Origin: the human T2T-CHM13v2.0 reference genome, Homo sapiens | Direction: 5' to 3' (one strand) | Length of the DNA: 64,000 nucleotides | Assembly (NCBI RefSeq): GCF_009914755.1 | Contig: NC_060937.1 | Shown: positions 1 to 64,000 of the stretch, piece after piece | How positions within the stretch are numbered: position 1 is the stretch's first letter | Layout of the letters: every line of letters starts with the position of its first letter | The notes under the pieces: model-generated | Database searches by the model: none | What the model saw: the letters and a program-made list of their open reading frames with translations, nothing else | Told to the model about the DNA's origin: nothing | Position numbers and translations under genes: made by a program

Positions 1-860
<860 letters not shown>

Positions 861-1314
861 TTTATAGCTGTGACTCCTTTCTTATACAATTTGTAGATAG
901 AATAAAAATGAACTCACGCTCGTTTTCATTGAAAAATTAAACTCAATACTTTGATATAAATAAAAACAAAAACACAATATAACAAAAGTTACAGGATGGT
1001 GAGAAAGTAGTGCTCAGAGGAAAATTTATAGCTGTAAACACACCTTTCTCAAACACACCTTTCTCCTAGACAGCACTCAAACACACCATTCTCCTAGAGC
1101 TATGCATTTTATCTTCAAGACACATGAAGAAATATCACAATACAATTATTATAATGGTCTGAGGGCAGGTCTGGTTGAGAACAAGATCTACCTAGCATTC
1201 CTTGAAACAGAGCTTCCAACTTCCTGCTAACATATCTATGAAGATACAGTACTTCAGGCAAAATATTGATTTTAAAGTAAGATTTTCTAATTCATAGGGA
1301 ATTCTGTTTGTTTT

Positions 1315-2060
1315 ATTTTTCTCAAATGGACTTTCTTTTTTAGGACAATTTTGTATGCATAGCAAAATTGAGAGGAAGGTACAGAGATTTTCCCTTTACC
1401 TGCTGCCCCGACACACATATAGCCCCTCCCACTATTAACATCCAGCACCAGAGTGGGACATTTGTTATAGTCAGTGAACCTACATTGATACATCATTGTT
1501 GCCCAAAGCCCGTAGTTTACATTAGGATTCACTCCTAGTGTTGTGCATTCTCTGAGTTTGGACAAATGTGTAATGACATGTACCCGGCATTATAGTATCA
1601 TACAGAGTAGTTTCACTGTCCTCTGTGCCTCATTTATTCATCCCTCCCTCCCCTCTAACCCCTGGCAACCACTGATTCTTTTACTGCCTACATAGTTCTG
1701 CCTTTTCCAGAATCTCATATAGTTGGAATTATATAGTATGTAGCCTTGTCGAATTGGCTTCATTCACTTAGTAATATGCATTTAAGATTCCTCCATATCT
1801 TTTCATGGCTTTTTAACTCATTTCTTTTTAGCACTGAATAATATTCCATTGTCTGGTTGTACCACAGTTTATCCACTCACCTACTCAAAGACATCTTGAT
1901 TTCTTCCACATATTGGTAATTACGAATAAAGCTGCTATAAACATTCATGCGCAGGTTTTCATGTGGACATGTTTTCAACTCATTTGGGTAAATATCAAGG
2001 AGCACAATTGCCGGATCATATGGCAAGAGTATGTTTTGTTTTGTAAGAAACTGCCAAAAT
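1315..2060 (-). mobile_element. L1MC-type 3' UTR/ORF2 end, antisense
   Basis: 'agcaaaattgagaggaaggtacagag...cagcaccagagtgggacatttgtta...gaacctacattgatacatc...gtttacattagg' matches the L1MC1/2 3' end as I recall it. Confidence 0.8.
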
Positions 2061-2419
2061 TGTTTTAATGTAAAAAAACTGTATGATTCAGATGGAAAAA
2101 TAAAGCTGCCTAAAAGGAAAACATTAGAAAGACCTAATATATAAATTTTAAATTACATTACCAAAAGACAAGGACTGAAATTCTAGAGAGTTTAAGCTCC
2201 ACTTCATGTGGAGCTGTAATTAAGACTTTTCTATATGAGTATTGTCATTCATTTATGAAAGCAGAAGACAAATATTCTCAAAGATACAAGGGCTCAGACA
2301 ATCTGTTACCCAGGTAACTTTTCAAAAATTACTTGAAATGAACTCTAAGCATCCAAAGGATAAAGCAAATTAAGAATTCAAGCATGGAGAATTATTGTGT
2401 AAGAGGACCGGTGGTAAAT

Positions 2420-2880
2420 ACAATTTTCTCTGACCTCACTAATTAGAACAAATCCCACATTATAGGTTCTTTAGGACTTGGTACTTCTGACTGACACTTG
2501 TCACAGTTGCTGGTGTATACATGTTGCTAAAATTGCTTGATCAAGATCTGCGGCTGAGATTATACTATGTGGTCCCTCTGAGAAGGCAATGAGAGCTGTT
2601 GCTCACTTTTGTAGGTACTTCTGCCACCAGCATGATGCCTGGCATCAGGGCCGGCACTGCCTTTTTTGTAAATGAATGAGCATGAACAAATGAACCTGAT
2701 GCTTTCTCTATTCTTGTACTTACCCACCCTCACCTGATTATAATATATGTCCGACACATGTCTCCTTTGTGAATTACTCAAGGACAAAGACGTTGCCACA
2801 TTCGTCTCTGCATCCTAAGAGTGTCAGAACACTGCTCAAGCTAAACAGTCACTTAATATTTCCTGAATTATTGAACTGAA
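2420..2880 (+). mobile_element. Two degenerate L2 3'-end fragments
   Basis: 'gcatgatgcctggcat...aaatgaatgagcatgaacaaatgaa' and '...cttaatatttcctgaattattgaactgaa' tails. Confidence 0.5.
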
Positions 2881-4314
2881 TTCTCTGCCACATCTTCCCC
2901 TTCACTATACACCCCCACCACACAAAACAACCAAAATGGCATATGCTCTCTCACACCTCCATGCCTTTGTGTGTATTGTGTTTTATCCTGTGATATTTTT
3001 CTCCCACTTTCCCCACTTCATGTGAGTAGTTGCTTATCTATTCAGAGGGGTTTTGAATAGCTAAATAAATTGTTGGCCAACTTGGAAGTAGCGATATTAA
3101 ATTGGGTACCATGCATCCCGGGAGAGTCTGTAAATGACAGCCAGGCATTTCTGAATTTACTTGAGTTTGGTTTTAGTATAGAGGAGAGCATTGTCTCAGA
3201 GGATACAACGTTTTCAAGGTTTGGTAAAAGAAGCTGGGCCCAAGGTTTAGCTACATTGTACTCAAATTATTTTTCAGTCTTTTGGTTATACTCATGAAGT
3301 TAACTGCTTTTAAGTTCTTTCCTTAAATTGGAAGATGAAAGGAGGGAAATTCCTCAGTGTCTTTTAAACTTTTAATCTAATTAATTGTTAAATCAAGAAA
3401 TGTTCTTTATCAAAATTTCCTTTGGTTTACTGTACTAGACTCATTTTTTTCTATCATGTGAAAGTGCCAGAATTTTTGATACTTAGAGGATTCAATTAAA
3501 GTTTTAATGGGAAGATTTAGTCAATCTTTTAAAATCTGTTTTTTTAAAAAAGATTATACTTTCTTAGATGTCCACACTATAGTTAGATTTGCTTGTCTAT
3601 AAATAGTCTCTTTTTTTGTACTTATTTTTGCTGAGATTTTTTTTTCTGCTCTTGAAAGTCTGAGAAAAATCTAACCCTACTTGGCTACTGATGAGAGCTT
3701 TCATGTACAGTAGTTATAAGTAGCACACCTGCTGAGAAACTGTTTGCACATAAGGAGAACTGAAGTGCACAGCTTTGCCTGAGAGAGTACCAGCAATTTG
3801 GGGTGAGCAAGGAATTCCAAGTAAAATGCGAATCAACATAAACTGATAGACCCATGGGTCAAAATAGACTAAAAACAATTCAAAATTGCTATGATAAATT
3901 AATGTGGAAAATATTACATGAAAGTCATTGCTGTGGATATCACATAAAGACATCTTACTGAGACAGAAAATGCCAAGGTATTACAAGAACAGCTGCACCA
4001 TTCTTTATACCCTAAGCAAAATGAGGATGTCCTAGAAAGCAGCCCTCAAATTCTATTTTTGACAATGTCAAATCCATTTTATAAAATCTGAAAAGTTCTA
4101 GAAGCAGTCAAACATGGGAAGCAAATATTGCTCAGGATACCATTTCTTTGATATAAGAAAAAGTGAAATGTGTTGGTTCCTGCCTACAAATGCAAGAGAT
4201 AGAAACCTGAAAAATTAAAGTTCTGTTATTAATCTACTTCACCCAATTGTCATCGCAATGGTTACTGATTATCAATTACTCTTGTCACTTATTGATTTGG
4301 CCTTGAAAAAGTAT

Positions 4315-4456
4315 GAGTTCTAGGATAGGAGTCGGGGTTTCAGGAGACTGGTTTCAAACCTGCCATTTTCTAGCTGTGTGCCCATGAGTTAGTCCTTTCC
4401 TCTTTTGGAGTTTCAGTTTCTCTATTTGTAAAATTAGGAGGTTGAATAAAATGATT
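4315..4456 (+). mobile_element. MIR
   Basis: MIR core 'ctagctgtgtgcccatgag...tttcagtttctctatttgtaaaattaggag'. Confidence 0.7.
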
Positions 4457-5320
4457 GCACTTTTGGTTTTGTGACTAAAGTTGGTTATATAAAAATGAGA
4501 TATAGTTCATGATCTGGAAATGAGAACAAGATAAAAATCTGACAAAAGTTAAGAAAGGAGAGTTGACTTACATAAAAGGCAAAAAACAGCATTCCATTCA
4601 TATATTGGCATATCAACATCTACAGATAAGTTTGATGTTAAAGATACAAAAAAGAATGGTAAAACTTTAAGCCAAGAAGTCCAAATAAATAGGTGACTGC
4701 ATCCCAACTCTCCATGAATGTTAGAGGTTGTCTGGAGCAGGATATAAAAGATTCTAAGGCTCAGTCTGGCCTCAGTGGAAAAGAATGCTGTGATTTATTA
4801 ACAATGTCTGCTTAGGCTCAGAAAGGGAAAGTGGCAGTGTTGCAAGATGCTTGCCACATAAGTTCTAAAACAGTATTCTAGCCATATATAGAAGATAGCT
4901 GTTACTAGTTTCTGAAGATACGTCTAAAACTTTAGGGCAGCCTCTATTCCCAAATATCACAACGTATAATCTGGCACATAAAACACAATAAAATATAACA
5001 TTAAAATGTAAGTAAATCCTTTCAGGCCCGTACTGTTCTACAAATACAAATACTGTTCTAAAACAGTAAACAGTGGAAATACTGTTCTACAATTCAGATT
5101 AAAACAGAAAAGTTAGTTGCAACAAAGACTGCCACCCACCATCCAGTTGTCATTGATCTTTTCTCTGGCAATAGAAGCCCTGGTTTTATGTGGGCCCATG
5201 GCTGCCCAGAATATGTACACATTTCTTAGCCTGTCTTGCATATCGATGAGGCTATGTGACTAAGTGCTAGCCAATGAGACATGAACAGAAATGATGTGAG
5301 CAACTTCAGTGTTATACTTT

Positions 5321-5670
5321 TGTTGGGGCTCAGAAACCTGTACCCCAAATACGGCACTTTGACATGTTGGACTAAAGAAGCAACCTTGACTGGCTGCTGT
5401 GGCTCACGCCTGTAATCCCAGCACTTTTGGAGGCTGAGGCAGGCAGATTGCATGAGGCCAAGAGTTTGAGACCAGCCTATACAACATAGTGAAACCCCAT
5501 CTCTACTAAAAATACAAAAATTAGCCAGGCGTGGTGGCACACACCTGTAATCCTAGCTATTTGGGAGGCTGAGGCATGAGAATTACTTGAACCCAGGTGG
5601 CGGAGGCTGTGGTGAGCCGAGATCTCTCGCCACTGCACTCCAACCTGGGCAACTGTGGAGACTCTGTCTC

Positions 5671-5727
<57 letters not shown>

Positions 5728-6351
5728 GCAGCCTCAAGGTGTCTCTGACCTTCCCCCTCATATACACACCTGTCTCTCAATCCTGTCTGTCCCAAATCAC
5801 AGGATGAAGCTGTCTGTCCTCTGAAGTCTGGATCCTCCTTATCTGCCAAAAGTATGGAACCACCAAAGAAGAAAACAGTTATCTCTGGTTCCTTCCAGGA
5901 GTGGCCATTAACTGAACTCAGGTCACAGGAAGAAAGACTGAAGTCTGTAAACACACCTGGACAGATTTTTGTCACCAACCATTGTCTTTCAGTCCAATTT
6001 AGTTTTTCAGAGAGAATCATTTACCAGCTGTTTTCTACTCTGCAGGCCCAAAAGACTTTGTCCCGGGCCACTGTATGTTCTCCAAGTCCATTTATTTCCC
6101 CAAAACATCCCTTACTATCCCTCAAATTGCCACATTTGCCCCAGCTCCTCTTTCCCTATGAAGAAGGGTATACCTCGTTTATATGTCTGCACCTCACTGG
6201 ATTACTGGGTAATCAATCTCATGTGATTCTCCTGCACCTTTGAACATTAAAATAAATTTTGTAGGCCTTCTCCTACTAATGTGCCTTTTGTCAGTTGATT
6301 TCTCAGTGAACCTTCAGAGGGCAAAGGGGACTTTTCCTTTTGGCTGCTACA
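5321..6351 (+). mobile_element. ERV1 solo LTR (MER39B-like) containing an Alu
   Basis: Starts TGTTGGGGCTCAGAAACC, has AATAAA near 6251 and ends ...gctaca. Clearly homologous to 57785-58368. Confidence 0.75.
5390..5724 (+). mobile_element. Alu with long poly(A) followed by (TA)n
   Basis: Full Alu, then an A-run (5671-5697) and TA repeats to 5724. Confidence 0.95.
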
Positions 6352-6764
6352 CTCCTAAAGAGAAGGGATACGCCTACCCCTTTCCCTTTTCCTCTTCCTT
6401 CTAGCCACAATGCAGACTGGGTGGCGTGAGCCATGATGGGATGAAGAAGAGGTAACACCCGGGAGTTACCCATCAGCCTTAGCCTGCTTACACACGGGAG
6501 TTACATGCAACAGAAACTATTTTCTCTCTTGCTTAAGGCACTATTTTTCCAGCTTCTGTTAAACAACCAAATACATACCTTACCTAATAAAATAGCTACC
6601 CTGGGGTATGGGAATATGCATAAGAAATTCATGCTTCCTTGTGGGAAATGTGACATGATTCAGGAGAAAGTTATTCCCATGGTGCAGGTATTTCCAAATA
6701 ACAGGAGGTGAAAGTTGTGATGTAGCTACTAAACAGATCTTTTGTTGAGGCTTATCTCTTCTAT

Positions 6765-6980
6765 CAAAGTTGGCAACCTATGATCCATGGGCTGGATCCA
6801 ACCAACAGTCTGTGCTTGTAAATAGTTTTAGAACACAGCCATGCGTATTCATTTACATATTTTCTGTGGCTGCTTTTCAAGTTACAATGGCAGAGCTGAG
6901 TAGTCGTGACAAAGACTACATGGCCTACAAAGCCAAAATAGTTACTACCTGGCCCTTTCCAGAAAGTTTGCTGGCTCCTG
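6765..6980 (+). mobile_element. MER58A (hAT-Charlie MITE)
   Basis: 'ttggcaacctatgatccatgggctggatcc...gaacacagccatgc...ggccctttccagaaagtttgctggctcctg'. Confidence 0.85.
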
Positions 6981-7865
6981 TCTTCAAAGATGGCAGCCTT
7001 TACACCCACGGGAACTCTAGCTAACTGATTTCAGATACCACTTTTTCTTTTTTCCATCTGGTAGTTTGCTCACATCTAAGTATTAATATACTCAATACTC
7101 TTCTTTCAGTTTATTCAAACATGCTATTTTCTGCTAAAGAACTATTTGAGAATTTTTAATTTCCTACTTCTTTCCTTGTAGTTACACTTGAGTGTCACTT
7201 AACTATAGAGACATTTTGCGCACAAAAAAGGTTATCTCTGCAATAGAATTAGTACATTACAAAGGTGAGTGGGGAAAACAAGTGGGGAGGGGCGCAGCGT
7301 TCTGGCTGTTGATTCTCCTGTCTCACATTCTGGCCTCAAAGCCAGTGAAATCCAAGTTCACACCCTGACCTCCAATGTCTCTGAGAACAGTGACTTTCTG
7401 TCACTGTTAAAGAAAATATATCTAAAATACTTAGAGCAAGACTGTGTTAAATCCAAAAATGTTATGGGTCTATTTTAGCAGAAGTTTTAAGATACGAGCC
7501 AATCTGAGTCTCGAAAGGTGAACTTGACTTGAAAAGACTCAAGCCATTAAGACGTGATAAAGACTATGGAAAGCTATTGATCAAAATTAAGACAAGACAG
7601 AGAAACTCAATTGATACATGTGGATAAATCTACACATGGAAGGAAGTTGTGCCTTTCTTTTCAAAAATAATTCCTAAATTAGATTCGTTTTAAATATCCA
7701 CCAACTATAACATGCCTGTCTTAATACCCGTGAGATTCCACAACCTAATAAAAAAAAATTTATGTTCAGAAAAATCTAACATTGCTGGGAGTATGTTTTT
7801 AAACTATATATAGTTGTGTATATATTTAGAAAATGTACTAATTTTATTATACTTATATTCTAGAG

Positions 7866-8183
7866 CTGTGCTCTCTAGTATGGTAACCACTAATCACATG
7901 TGGTTTCAAGGGCTATTGAGTCCTTGAAATTTGGCCAGTCAAAACTGAGATCATATAAAATACTCTCAAGATCCTAAAGACTTAGTGTGATACAAAAGAA
8001 TGTCAAATATTTCAATTCTTTACATTTTGATTACATATTGTGATGATAATACTTTAGATACACTGGATTAAATCAAATATACTATTAAAATCAACATATC
8101 CTTTTTTAGCTTTTTAAACATAATGACTAGAAGATCTTAAATTATAAATGAGGTCCATATTATATTTCTATTGAACAGTACTG
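7866..8183. mobile_element. MER33 (hAT-Charlie MITE)
   Basis: 'ctgtgctctctagtatggtaaccactaatcacatgtgg...tatatttctattgaacagtactg'; 8-bp flanks ttctagag/gcctagag. Confidence 0.8.
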
Positions 8184-8191
8184 GCCTAGAG

Positions 8192-8713
8192 CACTGGTCC
8201 CCAAGCCCTGGGCCATGGATGAGTGCTGGTCTGCGGCCTATTAGGAACGGGGCTGCACAGCAGGAGGTGAGCGGTGAGCAAGCGAGCAAAGCTTCATCTG
8301 TATTTACAGCTGCTCCCCATCACTCACATCACCTGAGCTCCGCCTCCTCTCAGATCAGTGGCAGCATTAAATTCTCATAGGAGCATGAACCCTATTGTGA
8401 ACTGCTCATTTGAGGGATCTAGGTTGCATGATCCTTATGAGAATCTAATGCCTGATGATCTGTCACTGTCTCCCATCACCCTCAGATGGAACCATCTAGT
8501 TGCAGGAAAACAAGCTCAGGGGCTTTCACTGATTCTACGTTATGGTGATTTACATAATTATTTCATTGTATATTACAATGTAATAATAGAAATAAAGTGC
8601 ACAATAAATGTAATGCATTTGAATCATCCCCAAACCAAACCCCAACTCTGGTCCATGGAAAAATTGTCTTTCACAAAACCGGTCCCTGATGCCAAAAATT
8701 TTGGGGACTGCTG
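8192..8713 (+). mobile_element. MER1A (hAT-Charlie), full length
   Basis: TIRs cactggtccccaa / ttggggactgctg, 522 bp, 8-bp flanks gcctagag/gtttagag. Confidence 0.9.
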
Positions 8714-9322
8714 GTTTAGAGTATCTAAGAGTACTTTCTTCCTCAGAGGCAATTGTCAGCTTTGGACTTCTGAGAAACCTACCACCATGATACTGGTAAC
8801 CAATAAATGTAAATTTTGTATTGGATATTTCAATGAAACGAAAAAAGCATTTTGTCTAATCCCAAAACATGGATTGTAGTTTTAAGACTCTATTTAGAAA
8901 TAATAAAATAAAGTGTCTAACTTACATTTTTCTCCTTACTTTTCTCATTTTAATGTTACTGATTTCAAAGAGAAGATTTTGTTTGGATGGAAAGCAAGAT
9001 GTGGTCTCAGTTATAAGTAGGAGGAGGGAAAAAGACCAAAAATAGAACTGACAAGAGAATGTTGCCAGATAAGAAACAATAACTAGACTTGCAATAAAGT
9101 TCGACCAAAAATAACCTCTGTGAAGAACAAAAAATGGAACACCTGAAATTATTTCTTTAGATGAAAACTTCTTCAGTGCTGCACCTTTACAATCAGCCTA
9201 GGGTACTAACATGGTATAGGATTAGACGAGGGAACAGCTTCTATAGAAAAAACACTTATTACTTCCTAAGATTCTTCATTGATATGCTCTCTACAGATAA
9301 GACAATCTTACTTAGCCAATGA

Positions 9323-9463
9323 ATTTTTTAATTGGCACATCATAATTGTACATATTTATGGGGTACAAGTGAATGTTTTGATACATGTGTAGGTTGTATA
9401 ATAATCAAATAAGGGTAGTTAGCATACCCATCGCCCCATAGATTTGTATTTTATTGTAGTGAG
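9323..9463 (-). mobile_element. L1MA 3'-end fragment
   Basis: 'cataattgtacatatttatggggtaca...tgttttgatacatg...aatcaaataagggtagttagcata'. Confidence 0.75.
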
Positions 9464-9865
9464 TTAGTCTGTGAACTCCAAAACATCATATTACAAAGTG
9501 CTTTTCTTCCTGAAACAGTTCTAAAATCCTAACTTAATTTTCTGGCCATTTAAATTTACTTTAATGAACTATTCTATTCAACCAATCACCATTCTTGTAA
9601 GTTCTTCCACAGAACAGAAGAGCATGTGCTGACTGACAGTACTCACCTGCCTCCCGGCCTATTGTTTTGAATGATTTACTCACAAAAGAAATATTTCACC
9701 CAGCAGAAAGGTGGAATATCTGAATGCACCTTTCAATCCTCCTAAGACCCACTTGAAAGTTATCTCCCACTGCTCTTTCAACATCACCTGTCAAGAATAA
9801 AAGTGTTGTGTCACTCAATCCAGTGGTTTGGACCTTGAAACCAGTGAAAAATGCTTGCTTTAACA

Positions 9866-10198
<333 letters not shown>

Positions 10199-11648
10199 TT
10201 AACCTCAGTGCCCAGTTATAGAAATGCCTGTGTGATCATTTCTGAAGACCAGTTGCTACTGAGGTCAACAGGAAGACATAAAGTCTGATTCTTCTGTTTC
10301 TAATTTACAGGTGAAAGAGTACTTCACTTGCCCCTGCACCTCAAAAACAAACAAACCCAAACAAAGAAAACCCCCAAAATGCTTTCCTTTTTCTTTTTAA
10401 ATTACTGAAAGACCAAAGGCAAAAAGAAGATGTATGAAATGTTCAGAACACGGTATTTTTCTTTAATAGGGCTTGTGATCCTAGGAATAACAACCCTACC
10501 TCCAACTTAATGAACCTGCAGCAAGATCTTGCAGCTATGCCTCACCTAGAGTTGCAGAAGGCATATTCACAGGAACATTTAGTATTTGGACTGATGGAAG
10601 TAAGTAGAGTCTGTGCAGAGGGAAAAGAAACTTGAAAAAGACTAGAGAGAGAGAGAAAGAGAGAAAGGACAGGGTGGCACCTATTCTCAATCAGCCTCTG
10701 GGACTAGGTCTAATCTTCCCCAGAAAGGAATGAGATAGGCCATTTTGGTAAGAAAACTTACGAGACTGTACTCAAGCTTGAGAGTCTAATGGACAGGATG
10801 TGACTCCAGAGTCCAGAGGTATGGCCAGGTGTTGATGTGGTGAAGCAAGCCAAGGCAGGCTGGCATGGCACTGGTCGTGGGCCCCTCACCAGGGGTAGCT
10901 GAGGAAGTGAGTGTCCATATGAAAGACATTGAGTTCACCTATGTCCTTGATGGTATCATGCTCTTGCTTTCATCATCTTCCTCACTGCTGCCATCACAGT
11001 CTTCACAACCTCACTGTCAATGTGTTGCCTTTAAAAAAAAAAAACTGCTAATAGAAACAATTTTGGAGGATATGGCCAGTGGAATCATTGCTTCTGTCAC
11101 AACGTCTGTGCAGCAATGGTGAGCTGTGGGCCAAGGTTGGACACCAGCAAGGAAGCACTATGGCCACTCTCCCAATGCAGCAAAGTTCTCACAATGGGTG
11201 CCACTGCAGCCACTGTGGCCAGCTGCCTGCTTCCTGTGGATGGACAGCTGAGGTGGACAGATAGGAAAAGATCAGAGAACTTGATCAAGGGCACACGTGA
11301 GACAGAGCTTTAGGAGGGACTGAGGTCTGGCCAATGTGTTCATGTGGCCTCCTAGTTAAACTCAGAGCCTGCAGGGGCTTCTGTGCTTTCAGATCACATG
11401 CAACCTTTCTACCAGAGAAGGAAGCATAAGTCAAGTCAGAATCCCCAATCCCAGGAGTGATATTATTACTATATATTTGGAACAATAAGCACAGAGAATA
11501 CAACTTTTCATATTTCAGATTGGAATTTTCCATTTGAATAGGTGTTTCAATATTTATCTCACACTACTCGATAGGCAGACTCATGAACATGATAGTAAAT
11601 ATTTTTTGAAAATTGAATTATGTTTTACATTTCTCTAAGCAAGATCAC

Positions 11649-12036
11649 GTGAAGGCCACAACTCCATCTTAGATGTTAATTCACCACGTTAATTTCTGGT
11701 TACTCCCCATTCCAGGAAACTCTCTAAGATTTCTACTTTATGTACTGTTACTGTAAATCTTGCCCTTAGGAAATACCCATAGCATTCTTGCCTTTCCCTA
11801 CAATTGTCCTACACATTCCTTCCCTATGGTATATGAGTCCTGGGTCTGGGGGTAATAGTGCAGAGATCCACCATCTTTCCTGGCAGCTACCCAAGACTAG
11901 AGCTTCTGTTGGTAAGACCCTATTTTAATATTTATGTTTCTTTTTGATAAACTGGATTTGTCAGCCTCTTTCTTCTGCCTCTCAGCTTCCTCGGCTTTTA
12001 AGGGTAGGTTTGCATAGACGTGCTCACCACAGAACA
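11649..12036 (+). mobile_element. Solo LTR (LTR47-like)
   Basis: 'aactccatcttagatgttaat...ctctaagatttctacttt...ctgtaaatcttgcccttagg...aactggatttgtcagcctc...agaaca'; subfamily from memory. Confidence 0.6.
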
Positions 12037-12166
12037 GATGATATAGAAAGGAATCCATAATAACAGCCCTGGTTAAAACATCAACCACTAAATGCGTTTG
12101 TTTTCTACAACTGGATTTTTACATCCTATTTTCTAGAAATGGGATATAATTTAAATTGAATTCTAC

Positions 12167-12467
12167 TTTTTTTCTTTCTTTCTTTCTTTTTGAGACTTTG
12201 TCTCACCCTGTCGCCCAGGTCAGAGTGCAGTGGTGTGATCTCGGCTCACTGCAACCTCCACCTCCTGGGTTCAAGCAATTCTCCAGCCTCAGCCTTCTGA
12301 GTAGCTGGGACTACAGGCACCCACATGCCTGGCTAATTTTTGTATTTTTAGTAGAGACGGGGTTTCACCATATTGGCCAGGCTGGTCTTGAACTCCTGAC
12401 CTTATGATCCACCCACCTTGGCCTCCCAAGGTGCTGGGATTACAGGCATGACCCACAGCAACTGGCC
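12167..12467 (-). mobile_element. Alu (AluS-like), antisense
   Basis: T-rich tail followed by reverse-complement Alu body. Confidence 0.95.
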
Positions 12468-12469
12468 AA

Positions 12470-12710
12470 ATTCAACATATTTTTATTGAGCACTTAACAT
12501 GTGCTATGCTTTGAGTTAGTTGCTAGAGACTCAAAGATGAATAAAACATAGTTCTTGTCCTTATAGTGGCAAAGGATTGTCAGAGAAGATAGATATAAGG
12601 TCATGAGGGAAATATCAGCATCAAGAAGGAAGTGATTAATTCAAGACTGATGGGGAGAAGTCAAGATAACATTATGGCATTGGAGCTGGAGCTTAAAAAA
12701 TATTTGAGAT
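12470..12710 (-). mobile_element. L2 fragment, antisense
   Basis: 'ttcaacatatttttattgagcacttaacatgtgc...gatgaataaaacatagttcttgtcc'. Confidence 0.6.
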
Positions 12711-12714
12711 TATA

Positions 12715-12876
12715 CCAAGGTGCAGTGCCACATGCCTGTGGTCCCAGCTACGTGGAAGTCTGAGGAAGGAGAATCTTTTGAGACCAGGAGTTAGGGTCTG
12801 CAGTGAGCTATGATCACACCTATGAATAGCCAGCACTTCAGCCTAGTCAACATAGTTAGACCCCATCACCAAAAAA
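12715..12876 (+). mobile_element. FAM (fossil Alu monomer)
   Basis: Monomer retaining the 7SL-like 'atcacacctatgaatagcca' segment that dimeric Alus lack. Confidence 0.7.
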
Positions 12877-13122
12877 TATATACACCAGGTAGTTAAGCAA
12901 GGGAGGGGTGTTCCAAACATAAAAAAATATGTACCTGGGGGAAGCTAGATGAAGAGTACACTAGGATCTCTCTATATCATTTGTGCATTTTCCTGTGAAC
13001 CTGTAATATTACAAAAGTAATTTTTTTAAAATAAAAAAGGACACATGCTAGTGTTCATATATATGAACATGCATGATTTTTAGGAGAAATAACAATCCTG
13101 GATGAAGGATTGGGATAGGAGG

Positions 13123-13499
13123 TGTATTAGTCTATTCTCACACTGCTATAAAGAACTGCCCTAAACTGGGTAATTTATAAACAAAATATGTTTAATTGAC
13201 TCACAGTTCCACATGGCTTGGGAGGCCTCAGGAAACTTACAATCATAGCAGAAGGGGAAGCAGGCCTCTTCTTTACAAGGTGGCAGGAGAGAGAGAGAGA
13301 GCATGTGGAGGAGGAACTTTCAAACACCTAGAAAACCATCAGTTCTCATGAGAACTCACTCACTATCATGAGAAGAGTATGGGGAAACTGCCCCCGTGAT
13401 CCAGTCACCTCTCACCAGCTATCTCCCCCAACACATGGGGATTATGAGGGTTACAATTCAAAATGAGATTTGGGTGGGGACACAAAGCCTAACCATATT
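13123..13499 (-). mobile_element. MaLR solo LTR (THE1D/MSTA-like)
   Basis: 'tgtattagtctattctcacactgctataaag...tgagatttgggtggggacacaaagcctaaccata'. Confidence 0.9.
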
Positions 13500-16400
13500 G
13501 AGAGGATACTGGACAGGGAATCAGGAATCAGATTGTATTGGAGAAAAATAGCTGGCAGCAAGTGGAAGAGTCTTTGAACAGATAAACTAATTAATATATT
13601 ATTTTAATAGCTCCAAAGAGAAATTATGAAAACCTGGGACTAAATCTGTGGCAGTGGGAAAGGAGAGAAGAGAAAAGACTGAAGAAAAGAGCAACAGGTG
13701 TTAGTGATTCTGATAAAGAGGAAACAAGCAAAGATAACTTTATGATTGGGGGAAAATTCATACTATTCATCATTGTAGAGAACAACCAAAAAGGCTTTTA
13801 GAGTGAAAGACAGTAAATTCAGTTTGGAACTATTGAAATTAAGGCCAACACCATGTGGAACATGGATTGGAATTCAAGAATAAGGTCTTACAAATGTGCA
13901 TTTTCTGTACTGCTTAAGAGTATTCAATTCTGCTATAGAAGACAAGAAAAGAAACCGGATGGACTGAATTCATAAGAATTATTAGGCATATTTAGAAAAA
14001 GTTATAAAAATATGTGAAACTCAGACAATGCGTTAAGTATAGATAATGGGTAAGCAAGTAACTTGTGAGACATTGGTAAAATTAATGTGGCATGTTATAT
14101 ATAGACAGAGTAACGTGTAAGGCCTGCCAATCATTGATCAATAGAATAAACTGAAAATACAATGGTGCACAAAGGAGTTTTGTTTAAGATCAGATAGAAA
14201 TAGATGGAAAAATCAAATCATAGTACCTCTAGGATGACAGCTATGTCACCCTCAAATTCAGCCACCTATTGACGATACCCACTCTGGTCTTATTCTGGCC
14301 TATGTGCACTTGTGTAGAACAAGCATGTATCATTGGCTCAGGACTCCTTTTGTCTGTGAACCTGTAGCTTAAACCTCACCTCTGGTTCTCAAAATCACAT
14401 TATTGGCAAGGAAGGCTGACATCACTCATTTTTTATCCATTTTCTCAGCATTGGCAAGTAAGAGAAAGAGAGAAGATATATGAACATTATGATATCTAGG
14501 ACTCAGGTACTGTGTTCCTTTCGTCCACTTGGACTTAATCTAAGAATGTTAACTTACCCTATCTCCTTACCCTTGCCTCTCATTGTGTTTTTCAAATTGA
14601 TTCAGTAAACTATGATACAAGTATCTTAATTGGTCCCTAAACCTTTCTGCTCTTTGATCTCTGAGATAACATGCTTCATAGTGCCCTTAGAAGCTACCAT
14701 TGCCTCAAGGTAATTCCCTGCATGATTGGTCTGGTCTGGAGGACTATAATCATTTAGGTGTTTGAAGATCAGATAACCTAACTAGACCCCAATTACTTTT
14801 AACATAGTAAATTTAACGTATGTAAGTTTTCAACAAATGTAAAACCCCATAAGACAACACCAAGCCTCTACCTTCAAAATACTAGAAGTTACCTCTTTTT
14901 ATATGCTTCTGAAATTTTATGATATAAATTTTGCCTTTGAGGGCAAAAACCATACCCTATTTATCTTTGTATCTCCATACCTAGCTGAACACCTGTAATA
15001 GTGCACTCAATGTATTTTTGTTGAATTAAAGAATAAGTTTCAGTGCATTTTCATAATGCAGATATTTACATAATAATATTTATATGCTGACTCTGACAAA
15101 GCTCATTATTAGATTTAATAAACAGATTTATTTAAAATTGTATAGATTAAACCATTCATCCAGACAGAGATTGTTGTGGAAAAAAACTGAATTCCTCCTG
15201 GACAGGACTGACAGAATGAAAATTACTTAAATGACGTGTTGGTTCAAGACCCCAGGATCACCAAACCTCAATTTGGTTTTCAGCAGATTATGACAAAGAT
15301 CCCAAATTCTCTACTCATTGTCAAAGCAAGTTAGCAAGCAGATGTGATACTGTGCAAATATGGAAAAGCAAATCCATGTCATACATGCTGTGTTTGTTCA
15401 GGAATAGTGGAGCAGAGAAGTGACGTGAGTGTCTAGGTAAAGTCAAACCCTAGCACATGAAAAAAACAGAGAAAACAAAATGAGAGTCTTTTTGTTTCTT
15501 CATCGGGAAAGATGTTTAAGTCTAAGACAAGCTAGATATATTATGATTTGTTCAGACAATAAAATATTTTCAGTTGTCGAAAAGATGAAAAACAACTTAT
15601 GAACTGATTTGGAACAATCTATCAGATATATTGCCAAGCAGAAAAAAAATAAGGTGAGAAGCAGTTTGTATGTCCTGCTAATATTTTCTGCATAAAGTTT
15701 TGTGGAAGAATACACAGTATATTGATTACACTCATTACAGTGGTTGACTTCAGGAAGGAACACTGGGTAGGATAAGATATAGTAGAAAGCAAACTAGTTT
15801 TTTGATTTTGCATATTTTTAAAATTTTTTATAATTTTTCATGCATTATGGTTTCAAAAAGGCAAAATGGAGTAAAATAAGTAAAAGAATTTTTAAAATTT
15901 AAAGTCAGTTTTTTTGTAAAATACTCTTTCATCAGGGTATGTAAAACTCAGTGCAGTAAACAAATGTATTTCCACTCCTGTTTATGTCTATAGTACATTG
16001 TGCATTGGAGGATTTTTCATTTACTATCTGTTGAGCCTCCAAAAACAGGATAAGAGATTACCATTTCTAATTATGTTGTGCATAAAGTTATATATTTAGA
16101 GTGCTTTTCTTTTGATTTAATAAATATATCACATAGTCCATTAACTCACTAAGCCCTATTCAACTCCAAAGGTTCCAATATACATGATTTCACAAATGAA
16201 AAAATTAAAAAAAATAAAAGCTTTGACTCACATAAACAATATAGAGAAGAAAACGAAATACATGTACCTTGGTTTTCTCATCTATAAAATGGGAATGATG
16301 AAGGTATTTAGCCTGCCAATAATGTACATGTAAAACTCATAATAAATGGTAGTTGTAACTAATGTAACTTAAATGTCAAACGAACAGATGCTTGTTCTGT

Positions 16401-18669
16401 ATAAGTATTTATGTCCAGAAAACATAAGCTTATTGTCTTATTTAAATAAAACTGTAAATGCCTAATGATGCTTGGTGATGGCTATTATCTTCCTATCACA
16501 GCTTGGCAAGGATCTCTCCCAAATATCTATGATTACCCATTTGAATTGGAAATGGCCCATCTCCCAGCATATTCACAATTAGCTGCTTCAATGGCATTGG
16601 TAAACAAAATAACCAAATTTTTGTTCAAATTTCTTACACATTGTAAAGTTCATCTAAAATGGTTTTTTAAATGTAGATTTCTTATTTAAAAAAAAGAAAA
16701 AGAAGCATACCATATATTGACCTCTGAGTGATGAAGAACTTGAATTAAGATCATGAAGATACTAAGAATCCACATTTGGAAAAGAGAGAATTAAATTTAT
16801 CTTCCTAAAGACAAATTTAAAGACAAGTTTAAAAACAATTCATTCCGATTTGTTAAATTGACCAGGTAACCACCCTGTAGTCTATTTTTATTGCCTTTGT
16901 AAACACAGGTGGGGCATCATTTATCTGGAGCTTTAGTGAAGAATCATGTTGGTGTCTTAAACCTTCTAAAGAGGTTTATATTTAAAGGACTAGTCCTTGG
17001 GAATAAAGATAAACCAGGCTAAATCACTTTTGGGTATACATGCTGTCCACCAGAAATTACCTGATTGATTTTTTAGTTATGCCTGCAACACAAACTCCTT
17101 CCTCTTCCAGTCCCTCAGTGATGTCTGTCCTCAACTGGTTAAATATCTCACCACCACCATGAAGGGAGGGGTGCATCAAGAGCCACTCAATACCTGTCAG
17201 TGACCACTCAGAAGTTTGGGGCAACAGGGAGAGAAAGAGAAACAAAGGCAGAATACCTGTACATGCCTCTGTGAGTCTGTGTACACAAAAGGAGAACTGA
17301 ATGGGGAAAGAGAGAGAGTAAGGATCAGAGAAACCTTGAGGAGCCTGGGAGAAGGACCATTTTTGGAGGAGACCTGTGTTCTATGACTCAGACAGGGGAG
17401 GAATCAGGATGATTTTTCAAAGGTATGATTTCTGAGACTTAACTTATGTTCAGTCTACTGAATTCCATGGCTGGAGCAAACAAACAATGAAATCTGCTCA
17501 GGAAAACAATGAAATGGTATCACAAACGCATGTTTTTTTAAAAAAAGAAAGAAAGAAAGAAAGAAAACCCATCAATCTCATCAAGGCGCCTGGATCCTGA
17601 AAAGGAAGAGGAGAACATACATGTTTGAAACGAGGAAAACTATGCATAACCATTCCCAGGACACCATTCACTAAATGTCAGGAACTAGAAGGGTTCCTGA
17701 GCTCCTAATATTGAGCAGGTACAATCTCATGACACGAGGATGGAGAAGCGACTCTGATTTCCAGTGCATGATGGGGTGTCAGGAGTCCTTAGAAAGCAGA
17801 TTCGTGCTTCTAAAAAAAACCGAATTTTGGTTTATATCTACTGAGAACTTACCTAGCTCCTAACCACTGAAATGAAAAGGTGTATTTTTGAAGTTATTTC
17901 TGAGAGTGGAAAAAGAAATGCTCCACTTTTGAGCCTTAATAAAGTCATGTTAGGGCAGTAAAGGCCATCTACTTTAACAAAAGCAACCGTGTCCAACTAT
18001 ATCATTTATATCGAGTGGTGAAAACCATTGCAGGATCCACTATAGCATATCAGAATTACAAAGAGTAAAAAAAAAAAACAAAATGTTTGATCTCTTTACT
18101 TCAACTCAGAAATTGCTGAAATTCATAACCGTATTAGGAGAAAATCAACAGAATGGGCAAACTTTTCTCACAGGCAGAAGAGCCTTAAATTTACTCTGAT
18201 TTTTAATTTCATTTAACATGTATTGCTATACTAAGGAAGGCCTTCTGTATAAATAATAATCAGAAAAAGAGAAGGTCTTTGAAATGGGAGAGGACAGTTT
18301 AATGTTTTCACCGGTATATGCAACCACGAGTCCAGTTGTAAATCTTTTCAGTGCTGTCTAGCCTGGAAAGGGGAGAATTATGTACTGGAATATGCAAGAG
18401 AAGGCTGGAAGTCCTTATGCAGATGTAAGTTGATTAAAATTAGCACTTCATGAAATTGCTTTTTTTTTTTTAGATGAAAAGTGATTCTAAGTGGGACACA
18501 GCTATAAAAGTAAAAAGTCCTCGTTTTTCAATCTGTGCTAAAGGTTCTTTCCATGAGCGACCTTATTTGGTGCTTTAACATAAGATTATAATATGCAACA
18601 ACTTTTAAAATAGTTTTTCCTTTTTCTTGTTTCAGTTGTTATGAAAAACCGCCATGATTATCTGGAGTC

Positions 18670-18890
18670 AGAGTAAGTAGCGTGGTAGAAAGAGGATTCA
18701 AACCTCAAGCTTAGGACTAATAAATGCCACATAACTTTGGACAAACTACTTAACTTTGTAGCTATGGATTCACCTTTAAGTTTCCCTCATAAAGTGGCTG
18801 AGAGGAGTAAGTAAGAGCACTCCTACTGAGCACCTTTTCAGTGTCTGGCACCATCCACATGGCTGTCAGTAGCTGTTACTATCATTATCA
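18670..18890 (+). mobile_element. Degenerate MIR
   Basis: 'ataactttggacaaactacttaac...cagtgtctggcac...agctgttactatcattat'. Confidence 0.5.
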
Positions 18891-18931
18891 GTGTCCGTAA
18901 GTGGTGTTAGATTTAGTGCCAATGCTGTTAC

Positions 18932-19641
18932 TGTTGGGGAGGAAAAGAAATTCTTCTACATTCTACTCATCATAGGTTCTCCAACTGGGACCTGGCAAAT
19001 TAGATTGACAATGAAATAGCAAGAGAAAAACAAACAGAAGTTTAACATGAGCATCTTGCATATACATGGGAATACTCAGTGATGAGTAATTCAATAAAGG
19101 TGGTTAAGACTTGGGTATATATAGTATCACAACAAAAGAACAATAAATTTTAGAGAGACAAAGGAAAAAGACTGAATTTCTAGTGCAGGCTGGGCCTGAT
19201 GGCTCATGCCTGTATCCTAGCACTTTGGGAGACTGAGGCTGGAGAATCACTAGAGCCCAGGAGTTCAAGATCAGCCTAGGCAACATAGGGAGACTCCATC
19301 TCTATCAAAAAAAAAAAAAAAAAAAAAATCTAGGGCAACAAACAAATATATGAGGGAAACTGATGGAAGATAAGAGCTAGTTAGTAAGGTTTGTTATGTA
19401 GATTCCCTGTGCAGTCAAACATCTGAAAGCTGACAAGCATCTAGAGTTGTCTCTGGTGATTAACTTCCTCTTTGGTAGAGAGGAGAAAGGAGACACCTGT
19501 ACAAATTTATGTCTTGCTTTTAGAAAAACTGGGGGAAGGCAGGGCGCTTTTCTTGTATCTGTTTTTTCTCAATTGCTTTCAGCTCAAAATAATACTATGC
19601 CAAAGTGGCATATTTGGGGGTGGCACATTCCTCCACCCTTT
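18932..19641 (-). mobile_element. MER34-family solo LTR with a FLAM insertion
   Basis: Reverse complement begins like MER34: 'tgccacccccaaatatgccactttggcatagtattattttgagctgaaagcaattgag'. Confidence 0.75.
19188..19328 (+). mobile_element. FLAM/Alu left monomer with poly(A)
   Basis: Monomer plus A-tail; TSD-like tctagtgca/tctagggca. Confidence 0.85.
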
Positions 19642-19845
19642 GTTATTCAATTCTGCAAACTTTGGTTGCATACCTGTGATATGCTAAGTACTACACAGGT
19701 GCCTATGAGAAGTTTATAATCTTTTAAGTACACAAATAACTGAGTCCGTTTGATTTGAAAAAAAAAAAAAAAAAGAGGGAGGAGAAAAGAGGTTAATGTC
19801 AAGCAGGAATTTTAACTGAAATTGAAAATCCCCTTGGATTGCTGA

Positions 19846-20226
<381 letters not shown>

Positions 20227-20770
20227 TATTTTAAGACTACTTTGTTTCATTAGTATTTTTAAGATAATATGCTCTTCTGAGAGATCTTCCTCATGTTATC
20301 AAACTAATTGGTTCACTACACTACCAACATTGCCAATTACACCCAAGTATCTCCCATCATGTACTTGGGTTGCTTCTATTCAAGCCCTCTGTACTGCTGA
20401 CTCACCAGCATCAAAAGAAGTGCATGCTGCCTATCACTGACATTTCTTGCCGGCATAAAAATTGGACCGAAGCACTGGCAATTAATATTTCCACTCTTGT
20501 CTGCCTGACATACATATCATTAGCGGTACTTCACCTGTAGAAATGAAATTAAATTATGGAAAAAATAGGGATTTTTAAGACCCAAATCAATGACAGGTGC
20601 ACTTTACTTCCAGAAATGAGGGAAGACTAAGGCATGGTGTAGTTTTGAGTACATACTTTTAATTACTATTTTTGTTTTGTTTTGTTTTGTTTTTCTGAAA
20701 CAGGTTGAGGCAGGAATGACATAGCATTCATGTCATTGCATCACTTTAAGGTCCATAAAAGAATCTGATT

Positions 20771-21017
20771 TATATGTGGAATCTAAAAAAGTAGAACTCA
20801 AAAAAGTAGAGGATAGAACGGTGGTTACTAGAGGCTGGTTGGGGCACAGGGAAGAAGAGGAAAAGGAGAGACCTTTGGGATCATTCCACAATGTATTGAT
20901 ATGTTGAAACACTACATCATAACCCACAAATATAGACCCCATAAATTATCTTTTATCAATTAAAAATACAAGTGTCAAAAAATTTTTAAACTCCACTAAA
21001 AAAATTAAACTCCTAAG
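20771..21017 (+). mobile_element. Truncated, internally deleted L1MA 3' end
   Basis: 'atatgtggaatctaaaaaagtagaactc...gtggttactagaggctgg'; flanked by agaatctgatt on both sides (TSD-like). Confidence 0.65.
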
Positions 21018-21324
21018 AGAATCTGATTATTATTTTGTCATTTAAGTATTTTTGGCACTCAAAACTAATATAATCTATAAGTAAAAAATCACAAGTAATT
21101 AGTGTGAGCCCCAAGTCTCCTACAAGCTACAACCAAACCCAAACCTTACCAAATTTTTTAGAACCATAGACGATGACGGTGACAAGACCAAAGCTCTGCC
21201 TCAAGTGGCATCCAGGCCCACCCCTGGCTGTGAGGGGTTTCTCTCTCCTAAGTTTCCAAAACTCAGGAGAAATCTGGAGGATAGCATCGACTCCTTCTTC
21301 CTGTGTGACACTTTGGCACTCTCC

Positions 21325-21854
21325 TGTTACTCACAAAGCCAGTCCCCCAACAGATGAGATCTTTCCCCATTTGGTGTCACAAAGCCAATACATAAAACTG
21401 AAAGTGAGTGTTAAGCAGTGCAGGCTTTATTTGCTGGCCATGGAATTCAGAAGCAGGAGAAAGGCTCACAAGTCAACTTGACTAAGGAGTGGGTTAAAAT
21501 ATAGGGTTTCTCTAACGAAGGGGTTGGACCTTAAAAGTGAAGGGAAGCATATTCATATCTTTCCAGAAATGGGAGGTGAACTTTCCGGAACCAGAGCGCC
21601 ACCTTCCTGTCTGTCCTTTCATGGCTTCTTCCGGTTGTTGTCATGCCAATTATCAACAGTCATGGTGCTGATAGGAGTTTCATCTAGCATGGCAATGAGA
21701 TTATAATGAAGCCTGAGGTCTTGCTGAAGTTTTTGGGTCAGTTATCTTGGTTCTAACCAGTCTCAACCGGCCTGGTTACAAAGGGAAATTTTTATCACCG
21801 GTGTCCTGTTTCTTAAGCAGGGTTAGGGCCAGATAGAAATTCATCAATGTCTCA
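21325..21854 (-). mobile_element. ERV solo LTR, subfamily not assigned
   Basis: TG...CA ends with a perfect 5-bp TSD (tctcc at 21320-24 and 21855-59); 'ctttatt' antisense poly(A) signal near the left end. Confidence 0.7.
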
Positions 21855-21859
21855 TCTCC

Positions 21860-22105
21860 TTCAGATCTTTACTCAAATGTCACTTCCATGAGTGCTTTCT
21901 GGGTCACCATTCCTAAAAGGGCACATATGCCACAGCCCTTATCTCCCGCTGATACAGAATACATCTGGCTTATCACCCACCTCCCCCTACTAGAATATTA
22001 GGGCCATCAGAGACTTTTGTATGTTTTGCTCATGGCTATACATCCAGGGCCATACTAGTACAGTGCCTGGTACGTAATAAATGTCAAATATTTGTGTTGA
22101 ATGCA
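21860..22105 (+). mobile_element. L2 3' end
   Basis: 'ctcaaatgtcacttcc...cagtgcctggtacgtaataaatgtcaaatatttgtgttgaatg'. Confidence 0.75.
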
Positions 22106-22219
22106 GGAAAGACACCTTTCCCTCCTGAATGTGGAAATCTACAAGTCCATGCAAGTTCCCTGGAGCCTACTGTAACAGCAACTTATATTAAGAAAATTAA
22201 CAAAAACTTGAAAATAAGG

Positions 22220-22764
22220 TACAATAGTCCCCACTTACCTAAGTTTCACTTTCTACAGTTTCAATTATCTGGGATCAACCACAGTCTGAAAATATTAAAT
22301 GGAAGATTTCATAAATAAACAATGCATATGTTTTAAATTGCATGCCATCCTAAGAAGTATGATTAAGTCTTGCACTGTCCTACTGCATCACACCCAGGAT
22401 GGGAATTGTCCCTTTGTCCAGCAGTTACACACTATGTTCCCCACCCATTAGTCACTTTGTCACTTTGTGATCAGATCATGTCATTGTACTGCAGTGTTTG
22501 TGGTCAAGTAACACTTACTTTACTTCATAATGGCCCCAAAGCACAAGTGTAGTGATGCCGGCACATAATAATTATTCGATTTTATTATTAGTTATTGTTG
22601 TTAATCTCCTACCTCCTATGCCTAATTCATAGATTAAGCTTTATCATAGGTATGTAGCATAGGAAAAATAAATAGCCTATGTAAGGTTTAGTACTATCTA
22701 CAGTTTCAGACATCGACTGGGGGCCTTGGAACATATTCCGCTGTGGATAAGAAGAATTACTATA
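22220..22764 (+). mobile_element. MER44 (Tigger7-derived)
   Basis: TA-flanked 'caatagtccccacttacc...aaccacagtctgaaaatattaaatggaa...ttggaacatattccgctgtggataag'. Confidence 0.8.
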
Positions 22765-24267
22765 AAAGGATGGCTGCTCGTCTTAATTCAATGGCATATT
22801 GAATCATTGGCATGATATGCCCATGTAGGGATTATTTAGTTCTTCAGGAGAGTGAATCCTTGAATCTTTTTCTGTCATACTATGTACTACTGATTAGGGT
22901 CTAGACTCGGTGCAGTTACATGGTAACTTGGAGATTTTTATCTGATAGTGATGAAATGAATTATGTGCAGAATTTTAAAAAAAAACCCAAAGGTTATGTT
23001 TTTATTGTGCTATCAGACATAAATCAGTTTCTATCTAACCTAGTAATCTTATTCCAACATTCTGTCTTCACTGCCTTTAAATACTCAATACCTCAAAAGC
23101 ATTTTGAGCTGGCTTTATCACCCTGCTGGTTCCTTCACCAATGACTTAAATAAATCTTTAATGTGTGCTCATTTTATATTTGTATGACAATCACGTGTTA
23201 ATATTTTGAAGATGATTTTGACAGTTTAGAGTGGTTCCCCACCAATGTGCCCAAATGGATGATACAGATTGGGTCAGAAGTAGATCTGGTTTGTTAAACT
23301 TTTGTTTATTGTCAGACTATTGGTTAGCTCAAATCAATGTTAAGATGTTCCCGCTGGAAAGGGGAACCACTCTTTGAGATCTGAGACTGTCAGTTGTGAT
23401 TCTGGGTTTACCTTTAACCTCTGGCTGATGTTGTAGAACTGAAGCAGTGACCTCTTAGTCCAGATAATTTGTAACCCTTTTTCTCTTGTTATGTGAGCTT
23501 GAAATATTGAACTACACTTGGAATGTATTAATAAAATAGACTATAAAGCCTCACAAAAGCTCTGTTCTGGTTGTTTTACAGAGAATAATAAATCTTTACA
23601 TAAATCTAATATTCCCAGAATGCCTAGAAAAAAACTAAAGTTCTAATACTTTAAATATGCTTTGTCCTGCATCCCCAACAAACGAACAAATGAAAATCAG
23701 AAACTGCTGTTTCAGAAACATTATTATATGAGAATCCAGGTTTATGTAATCAAAATGACTCTTTAGACATATTAAACTTGTTTAATCACTTTAGTTTAAA
23801 AACAGCTATTTGTCTTCTGTCTGACTTTATCTATGTAGAATATAATATAATAAAACTTATCACAATAAATCTCTGTTTTCTCTTGAATACACTATTTAAT
23901 CTGAATTCCTGAAAACTCTTATGCTATTTTACTAATCAGACAAACCAACATACTTTCACATAAAGTTTTGAATTATGAAAAATACAAAATTATGTATTCA
24001 ATTAAGCATGGTTATATTCTGATGTTTTTTACATCAACAGTGATTATGGTCTATAGTGCATCAGTTTTCACATAATTTTCAAGATCCTTAGTTAACATGA
24101 GGAACATAGACTATTAACTTGAGTTAATGAATAATCTTTGGATATCTGGATAATTTCTACTAGGAGAATACTAAAACATTGGTCAGCAAGCATAGTTTTT
24201 CACATATCTATGAATATGCATGTCTATATGTATGTGTATATGTATATACACATACATATATGTATTC

Positions 24268-26656
24268 TGACTGTTTCAACAATTGATCTTTCTGTCATAT
24301 CTCTCTCTCTGTCTCTCTCTCTCTCTCTCTCTCCCACCTCTCCCTGGGCCTCCCTATTCCCTGAGACACAACAATATTGAAATTGGGCTAATTAAGAGCC
24401 CTACAATGGCCTGTAAGTATTCAAGTTAAAGGAAGAGTTGCATGTCTCTCACTTTAAGTCAAATGCTAGAAACGATTAAGCTTGGTAACAAAGACATGTC
24501 AAAAGCTGAGACAGGCTAAAATCTAGGCTTCTTACACCAATTAGCCAAGTTGTGAAGACATAGAAAAAGTTCTTGAAGGAAATTAAAAGTGCTACTCCAG
24601 CAAACAAGCAAATGATGAAAAAGCAAAACAGCCATATTGCTGATAGGGAGAAAAGTTTGAGGAGTCTGGATAGATCAAACCAGCCACAACATTCCCTTAA
24701 GCCAAAGCCCATTCCAGAGCAAGGTCCTAACTCTCTGCAATTTTGTGAAGGCTGAGAGGGGTGAGGAAGCTGCAGAAGAAGGTTGGAAGCTAGCAGAGAT
24801 AGGCTCATAAGTTTAAGGAAAGAAGACGTCTTTGTAGCAAAAAGATACAAGGTGAAGCACAAGTGCTAATGGAGAAGCTGCAGCTAGTTATGAGATGATA
24901 TAGCTAAAATAATTGATGAAGGTGGCTGTGCTAAGTAACAGGTTTTTTTATTTTATTGTATTCTTTGAGACAAAGTCTTACTCTGCCACCCAGGCTGGAG
25001 TGCAATGGTGCAATCTCGGCTCACTGCAACCTCCGCCTCTCAGGTGCAAGCAATTCTCCAGCCTCACCACCCCCCAACCCAAGTCGCTGGGATTACAGGT
25101 GCCCACCACCATGCCTGGCTAATTTTTGTGCTTTTAGTGGAGACAGGGTTTCACCATGTTGGCCAGGCTGGTCTCGAACTCCTGGCATCAAGTAATCTGC
25201 CCACCTTGGCCTCCTAAAGTGTTGGGATTACAGGTGTGAGCCACCGCATCCAGCCTAAATGACAGATTTTAAATGTAGATGAAACATCCTTCTATTGGAA
25301 GACGATGCCGTCTAGGACTTTCATAGAGAGGAGAAGTCAATGTTTGGCTTCAGAGCTTCAAAGGATAGGCTGACTCTCTTGTTAGGGATGGATGCAACTG
25401 GTGACCTTAAGTTGAAGCCAATGCTCACTTGCCATTCTGAAAATCCTAGGAGTTATGCTATATCTACTCTTCCTGTGCTCTAAAAATGAAACAACAATCC
25501 CTGATAAGAGCATATCTATTTATAAAATGGTTTATTGAATATTTTAAGCCCACTGTTGAGACCTACTTCTCAGAAAAAGAGGTCCCTTTCAAAATATTAC
25601 TGCTCATTGACAATGCAACTGGTCATTTAAGAGTTTGATGGATGTGTACAAGGAGAGTAACGTTGTTTTCACATCTGCTAACACAGCATCCATTCTGTGG
25701 CCCATGGATCAACAATTCATTTCAGCCTTCAAGTCTTATTATTAAAGAAATATATTTCATAAGGTTTTAGCTGCCATAGATAGTGATTCTTATGGAACTG
25801 GGCAAAGTAAATTGAAAACCTTCTGGAAAGGAGTCACCATTTTAGATGCCATTATGAACATTTGTGATTCATAGGAGGAGGTCAAAATGACAACAATAAC
25901 AGGAGTTTGAAAGAAGTTGATTCCAACCCCCTGGGTGACTTCAAGAGGTTTCAAGACTTCAATGGAGGAAATCACTACAGATGCAGTGGAAACAGCAAGA
26001 GAACTAAAGTAGATGTACAGCCTGAAGATGTGACGGAATTACTGCAATCTCATGGTAAAACAGATGAGGAGTTGCTTCCTATGGATAAGCAAGAAAGTAG
26101 TTTCTTGAGATGAAGCCTACTCCTGGTGAAGATGCTGTGAATATTGTTGAAATGACAACAAAAAATGTAGAATAGTTCGTAAACTTAGTTGATTAAGCAA
26201 CAGCAGGGTTTGAGAGGACTGACTTCAATTTTGTGTGAATAGAATGCTATCAAATGGCATCTCATGCTACAGAGAAATCTTTCGCAAAAGGAAGAGTCAA
26301 TCAGTGGAGGAAACTTCATTGCTGTCTTACTTTCAGACAGCAACAGCCACCCCACCCTGATCAGTCAGCAACCATCAGCATCAAGGCAAGACCCTCCACC
26401 CTCAAAAAGATTAAGACTTGCTGAAGGCTCAGATGATCATTAGCAAGTTTTAACAATAAAGTATTTTTAAGTTAAGATATGTACATTGTTTTTATAAATA
26501 ATTCTATTGTACACTTCATAAACTACAATCTTGTGTAGGCATAACTTTTATATGCACTGAGAAACCAAAAAACTCATGTGACTCTCCTTACTGCTATAGT
26601 CATTTTATTGTGGTGGTCTGAAACCAAACCCATAATATCTCCAAGACATGTCTGTA
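24268..26656 (+). mobile_element. Tigger1 DNA transposon, 5'-truncated, transposase disrupted, Alu inserted at 24945-25255
   Basis: 'gggcctccctattccctgagacacaacaatattgaaatt', transposase remnants (KEIKSATP, 'aatgtagatgaaaca', 'cccatggatcaa'), 3' TIR 'atatctccaagacatgtctg-ta'. Confidence 0.92.
24945..25255 (-). mobile_element. Alu, antisense, inside Tigger1
   Basis: Reverse-complement Alu; flanks taagtaacaggtttt / taaatgacagatttt. Confidence 0.95.
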
Positions 26657-26845
26657 TTCCCTGAAGTCAAAATTGAAAACTCTGTGTTAAAGAAGGCATC
26701 ATTTTTGCCATTTTAAGAATGTGATAAAATGATACATATGATTATAGAAAATCATATTGAGTGTCTTCCACTGACTTTCTAAAATTTGAGCATTTTAGAA
26801 AGTGAACAGAACACTTATTTAGTTAAAAGTTAACTAAAGTAAGTA

Positions 26846-26986
26846 ACTTGCTGAGCTTTCAGCAAGTACTAATCTTGCAGATGGAGGATCTTGCCTTGAC
26901 GCTGATGGCTGCTAACTGATTGGAGTGGTGGTGGCTGAAGGTTGAGGTGGCTGTGGCTGTCTGAAAGTAAGACAGCAATGAAGTTT
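26846..26986 (-). repeat. Inverted local copy of Tigger1 segment 26311-26432
   Basis: Reverse complement begins aaacttcattgctgtcttactttcagacagc, identical to 26311-26341. Confidence 0.9.
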
Positions 26987-27024
26987 GCTTACTTTACTTA
27001 CTTGAGTTAAAAGTTAAAGTTAAT

Positions 27025-27323
<299 letters not shown>

Positions 27324-28166
27324 AGTTAAAATTAATATGTGTGACTAAGACTGCTAGAAAAAGAGAGGCAGAGAAATATAACTTTGGATAAAAGGTAATG
27401 GAGTGTTTACAACGAAAAAAAAGAAAGAATTTTGTCCTAAAATTAAGTATCTTGCTCCAGAACATGAACAAAGATTGGGAAGATTAAAACTTGAATAGAT
27501 ATGTACAATTATAGAAGAATGTGAAAAATGATTTTGTGGCCTTGCTTTATAATAAATACTAATAATTAATGAAAAAATAAGCATGACACATGTTAAAAAT
27601 TTGGCAAAGTTGGCTTAGTTTTGATTAAAGAATTCCTAAATTTTAAAAAAACAGAAAGAATTCTGTGAATCCTTTACAGCCAAATATAATCTTAATATAA
27701 AATCAGAATTTGGTCTTCTTTCCATTAAAATTGATCGTGAAGTATTTTGTCTGCTCTTATCAAGGGGTAAGAAGGGTTATTCTGTAATCTTCTCAGGTAG
27801 CAGAGATTCCATGTGTCACTAGAATCATTTTCTTTCCCTTGGCTGAATTAGTAATGTCCTCGATTTAAAAAAAAAAAACTCACTGACAGAATTAATATCA
27901 TGATAACTTCTGCATTTACTTTAATATATTTCATTGTCACTTTGATTAATACATAGCCCAGCTAAAACTATTCATGTACTGCAGCATCTATGATTTTATT
28001 TTAGTAAATTTCCTCTGATAGCTCTTTTGATTTTTGTCTCTTCAAGATCAGATTCTAAAATTGAGGGGAAAAAAATTTCAAGATGTCTTTTATACCTAAA
28101 CTACCTTTGGGATTTTTCCTGAGGGGTCCTGAGAAATCACAAATATTTGTGGTTTTTATAAATTTA

Positions 28167-28657
28167 TGCATTAGTTTCCTATTGCTGCTTTTGCACATTA
28201 CCACAAAGTTAGTGGCTTAAAACAACACAAATTTTATTCTCTTCCAGTCCTGGAAGTCAGAAGTCAGAAATGTTTCAATATGCTAAAATCAAGGTGTTGG
28301 TGAGGCTGGGTCCTTCTGCAGGATCCGAGGGGATAATTCATATTCTTGCCTTTACCAGCTTCTAGTGGCTGTCTGTATTCCTTGGATTGTGAACACTTCC
28401 TCCATCTCCAAAGTAAATCACTCCAATCTCTGCTTCTATTATCCCACCACATTCTCCTCTCTTACATTTTATATAACCCTTATATAAAGAGGTTTTATAC
28501 TGGCCCACCTCAATAATCCAGGATAATTTCCATCTCAAGATTCTAAGCTTAATCATACACCTGCAATATCCCTTTGGCCATGTAAACTAACACATCCATA
28601 CATTCTGGGGATTAGGACATGAAGATCTTTGGTGGACCCATTATTTCGCCTACCACA
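28167..28657 (-). mobile_element. MLT1C/D solo LTR
   Basis: 'ttagtttcctattgctgc...accacaaagttagtggcttaaaacaacacaaa...ctggggattaggacatg...cctaccaca'. Confidence 0.85.
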
Positions 28658-28974
28658 TCTTATCAAAAGAGAAGTGCCAGAAATAATGAGGAATTCTAGT
28701 AAACTCCATATTTCTTAAGTAGCTCCATATCATGGCAAAAGCTGTTAAATAAAAGAGAGTTGTTTGAGAAAAGTTGTTAAATAAAGGAGAAACTCAGCCT
28801 TCCTTAGGTTAATGTTGTATAGATAAAACATTATTAATATAAATATATTTTATAGATTGTACACTTTTGCAAAGCAGATTGAAAGACTCTGAAGATTTGT
28901 CAGTGCCTTTGCTATTCACAGTATGTTCTTATGCCCAGAGAAAACATTGGTCAAACACTTAAGAAAGAATGATG

Positions 28975-29523
<549 letters not shown>

Positions 29524-29619
29524 TGGCTGTCATTTAGTCTTATCATCAAGAGATGATTTCTGCTTTTCCCACTTACTCACCTGAAAGCTTATGAGCCTCA
29601 AGATAGAAAATAAGTCTTT

Positions 29620-29930
<311 letters not shown>

Positions 29931-30309
29931 ATAGATCTTTGACAAAAACAGTCTTAGAGCCTGATGGAATGAACTAAACCAGGTACCCATAACTATTGAT
30001 ATTTTAAGAAATCAACTCATGAGTACAGGCTTTGGAGCCCAACTCAACATTACTTAGGCAATCATGAAGCTGTACTAGAGAACTCAGTCAGGATATCAAG
30101 GGTCTTTGTTAGTTCAGAAGCAGAGTACTTTCAGGAAAACCCGCAAGGCAGCAGAACAAGACATAAGTGAGAGCAGGATGTGCTGAACTGATGAGGGAAA
30201 TTTCACAAATTTCATTTCTTTGGAAATTCTTAGAATTATTCTTGATTCTCTACTGGTGCTTTAGGCTCCAAGGGTGGTGACAAGTCCACCATTAAAGAAT
30301 AAGGATTGT

Positions 30310-30447
30310 TGGTCTGGCACAGTGGCTCATGCCTGCAATACCAGAACTTTGGGAAGCCGACGTGGGAGGATCACTTGAGCCCAGGAAATCAAGACCAGCT
30401 CAAGCAATATAGCCAGATCTCATCTCTACCAAAGCTTAAAATAAAAA
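30310..30447 (+). mobile_element. FLAM/Alu monomer
   Basis: Monomer with TSD aataaggattgt. Confidence 0.85.
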
Positions 30448-31066
30448 TAATAAGGATTGTACTTCATATGTGGAAGCAATGCCCACACATTTTTCCTAGG
30501 AAATGGGCTGCTACCTGATCTGTGGCTATCTAGTTCCTAGACTTAAGGGAAGTAGAGTTAGGAAGCTTAGCCCAGATTGCTGGGATGTGGAGGAGGAAAG
30601 AAGCCAACCTAGTTATAGGCACTGCAGGGGACAGCTGTGAGGAAAATCTCTTTGGGTTGGTTTTCTAGTGTCAGAATATAAGAACTAATAAGGCTGTTTT
30701 GTTTAATCTTTAGAATAACAGAGGCTATTGAAAATGTCACCTGAGATTCTTTATGAAACTTCTAGACAGAAATTAATTCTCTGGTCTTATAATTGTTCAG
30801 CACCATGTAAGTCTAGATTGGTTAACCACACTCAGAGAGGCTCATATGTTTAATTAAGACATCTTACTCAGCCTATGTAAATTAATCAAGCCAAATCAAA
30901 AAGTAGCCAGCCTCTCTTTTTTGTGATCCAAAACAATCCTTAGGAACAATTTATGATCACCCTTTAAAACTCCCCTGCCCTGTGTTAAAAGACAGTGTGT
31001 TGTTGCTTAAGGTAAAATCATAATTCATACCAATATAAAATGAACACATATTAAAGATTTTATTTA

Positions 31067-31360
<294 letters not shown>

Positions 31361-32007
31361 TTATTTAATATATTAATTAGAGAACCAGCAACATATGCCA
31401 ATAGTGTCAAAAGAAAATTCAAAGAATTCCATATATGTAGGCAAAAAGAATGCTGAGACTAAATTACAAATAGATGCAAATTGGCTTCTTGGGGGTGGGG
31501 AATGAACAGAAAATCAATTATCTCTCTACTAGACACAACTCATTTGCATGTTTATGAATCAGAGTCATTTGAATTGCTAGTTATCAACAACTAACAGAGT
31601 TAAAAATAGTTCAAAGCCAACAATAGGTGGAGAGATACCCCAGAAAGGTGCACTAGATAGAATACTTGATCATTTATTTATTTAGCCCAATTCCAAGTCT
31701 TCCACAATCTTTTCCAACATCTATGATCCACGATTTCCCTCTTCTCAACTCTTTCTGGAGAGGGCTTCAAAGCACATCTTATGAAGTTTGGATTTCTCCT
31801 CCCTTTCCTCTAAACAGACTACTTAAGCCACATTAGTGCTAAGACATTGTGATAGGCGTACAACTTTCCCAATAGTTTCTTCACAGGTGAGTGTGGTTTC
31901 CCCAGGACTGCTTCTGAGGCCTCATTTACTCTTCCCATGGGGCTCCAGTTTACCAGCTCCCAGAAGACCCTGAATCTCAAAAAGAAAATATGGTATTGAC
32001 ATGAAAT

Positions 32008-33136
32008 TGTTACGGACCACCAGTTCTTGGGCCGTCAATACAATAGAAATTGAAATTAGGCCAAAAGAGTTTTCCCAGACAAGGCTTCATTGGAACTTAC
32101 GCCTGGGAATAAGAGAGGCAGCACAATAGAGAGAGAGAATTCCCTGATTTGACTCTCCAAAAAGAGCCAGTTGGGATTTTTTATTAGGCAAAGTGCGGGA
32201 ATTGACATCGGGGTAGGGTATACTGGCTGGGCTGGGCAAAGCACAGGACAGGTAGGAGATGCAGGTCAGCAGATCTGGTTGCCATGGTTATCTTGAGTAA
32301 CGGGCTACCTGGTGGTCTGGCTGGAGGCAACAAGGCTATAAATTAATTGTTGAAACCCTGTCTCTACTAAAAATACAAAAATTAGCTGGGTGTGGTGGCA
32401 CATGCCTGTTCTCTCATCTACTCCAGTGGCTGAGGCATGAGAATCACTTGAACCCAGGAGGCAAAGGTTGCAGTGAGCCAAGAGCATGCCACTGCATTCC
32501 AGCTTGGGCAACTGAGCAAGACTCTGCCTCAAAATAATAATAATTGTTGAGCATTCCTTCTCAAGGTAGGACATTCCACAACCTTGGTTCAAAATTTTGG
32601 ATCTTGGCTGGGCACGGTGGCTCACACCTGCAATCCCAGCACTTTGGGAGGCCAAAGTGGGTGGATTACTTGAGATCAGGAGTTCAAGACAAGCCTGGCC
32701 AACATGGTGAAACTCCGTCTCTACAAAATACAAAATAATTAGCTGTGCTTGATGGTAAGTGCCCTTAATCCCAGCTGCTTGGGAGGCTGAGGCAGGAGAA
32801 TCACTTGAACCCAGGAGACGGAGGATGCAGTTAGCCGAGATTGCACCACTGCACTCCAGCCTGGGCAAAAGAGCAAGACTCTGCCTCAAAAAGAAAGAAA
32901 TTGGATCTCCTAAGGCCCGTTCCTGGAATTTTTTTAAGTAAAAGGTATGGTTAAACATTACGAGAGCAAAGAAGAACAATGTAGAATGGTTATTTTCTTT
33001 GTATGACTAAAGCCTCAGGATTAACAGGTATGGTGTCAGCAAGGTAGTGGTGTGGGTTTTGTGATGAATGGGAATGCTTGAAAGAATTCTCTAGTGGAGG
33101 TGAGCTGAAGCAACGTCCTGTTTCTATTCTGTCTCA
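32008..33136 (-). mobile_element. ERV1 solo LTR (MER66-like) carrying two Alus (32353-32543 5'-truncated; 32606-32900 full)
   Basis: Reverse complement begins 'tgagacagaatagaaacaggacgttgcttcagctcacctccactagagaattc'; TG..CA ends; Alu TSDs taattgttga and ttggatct. Confidence 0.7.
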
Positions 33137-34209
33137 GAATAACAAGTCCCTTAATCAGGTCTGAAAGGCAGCTCCTGTCTTCCATTGTGGAAAAGAATAA
33201 AACTTAGTGTTACTGTTAATAATTTAGCCCCATCCGACCAGCTACCCAATTAGACAGGCATCCTTGGGGTTGGGCCACTCAAAGGTACCTGGTTTGCAAA
33301 CTCTGGATGGACAAAGTCCCTCCTATTCAGGAAACTGGCCTTTTCTCCAGGATCTCCCCAGAAAGAGAATCTTTAGCTCTGTGCCACATCTCTGTCCTAA
33401 GGTACTTCCTTTTGTTCTCTATGAGCTATTTGAAAAGCTACCTTCTATTTCAATGATGTTAGGCTCTGAAGGCAAGGTTTGTTATCAGCCGAAGTCATCT
33501 TCAATCCCTTAAAGGCTTCACTGAGACATATGCAAATGTATGCAAATGAGGTACTCCACGGATTAATTAAAATAAAATCTAATAGCCTTAAATAGACACC
33601 AAATAATGGTCCTAGGAGAGGCAATTAATTCTATTGTTTACAACCACTCCCTGTTAGCTGTTTTTTCCCCCAAATGTAGAGGGAAATCATTTCCTTAGCT
33701 TCTCTACCAGAAAGACAAAAATCATGGCATTTATTATCTGCCTCAATGTTGTCTGTAACATAGCCAAACAACTGATATTAACAAGAGGAAAAATAGTTCA
33801 GAAATGGGTCCACAACTTATGAGGCTTCTCAGAGTCTGGCCACTGCCCACCTCATGAGTCTCATTTCATATCCTAAGCCCTTCCCACAACTCTGAGCAAC
33901 TTCTGCACCAAATTTCCTTCAGTTTCACAAGCCTACCAAGGCTGGGTCCTCTTTCAGGAGTGATATGCTGTTCCCTCTGCCAGACAGAAGGCAATGGTGT
34001 CACCCTCAGGAGCACACAACCCCAGTAGGGAAAGAGACAAGCAAGCAGATGACTATACAATCCCAGGCCATGAGCGCAGGGATAAAAATGTGGGTAGAAC
34101 ACTTTAGGCAGGTTAGAAGCACCTGTGGCCCAAGGCAGAGGGGTCAAGGAAGAGCATGAAAGAAGTTACACTTGAGCTGAGGACTGAGAGACTAGAAGGC
34201 TAGTCCTGG

Positions 34210-35023
34210 TGATATGGACAGGAGGCAGGGAAATACTAGGTCGAAAAGGGTGTGGTCCCTGGCAAGGGCTCCGCCCTCAAGCCTGAACCCATGGCCCTAA
34301 GTAAGAACATTCATTCCTGTTTTCCCACCCAAATGGTGCCTGGCCTGCTGTGCCCCCCATCTTGTACCCATAAAACCCCCAGTTTCCACTGGCAGAAGGG
34401 CAGCAGAGCAGCAGAGCAACAGAGCAGCACAGTGGTGTAGCAGAGCAGTAGAAAAGAAAAGAAGCATCTAAAGGTCAGGAGAAGCAGCAGCTGGACATCA
34501 GACACTACTGTTGGAGAGAGGTTCAGCTGCGGACGATCAGAAAGGGGTTCCCCAGAGAGGAGAAGACCACCTTCCCACTCCATCCCCTTTCCAGCTCCTC
34601 ATCCTGCTGAGAGCCACTTCCACCCTCAGTAAAATCCTCTGAATTCACCACCCTCAAATTTGTTCATGTGACCTCATTCCTCCTGGACATTGGACAAAGA
34701 CCTGGGTGCAGGTGCGAAGGGCTGTCACACTGACCCTCCACTGAGCTATTTAACACTTAAGCCATCCACGGATGACAAAGCTAAAGGAGCACACTGTAAC
34801 ATACATCTTCTGGGGCTCCAGGGGTCACAGGCAACCCCTAGACGCTGCCATGGGGCCACACAGAGTTCCACTCCTGCCAGCACCCAGTAGCATTCATCCC
34901 AGCCTCTGTACCTGCTCACCTGCATGCTTCCCCTCCCGCAAAGGGTTTGAAAGCTGTGGGCTGATTAAGCAAGCCACCGCTTCACAAGTCCTACAAGGGG
35001 GTCAAGGGAACTATCCCATCTTA
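34210..35023 (+). mobile_element. LTR1-family solo LTR (HUERS-P2 type)
   Basis: 'tgatatggacaggaggcagggaaatact...gggtcaagggaactatcccatctta' with 4-bp TSD ctgg. Confidence 0.85.
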
Positions 35024-35084
35024 CTGGCAGAGACCTAAAATATATAATTTTATGGGTTGTATTTGAAGGAACTACTAGGAGTGA

Positions 35085-35590
35085 TGTCACTGGTAAACTG
35101 AGTTCTTTCCCTACTTTGTGTGGGCTGCAAATAAAGAACACCCAATTGGAACAAAAGGCAAGCATGTTTTATTTCTGTCCAGAAATGGAGAAGTAGTGAA
35201 CTTTCACTCTAAAGACCCCTACTCTCCAAACAACAGAAGGCATGGAATTTTTTATGACTTGGTACAGGGAGAGCAGAGGAGTGTTAGCATGTTCAGGGCA
35301 GGGTGCCAGGCACACAAGCTCAATTCATAAACATATATCTTTATGCAACCCATGTATATAAAATTGTGGAGATTTTCATTTTGGAGAGGGAATTTCAGCA
35401 CTATAATGATATGGTAATGATCCAAAGACAACTAGAAGTCATCTATTCCAGTTTGGGTTGGTTTGGGGGTCTTATCTCCCCCTGGTATCCAGTCAGGGGT
35501 CATGAAGCCCTGGCACCATGCCAGGTCATCTGGTTTCTTTAAGCAGCTGTGCCTATAAATAAGGGACTAAAGGAAAACAGGAAGAAAAAG
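35085..35590 (-). mobile_element. ERV1-like LTR fragment, unassigned
   Basis: 'tgtcactgg...ttttattt...ttcataaacatatatctttatgc...catgtatataaaattgtggag' resembles an antisense LTR. Confidence 0.45.
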
Positions 35591-35599
35591 AACCAGGGA

Positions 35600-36330
35600 A
35601 GCCCTGGTGAAACAAAGTATAAGGCCAGAAGAGACAAGAAATGAGCCTCAAGAGGTGGAGAGGCAGGCCCTGGAGGACTGAGTTTGTCATGGTAAGGAGC
35701 TTGCATTTGGTCCATTTTGAGAAAAGAAGCCTTTAGTGGATGAGTAATGAAATAAGCTTTTCATCTGGCATCACGATCTCCCATCTGCATTTCCACAAAA
35801 GGGGAAAAGAGGGCAAAGACTAAAGGGAGTGGCTCCTGGAATGGAGGCTGTTAACAGCAATAACTGAGACTGACTGTGGTGGCTTTGACTGAAGTAACGG
35901 CAGGATCAAGAGAGGGGATGGGGGACACATTTTAGAGACATTAAGGATGGAGAGAATCAACTGGACTTGGTTAATTTGAATGGAGAAGGTTCTGGAATGA
36001 GAAAGAAGTAAGGGTCCAAGTCAACTCCCAGTTTTTGTTGGGCAACTCTGCACATATTGGCATTCTGCACTGAGCTAGTAGCACACAGACAGGATTTGGG
36101 GAGGAAATATTGAGTACAATATTGTATCTATTGGGAAATAAGTGCCTGATGTTAAGCAGGCCTGGTGCTTGGATGGTTATGTGGAGTATGAGTTTAAGGG
36201 GACATAGTAGCAGGGAAAAGGAGACCCCTTAAGAAGGGAGCTGCTAGTGCAGGAAAAAGATGATGGCTGAAATGGGGCAGTGACAGCAGGGACTAAGTGA
36301 CAGATTCAAGGAGCATTTAGGAGGTAAAAT
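35600..36330 (-). mobile_element. L2 fragments, antisense
   Basis: 'agagacattaaggatggagagaatcaactggacttggttaatt...gtcaactcccagttttt' L2 signature. Confidence 0.6.
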
Positions 36331-36569
36331 GTTTCGTTCCCCTTCATTCTCTACTATTCAAAATTATACACAAGCCCAAAACTATGTTAATTGCTTTTAT
36401 GGAATGAGTTATCACAAACTAGAAAATTGTGCATGGTGAAGACTTTGGCTTATGTTTTTAATTTCCTTTTTCCCTTCTGATATCTAGAGTCTTCTCAACG
36501 TTAATACAAGAAATGAATCAAAGAAATGTTCCAGCCCTCTCATTTTGTGGGAGTAATGGGGTGATTTAC

Positions 36570-37019
36570 TGACAAAGATTCTTTGCTTGACCAAACTTTA
36601 GCCACATTCTTGAACCTTCTACTAGGCCCATTTGTGTACTTTGTTGTAAAGCCCAGTTTTAGCAGGAACTGTTTAAGTCAGCTTAGCATGAACCTCCATA
36701 CTCCACATATGATCACCTCCTACATCCTCACCCTGCACCATCCCCCAGTGATGTCTAATCAGCCTCGCCTGCCTTCAGCAAGAATCCAGTCCAGTCAACT
36801 TAGCAAGAATTTCCCTTCCCCCCTGAAATTTCCTCTTAGTAGTTGTCCATCCACTGACCCCTCATCCTGCTTCTTGGCTATAAATTCCACATTCCCCTGC
36901 TGTATTTGGAATTAAGCCCAGTTCTATACTGAGGTCTCTTGTTCCCTACCACTATGGCCCTGAATAAAATCTGTTTTCTACTACTTTAAGAATTATCAAG
37001 CTCTATTTTTCCTTTGACA
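36570..37019 (+). mobile_element. MER31-like solo LTR
   Basis: 'tgacaaagattctttgcttgaccaaactttag...ggctataaat...tgaataaaat...tttgaca'. Confidence 0.75.
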
Positions 37020-37048
37020 TAACCCAAGTCCCACAGTTAGTCAGTGGC

Positions 37049-39337
37049 TGATATGGTTTGGCTGTGTCCCCACCAAAATCTCACCTTGGATTGTAATAAT
37101 CCCCACATGTCAGGGGCAGGCTAGGTGGAGATAATTGAATCATGGGGGCAGTTTCCCCCATACTGTTCTCTCATTAATGAATACATCTCATGAGATCTCA
37201 TGGTTTTATAAATGGGAGTTCCCCTGTACAAGCTCTCTTGCCTGCTGCCATGTAAGATGTGACTTTTCACCTTATTCACCTTTTGCCATGATTGTAAGGC
37301 CTCCCCAGCCAATTGGAACTGTAAGTCCATTATATCTCTTTCCTTTATAAATTACCCAGTCTCGGATGTCTTTATTAGCAGCATGAGAACAGACCAATAC
37401 TGTAAATTGGTACTAGGTAGTGGGGCTCTGCCATAAATATACCCAAAAATGTGGAATCAACTTTGGAACTGGGTAACAGTCAGTTACCCAGTACCTCCAA
37501 CAGGTAAGTATGTTGGAGGGCTCAGAAGAAGACAGAAAAATTTGGCAAAGTTTGGAACTTCCTAGAGACTTTGGAAGGCTCAAAACACAGGAAGATGTGG
37601 GAAAGTTTGGAACTCTCTAGAGATTTGTTGAATGGCTTTAACCAAAATGCTCATAGTGACATAAACAATAAAGTCCAGGTTGAGGTGGTCTCAGATGGAG
37701 ATGGGGAACGTGTTGGGACCTGGAGTAAAGGTCTCTTGCTATGCAAAGAGACTGGCAGCTTTTTGCTCCTGCCCCAGACATATGTAGAACTTTGAACTTG
37801 AGAGAGATGATTTAGGGTATCTGGAGGAAGAAATTTCTAAGCAGCAAAGGGTTCAAGAGGAAGCACAGCATAAAAGTTTGGAAAATTTACAGCTTGACTA
37901 TGTGATAGAAAAGAAAAACCCATTTTCAGGGAAGAAATTCAAGCTGGCTGCAGAAATTTGCATAAGTAATGAGTAACTGAATGTTAATGACCAAGACAAT
38001 GGGAAAAATGTCTCCAGGGCATGTCAGATACCTTCACAGCAACCCCTCCCATCATAGGCCCAGAGGCCTAGGAGGGAAAATTGGTTTCATGGACTGGGCC
38101 CAGGGCCCCGCTGCTGTGTGTAGCCTCAGGCCTTGATACCCTGTGTCCCAGCTGCTCCAGCCGGGGCTAAAAGGAGCCAACATTAGAACTCAGGCCATTG
38201 CTTCAGAGGGTGCAAGCCCCAAGACTTGGCAGCTTCCATGTGGTGCTGGGCTTTCAGGTATGCAGAAAACAAGAATTGAGGTTTGGGAACCTCCACCTAG
38301 ATTTCAGAGGATGTTTGGAAATGTCTGGATGTCCAGGCAAAAGTCTACCTGGAGGAGTAGAGTCTCCCTGGAGGAGTAAAGCCCTCATGGAGAGCTCTGC
38401 TAGGGAAATGCAGAAAAGAAATGTGTGGTTGGAGCCCCCACACAGAGTCCCCACTAGGGCACTCCCTAGTGGAGCTGTGAGAAGAGGACCACTGTTCTCC
38501 AGATCCCAGAATGGTACATCCAGTGATAGCTTGCACCATGCACCTGGAAAAGCTGCAGACATTCAACACCAGCCCATGAAAGCAGCTAGCAGGGGGATTG
38601 TACCCTGCAAAGCCACCACGGCAGACCTACCCAAGGCCATGGGAGCCCACCTCTTGCATCGGCGTGACCTAGATGTGAGATATGGAGTCAAAGGAGATCA
38701 TTTCAAAGCTTTAAGATTTGATCGCCTCACCGGATTTCAGACTTGCATGAGACCTGTAGCCCTTTCGTTTTGGCCAATTTCCTCCATTTGGGATCAGTGT
38801 ATTTACCCAATGCCAGTACCCCCATTGTATCTAGGAAGTACTTGCTTTTGATTTTACAGGCTTATAGGTAGAAGGGCCATGCCTTGTCCTAGATAAGACT
38901 TTGGACTGTGGACATTTGGGTTAATGCTGAAATGAGTTAAGACTTTGGGGGACTGTTGGGAAGGCAGGGAGGGTCAGGGATGGAATGATGTGGTTTGGCT
39001 ATGTCCCCACCCAAATCTCACCTTGAATTGTAATAATCTCCACATGTCAAGGATGGGCAAGGTGGAGGTAACTGAATCATGGGGGCAGTTTCCCCTATAC
39101 CGTTCTCCTAGTAGTAAATAAGTTCTGTGATATCTGATGGTTTTATAAATGGGAGTTCCCCTGCACAAGCTCTCTTGCCTGTTGCCATGTAAGATGTCAC
39201 TTCGCTTCTCATTCCCCTCCACCATGATTGTGAGGCTTCCCCAGCCATGTGGAACTATAAGTTAATTAAACCTCTTTCTTTTATAAATGACCCAGTCTTG
39301 GGTATGCTTTTATTAGCAGCATGAGAAGACTAATACA
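37049..39337 (+). mobile_element. Complete THE1 (THE1C-like) MaLR: 5' LTR 37049-37401, internal region, 3' LTR 38986-39337
   Basis: Two LTRs starting TGATA/GTGGTTTGGCT, ~1.6-kb MaLR internal region, perfect 5-bp TSD gtggc (37044-48; 39338-42). Confidence 0.95.
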
Positions 39338-40716
39338 GTGGCAAAGCTGGAGCTGGAATACCTTCTGGCTTCTGCTGCTGTACTCTTTCCACCACACTGC
39401 ACCTCTGCTGGTCTCTCAGCTTTGCATTTGCTTGTAAATATTTAAACAGCCCTGGAAAGATCTACAGAACATCAGAGAAACCACACTTTAAACAATCCAT
39501 TCTTATCCCCAAAGGTACATTAGAGCTAAAATCATAAAATTAATAGATACTTCCTTACCCAGGATCAATATATTTCCTAGCTGAGATGAGTGATTGTTTT
39601 TGGACAGAACATAAGGGGCTCCAGAGGAGTGAGTGCAGCTAGAAAAGGTGTTGATGATAGAAAAGCAAAATTAGGGGAGGTTAGAGAGCCTTCAATGCAA
39701 CATGAGGGGCAGAGGCCAGCTTTAGCCAAGCTAATCCTTAAAACATGTGTGATGGCATGCCCCAGAAAGGGGTGGAAATGGGAAATTACTATTGAGACTA
39801 AGAACTCTGAGTCTGAAAACTTTCAGGAAACCCAGTTCCCTACTCCAGCACTTCTAGCTGTGCTCTGACATGGGATCAACAGCTTTATCAGATAATGTTT
39901 AGTTGATTAACCTTATGTGATTGTCCGCAGACCAAAATAGGAATCCACAAGGACCTGACATTCTAAAGAAAAACTTGGAATCAAAAGAGAAAAGGGGATG
40001 CCCAAGTAATTTGGCCTTAGTTTAGGAGTAAAACCACATAATGTATATAGGCTATACAGATCCCTAAAACAAGTCAGTTTTATTCAAATTATTTTATCAT
40101 GAAATGAGAAAATCTTAAATTGCCATACTAATTAATACAATGAATCTAAGCTAAAATGTCATATTCTCTACGAGTGACTTGCATCTTCAAACTATGTCAA
40201 GAACAAGTGTTCACTAAATGCATTTTTAGAAGCTTTTTTTATGTGGAAGTGAAATACCATATACAGTATTTCCATGGTAACTATTTTCTTACTGAATGGA
40301 AATAGCATAATCAACATTTAAGAACTTCTATTTCCTGAAATGTTCATCTTATATGAATGTCAGTTGCATTCATAAGTTACATGTAGTCTCCTTTTAATTA
40401 AAATTATTTTTTTAATTTAGTATCTATGTAATGAAAAAAATGATGGGGTATTTTTGTTGCTCTGTTGTTTATAAAATATATTCCTGACTACTTGAATATT
40501 TTGATATAACAACTAAGCATACCTCTTTTCCTCACATTGTTGAGAATTTGGAGCTTTCAAATAGATAACTCAGTCACTATATCTCTTAGATATATTTGGT
40601 AAACACTACAAATAAATACTTTCTCTGTATTAAAAGATAATTTTCAGAAAAAGATAAAATCACATCTTTCATACATATACAAAAATGAGTACGTGTTAAG
40701 CATTTTTATTTTTTTC

Positions 40717-41008
40717 TGCCTGGGTGTGGTGGCTTACATCTGTAATCGCAACACTTTGGGAGGTTGAGGCAGGTGGATTGTTTGAGCCTAGGAGTTCCAG
40801 ACCAAGCCTGGGCAACATGGTGAAACCTTGCCTCTACAAAAAAATACAAAAATTAGCCAGGTATGGTTGTGCAAGCCTATAGTCTGAGGAACTGGGGAGG
40901 CTGAGGCAGGAGAATTGCTTGAGCCTGGGAAGCGGAGGTTGCGGTCAACTGAGACTGCACCACTGCACTCCAACCTGGGCGACAGAGCAAGACCCTGTCT
41001 CAAAAAAA
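40717..41008 (+). mobile_element. Alu (J/early S-like)
   Basis: Dimeric Alu body with short tail. Confidence 0.92.
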
Positions 41009-41037
41009 TTTTTTTTCTTCATTATTAGAGAACCAGA

Positions 41038-41485
41038 TGTCAAAATCTTGCTCCTTGACCAAACCTTAGTCAGGCTTCTCTAAGCCTCTTTTCCACTAGG
41101 TCTCAACTTTGATTCCCCATCCTTGCCAGACCTTTATAACCCAATTTTAGTGAAATTAGAATTCTTCTAAGTCAGTTTCGAGAGAATCCCAAAATATACT
41201 GGATAATCCTCGATCTCTGATCACCCTGGCCTGCCTTTAGTAACATTCCTGTCAAGTTGGTTTTGCAAAAATCCCCCCGACCCTTGATGTCTCCTCTTAG
41301 TACATTTTCCATCCCATTGGCCCCTCACTCTGCTCATTGACTATAAATCCCTGGCTGTCTTTATTGTATTCAGAGTTGAGCCCAATCCCTCTCCCCTATT
41401 GAGATAGTCTCCACATCTTTTGAAATAGTCCTGAATGAAGTCTTCTTACTGTTTAACAAGTCTCAGAATAATGTTTTCTTTAGCA
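41038..41485 (+). mobile_element. MER31-like solo LTR immediately upstream of HERV-H
   Basis: 'ctccttgaccaaaccttagtcaggc...cccttgatgtctcctcttagt...ctataaat...' homologous to 36570-37019. Confidence 0.75.
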
Positions 41486-41630
41486 CAGGCAGATGTTATA
41501 AACAGTTCAAATGAAAAGTTGAGGCTGACTCTCTTCGGACTCAGCCCGCCTGCACCCAGGTGAAATAAACAGCCATGTTGCTCACACAAAGCCTGTTTGG
41601 TGGTCTCTTCACACGGACGCGTATGAAATT

Positions 41631-41648
41631 TGGTGCCGTGACTCGGAT
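41631..41648 (+). other. Primer-binding site complementary to tRNA-His
   Basis: TGGTGCCGTGACTCGGAT directly after U5. Confidence 0.95.
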
Positions 41649-41771
41649 CGGGGGACCTCCCTTGGGAGATCTATCCCCCGTCCTCCTGCTCTTTGCTCCA
41701 TGAGAAAGATCCACCTACGACCTCAGGTCCTCAGACCAACCAGCCCAGGAAACATCTCACCAATTTCAAAT

Positions 41772-41780
41772 CCGGTAAGC
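41772..41780 (+). other. HERV-H major splice donor (retained, so the copied RNA was unspliced here)
   Basis: ccg|GTAAGC about 125 nt after the PBS. Confidence 0.8.
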
Positions 41781-41819
41781 GGCCTCTTTTTACTCTCTTC
41801 TCCAACCTCCCTCACTATC

Positions 41820-42011
41820 CCTCAACCCCTTCTCCTTCACCCTCAGCGGCAAGTCCCGCTTTCCTGGGACAGGGGCAAGTACCCCTCAACCCCTTCTCCT
41901 TCACCCTCAGCGGCAAGTCCTGCTTTCCTGGGGCAGGGGCAAGTACCCCTCAACCCCTTCTCCTTCACCCTCAGCAGCAAGTCCCGCTTTCCTAGGGGGC
42001 AAGAACCCCCC
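41820..42011 (+). repeat. 64-bp tandem repeat x3 in the HERV-H leader
   Basis: 'ctcaaccccttctccttcaccctcagc' recurs at 41821, 41885 and 41949. Confidence 0.9.
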
Positions 42012-42182
42012 AATCACTTATTTCTGCACCCCAACCTCTTATCTCTGCGCCCCAATCCCTTATTTCCGCACCCTGACCTCTTATTTCCGTGCCCCAACCC
42101 CTTCTCTGCTTTTCTGGAGGGCAAGAACCCCCCACCCCTTCTCCGTGTCTCTACTCTTTTCTCTGGGCTTGCCTCCTTCACT

Positions 42183-43367
42183 ATGGGTAAGCTTCCACCT
42201 TCCATTCCTCCCTCTTCTCCCTTAGCCTGTGTTCTCAAAAACCTAAAACCTCTTCAACTAACACCTGACCTAAAACCTAAATGCCTTATTTTCTTCTACA
42301 ATGCTGCTTGACCCCAATACAAATTCGACAGTAGTTCCAAATAGCCGGAAAACGGCACTTTCAATTTTTCCATCCTACAAGATCTAAATAATTATTGTCG
42401 TAAAATGGGCAAATGGTCTGAGGTGCCTGACGTCCAGGCATTCTTTTACACATCAGTCCCTTCCTAGTCTCTGTGCCCAGTGCAACTCGTCCCAAATCTT
42501 CCTTCTTTCCCTCCCGCCTGTCCCCTCAGTCCCAACCCCAAGCGTCGCTGAGTCTTTCTAATCTTCCTTTTCTACAGACCCATCTGACCTCTCCCCTCCT
42601 CACCAGCCCAAGCTAGGTCCCAATTCTTCCTCAGCCTCCACTCCTCCACCCTATAATCCTTCTATCACCTCCCCTCCTCACACCTGGTCTGGCTTACAGT
42701 TTCGTTCTGTGACTAGCCCTCCCCCACCTGCCCAGCAATTTATTCTTAAAAAGGTGGCTGGAGCTAAAGGCATAGTCAAGGTTAATGCTCCTTTTTCTTT
42801 ATCCCAAATCAGACAGCGTTTAGGCTTTTTCATCAAATATAAAAACCCAGCCCAGTTCATGGCTCGTTCAGCAGCAACCCTGAGACGCTTTACAGCCCTA
42901 GACCCTAAAAGGTCAAAAGGCCATCTTATTCTCAATATACATTTTATTACCCAATCTGCTCCCGACATTAAATAAAACTCCAAAAATTAAATTCCAGCCC
43001 TCAAACCCCACAACAGGATTTAATTAACCTCGCCTTCAAGGTGTACAATAATAGAAAAAAGTTGCAATTCCTTGCCTCCACTGTGAGACAAACCCCAGCC
43101 ACATCTCCAGCACACAAGAACTTCCAAACGCCTGAACCGCAGTGGCCAGGCGTTCCTCCAGAACCTCCTCCCACAGAAGCTTGCTACAAGTGCCAGAAAT
43201 CTGACCACCAGGCCAAGGAATGCCTGCAGCCCAGGATTCCTCCTAAGCCGTGTCCCATCTGTGCGGGACCCCACTGGAAATTGGACTGTTCAACTCACCT
43301 GGCAGCCACTCCCAGAGCCCCTGGAACTCTGGCCCAAGGCTCTCTGACTGACTCCTTCTCGGCTTAG
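42183..43367 (+). pseudogene. gag: HERV-H gag remnant
   Basis: MGKLPPSIPPSSPLACVLKNL start; two CCHC knuckles CYKCQKSDHQAKEC and CPICAGPHWKLDC; multiple stops and frameshifts. Confidence 0.85.
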
Positions 43368-43399
43368 CAGCTGAAGACTGATGCTCCCCGATTGCCTCG

Positions 43400-44605
43400 G
43401 AAGCCCTGTAGACCATCATGGACGCCAAGCTTTGGGTAACTCTCACAGTGGAAGGTAAGTCCGTCCCCTTCTTAATCAATACGGAGGCTACCCACTCCAC
43501 ATTACCTTCTTTTCAAGGGCCGGTTTCCCTTGCCTCCATAACTGTTGTGGGTATTGACAGCCAGGCTTCTAAACCTCTTAAAACTCCCCAACTCTGGTGC
43601 CAACTTAGACAATACTCTTTTAAGCACTCCTTTTTAGTTATCCCCACCTGCCCAGTTCCCTTATTAGGCTGAGACACTTTAACTAAATTATCTGCTTCCC
43701 TGACTATTCCTGGACTACAGCTGTATCTCATTGCCGCCCTTCTTCCCAATCCAAAGCCTCCTTTGCATCCTCCTCTTATATCCCCCCACCCTAACCCACA
43801 AGTATAAGATACCTCTACTCCCTCCTTGGCGACCGATCATGCACCCCTTACCATCTCATTAAAACCTAATCACCCTTACCCCACTCAACGCCAATATCCC
43901 ATCCCGCAGCATGCTTTCAAAGGATTAAAGCCTGTTATCACGCGCCTGCTACAGCATGGCCTTTTAAAGCCTATAAACTCTCCTTACCATTCCCCCATTT
44001 TACCTGTCCTAAAACCAGACAAGGCTTACAGGTTAGTTCAGGATCTGCGCCTTATCAACCAAATTGTTTTGCCTTTCCACCCTGTGGTGCCAAACCCATA
44101 TGCTCTCCTATCCTCAATACCTCCCTCTACTACCCATTATTCTGTTCTAGATCTCAAACATGCTTTCTTTACTATTCCTTTGCACCCCTCGTCCCAGCCT
44201 CTCTTTGCTTTCACTTAGACTGACCCTGACATCCATTAGGCTCAGCAAATTACCAAGGCTGTACTGCCGCAAAGCTTCACAGACAGCCCCCATTACTTCA
44301 ATCAAGCCCAAATTTCTTCCTCATCTGTTACCTATCTCGGCATAATTCTCATAAAAACACACGTGCTCTCCCTGCCAATAGTGTCCGACTGATCTCTCAA
44401 ACCCCAGCACCTTCTACAAAACAACAACTCCTCTCCTTCTTAGGCATGGTTAGCGTGGTCGGAATTCTTACACAAGAGCCAGGACCACATCCTGTAGCCT
44501 TTCTGTCCAAACAACTTGACCTTACTGTTTTAGCCTAGCCCTCATGTCTGCGTGCAGCGGCTACTGCTGCTTTAATACTTTTAGAGGCCCTCAAAATCAC
44601 AAACT
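43400..44605 (+). pseudogene. pol: HERV-H pro-pol remnant (dead protease, partial RT)
   Basis: Protease motif reads LINTEA instead of DTGA; RT motifs QYPIP, YRLVQDLR, VLDLKHAFF; YxDD region absent; RNase H and integrase absent. Confidence 0.88.
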
Positions 44606-45040
44606 TTATCAGTCCTCCAGGCCCAAGTTGACTCTTTAGCTGCAGTTGTCCTCCAAAACCGCCGAGGCCTTGACTTACTGCTGAAAAAGGAGGACTCTGC
44701 ATATTCTTAAATGAGGAGTGTTGTTTTTACCTAAATCAGTCTGGCCTGGTGTATGACAACATAAAAAAACTCAAGGATAGAGCCCAAAAACTTGCCAACC
44801 AAGAAAGTAATTACGCTGAACCCCCTTGGGCACTCTCTAACTGGATGTCCTGGGCCCTCCCAATTCTTAGTCCTTTAATACCCATTTTTCTCCTCCTTTT
44901 ATTCGGACCTTGTATCTTCCGTTTAGCTTCTCAATTCATCCAAAACCGTATCCAGGTCATCACCAATCATTTTATATGACAAATGTTTCTTCTAACATCC
45001 CCACAATATCACCCCTTACCACAAGACCTCCCTTCAGCTT
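44596..45040 (+). pseudogene. env: HERV-H env transmembrane-subunit remnant
   Basis: SQTLSVLQAQVDSLAAVVLQNRRGLDLL (ISD start), frameshift, then AEKGGL-CIFLNEECC (CX6CC) and hydrophobic anchor LPILSPLIPIFLLLLFGPC; stop at 44977-79. Confidence 0.9.
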
Positions 45041-45200
45041 AATCTCTCCCACTCTAGGTTCCCACGCCGCCCCTAATCCCACTTGAAGCAGCTCTGAGAA
45101 ACATCGCCCATTCTCTCTCCATACCACCCCCCAAAAATTTTCGCCACTCCAACACTTCAACACTATTTTGTTTTGTCTTATTAATATAAGAAGGCAGGAA

Positions 45201-45614
45201 TGTCAGGCCTCTGAGCCCAGGCAAGGCCATCGCATCCCCTGTGACTTGCACGTATACATCCAGATAGCCTGAAGTAACTGAAGATCCACAAAAGAAGTAA
45301 AAACAGCCTTAACTGATGACATTCCACCATTGTGATTTGTTCCTTCCCCACCCTAACTGATCAATGTACTTTGTAATCTCCCCCACCCTTAAGAAGGTAC
45401 TTTGTAGTCTCCCCCACCCTTAAGAAGGTTCTTTGTAATTCTCCCCACCCTTGAGAATGTACTTTGTGAGATCCACCCCTGCCCCTTTGACTGTAACTTT
45501 CCATTACCTTCCCAAATCCTATAAAACGGCCCCACCCCTATCTCCCTTCGCTGACTCTCTTTTCGGACTCAGCCCACCTGCACCCAGGTGAAATAAACAG
45601 CTTTATTGCTCACA
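45201..45614 (+). promoter_or_regulatory. LTR7Y-type U3-R with 31-bp repeats, CCCCACCC motifs, TATA box and poly(A) signal
   Basis: PPT aagaaggcaggaa then TGTCAGGCCTCTGAGCCCAGG; 31-bp unit at 45366/45397/45428; TATAAAA 45520-26; AATAAA 45592-97. Confidence 0.85.
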
Positions 45615-45798
45615 AAAAAAAAAAAAGAAAAATTGAAAAAAAAACATAAATAAAAAGGAATCGAATTTTAATGGGAACGAAACTTTTTCTTTTTTTTTTA
45701 CAAGGAGCAGGGAAGTGTGCTGGAAACGATGGAACCTACATGTCTATCAGTTATCTACAGTTTATAAACCCATGCCAAATAGCTCAAAGACAACAAAC

Positions 45799-46118
45799 TG
45801 TTGTAGGAAAATACAAGTTCTTGTCACACAACTGGGATAATTTAGGCACGTAGATACATTATAGGGTGAGTAGAGTGGGGTTTATTGGGTGAAAAGGAAG
45901 AAAAGGGAAACAGGGACTCTCAGCAAAGTGACAGTCCTGCTAACAGATTTCCCTCCCCACAGATTGAATCCCGGTTACCACCAGAAACAGGCGAGGCCAG
46001 GCTCCTTCCCCCTGCAAAGGGCATAAACTTCTCAAGGCTCTACCCCATCCTCCCAGTGCATAGACCAGTTGAAGATTCTCCAGGGACCTTTCCCCTTATC
46101 TGCCTCCTGCATCCATCA
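45799..46118 (-). mobile_element. MER61-like solo LTR
   Basis: TG..CA ends with 4-bp TSD aaac; reverse complement starts tgatggatgcaggaggcagataagggg. Confidence 0.8.
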
Positions 46119-46801
46119 AAACTAGAGTTGGCTGTAGCACAACCTGGAAGGGTGTGCTATGGATAATACGTTGCTTTCCACTGAAGTATAATTTTTGTTT
46201 TCGAGTAGAGCATGGTAACCATATATAGCATGAGTCACACTATAAATTCCTTTAAACGTCAGCTTTGCAACCACACTATCCCAGAACCCAAAGCACGACT
46301 TCTCATAATTTGGATTTAGAAATAATTAATCATGACAAACTAGGAAAAAAGTTGATATTTAACTCTCACAGGTCCTCAATGCAGTGTAATCTACACACCT
46401 TTGAGAAGAAATGTCTAGTCATGGACTGTCCTTGCTTGCAAGATTGATTTAGCGAAGGCTGTAAAATTTCTCCCAATAAGGCCAATAAAGATATAAAATA
46501 TATTATAATTTTTATTTTCAAAGAAAATGCATTTTTTTCAGTTTTAAGAAAAATATATTGGAAACAAAATTGGAATCTAGTTAAATAAAGTGCTAGGGAG
46601 ATTAAGGAGTTCTTAATGTTACTTCATTTAAATTCTTATATAACTTTCATTGCATTTATTTCACAGTCTTTTATACACTTTTTTGCACATATTTTTATCC
46701 TATTCAATTCAAGACATAGTCCCTCTATAGAACCTAGTACTTTTCCTATAATATATGTAGGCCAAATGATAGAAGATTGAATGAAATTCAATGAAGGGTT
46801 C

Positions 46802-47177
46802 TACTATGGTTTGAATGTTTGTCCTCTTCCAAACTCATGCTTAAATTTAATTGCCACTGTAACAGTATTAAGAGTTGGGACCTTTGAGAAGTGATTAGCC
46901 CATGTAGGTTTAGCTCTTGCAGGTGGGATTAATGCAGGTATAAAAGGGTGAGTTCAGCTCTGTCTCTTCCTCTGTCTCTGTCTCTCTTTCTCTTTTTACC
47001 CTTCTGCCATGTGATGTCTTCAACCATGTTAGATGCAAAATGAAAGCCCTTGCCAGGTACCAGCATCTTGATATTGTGCTTCCCAGTCTTCAGAACTGTG
47101 AGCCAATAGATTTCTGTTCATTATAAATGACTCTGTCTCAGGTGTTCTGTTATAGCAGCACAATACAGACTGAGGCA
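46802..47177 (+). mobile_element. MSTB-like MaLR solo LTR
   Basis: 'ctatggtttgaatgtttgtcc...aaactcatg...cagaactgtgagccaata...ttctgttatagcagcacaa'. Confidence 0.85.
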
Positions 47178-47269
47178 GCTTTTCTATGGTATAAGTGAAT
47201 TACCGTTTCCCAGATATGCTGCTTTTTATTGCCCTAATTTAATTTAAAAAGTCATTTTAGATGGCATTA

Positions 47270-47380
47270 CTATCACTTATTGAACACTGATTATGTGCCA
47301 GGCCTCGTTCCAAGTGTTTAACGTTCATTATCTCATTTAATCTCTGTAACAGCTGTATGGGCTTATTACTCTTATTTTAT
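47270..47380 (-). mobile_element. MIR fragment
   Basis: 'cttattgaacactgattatgtgccagg...cattatctcatttaatctc'. Confidence 0.65.
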
Positions 47381-49556
47381 CAAGATGTGACAGGAGTAAG
47401 TTTCACCATTGTGAAACTTACCAAAATATACACATGCATTTTGTCTTCTGTACCATCGTCATCTTTCTGGGATTAAAGCCTATCCCCACCATCCCCACCT
47501 GTTCCTAACCCATACATCTTGGGCCATTACAAAGAAGGGTATCCACACGGGGCAGTTTGAATGGAGCTCCACAAAGTGTCGGGATGTACCTTCTGCTGGA
47601 TGATCCCAGGTAATTTCAGGCAGCTGTGGAAGGAGAGCCTCACTCCTAAAAAGGAAAAGGACACCTGACTCCTCAGTTCAAATATCATACGGTGGCCATT
47701 CCAATTGCATGTGGCTGCTAGGCACTGGCTTGTCTTCATGGGGCTGGCAGGGGATGGTCAACAAGATTCTTCTCCTTTTGGCCCACTGACCTCCTCCAAA
47801 GACAGATCACCCATCCCATTCTAGCACAACCAACATTCTTCTCATTTCCCTGGGGCAGGGCATAATGAGTCACCATCTCTTGTTTTTCTAATAAATTATT
47901 ATGGTACAAACTTCTTTCTTGATTCTTAAGAGATTTTTTTTTTTAACTAAGCTCTTGTAAATGAAACATCTTAATTTCTGGAACTAGTGGTCTTCAAGGT
48001 CTGTTTAGGATTCAAAAACTATACACCCTTTCTAGTTTGTGCATTTGTAAGAAATGAATTCAAATTCTCCTGAGAACATCTAGAGGTCTTTGAGTTGCAG
48101 GGTGGCAATCATTTTCTATAAAGGGCCAGGTAGTAATATGTTGGGATTTGTAGGCCATACACAGCCTTTGTCACATAGTTGTGTTTTTTGCTTTTAAACA
48201 ACTCATGTTAGAGGGAGAAACGAGTTCAAGGCATTTCTTTGTTTGTCTATTTTGAGTCCAAATCAATTAAGAATTTTATACCTACTGAGAAGTGGGCATC
48301 TGGACTGGTAAGTTTTCTATTTCTTAATTTATGTTTGATCCATGGCTGAAATCATAGTATTTAAGCTATAATAAGCTCTTTCTCAACCACAAAAATATTT
48401 AGACCTATAATTCAAAAAAGCCTTTAAATATCATTGTGTGAGTGTATATTTTCGTACCTCTAAGTGATATTAAATTAGATTATAAAATATCTTAAAGGAG
48501 CTCTATTCTGATTGACTTACAGAGATAAGTGCTTATGTAATTGAATATTCCTAAAATTCCCAGCAATGTTGGAAATTAAAGTTCCAATAATTTCCATGTG
48601 CCACAAAGGGGGCATTCTTAATGAAACTAACACAAGTGTTTTAGGAATTCAAGTTCACATAATTTGGATAAATATTTTGCAAATGAGACTAATTTAATGT
48701 TGTTGGTTTAATAAAAATAGTTATGTCTTCTCTGAGTTAAATGACCTATTTATTCTACTTGGGTATGTTCTTCCTAAACTTATACAGGTGTAATGATTAA
48801 ATAAACTAACATTACTTCTACTAAATGTTTAAGGCTATGAAAGATGCCAATCTGTGTTTAAACAAATTAAATCTTTATTCTAACAAACTTTATTTCAACA
48901 GTAGTTATATTTTGTAGTATGTCAGCTTGAAGATAGTTTCCAAGATCTTTGGGTAACTTAAAATTTTGGACTGATACAAAATGAGTACATTAATGGATAT
49001 TCATTAGATACTTAGGTCATCTCTAAGTAAGATGAAAAACTGAAACATTAATTATCAAGTGTAATTTTAAGTTTATACACTTTTTGTTATTTATGTTTAT
49101 AGAGTATAGAGAATCTCTATATTTGGAGTTTGTTAATGAATATGTTCATTTTTGCCACTTTGAAAACCTGTATTATAAAAGACGTGTATAGATATAGGAT
49201 GATACAGAGAGCTCAAGAAAAGGGAATTTTATTTGTCCTGATCAGTGCTACCTATGGTTTGGTGAGTTATTTCTAAGATTTTCAAAAAAAGGTTTAGTAT
49301 CAAATATTATACTGATGCAAAACTGGAATTCAGTTTCTCTCTTTTAAAAGAATGAGATTATCTCGGATTATTGGTCAAGTCTCAATTATAAAAGTTTATT
49401 TTTTACCTTCTGTGCAATCTGCCTAGATGACAAGGATTTTATGTCCTACAGAATAACTTCCATGGTTTATGTTTACTTTATTTCATTGACTATTTATGAA
49501 AACAAAGACTTCTCACATAGACAAAATCTCAGATTCTTTCCAATAATGTTACCTCC

Positions 49557-50080
49557 TGTATTAGCGACGGATCTTCAGATAAACAGAATCAATAGAATAT
49601 ATAGAGATATATAGAAAGAGATTTATTATAGGGACTGACTCACATAATTATGGAGGCTGAGAAGTTCCACAATATGCTGTCTGCACACTGGAGGCCCAGG
49701 AAAGCCCAATTACCACTTAACAGTTCCAGCCTTAGCTCCAAGACTTGAGAACCAGGGAAGCCAATGGTGTAAGTCCCAGTCCCAGTTTGAGTCCAAAGGC
49801 CACAGAACCGGAAGCTCCAGTCTCCTAGAGCAGGAGAAGATGAATGTTCCAGCCCAAGCAGACAGAAGATTTATCCTTCTTCTACCTTTTCATTCTGTTC
49901 AAACCCTCAACAAATTGTATGATTCCCATCTACATTGGTGTGAGTGATCTTTGCTTCATCTACGAATTCAAAGGCTGATCTCTCCCAGAAATACCCTTAC
50001 AAACACACCTAGACAGAATGTTTTCCCAGCTGTCTATGAATCTCTCAGCTAGTCCAGCTGACACATACAATTAACCATTA
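49557..50080 (-). mobile_element. MLT2B/D-like (ERVL) solo LTR
   Basis: 'tgtattag...aaacagaatcaatagaatatatag...atggaggctgagaagttccac...gacacatacaattaaccat'. Confidence 0.85.
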
Positions 50081-52222
50081 GAGTTCCTATGTTTACTTTT
50101 ATAATTTTTATTGTCACTTTGGTTTAATAGGTAGGTATCCCATGATTGTAGATAGCTAACTATCCTGTGATCTCATCTTAATCAAGTATTCAAATTTTCT
50201 GATAATTTTTTATATTTTGCCTTTCCAAAATCACAACCTAAATCATATCTCTTGCATCTTAAAACTATCTTTGAGATTCCCCAGATAAATCACAAAGGAT
50301 TTGTTTGCTCATCATGTGAAAAGAGAGGTACTAGAAATAATTAGGTTTATTTGAATATTACTATTAATGAGTTGCATGGGAAGAGATGTTAAATGTGAAG
50401 AGATGCTCAGCCTTCCCTAGGTTAAATTTGTATGACTAAATGTTTATGAATATAAGGATTTCAGTAATTATGTGCTGTTTGGGAAGTTCTTAAAGAATTG
50501 CCAGTGCCCTCACCATTGATGATATGTTTCTGTTTATTTGAATCTTGGCACTGCTTTGCCTGTTATTAAACAATGACAGTCTAGTGTTATCAATCATAAT
50601 TTCAGTTATTTTTTAACATGTGACTTGTCACAACTTTACTTCTTTAATTTGAATCTAGCATCTTCAAAGCCCGTGGTTTTCAAATAGAGATTTTTATATT
50701 ACTTACCTGTAGTGTTTTACTAACATACACAGATATTTAAGACCTACTCAGACTTACTGAGTCTCTTTACTTGATATATATTATTGATGTATTCTTACTA
50801 TATTCTTTGCATATTCATGGTCTATTATGTCAGGATTATTATATATCTCAATATTTTTTTCTCTAAGATGATTATGTTCATCTGTTTTCATTAATTAGGT
50901 GTACTATTCATGAAAATAGGTCTAATTATTATGTTTATGAATATTTTATCTAAATCATTTTAAATTGAAATTATTCTCTTATTTTGCATGCCACAGAAAC
51001 AATCAAAAATATTTGTACACTTGCATTATTCTTGTAATGAACTCTTATCAGGTCTTTCACTTTTGGAACTTACCAGTGTGAAGGTAACCACAGCAGTTTT
51101 AAGTCTCTTGTCACCTACAGGTAGTTTTCTGTTTCACTCTGATGTTTCCTTGAAAGTGCAACAAGCTAGAGGCCAGAAAGAGACTTATTTGTCCTGGTCC
51201 AAGTCAGCTATGGTTTGATAATGTTGCTTCATCTTCAACAAAGAAGGATCATCTCAGAGCCTGTGAAAAGGACTATACCAGGTACTTCAAAGTACAGGCT
51301 TCTGGCATCACTTACACAACTTTGAGACCATATCCATGGAATGAATGAGGATTTCCAGAACATAGTTCAGAAATAGATGGGCTCATGAGACTGCTAACCC
51401 AAGATCAAGTGAAACAAGAATTAATTACATAGGACTGATGACCTGATCAGAGATAGCTGTGGGGGTTTTTCTGGAATATTATTGCTATTTTAATGTTCTA
51501 TTTTCTGGATATATAAAGAAGTTCCTTTGCTTTCCTCATAAGCTACCTCGAACTCATAACAATCAAGTAGACTCAGCTTTTATAAACCAAAATGAAACAT
51601 TTGTAGATGATAATATATGTTATTCCATATGACTAACCCCTCCAGAATTTGGAATCTCTTATTTAATATTCTTGTTCAATATAGTTATTTCCACAGATTA
51701 ATTAAGAATCTGTCCTACTTGTTATCAGGACAAAATGAGAAACATTGATTGTGCAACCAAGGCTTTGTCTGGAATGTCATGTTGGAAAATGATGTTCATT
51801 TAATCAAATATGACCAAACACTTTTAAGAAACTAAGGTTGATTTTATGGAGGTAATGCTTTGCAAAGCCCTTTTGGGACTGGCCTGGTATCTGGTTTATA
51901 AGTTCTCAGCCTTACAGGTAGGTAATAATGAAGGTCACTTCTTGGCAGACCCAGGAACTATAGTTTATTTTGTGGACCTCCAGAAGGGAGGATTTATAAG
52001 AACTACAGGTAAGATATAAGAGCAAATTCTTGGCTTGGCTTCCTATCCTCAAGAGGCTTTTCAAAGACTAATCTGAAATTCCTTCTGAAAACATTAATCA
52101 AAGAAACTTAAGAAGGCCTACATGGTAAATTACTATTCTTGCTACGCAATGTAAATAATCAGGCCAAATCTAAGGAGACTAGCCTTATTTTATTATCAAA
52201 AATAATCTTTCTTTGAGATTAT

Positions 52223-52902
52223 TATAAACTGAAAATTTTAAGCCACCCATCTACCAAATGGACTCTCTGTTGGCCAAGAAGACCTGAAAGAAACCTGAAA
52301 AACTGAGTTCCTGCCATAATGGGAAGGGAGGTTGGGCACACCTCAATATACCCCCACCTTTTGGCCTTTAGGCACAACAACTGATGAGCACTAATGTTTA
52401 AATAGAGATTATAAGACAGACAAAACAGACTCTTAGATGCAATAAAGTACCAAATTATAAACTAGACCTAAGGCCATGCCAGACAGGAGTTAATTCACAT
52501 CTGTAGCCATCAGTCTTGCTAAGCAGGTCATATTGTGGCTGATTCTGACATAGCATTTTTATTTTAACTTGAACATTTCATTCTGCTAACTTCAGGATTT
52601 TAGACAACATTTCATTTCTTTAACCAATTGCAGATTAAAGAATCTCTGAATCCACCTATGACTCGTATGCCCCCGCTTCAAGATATGCTACCTCTTCAGG
52701 CCAAACCAATGTATACCCTCCATGTGTTGCTTTACAGCTTTGCCTGCAATTCTTGCCTTCCTGAAATGTATAAAATCAAATTGTAATCTGACCACCTCAG
52801 GTACCCATTCTCAGGAATCTTGAGACTGTATTTCCCTGGACTATAGTTGTTCATATAGGTCCAGGATAAATCTCTTTAAACTGTTTGTTTTTTCCATTAA
52901 CA
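52223..52902 (+). mobile_element. MER4D/E-like solo LTR
   Basis: 'aaacctgaaaaactgagttc...caaaacagactc...gaatctctgaatccacctatgac...aatgtataaaa'; 4-bp TSD ttat. Confidence 0.8.
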
Positions 52903-53934
52903 TTATCTTTGATGGTATGACTTCAGAGAGATGAGAGAAATTTTGTGTTTTGGAAAACTGTGCATAGTCTATAGCATACCATTCTAGGTTATCAGATTCT
53001 TGCCTGGTTCACTGTCTTTGAAGCATGTTGCACATATTTGCACAATTTGTATATTGTAGGTAACTGATGGATATGCAAACTGGCTTGTCTAATGGCTACT
53101 TAATTGACTTCTCCCCACTCTGGAAAAATCAGTTTTGTTATCTATCTGCAAATTATACTGGAACCTGTTACTTGCTCAAAATGTCAACACACACCAGCTT
53201 TTTAATTCTTTTAGTTTCCTTCACTATCTGGCTATAACCCTCTCCACTATCTTTTTCAATTTTTTTCTCTCCTGCCTGACTCAGCACCACTAATAACTAA
53301 AACTCAACTGCCCAGATGATTATCACGGCTCTGGTTTGCCTTGCAATTGGCCATTCCTCCACTCTCCACCCCCCTGCTTCCCACTTTCCACCCCCTGTCT
53401 GAAGAAGATGGCTCGGTATTAACCTTGATGGACTCACCATCACAGCAGATCATGCAAGGGCCAGATTTCTCTTTAGATAAGCCTCTATCTGGGCCACTAG
53501 GGAATTCCTTTGACAGGCTTGAGTCATGCACGTCCTTAAATGAGAGGAAACCAAGACTGTAGATAACTTCACCAACAGCAATGATATTCAAGATATTCAG
53601 CAGGCAGTGCCACATAACCAGAAGACTTTCCTCTACCACATTGGAAATCCACTTGGAATCCAGTGGATTGGTTACCCTCCCATTTACCTTTCACAATATA
53701 TTTTAATTCTTGGCATGTCTCCTTTAAAGGGCCTGATCTCCAGGAACCTAAAACAACTGACCTTTGCCACCACCTTTCGACAGATGGTTCAACTAATTTT
53801 ACAGAACCAATGCCAATGAGAATCTTGGGGAGACAAGTTCTTAGACACCACTTTGCCCCATATAGGAAGTTTATGATCATTTATGAGTTCTTTGTTGACA
53901 AATGATATTTATCCTTTTGAAAAAGAGGGAAGAC

Positions 53935-54295
53935 TGACAATGTTGAAATTTTTCTGAGCAGTGTGTTCCATAAAGCAGAGAAGATTGGGAAAATTGAGAA
54001 ATCTCCCCTATCCCTTTGTATATTGAGAAACCACCAACCAGCAAAGGATCCTTTTGCTGTCCTGCATTCTGAGGTAAGTTCTGCCTCCACCTTTCCTCGG
54101 TGACTTAGCCGAGACCCATTTCCATTCTTCCTCCTGATTCTGATAAGACTTGCTGATGACTCTTTTTTCTGCCTCTATAAAGCTCAAGGCTCCCCTTCCT
54201 TTTCTTCAACAAGTTCCTCATTGAGGAAGTTCTCCCTGTTGCAATAGCCTGAATAAAATCATCACCTAATTGTCATGTGCATTTTATCTTTCACA
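53935..54295 (+). mobile_element. 3' LTR of the MER4-group element (subfamily uncertain)
   Basis: TGACAATG after the PPT, ctataaa, gaataaaa, ends tttcaca. Confidence 0.65.
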
Positions 54296-54379
54296 TTGAA
54301 TACAGAAGGACCATTTCAAACCAAATAAGAGTATCATGATAGAGAACAACAGCACTGCTCATGTGTGAGTCAGAAAGCA

Positions 54380-56600
54380 TCCTATGCTTATATATCCTTT
54401 CCTAAATATGAACTTTTGTTTTCCATTGAGTTAATTTTTATTTATTTCTGTACTTGGCTTTCTTTAAATCTCTGGCTTGATCTGACCACATTCTCCAACT
54501 CTGTAAAAGGCTTTTCTGTACAGTTTCCCTTTTATTCTTTTCTTGGAAACTTCTCCCCTAAGGTTCTTCATCCTCCAGTTCCAGTCTATACTGGTTGCCC
54601 TTTTTGTCTACTATAAAGTGCTAATTATAGGAATTTCCTCTTTTCTAAATTGGGATCTCATTTTACTTTTTCTTCTGTGACTCACTGATTTTCATGGAGC
54701 ATATCCTACAGAATCTCCCTGAGAAAAGACATGTAGAAGACTCATTTTTTTAGACCATCTGGTAAGCTCTGTATTCTACTCTCATACTTGATTGACAGTT
54801 TGACTGGGTATAAAAGTCTAGGTTCATGATCATTTTATTTCACAATTTAGAAGGTATTGCTTCATTTTTGTCTAGTCCCAAGTGTTACTATTGAAAAATC
54901 TCCTTTTGATTCCTGTTCCTTTGTATGTGAATATTATTATTGCTGTTATTATCATCATCATCATCTGTGGAAGCTTTCAGAATCTTCTCTTTATCCTAAT
55001 TGTATTGATATTTTATGTAAATGTGCCTTGGTATGGCTTTTATTAGTAGTAGTATTGCTTTTGTGGGTAGTTGGAAATTTTGTTGAGTGGTTATAGTCAG
55101 TATCTTTCAGTTTGGAAAAGTTTTTCTTGCATTATTTCTTCTATTTTCTCTGAACTCCTCATCTGAAATTTCTGTTATACAGATGTTAGAACCTCAGAAT
55201 AATCATATTTTCTTATACTTGTTCCTATTGTCTAATTCTTTATCTTTTTGTTCTATTTATCTCAATTTAACAAGAGCTACAAATAGCTCTTGTTAAAGAG
55301 GTATGTGACCTCAACTGTATCCTCTAATCTTTCCATTATATTTATTTCTGCCATATTTCTGATATCCAAGGGCTGTTTATTGTTCTTTATATGTCCCCTC
55401 TTTATACAGCTGGATTGTATTTTTTTACTACTGGAATAAAAATATTTTCTTATCTCTCCGAAGATACTAATGATAGTTTTGTTTTAAGCTTTTCTCTGCT
55501 TTCTGCATCACCTCCTCTGTCATCTGTTGGTTCATTTAATGAGAGATTTTTCTCAAATACCAGTGATTCTTGGTAATTGATCCAAATTTAAAAGTGTGAC
55601 AGCAAACCTAGGACTAGTAAGCCTATTGTCCGGGAAGAGCTTATTGACCGTAAGATCCCACTCTGAAGTTTTTGAGAAGGCCTGGTTATTTTGTAGGGAA
55701 CCCCACAGGAGTAAACCTGGTTGTCATCCTTCTGAGATGCAAGCAGAAAAAAAAGGCAAGAGAAATTTCACACTTCTATGTGTTAAGTTCCACTTATTGT
55801 TTTCTTACCCCATGGCCTATTGCCCCTTCCGTCAGGTTTCCCTGATGTTACTAGGGCTGGTTCTTCCATGTTTCAATGTCTTCAAAAAGTAAAACTTGAA
55901 TATTTTACTAGACCGAGGGAGGGGAGTCTCATTACTGTATGATATGGGGAAGTAGGTCTGAGGGTCTCAAGCTTATCCTTTTAAAGACATTTAACCAAAC
56001 TGGTTTTCCACTTAGGTTCACACTTCTACCTTCAGAAGTACTTGGTGATTCCAGTTCCTGGCCTTTCTAGTATTCAGTTAAGCCAATTGTTACTTCTTAT
56101 TTTATTTGTCTCTTACAGTTAGGTGTCAGCTTTCTCTGCTCTGTGACATCAATTCCCACGTGTTCATCTGCTTTTTGACTCCTAAAATTTGATTAATATC
56201 TCTAGTTATTAGTTGTCTTCTTTCTCGTCCTTTTGTCCTTGTAGGTTCTTTTTTAAAATATTCCTTTATTGTTACTCAGTGGGGCTTTAAAAATAAACAA
56301 AGACAAGCATCTGTATTAAATTTACCAGGTTTAATTAGTTTCTTGCTGATTGTTCGGTACTCTTTATATTTTCAAAGCTGTAATCTTTTTCCTGCCACAT
56401 ATTTTACAATTTTACCCTCAATGTGATATTTATCTTCTAATATTGAGTATAGTGTTTTTTGAAGTATAGAATTTTTTTTAATGTAGTGAGTCCTACCTAT
56501 ATTCTTCATGTTAAAATTTAAAAAGCTTTCTCCACATTGAAGTCAGATAAACATTTACCTACAGTGATTTCTAGTTCACTTATAAGTTGGTTATTTGGTC
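54380..56600 (-). mobile_element. Ancient L1ME/HAL1-like ORF1-region fragments, antisense
   Basis: 'tgacagtttgactgggtataaaagtctaggtt...tttagaaggtattgcttcatt...gttactattgaaaaatc'. Confidence 0.6.
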
Positions 56601-56761
56601 TGTAGCTTAACTAGTGCTATATTTTGAGTGAGGTATTTCAGAATAATTGCTTTTCAAACTTGGAATGTACTGCAACTTTAAATTGCCAGGTGCCATATTT
56701 TTATATTGAAAACCCACGTTCAATTTCAATAACATTACCCTTCAAATATGGAACCCTTGCT

Positions 56762-57318
56762 AGGACCTGTTGACTGAAGAAATGATGATGCGCTCATCTC
56801 CACTCGACCCCTGCATCCATATTCCAAAGAAAAGGCCAAACTATTTCTAAATATAAAAAGTTACAATAAAGTTCTAGTTTTTCTTGTGCTAAATACTTTA
56901 ATCTTTTTAACACCCAAAGTTGCCAACTAAAGGTTTCTTATGGCCTCAAAGGTCATTTTCAATTCAATGAGAGAAGAACTCAGTCCACCAGGTCTATAAT
57001 GTATAAGCCATTACCCATGGAGTGGGCATTTCACAGTTGCCAGAAACAAGATTTTTCTCCTAATTTTTTTTTAAAAAGGCACGTCAAAAGAATATATAAA
57101 ATGTATGATTAAATCTTTATTGGATTATATCCTCCTGAGATCTAATAGACTCTGAAACAAACAGTTAAAATAATTGCAAAAGGAACAATGAAAATATATG
57201 CCTCAGACCACTTCAAATAAGGACCTGTCGACTGAAGACATTGTGATGCCCACATCTCCACTCTACCCCTGCATCCATATTCCAAAGAAAATGCCAAACT
57301 ATTTCCAAATAGAAAAAG
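56762..57318 (+). repeat. 99-bp dispersed direct repeat (56762-56860 and 57220-57318)
   Basis: Ungapped alignment with 10 mismatches in 99 nt, counted by hand. Confidence 0.9.
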
Positions 57319-57479
57319 GACATATAAAAATAGGTCCAAATAAGGACAGTGGAGATGCTTAATTACTCACAGGTGAGTGAAACAAGCCCTTCAAATCTTT
57401 TCTAGGTGAAGAATAGTATAAATAACTAGTAAATAAAACTAATAAACCTAAGATCAGGAGCCATCTTCAATTAGTACCT

Positions 57480-57481
<2 letters not shown>

Positions 57482-57510
<29 letters not shown>

Positions 57511-57614
57511 GAGACATCTTGCCCAGGCTGGCCTTGAACTCTTGGGCTCAAGCAATCCTCCCACCTCAGCCTCCTGAGTAGCTGGGAGTACAGGCACATA
57601 CCACTGTACCTGGC
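57482..57614 (-). mobile_element. FLAM/Alu monomer, antisense, long T-run
   Basis: T-run followed by 'gagacatcttgcccaggctggccttgaactcttgggctcaagc'. Confidence 0.85.
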
Positions 57615-57784
57615 AGTCCCTCACTTTTAATGATCTCACTTGAGACAATTCAATCATTGGAGATGTGACAAGAAGCATGTTTCACATCTATTTGAAGTAC
57701 CGCAAAGCGGGGCATGCACTCTGAAAATCTGATAAATAGTAAAGTAAGAAAAAGGAAACCATAGAACAGTTTCCCAGGGGAACT

Positions 57785-58368
57785 TGTTGGGGCTCAGAAG
57801 CCAATAACCCCAAAATGTGGGGCTTTCACCTGCTGAACTGCAGAAGCCTCAAGATCTCTCCAACCATTCCTGCTGCCTGTTCTCAATCCTTCCTTTTCCA
57901 AAGCACAGGAGGAAGTCATTCTCTGAACTTCCCTTATCTGCCTCAAGTCCAGACTTGCCAAAAAGAAAAAAATGACCTCTGGTCCCTTACTGAATTTTGA
58001 TTAACTCATCGCAGGAAGAAAGATCAAAGTCTGTCTACATATCTGGACAGATTTGTCACAAACCACTGTCTGCTCTGCAAGCCCAACAGACTTTGTCCAG
58101 GCCTTTGTACATTCTTCAAGACCGTTGAATTCCCCTAAAAATCATTTATTACCTCCCTAAAATAATCCACATTTCCCCATCTTCCTTTTCCCTAAGAAGG
58201 GTATGTCAGCATCTCTATCCCAATTCGTGGTGGGATAATCACTCTGTGATTCTCCCCTGTGCATGTTAATAAATTTGTGTGCCTTTTCTCCCGCTAATCT
58301 GCCTTTTGTCAGTTGATTTTCAGCAAACATTTAGAGGGTGAAGGCAAAGTTTTCTATTGGTCCCTAGA
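57785..58368 (+). mobile_element. ERV1 solo LTR (MER39B-like)
   Basis: TGTTGGGGCTCAGAAG start; shares 'gccttttgtcagttgattt' and other blocks with 5321-6351. Confidence 0.75.
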
Positions 58369-60472
58369 AACGGAAAGGCTTTGGTGCTTATCAGAAGTGC
58401 ATGTACAGTAGAGTAAAAAGGTAATGAGAGAGGTTACCAAAAGTAAGGAGGAGACACCAAGTCTATGCTTCTGCTCTCTAAAGTCAGGAATTTACTTCTG
58501 GAACTAAAATTTAGCTATCAAGTGATGTAACTTTGAGTAGGAAGACCACAGGGATTGACATGCAAATAGGCACTCCAGGCAACCCACACTGCTTGAATTC
58601 TGCCCCTGGGAGGAATATTTGGGGTACTCATTTGCATTGCATGTTGGTTACCAAAAAGCACATTCAGTTCACAGCCATTTTAAAGCACTCCTTGTCAGAT
58701 CCTGGGAACAAACTGAAGTGTCTAAACAAAGGTGACTGAGGCAGTGAGTTCTCTTCTGTAACTCATAGGAAGACAATATGCCTTCTATTGGGAACATAAA
58801 TATTCTTTTTAGATGTGTATCACGCAAACGGAGCCAACCAACTCATGTGAATACCTATTATTAGAGAAAGAATCTCTGACCATATTGGCCCCTTTTCTGC
58901 CTTAATCTCTGGATTCCAATGTCTTGGAGCTTCCAACTGAGCTCCTCTTCTCAGAAAGAGTAGTATCTCACTCTTCTGTTTCTGCATCTGCTTTCTATTT
59001 ATAAAGAGTGCACTTTGGGAAAAGAAATGTTTCTTTCTTCAATCCACAGCAATATTTATTGCTGCAGGGGAATTCCAGTCTTGTTCTTTGGCAGCCTCAC
59101 AGCTCTCAAGTCAAATAGGCAAAACAAATGCATTTTCTCTCCTTCCTTGAAAAAGATTGTGGCTAACAGGATGCTGTCTCTCACAAGTACAGCCATTTCA
59201 ATTATTTTAAAACAAACAAACAAATAAAAAATAAACCAACCAAAGAAAAGATCCTTTTAAAGTCAGGACATTTTACTCTAGAAATTTCTTTCCTGTGGCA
59301 TCTTTGTTAATCAGCACATTCAGTTCTCTTCAGCATTCTTCTTTATAGTGCCTACAATGCCTGGGCCGTGCAGTTGTGTTTCAGAGTGCCCACCTCTGGC
59401 CTCTTTCCACTTACCAGAAAAAAAAAAAATAAACGCAAGGTCACTCCATAGAATAACATATACTCAGCACTTCTAAGTCTCATAGAAGGATTAGTATTCT
59501 CCTAAGGACTGAATATCAACAGGACTGTAGGTTGCGTGATGGTGAATGCAGATGCAATGGAATGGATGATGTACTTTTAAATAGAATGGAACAGGAATCA
59601 CGATAACATCTCTTTCCTTTGGACTGAGGGAGTGCTTTATTATGATGGTCAGATTTTGACAGTGAATATAAATGAACTGGGAGAACCCCCAACTGTTTCT
59701 GTCTCTTTGGTATGTACAAGACCAGTTCTTCAGGAATGTATTCTTAACAGTGGGATAATTATTTTAGACACGCTGGTGTAATGGACTTCGTCAGTCTCAT
59801 TCACAAAGCTCATTTTAATGTGGATCAATTATCAACTACACTCAGAGAATCCCCTGGAGTTAAATTCCAGCCATTTTTACTAGTGACACTCAACAGGCAA
59901 AAATGGCCTTTCTCAACCTCACAATCAAGGACTATGCAAAGAAAATGCATAAAAGTAGCTCAATAGATCACATAATAATTGTTTATGCACAATAAGCTGC
60001 AAATAACTATCTCCTTAAGGAATACCTTGCTGTGTACCTATTGCTTTTAATCTCACCTAATTCCTTTCAGTATATTAGTTTTGCTCCACATAGGTACAAT
60101 ACAGACATTTTTCATAACATGCAAACAACGGTAAATCACATCTTACCCTATGTTTACAACCCAATGCAAATATTTAACATGTATCTCATTTCTTTATTTT
60201 CAAAGCACCTTCTATCATGTGAAAGAAATAGTTTAGTTTCAATCACTGTACCAAAGAATAGAGATATAAAGAAAAAAATAACTTTGACTACACACAGTCT
60301 ATGACACAGCTGAAACTGAATTCGGAAGTTCTAAGGTGCATTATTCTCATCAATGTAGGTATAATGCGTAGAACTCTTGGCCACAGAAGCCATAGAATGA
60401 GGGCTGCTTATGTAGTGGAAAGTGTGTACCCTGTAGATGTCTTACTTCCCAATTTTTTTTCTTATTTTTTAG

Positions 60473-60814
<342 letters not shown>

Positions 60815-61002
60815 AATGTGTTTTTCTATAAATCATTTGTTCTTATATTCTTCACCAATGGCCTGAATAAAATAATTAATGGCATAATTACTTAAGATCT
60901 TTGAAATTGTTAAAAAAGAATCTGATAAATGGATTTAAAATTGTCTTTTCTACGAGTATCATTACTGTAATTTGGTTATATGTAGGGTTTTTATTGAGCA
61001 CT

Positions 61003-61400
61003 TGTTTTAGTCTATCTATTTGTGCTGCTATTAACAGAATACCTGAGACCGCATAATTTACAATGAACAGAAATGTATTCCTCACAGTTATGGAGGCTAG
61101 GAAGTCCAAGATCAAGGCTCCAGCATCTAGCAAGGGCCTTCTTGCTGTGTCATCCCATGGCAGGAGGCAAAAAGGCAAGAGAGGGCAAGAGAGGGCAAGA
61201 GGGGGCCAGACTCACCATTTTATTAGGAGCCCATTCCTGAGATAGCAAATGCACTCCCAAAACAATAGCATTCATCAATTCATGAGGAGGGTTCCCCCAT
61301 GACCCCAACACATCCCATTAGGTCCTACCTCTCAACATCTAATATTGGAGATCAAGTTTCTAACACGTGAACTTTGGGAGACACATTCAAACCATAACAC
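61003..61400 (-). mobile_element. MST-family MaLR solo LTR
   Basis: 'tgctgctattaacagaatacctgagac...ggaagtccaagatcaagg...gacacattcaaaccata'. Confidence 0.85.
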
Positions 61401-62282
61401 ACAATTATCATTCTTAAATGCTAAGACAGAAGATTTAGGCTTTTTCTTTAAGCTATCACTTAATGTTCCTAGGCCACAAAAACCTCTATAATCCTTAAAT
61501 TTTTTAATATTGATAATAATTAAAATAAGTGTATATTTGATCAACAGAATAAAAATTTTCATAAAGGTAATATTCATAATAACATTAGTAACTATCAGCA
61601 TACTGAGTTATTTGAAATCATATTTCTTGGAGACTAGTTGTTTACCAAGGAGAAAATCCTATGTTAAGTACTGACCCTTTAATTCTGGTATGAAATTAAC
61701 TCCTTTTTTAAGGCAAAGTCCTGTTCAAAGCAACTGTGATTTCAGACTCTAAAGAAAGATCAGTTCTAATCGAAAGTTGCATTGCTCTACACAATCTTAT
61801 TTTGTAGGAATTACATCTTCAACTTTATATGTTGACCAAAAATTTTTTAAAAAGATGTGTTCACAAAAGAACTGGGATAGTTTCTAGAAGTAAAAAGAGA
61901 CACAGAGATGAGTTTTACTACCATATGTTGAATAAGTGGTGAGTCCTGACTCTTTTTTTTATTTCTTAATTCAAAAATGTGAACACATTTCCGTTCAACT
62001 TTGCCTAAATAACATGATCATTCTTCTTTGTCTTTATTTTGGTTTTCTACCATTGCCAATATTTTTCAGTTTGATGAGAAACAAGACTTTCAGGATGAAT
62101 TACAGGGAGAGAGAAGAAATAAGATGGTTGCAAATCCCAGAGAAATAGATCAAGATTAAATAAGATGAATAAATTGAGTTGGGGGAGGAAAAAAGTGAAT
62201 GAGACAAAGGGAAATATCTTAATTGGGGCACATTTAAGAAATTCACAGTTTACAGAAACAAAACCACTTCAGGTAGCTTAAG

Positions 62283-62655
62283 TGTATTAGTCTCTTCTCA
62301 CGCAGCTAAGAAAGACATATCCGAGACTGGGGAATTTATAAAGGAAAGAGATTTAATGGACTCACAGTTCCACATAGCTGTGAGGCCATGGGAGGCCTCA
62401 CAATCACGGTGGAAGGCAAATGAGGAGCAAAGGTGCATCTTACCTGGCGGCAGGCAAGAGAGCATGTGCAGGGGAACTCCCCTTGATAAAACCATCAAAT
62501 CTCGTGAGAGTTATCTGCTATCACGAGAAAAACACGGGAGAGATCCGCCCCCACGATTCAATTACCTCCTACAGAGTCCCTCCCACAACACCTGGGAAAT
62601 ATGAGAGCCACAATTCAAGACGAGATTTGGGTGCTGACATAGCCAAACCACATCA
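62283..62655 (-). mobile_element. THE1B-like solo LTR
   Basis: tgtattagtc...agccaaaccacatca with perfect 5-bp TSD ttaag. Confidence 0.92.
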
Positions 62656-62746
62656 TTAAGTAAAAGTGGGATCTCAGAGCCTCCAGAGATGAAAGTAAAG
62701 CAGAGACAAATTCACACAAGACCAGGAGCTGGAAGAGAATGTTTCT

Positions 62747-63288
62747 TCTATTAGTCAGGATTCTCTAGAGGGACAGGACTAATAGGATAGGTGTATATAT
62801 GAAAGGAAGTTTATTAAAGAGTATTGACTCACACAATCATAAGGTGAAGCCCCACAATAGGCCGTCTGCAAGCTGAGGAGAAAGGAAGCCAGTCCGAGTC
62901 CCAAAACCTCAAAAGTAGGGAAGCTGACAGTGCAATCTTCAGTCTATGGCCAAAGGCCCGAGAGCCCCTGGCAAACCACTAGTGTAGGTCCAAGAGTCCA
63001 AAAGCTGAAGAACCTGGAGTCCAATGTTCAAAGTTAGGAAGCATCCAGCACGAAAGAAAGATGAAGGCCAGAAGACTTAGTCTAGTCTATGTTCTTCTGC
63101 CTGCTTTTATTCTGGCAGCACTGGCTGCTGATTAGATGGTGCCCACCCAGATTGAGAGTGGCTCTGCCTTTCTTAGTCCACTGACTCAAATGTTAATCTC
63201 CTTTGGAAATACCCTCACAGACAGACCAAAGAACAATACTTTGTATCCTTCAATCCAGTCAAGTTGATGCTCAATATTAACCATTACA
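62747..63288 (-). mobile_element. MLT2A2-like (HERV-L) solo LTR
   Basis: 'ttagtcaggattctctagagggacaggactaatagga...cccacaataggccgtctgcaagctgagg...tcaatattaaccattaca'. Confidence 0.88.
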
Positions 63289-64000
63289 TTGCCCTCCACC
63301 TCTCAAAGCCACGTGGCTTCCCTCAATTCTGCCTCTCTGCTCTGGCCTCTAGCTTTCTAACTTTCTCTTCAAAACTGTTGTTTCTTCTTCCCCTAATCCC
63401 TGATAGGTAGACAGCTCTGGTTTGCCATAGCACTTACTGACACCCACTCCAGCTTGACAAGACCAAGTTATCTTAATGCCAACAATGCCTCCACTCTGAT
63501 TGACCCAGCTTTGGTCAAGCACCAACCCATCTCCAATCAGCTCTGTTCAGGGGGAGGAATCAGATAGCAATAAGGTTGCCCCTTCCAGACTAGGAGTGAG
63601 GCAAGATTTCTAAAATGGGGTTGTAGGAAGGCATTAAATGACCAGCATCTGTATACTATTAAGTAGAATCAACCCTGAGGATTTATATAGAAACAGCCAC
63701 TTGTTTTTCAGGCCTAGTCATGGTACTAGAAGGCTGTGTTTGAGACTGGGCAGAGAAGAGTGAAAATGATGAGACTGATGTTAAAAAGCAATGAATTAAA
63801 ATTTCCATAAGAAGTCAAAAGCAGGAGTCTCTGAAGAATGGTCATGATGATACAGATAGGCACATTGATGTGTTTTATTTGTTTAGAACAAAATGTTACC
63901 CATAGCTTTGCCTTTTCATATGGTAGAAATAGAAAAGAATGCCAGTCAATAGTTGTGACTGAAAACTATAATTTCAATTGGCTATGTTAAAAATATCTAT

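What the first reader, a model, noticed from the sequence alone, without database searches (positions are those of the whole stretch)
41509..45636. HERV-H copied as a capped, polyadenylated mRNA by L1 machinery, not integrated as a provirus
Seen: the element begins at 'gctgactctc' (41524). In its own 3' LTR that position lies exactly 30 nt after TATAAAA (45520 to 45550), so it is the predicted cap site, and the 5' U3 is absent. The 3' LTR stops about 16 nt after AATAAA and runs into A13, with no U5. The flanks share a ~14-bp duplication (aaatgaaaagttga / aaaagaaaaattga, 12/14) instead of a short integrase TSD. One extra G (41523) sits between the TSD and R. Established: this is the architecture of L1 target-primed retrocopies, common for HERV-W but less often noted for HERV-H, and an extra 5' G is attributed to copying of the cap. 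Inference: a full-length unspliced transcript of an LTR7Y-type HERV-H was mobilised in trans in the germline or early embryo. It is a fossil recording that family's in vivo TSS and poly(A) site.
Basis: partly seen in the sequence, partly recalled or inferred. Interest (0 to 1): 0.8.

Follow-up and report, generated by a model that had tools for sequence, protein, structure and literature searches.

The report
HERV-H RNA retrocopy made by L1
This is a dead copy of a human endogenous retrovirus H transcript that was pasted into chromosome 13 by the LINE-1 machinery rather than integrated as a virus, and it is one of several dozen such copies in the genome.

Summary
The element runs 41524-45613. 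It starts at R-U5-PBS with no U3 and ends at U3-R with no U5. A13 follows, a 14-bp repeat (12/14) flanks it, and one G (41523) sits between the repeat and R.

The interpretation also holds. The copy is colinear (92%) with a deleted-type HERV-H provirus elsewhere in the genome. It keeps both splice donors that other retrocopies used, so it comes from an unspliced genomic-length RNA of about 4.1 kb.

It is not unique. A scan of the same genome found 59 LTR7-type R ends running straight into poly(A), against 0 for the reversed-pattern control.
- Nine start at exactly the same nucleotide as this one and have long duplications that begin with A.
- All nine carry a G before R, and in eight it is not in the target. 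None of 64 complete LTRs has G at that position.
- Two related proviruses have 5-bp duplications.

Not verified: the LTR7Y call and the orthologous empty site. In ten literature searches I found no description of this HERV-H class. One review calls HERV-W the only HERV group mobilised by L1.

The parts
41509..41522 (+). 5' copy of the target-site duplication (aaatgaaaagttga)
   Evidence: It matches 45623-45636 at 12/14. It starts with A and is preceded by ttc.
41523..41523 (+). single extra G between the duplication and R (untemplated; read as cap-derived)
   Evidence: The 3' flank has A after the duplication and U3 has C before R. The same extra G is unambiguous at 7 of the 8 other R-start copies. 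G occurs before R in 0 of 64 complete LTRs.
41524..41585 (+). 5' R, starting at the transcription start
   Evidence: It is the only stretch repeated at the 3' end. No U3 lies upstream anywhere in the window.
41586..41628 (+). U5
   Evidence: It aligns to the U5 of complete LTRs, which end at ...atgaaa. It is absent after the 3' R.
41631..41648 (+). primer binding site for tRNA-His
   Evidence: The 18-mer is identical to a published HERV-H 'PBS-tRNA-His' primer (PMC3253121). It is also identical to the first 18 nt of a primer covering the 3' end of human tRNA-His (PMC11662652).
41775..41776 (+). first splice donor (GT), not used in this copy
   Evidence: The retrocopy L059 joins 41775 to about 43266. 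This copy reads through.
41819..41993 (+). 64-bp tandem repeats in the leader (2.7 copies)
   Evidence: Copy number differs among related copies.
42787..43223 (+). gag remnants (capsid p30 piece and nucleocapsid zinc knuckle), broken by stops
   Evidence: Gag_p30 E 6e-4 (below the Pfam cut-off). zf-CCHC E 1.6e-4.
43436..43669 (+). protease remnant
   Evidence: RVP E 1.2e-5.
43456..43457 (+). second splice donor (GT), not used in this copy
   Evidence: The retrocopy on C22 joins 43456 to 45056. This copy reads through.
44009..44215 (+). reverse transcriptase, N-terminal piece only
   Evidence: RVT_1 E 1.1e-7, profile positions 2-95 of 205.
44674..44943 (+). C-terminal end of the env transmembrane subunit; the rest of pol and env is missing
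   Evidence: TLV_coat E 1.9e-24, profile positions 467-560 of 560.
45201..45549 (+). U3 of the 3' LTR, with 31-bp repeats (45366-45467) and TATAAAA at 45520
   Evidence: It is 93% identical to the best LTRs elsewhere in the genome.
45550..45613 (+). 3' R with AATAAA (45592-45597), ending at the poly(A) addition site
   Evidence: Positions 45553-45573 are the reverse complement of a published HERV-H R-region primer.
45614..45626 (+). poly(A) tail, A13
   Evidence: No U5 follows.
45623..45636 (+). 3' copy of the target-site duplication (aaaagaaaaattga)

Best explanation
A HERV-H provirus of the common deleted type (gag, protease, a stub of RT, the tail of env) was transcribed from its 5' LTR. 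Transcription started at the G of GCTGACTC, 30 nt after the TATA box. The RNA stayed unspliced and was cleaved and polyadenylated at the CA 16 nt after AATAAA in the 3' R.

LINE-1 proteins then used this RNA in trans.
- The L1 endonuclease nicked an A/T-rich target on chromosome 13.
- The T-rich end primed reverse transcription on the poly(A) tail.
- The cDNA was copied to the very 5' end, adding one G opposite the cap.
- Second-strand nicking 14 bp away produced the duplication.

The result is a promoterless, non-coding fossil of the transcript.

Shown: the anatomy, the colinearity, and the recurrence of the same ends at other loci.
Inferred: L1 as the enzyme, the cap as the source of the G, a germline or early-embryo setting, and an age of roughly 10-30 million years.
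For: (1) Ends. R-U5-PBS at the 5' end with no U3, and U3-R plus A13 at the 3' end with no U5.

(2) Family identity.
- The PBS 18-mer equals a published HERV-H PBS primer and a tRNA-His 3'-end primer.
- The 3' R contains the published HERV-H R primer site.
- Pfam finds gag, protease, RT and env-TM remnants in retroviral order.

(3) Colinearity.
- 41816-45618 aligns at 92.1% over 3,826 columns with a provirus on C14 that has two full LTRs.
- That provirus and one on C4 have 5-bp duplications.

(4) A class exists.
- The pattern 'R end + A10' with up to 3 mismatches hit 66 places, against 0 for the reversed pattern.
- All 59 places inspected, this one included, are LTR7-type U3/R or R followed by an A tail and unrelated flank.
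- 7 of the 66 were judged unrelated from their matched strings and were not fetched.

(5) Five-prime ends.
- 23 of the 59 were assigned a 5' end. 9 of these 23 start at the same nucleotide as ours.
- Those 9 are 5 unspliced copies (4,090-4,971 nt), 3 spliced or internally deleted ones (804-2,817 nt) and one made of R alone (64 nt).
- The other 14 start elsewhere, as 5'-truncated or chimeric copies, with candidate duplications of 10-19 bp.

(6) Extra G.
- All 9 R-start copies have a G between the duplication and R. At 8 of them the next target base is A or T.
- In 64 LTRs that have U3, the base before R is C in 38, T in 25, A in 1 and G in 0.

(7) All 9 duplications begin with A and most follow T, like the TT/AAAA motif quoted for HERV-W pseudogenes (PMC5016936).
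Against: - The duplication at this locus is imperfect (12/14) and A-rich. 5.8% of A-rich 14-mers in the window match as well.
- The nick-site context here (ttc/aaat, or ttc/aaaa if the 3' copy is ancestral) is only a near match to TT/AAAA.
- The extra G could in principle be a mutated 15th base of the duplication, G against A. That is excluded only by analogy with the other copies.
- No orthologous empty site could be examined.
- 36 of the 59 sites have unassigned 5' ends.
- 3 of the 14 non-R-start duplications are weak: 10-12 bp and not at the boundary of homology (L051, L058, L096).
- L1 as the enzyme is inferred from hallmarks, not shown.
Confidence: 0.93

Rival explanations
1. An ordinary integrase-made provirus that later lost its 5' U3 and its 3' U5 by two separate deletions.
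For: Old HERV-H copies carry many deletions, and this one lacks most of pol and env.
Against: - Both deletions would have to end exactly at the transcription start and at the poly(A) site.
- An A13 run and a 14-bp flank repeat would have to arise as well.
- The same two boundaries recur at 8 other loci with different flanks.
- Two related true proviruses have 5-bp duplications next to complete LTRs.
Confidence: 0.02
2. A cDNA of HERV-H RNA inserted without the L1 endonuclease, for example at a DNA break or made by another reverse transcriptase.
For: At this locus the nick-site motif is imperfect, and the duplication is 12/14 and A-rich.
Against: - Endonuclease-independent insertions typically lack duplications and often lack tails (general knowledge, recalled).
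- This copy has a tail and a 14-bp duplication starting with A.
- All 9 R-start copies have duplications that begin with A, with cores of 9-15 bp or up to 19 bp if up to two mismatches are allowed.
- 5'-truncated copies with 14-19 bp duplications are common in the set.
Confidence: 0.04
3. The copy reached chromosome 13 as part of a segmental duplication of a retrocopy located elsewhere.
For: Three of the 59 sites (L040, L041 and L042 on C9) share flanks and are duplicates of one event.
Against: - None of the other R-start copies shares flank sequence with this one.
- Their identity to it is only 91-93%.
- The duplication sits directly at the element's ends.
Confidence: 0.01

Closest known systems
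HERV-W processed pseudogenes (Pavlicek et al. 2002, known to me only as cited; Grandi et al. 2016, PMC5016936, passages read)
   Same: - 5' LTR reduced to R-U5 and 3' LTR reduced to U3-R.
- A poly(A) tail.
- A 5-15 bp duplication at a TT/AAAA-like site.
- Frequent 5' truncation.
- Attributed to L1.
   Different: - The family differs (HERV-H / LTR7, PBS-His).
- The class is a small minority here: 59 sites against 3,245 first-look LTR7 candidates, which is not a copy number. For HERV-W, pseudogenes form a large share.
[quoted passage not shown]
Processed pseudogenes (retrocopies) of cellular mRNAs
   Same: The same route: a Pol II transcript, a poly(A) tail, L1 target-primed reverse transcription, loss of the promoter, and long duplications.
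   Different: - The template is a retroviral genomic RNA, so the copy resembles a provirus with clipped LTRs.
- A complete U3 promoter is carried along at the 3' end.
Spliced HERV-H elements in genomic DNA (Goodchild, Freeman and Mager 1995; not held, known only through its citation in PMC11998498)
   Same: Genomic HERV-H copies that derive from processed RNA. Three of the R-start retrocopies found here are spliced or internally deleted.
   Different: [quoted passage not shown] That implies LTR-bearing, retrovirus-style copies rather than R-to-poly(A) copies. I could not read the paper to check.
Full-length L1 and SVA insertions with an untemplated 5' G (Raiz et al. 2012, PMC3287187, passages read)
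   Same: [quoted passage not shown]
   Different: [quoted passage not shown] Here it is unambiguous in 8 of 9 R-start HERV-H copies, and the ninth also has a G.

Membership tests
L1-processed HERV pseudogene (criteria quoted in PMC5016936) | 5' LTR is R-U5 only | tested here: met
   The element starts at R (41524). No U3 copy lies anywhere upstream in the window.
L1-processed HERV pseudogene (criteria quoted in PMC5016936) | 3' LTR is U3-R only | tested here: met
   R ends at 45613, 16 nt after AATAAA. No U5 follows.
L1-processed HERV pseudogene (criteria quoted in PMC5016936) | poly(A) tail | tested here: met
   A13 at 45614-45626.
L1-processed HERV pseudogene (criteria quoted in PMC5016936) | target-site duplication of variable length (5-15 bp) | tested here: met
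   14 bp matching 12/14. The chance of such a match is 0.4% for any window 14-mer and 5.8% for A-rich ones.
L1-processed HERV pseudogene (criteria quoted in PMC5016936) | TT/AAAA insertion motif | tested here: inconclusive
   This locus has tc/aaat, or tc/aaaa if the 3' copy is ancestral. In the other 8 R-start copies every duplication starts with A, and the conservative cores mostly follow T (tt at 4 loci).
L1-processed HERV pseudogene (criteria quoted in PMC5016936) | colinear with the retroviral RNA | tested here: met
   92.1% over 3,826 columns with the internal part and 3' LTR of a C14 provirus. The 5' R-U5 and leader (41524-41837) align separately at 94.0%.
HERV-H | primer binding site for tRNA-His | tested here: met
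   41631-41648 matches 18/18 to a published HERV-H PBS primer and to a tRNA-His 3'-end primer.
HERV-H | LTR7-type LTR and gammaretrovirus-like internal genes | tested here: met
   - The LTR is 85-93% identical to 39 other full-length genomic matches, several of which flank homologous internal sequence.
- The published HERV-H R primer site is present.
- Pfam hits are Gag_p30, zf-CCHC, RVP, RVT_1 and TLV_coat.
- The name 'LTR7' itself comes from no tool output.
LTR7Y subfamily | best match to the LTR7Y consensus (Dfam/RepeatMasker) | not testable with these tools
   No repeat library was available. Indirect evidence only: the nearest LTRs are 93% identical and the nearest full copies about 92%. 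Carter et al. date most 7y growth to 10-14 My ago. This makes a very young subfamily doubtful.
Integrase-made provirus | two complete LTRs and a short (here 5-bp) duplication | tested here: not met
   U3 is missing at the 5' end and U5 at the 3' end. The related C4 and C14 proviruses show 5-bp duplications.

The most novel reading that the evidence does not exclude
HERV-H, not only HERV-W, was a recurrent substrate of LINE-1.

The genome holds at least 57 independent retrocopies that end at the LTR7 poly(A) site. Together they form a fossil transcriptome of the family in the ancestral germline or early embryo.
- They fix the start site to one nucleotide.
- They record unspliced and spliced isoforms.
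- They record read-in chimeras.
- They include a 64-nt RNA that was capped and then polyadenylated within the 5' R itself.
- They show near-universal copying of the cap as one G.

The class appears not to be described in print.
Probability: 0.4. Interest if true: 0.55.

Novelty: new member of a known kind. Interest (0 to 1): 0.45.

Why it matters
The locus itself is inert: promoterless, full of stop codons, and in a stretch with no annotated gene. The value lies in the class.

- It corrects the textbook-style statement that only HERV-W was mobilised by L1.
- It warns that HERV-H 'proviruses' counted in catalogues include retrocopies that never had a 5' promoter. This matters for locus-level expression studies in stem cells and embryos.
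- It gives a base-resolution, experiment-free record of the HERV-H transcription start, splice choices and poly(A) site.
- It offers a clean natural data set on cap copying by the L1 reverse transcriptase: a G in 9 of 9 full-length starts, unambiguous in 8.

Tried and rejected
(1) Paralogous empty site. The upstream flank (41200-41522) was searched in the genome. It belongs to an old repeat with 723 first-look places at 68-80% identity. The matches stop at about 41473-41498, some 25-50 bp before the insertion point, so no paralogue spans the site.

(2) Full census of 5' ends. Smaller requests were granted.

(3) Rfam found no family in 41000-46200.

(5) Literature.
- Ten searches and passages of twelve papers gave no description of HERV-H L1 retrocopies.
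- The exact phrases 'HERV-H/HERVH pseudogene', 'retrocop...' and 'processed' occur in 0 papers.
- Pavlicek et al. 2002 is not held and may mention other families. Goodchild et al. 1995 is not held either. The library also lacks most subscription journals.

(6) The LTR7Y call could not be tested.

(7) Splicing as the cause of the short length (4.1 kb) was rejected. A two-LTR provirus has the same internal layout.
Full report
**Observation.** Reading the two ends confirms every coordinate in the finding.
- The element begins with 'gctgactctc' at 41524.
- The same decamer lies at 45550 in the 3' LTR, 30 nt after the T of TATAAAA (45520).
- AATAAA is at 45592-45597, the LTR stops at 45613, and A13 follows (45614-45626).
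- The flanks carry aaatgaaaagttga (41509-41522) and aaaagaaaaattga (45623-45636), matching 12/14.
- One g (41523) separates the 5' repeat from R.

A BLAST of 41400-45750 against the whole window shows one repeat between the ends, R itself (41524-41590 against 45550-45618, 89.9%). U3 (45201-45549) has no second copy upstream, and U5 has no second copy downstream.

Taken alone, the flank repeat is only moderately beyond chance. 237 of 59,635 window 14-mers (0.4%) match the 3' flank as well, as do 237 of 4,059 A-rich ones (5.8%) and 183 of 20,000 shuffles (0.9%).

**What the element is.**
- The 18 bases at 41631-41648 are identical to a published primer 'targeting PBS-tRNA-His' of HERV-H (PMC3253121, methods passage).
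- They also equal the start of a primer covering the 3' end of human tRNA-His (PMC11662652).
- The R-region primer of the first paper is the reverse complement of 45553-45573.
- Pfam finds, in retroviral order and all broken by stops: a Gag_p30 piece (42787-42972, E 6e-4, below cut-off), a zinc knuckle (43179-43223), protease (43436-43669), the first half of RT (44009-44215) and the last 94 profile positions of a gamma-type Env (44674-44943, E 1.9e-24).
- Integrase, RNase H and most of env are absent.
- Rfam finds nothing.

**Unspliced copy of a deleted-type provirus.** The window's own assembly could be searched. The 3' LTR has 40 further scored matches. Of these, 39 cover all or nearly all of the LTR at 85-93% identity and one is a 74% match. 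Two pairs of hits are proviruses. One, on C14 (25444253-25448982, minus strand), has two complete LTRs. It aligns with 41816-45618 at 92.1% over 3,826 columns, and with the 5' R-U5 and leader at 94.0%. So the short length (4,090 nt) is the layout of the source, not the result of splicing.

Other retrocopies did splice.
- L059 joins 41775 to about 43266, and about 43432 to about 45192.
- The C22 copy joins 43456 to 45056.
- Our copy keeps the GT at 41775-6 and 43456-7 and the AG at 45056-7, and reads through them.

**A class, not a singleton.** Among the first LTR hits, one on C5 also ended R in a long A run without U5. I then scanned the genome for the last 22 bases of R followed by A10, with four free positions and up to 3 mismatches.
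- There were 66 hits (31 forward, 35 reverse), against 0 and 0 for the pattern read backwards.
- Seven hits were judged unrelated from their matched strings. Six share one different string. They were not fetched.
- The other 59, ours included, were all inspected. Each shows LTR7-type sequence up to the poly(A) site, then an A-rich tail and unrelated flank.
- Three of them (L040-L042 on C9) share flanks and count as one event, so there are at least 57 independent events.
- The tail begins 16 nt after the hexamer in 31 of 59 sites (ours among them) and 14 nt after it in 17. The range is 13-22 nt.
- This is a lower bound, because copies with decayed tails escape the pattern.

Nine start at exactly the base where ours starts.
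- Five are unspliced: ours 4,090 nt, C5a 4,260 nt, C8 4,455 nt, C5b 4,636 nt and C6 4,971 nt.
- Three are spliced or internally deleted: C22 2,817 nt, L059 809 nt and L070 804 nt.
- One consists of R alone: L047, 64 nt plus tail.

Fourteen start elsewhere and have candidate duplications of 10-19 bp.
- Seven of these repeats (11-19 bp) sit at the boundary of HERV-H homology: L036, L078, L081, L087, L090, L091 and L094.
- Three are long (15-19 bp, exact) but lie away from that boundary: L031, L060 and L073. L073 has L1-like sequence between the duplication and the LTR, so it is probably a chimeric transcript.
- L034 has a 16-bp repeat with one mismatch, 55 bp before the homology boundary.
- L051, L058 and L096 have repeats of only 10-12 bp away from the boundary and are weak.

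Thirty-six sites remain unassigned, including C12/L057, where no duplication was found.

**The extra G.**
- In all 9 R-start copies a single G lies between the duplication and GCTGACTC.
- The next base of the target, read from the 3' flank, is a, t, t, a, g, a, t, a, a. So the G is unambiguous in 8 copies and ambiguous in one, C8.
- In 64 distinct LTR copies that still have U3, the base before the R-start motif is C in 38, T in 25, A in 1 and G in 0. The motif starts 29-32 nt after the TATA T, and exactly 30 nt in 34 copies.
- The G is therefore templated neither by the LTR nor by the target.
- Raiz et al. [quoted passage not shown]
- At our locus alone the G could be a mutated 15th base of the duplication. 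The class makes that unlikely.

**Who inserted it.**
- The two related proviruses have complete LTRs and 5-bp duplications, GGGCC and GAGCC.
- The R-start retrocopies have duplication cores of 9-15 bp, or up to 19 bp when up to two mismatches are allowed. All begin with A, and the conservative cores mostly follow T.
- Ours is tc/aaat, or tc/aaaa if the 3' copy is ancestral. That is a near match only.
- A tail, long A-initial duplications, frequent 5' truncation and copying of spliced RNAs are the hallmarks listed for HERV-W pseudogenes in Grandi et al. 2016.
- L1 as the enzyme is an inference from these hallmarks.

**Age (inference).**
- Ours differs by about 8% from each other full copy, roughly 4% per lineage. 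Depending on the rate assumed, that suggests some 20-30 million years as an upper bound.
- By my count, using conservative cores, the duplications of the 9 copies differ at 5 of about 113 positions. This points to 10-20 million years.
- Carter et al. 2022 (passages) date most LTR7y growth to 10-14 My ago. The LTR7Y label is therefore doubtful, but it could not be tested.

**Novelty.**
- Ten searches and passages from twelve papers gave no description of HERV-H L1 retrocopies.
- The phrases 'HERV-H/HERVH pseudogene', 'retrocop...' and 'processed' occur in 0 papers.
- Vargiu et al. 2016 say their 'proviruses' may include processed pseudogenes, which they did not separate.
- Thomas et al. 2018 excluded pseudogenes for HERV-W only.
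- Pavlicek et al. 2002 and Goodchild et al. 1995 are not held, and most subscription journals are missing. An older report cannot be excluded.
- The mechanism is the known one, so I file this as a new member of a known kind.

**Limits.**
- No primate orthologues and no repeat library were available.
- 36 sites are unassigned.
- Only 40 of 3,245 first-look LTR candidates were scored, so 'nearest relative' is provisional.
- A paralogous empty site does not exist, because the flanking old repeat ends about 25-50 bp before the insertion.

Noticed in passing
L047 (G000:C14:33487229-33487260 region, minus strand): A retrocopy that consists only of an extra G, the 64-nt R and a tail of about 34 A, flanked by a 13-bp exact duplication. 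It implies a capped RNA that was polyadenylated at the promoter-proximal site in the 5' R (or in a solo LTR) and was then copied by L1.
   Followed up: partly
L073 (G000:C11:26170950 region): A 15-bp exact duplication encloses about 700 bp of non-HERV-H sequence followed by LTR7 U3-R and poly(A). By eye the first part looks like L1. It is probably a retrocopy of a chimeric read-in transcript that used the LTR7 poly(A) signal.
   Followed up: no
window 41200-41498: The upstream flank belongs to an old interspersed repeat (723 first-look places in the genome, 68-80% identity). It is not among the masked stretches listed for the window, and its family was not named.
   Followed up: partly
window 45201-45613: The retrocopy carries a complete U3 at its 3' end, with TATAAAA followed by a G/C-rich box, facing the downstream flank. 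It could in principle act as a promoter there. This was not tested.
   Followed up: no
window 41819-41993 and 45366-45467: There are tandem repeats in the leader (64 bp, 2.7 copies) and in U3 (31 bp, 3.3 copies). The copy number of the leader repeat differs among related HERV-H copies.
   Followed up: partly
six places listed (for example G000:C1:37078747 and C11:5691045): Six hits share a different string ending in poly(A) (ATTAAAAAGCTTTATTGCTCA...). They are probably retrocopies of some other transcript. They were not fetched.
   Followed up: no
L026 (G000:C4:97608807-97609204, minus strand): An LTR7-type R runs into a long (CA)n microsatellite in place of U5. By eye it is followed by L1-like sequence. 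Its origin is unclear.
   Followed up: no
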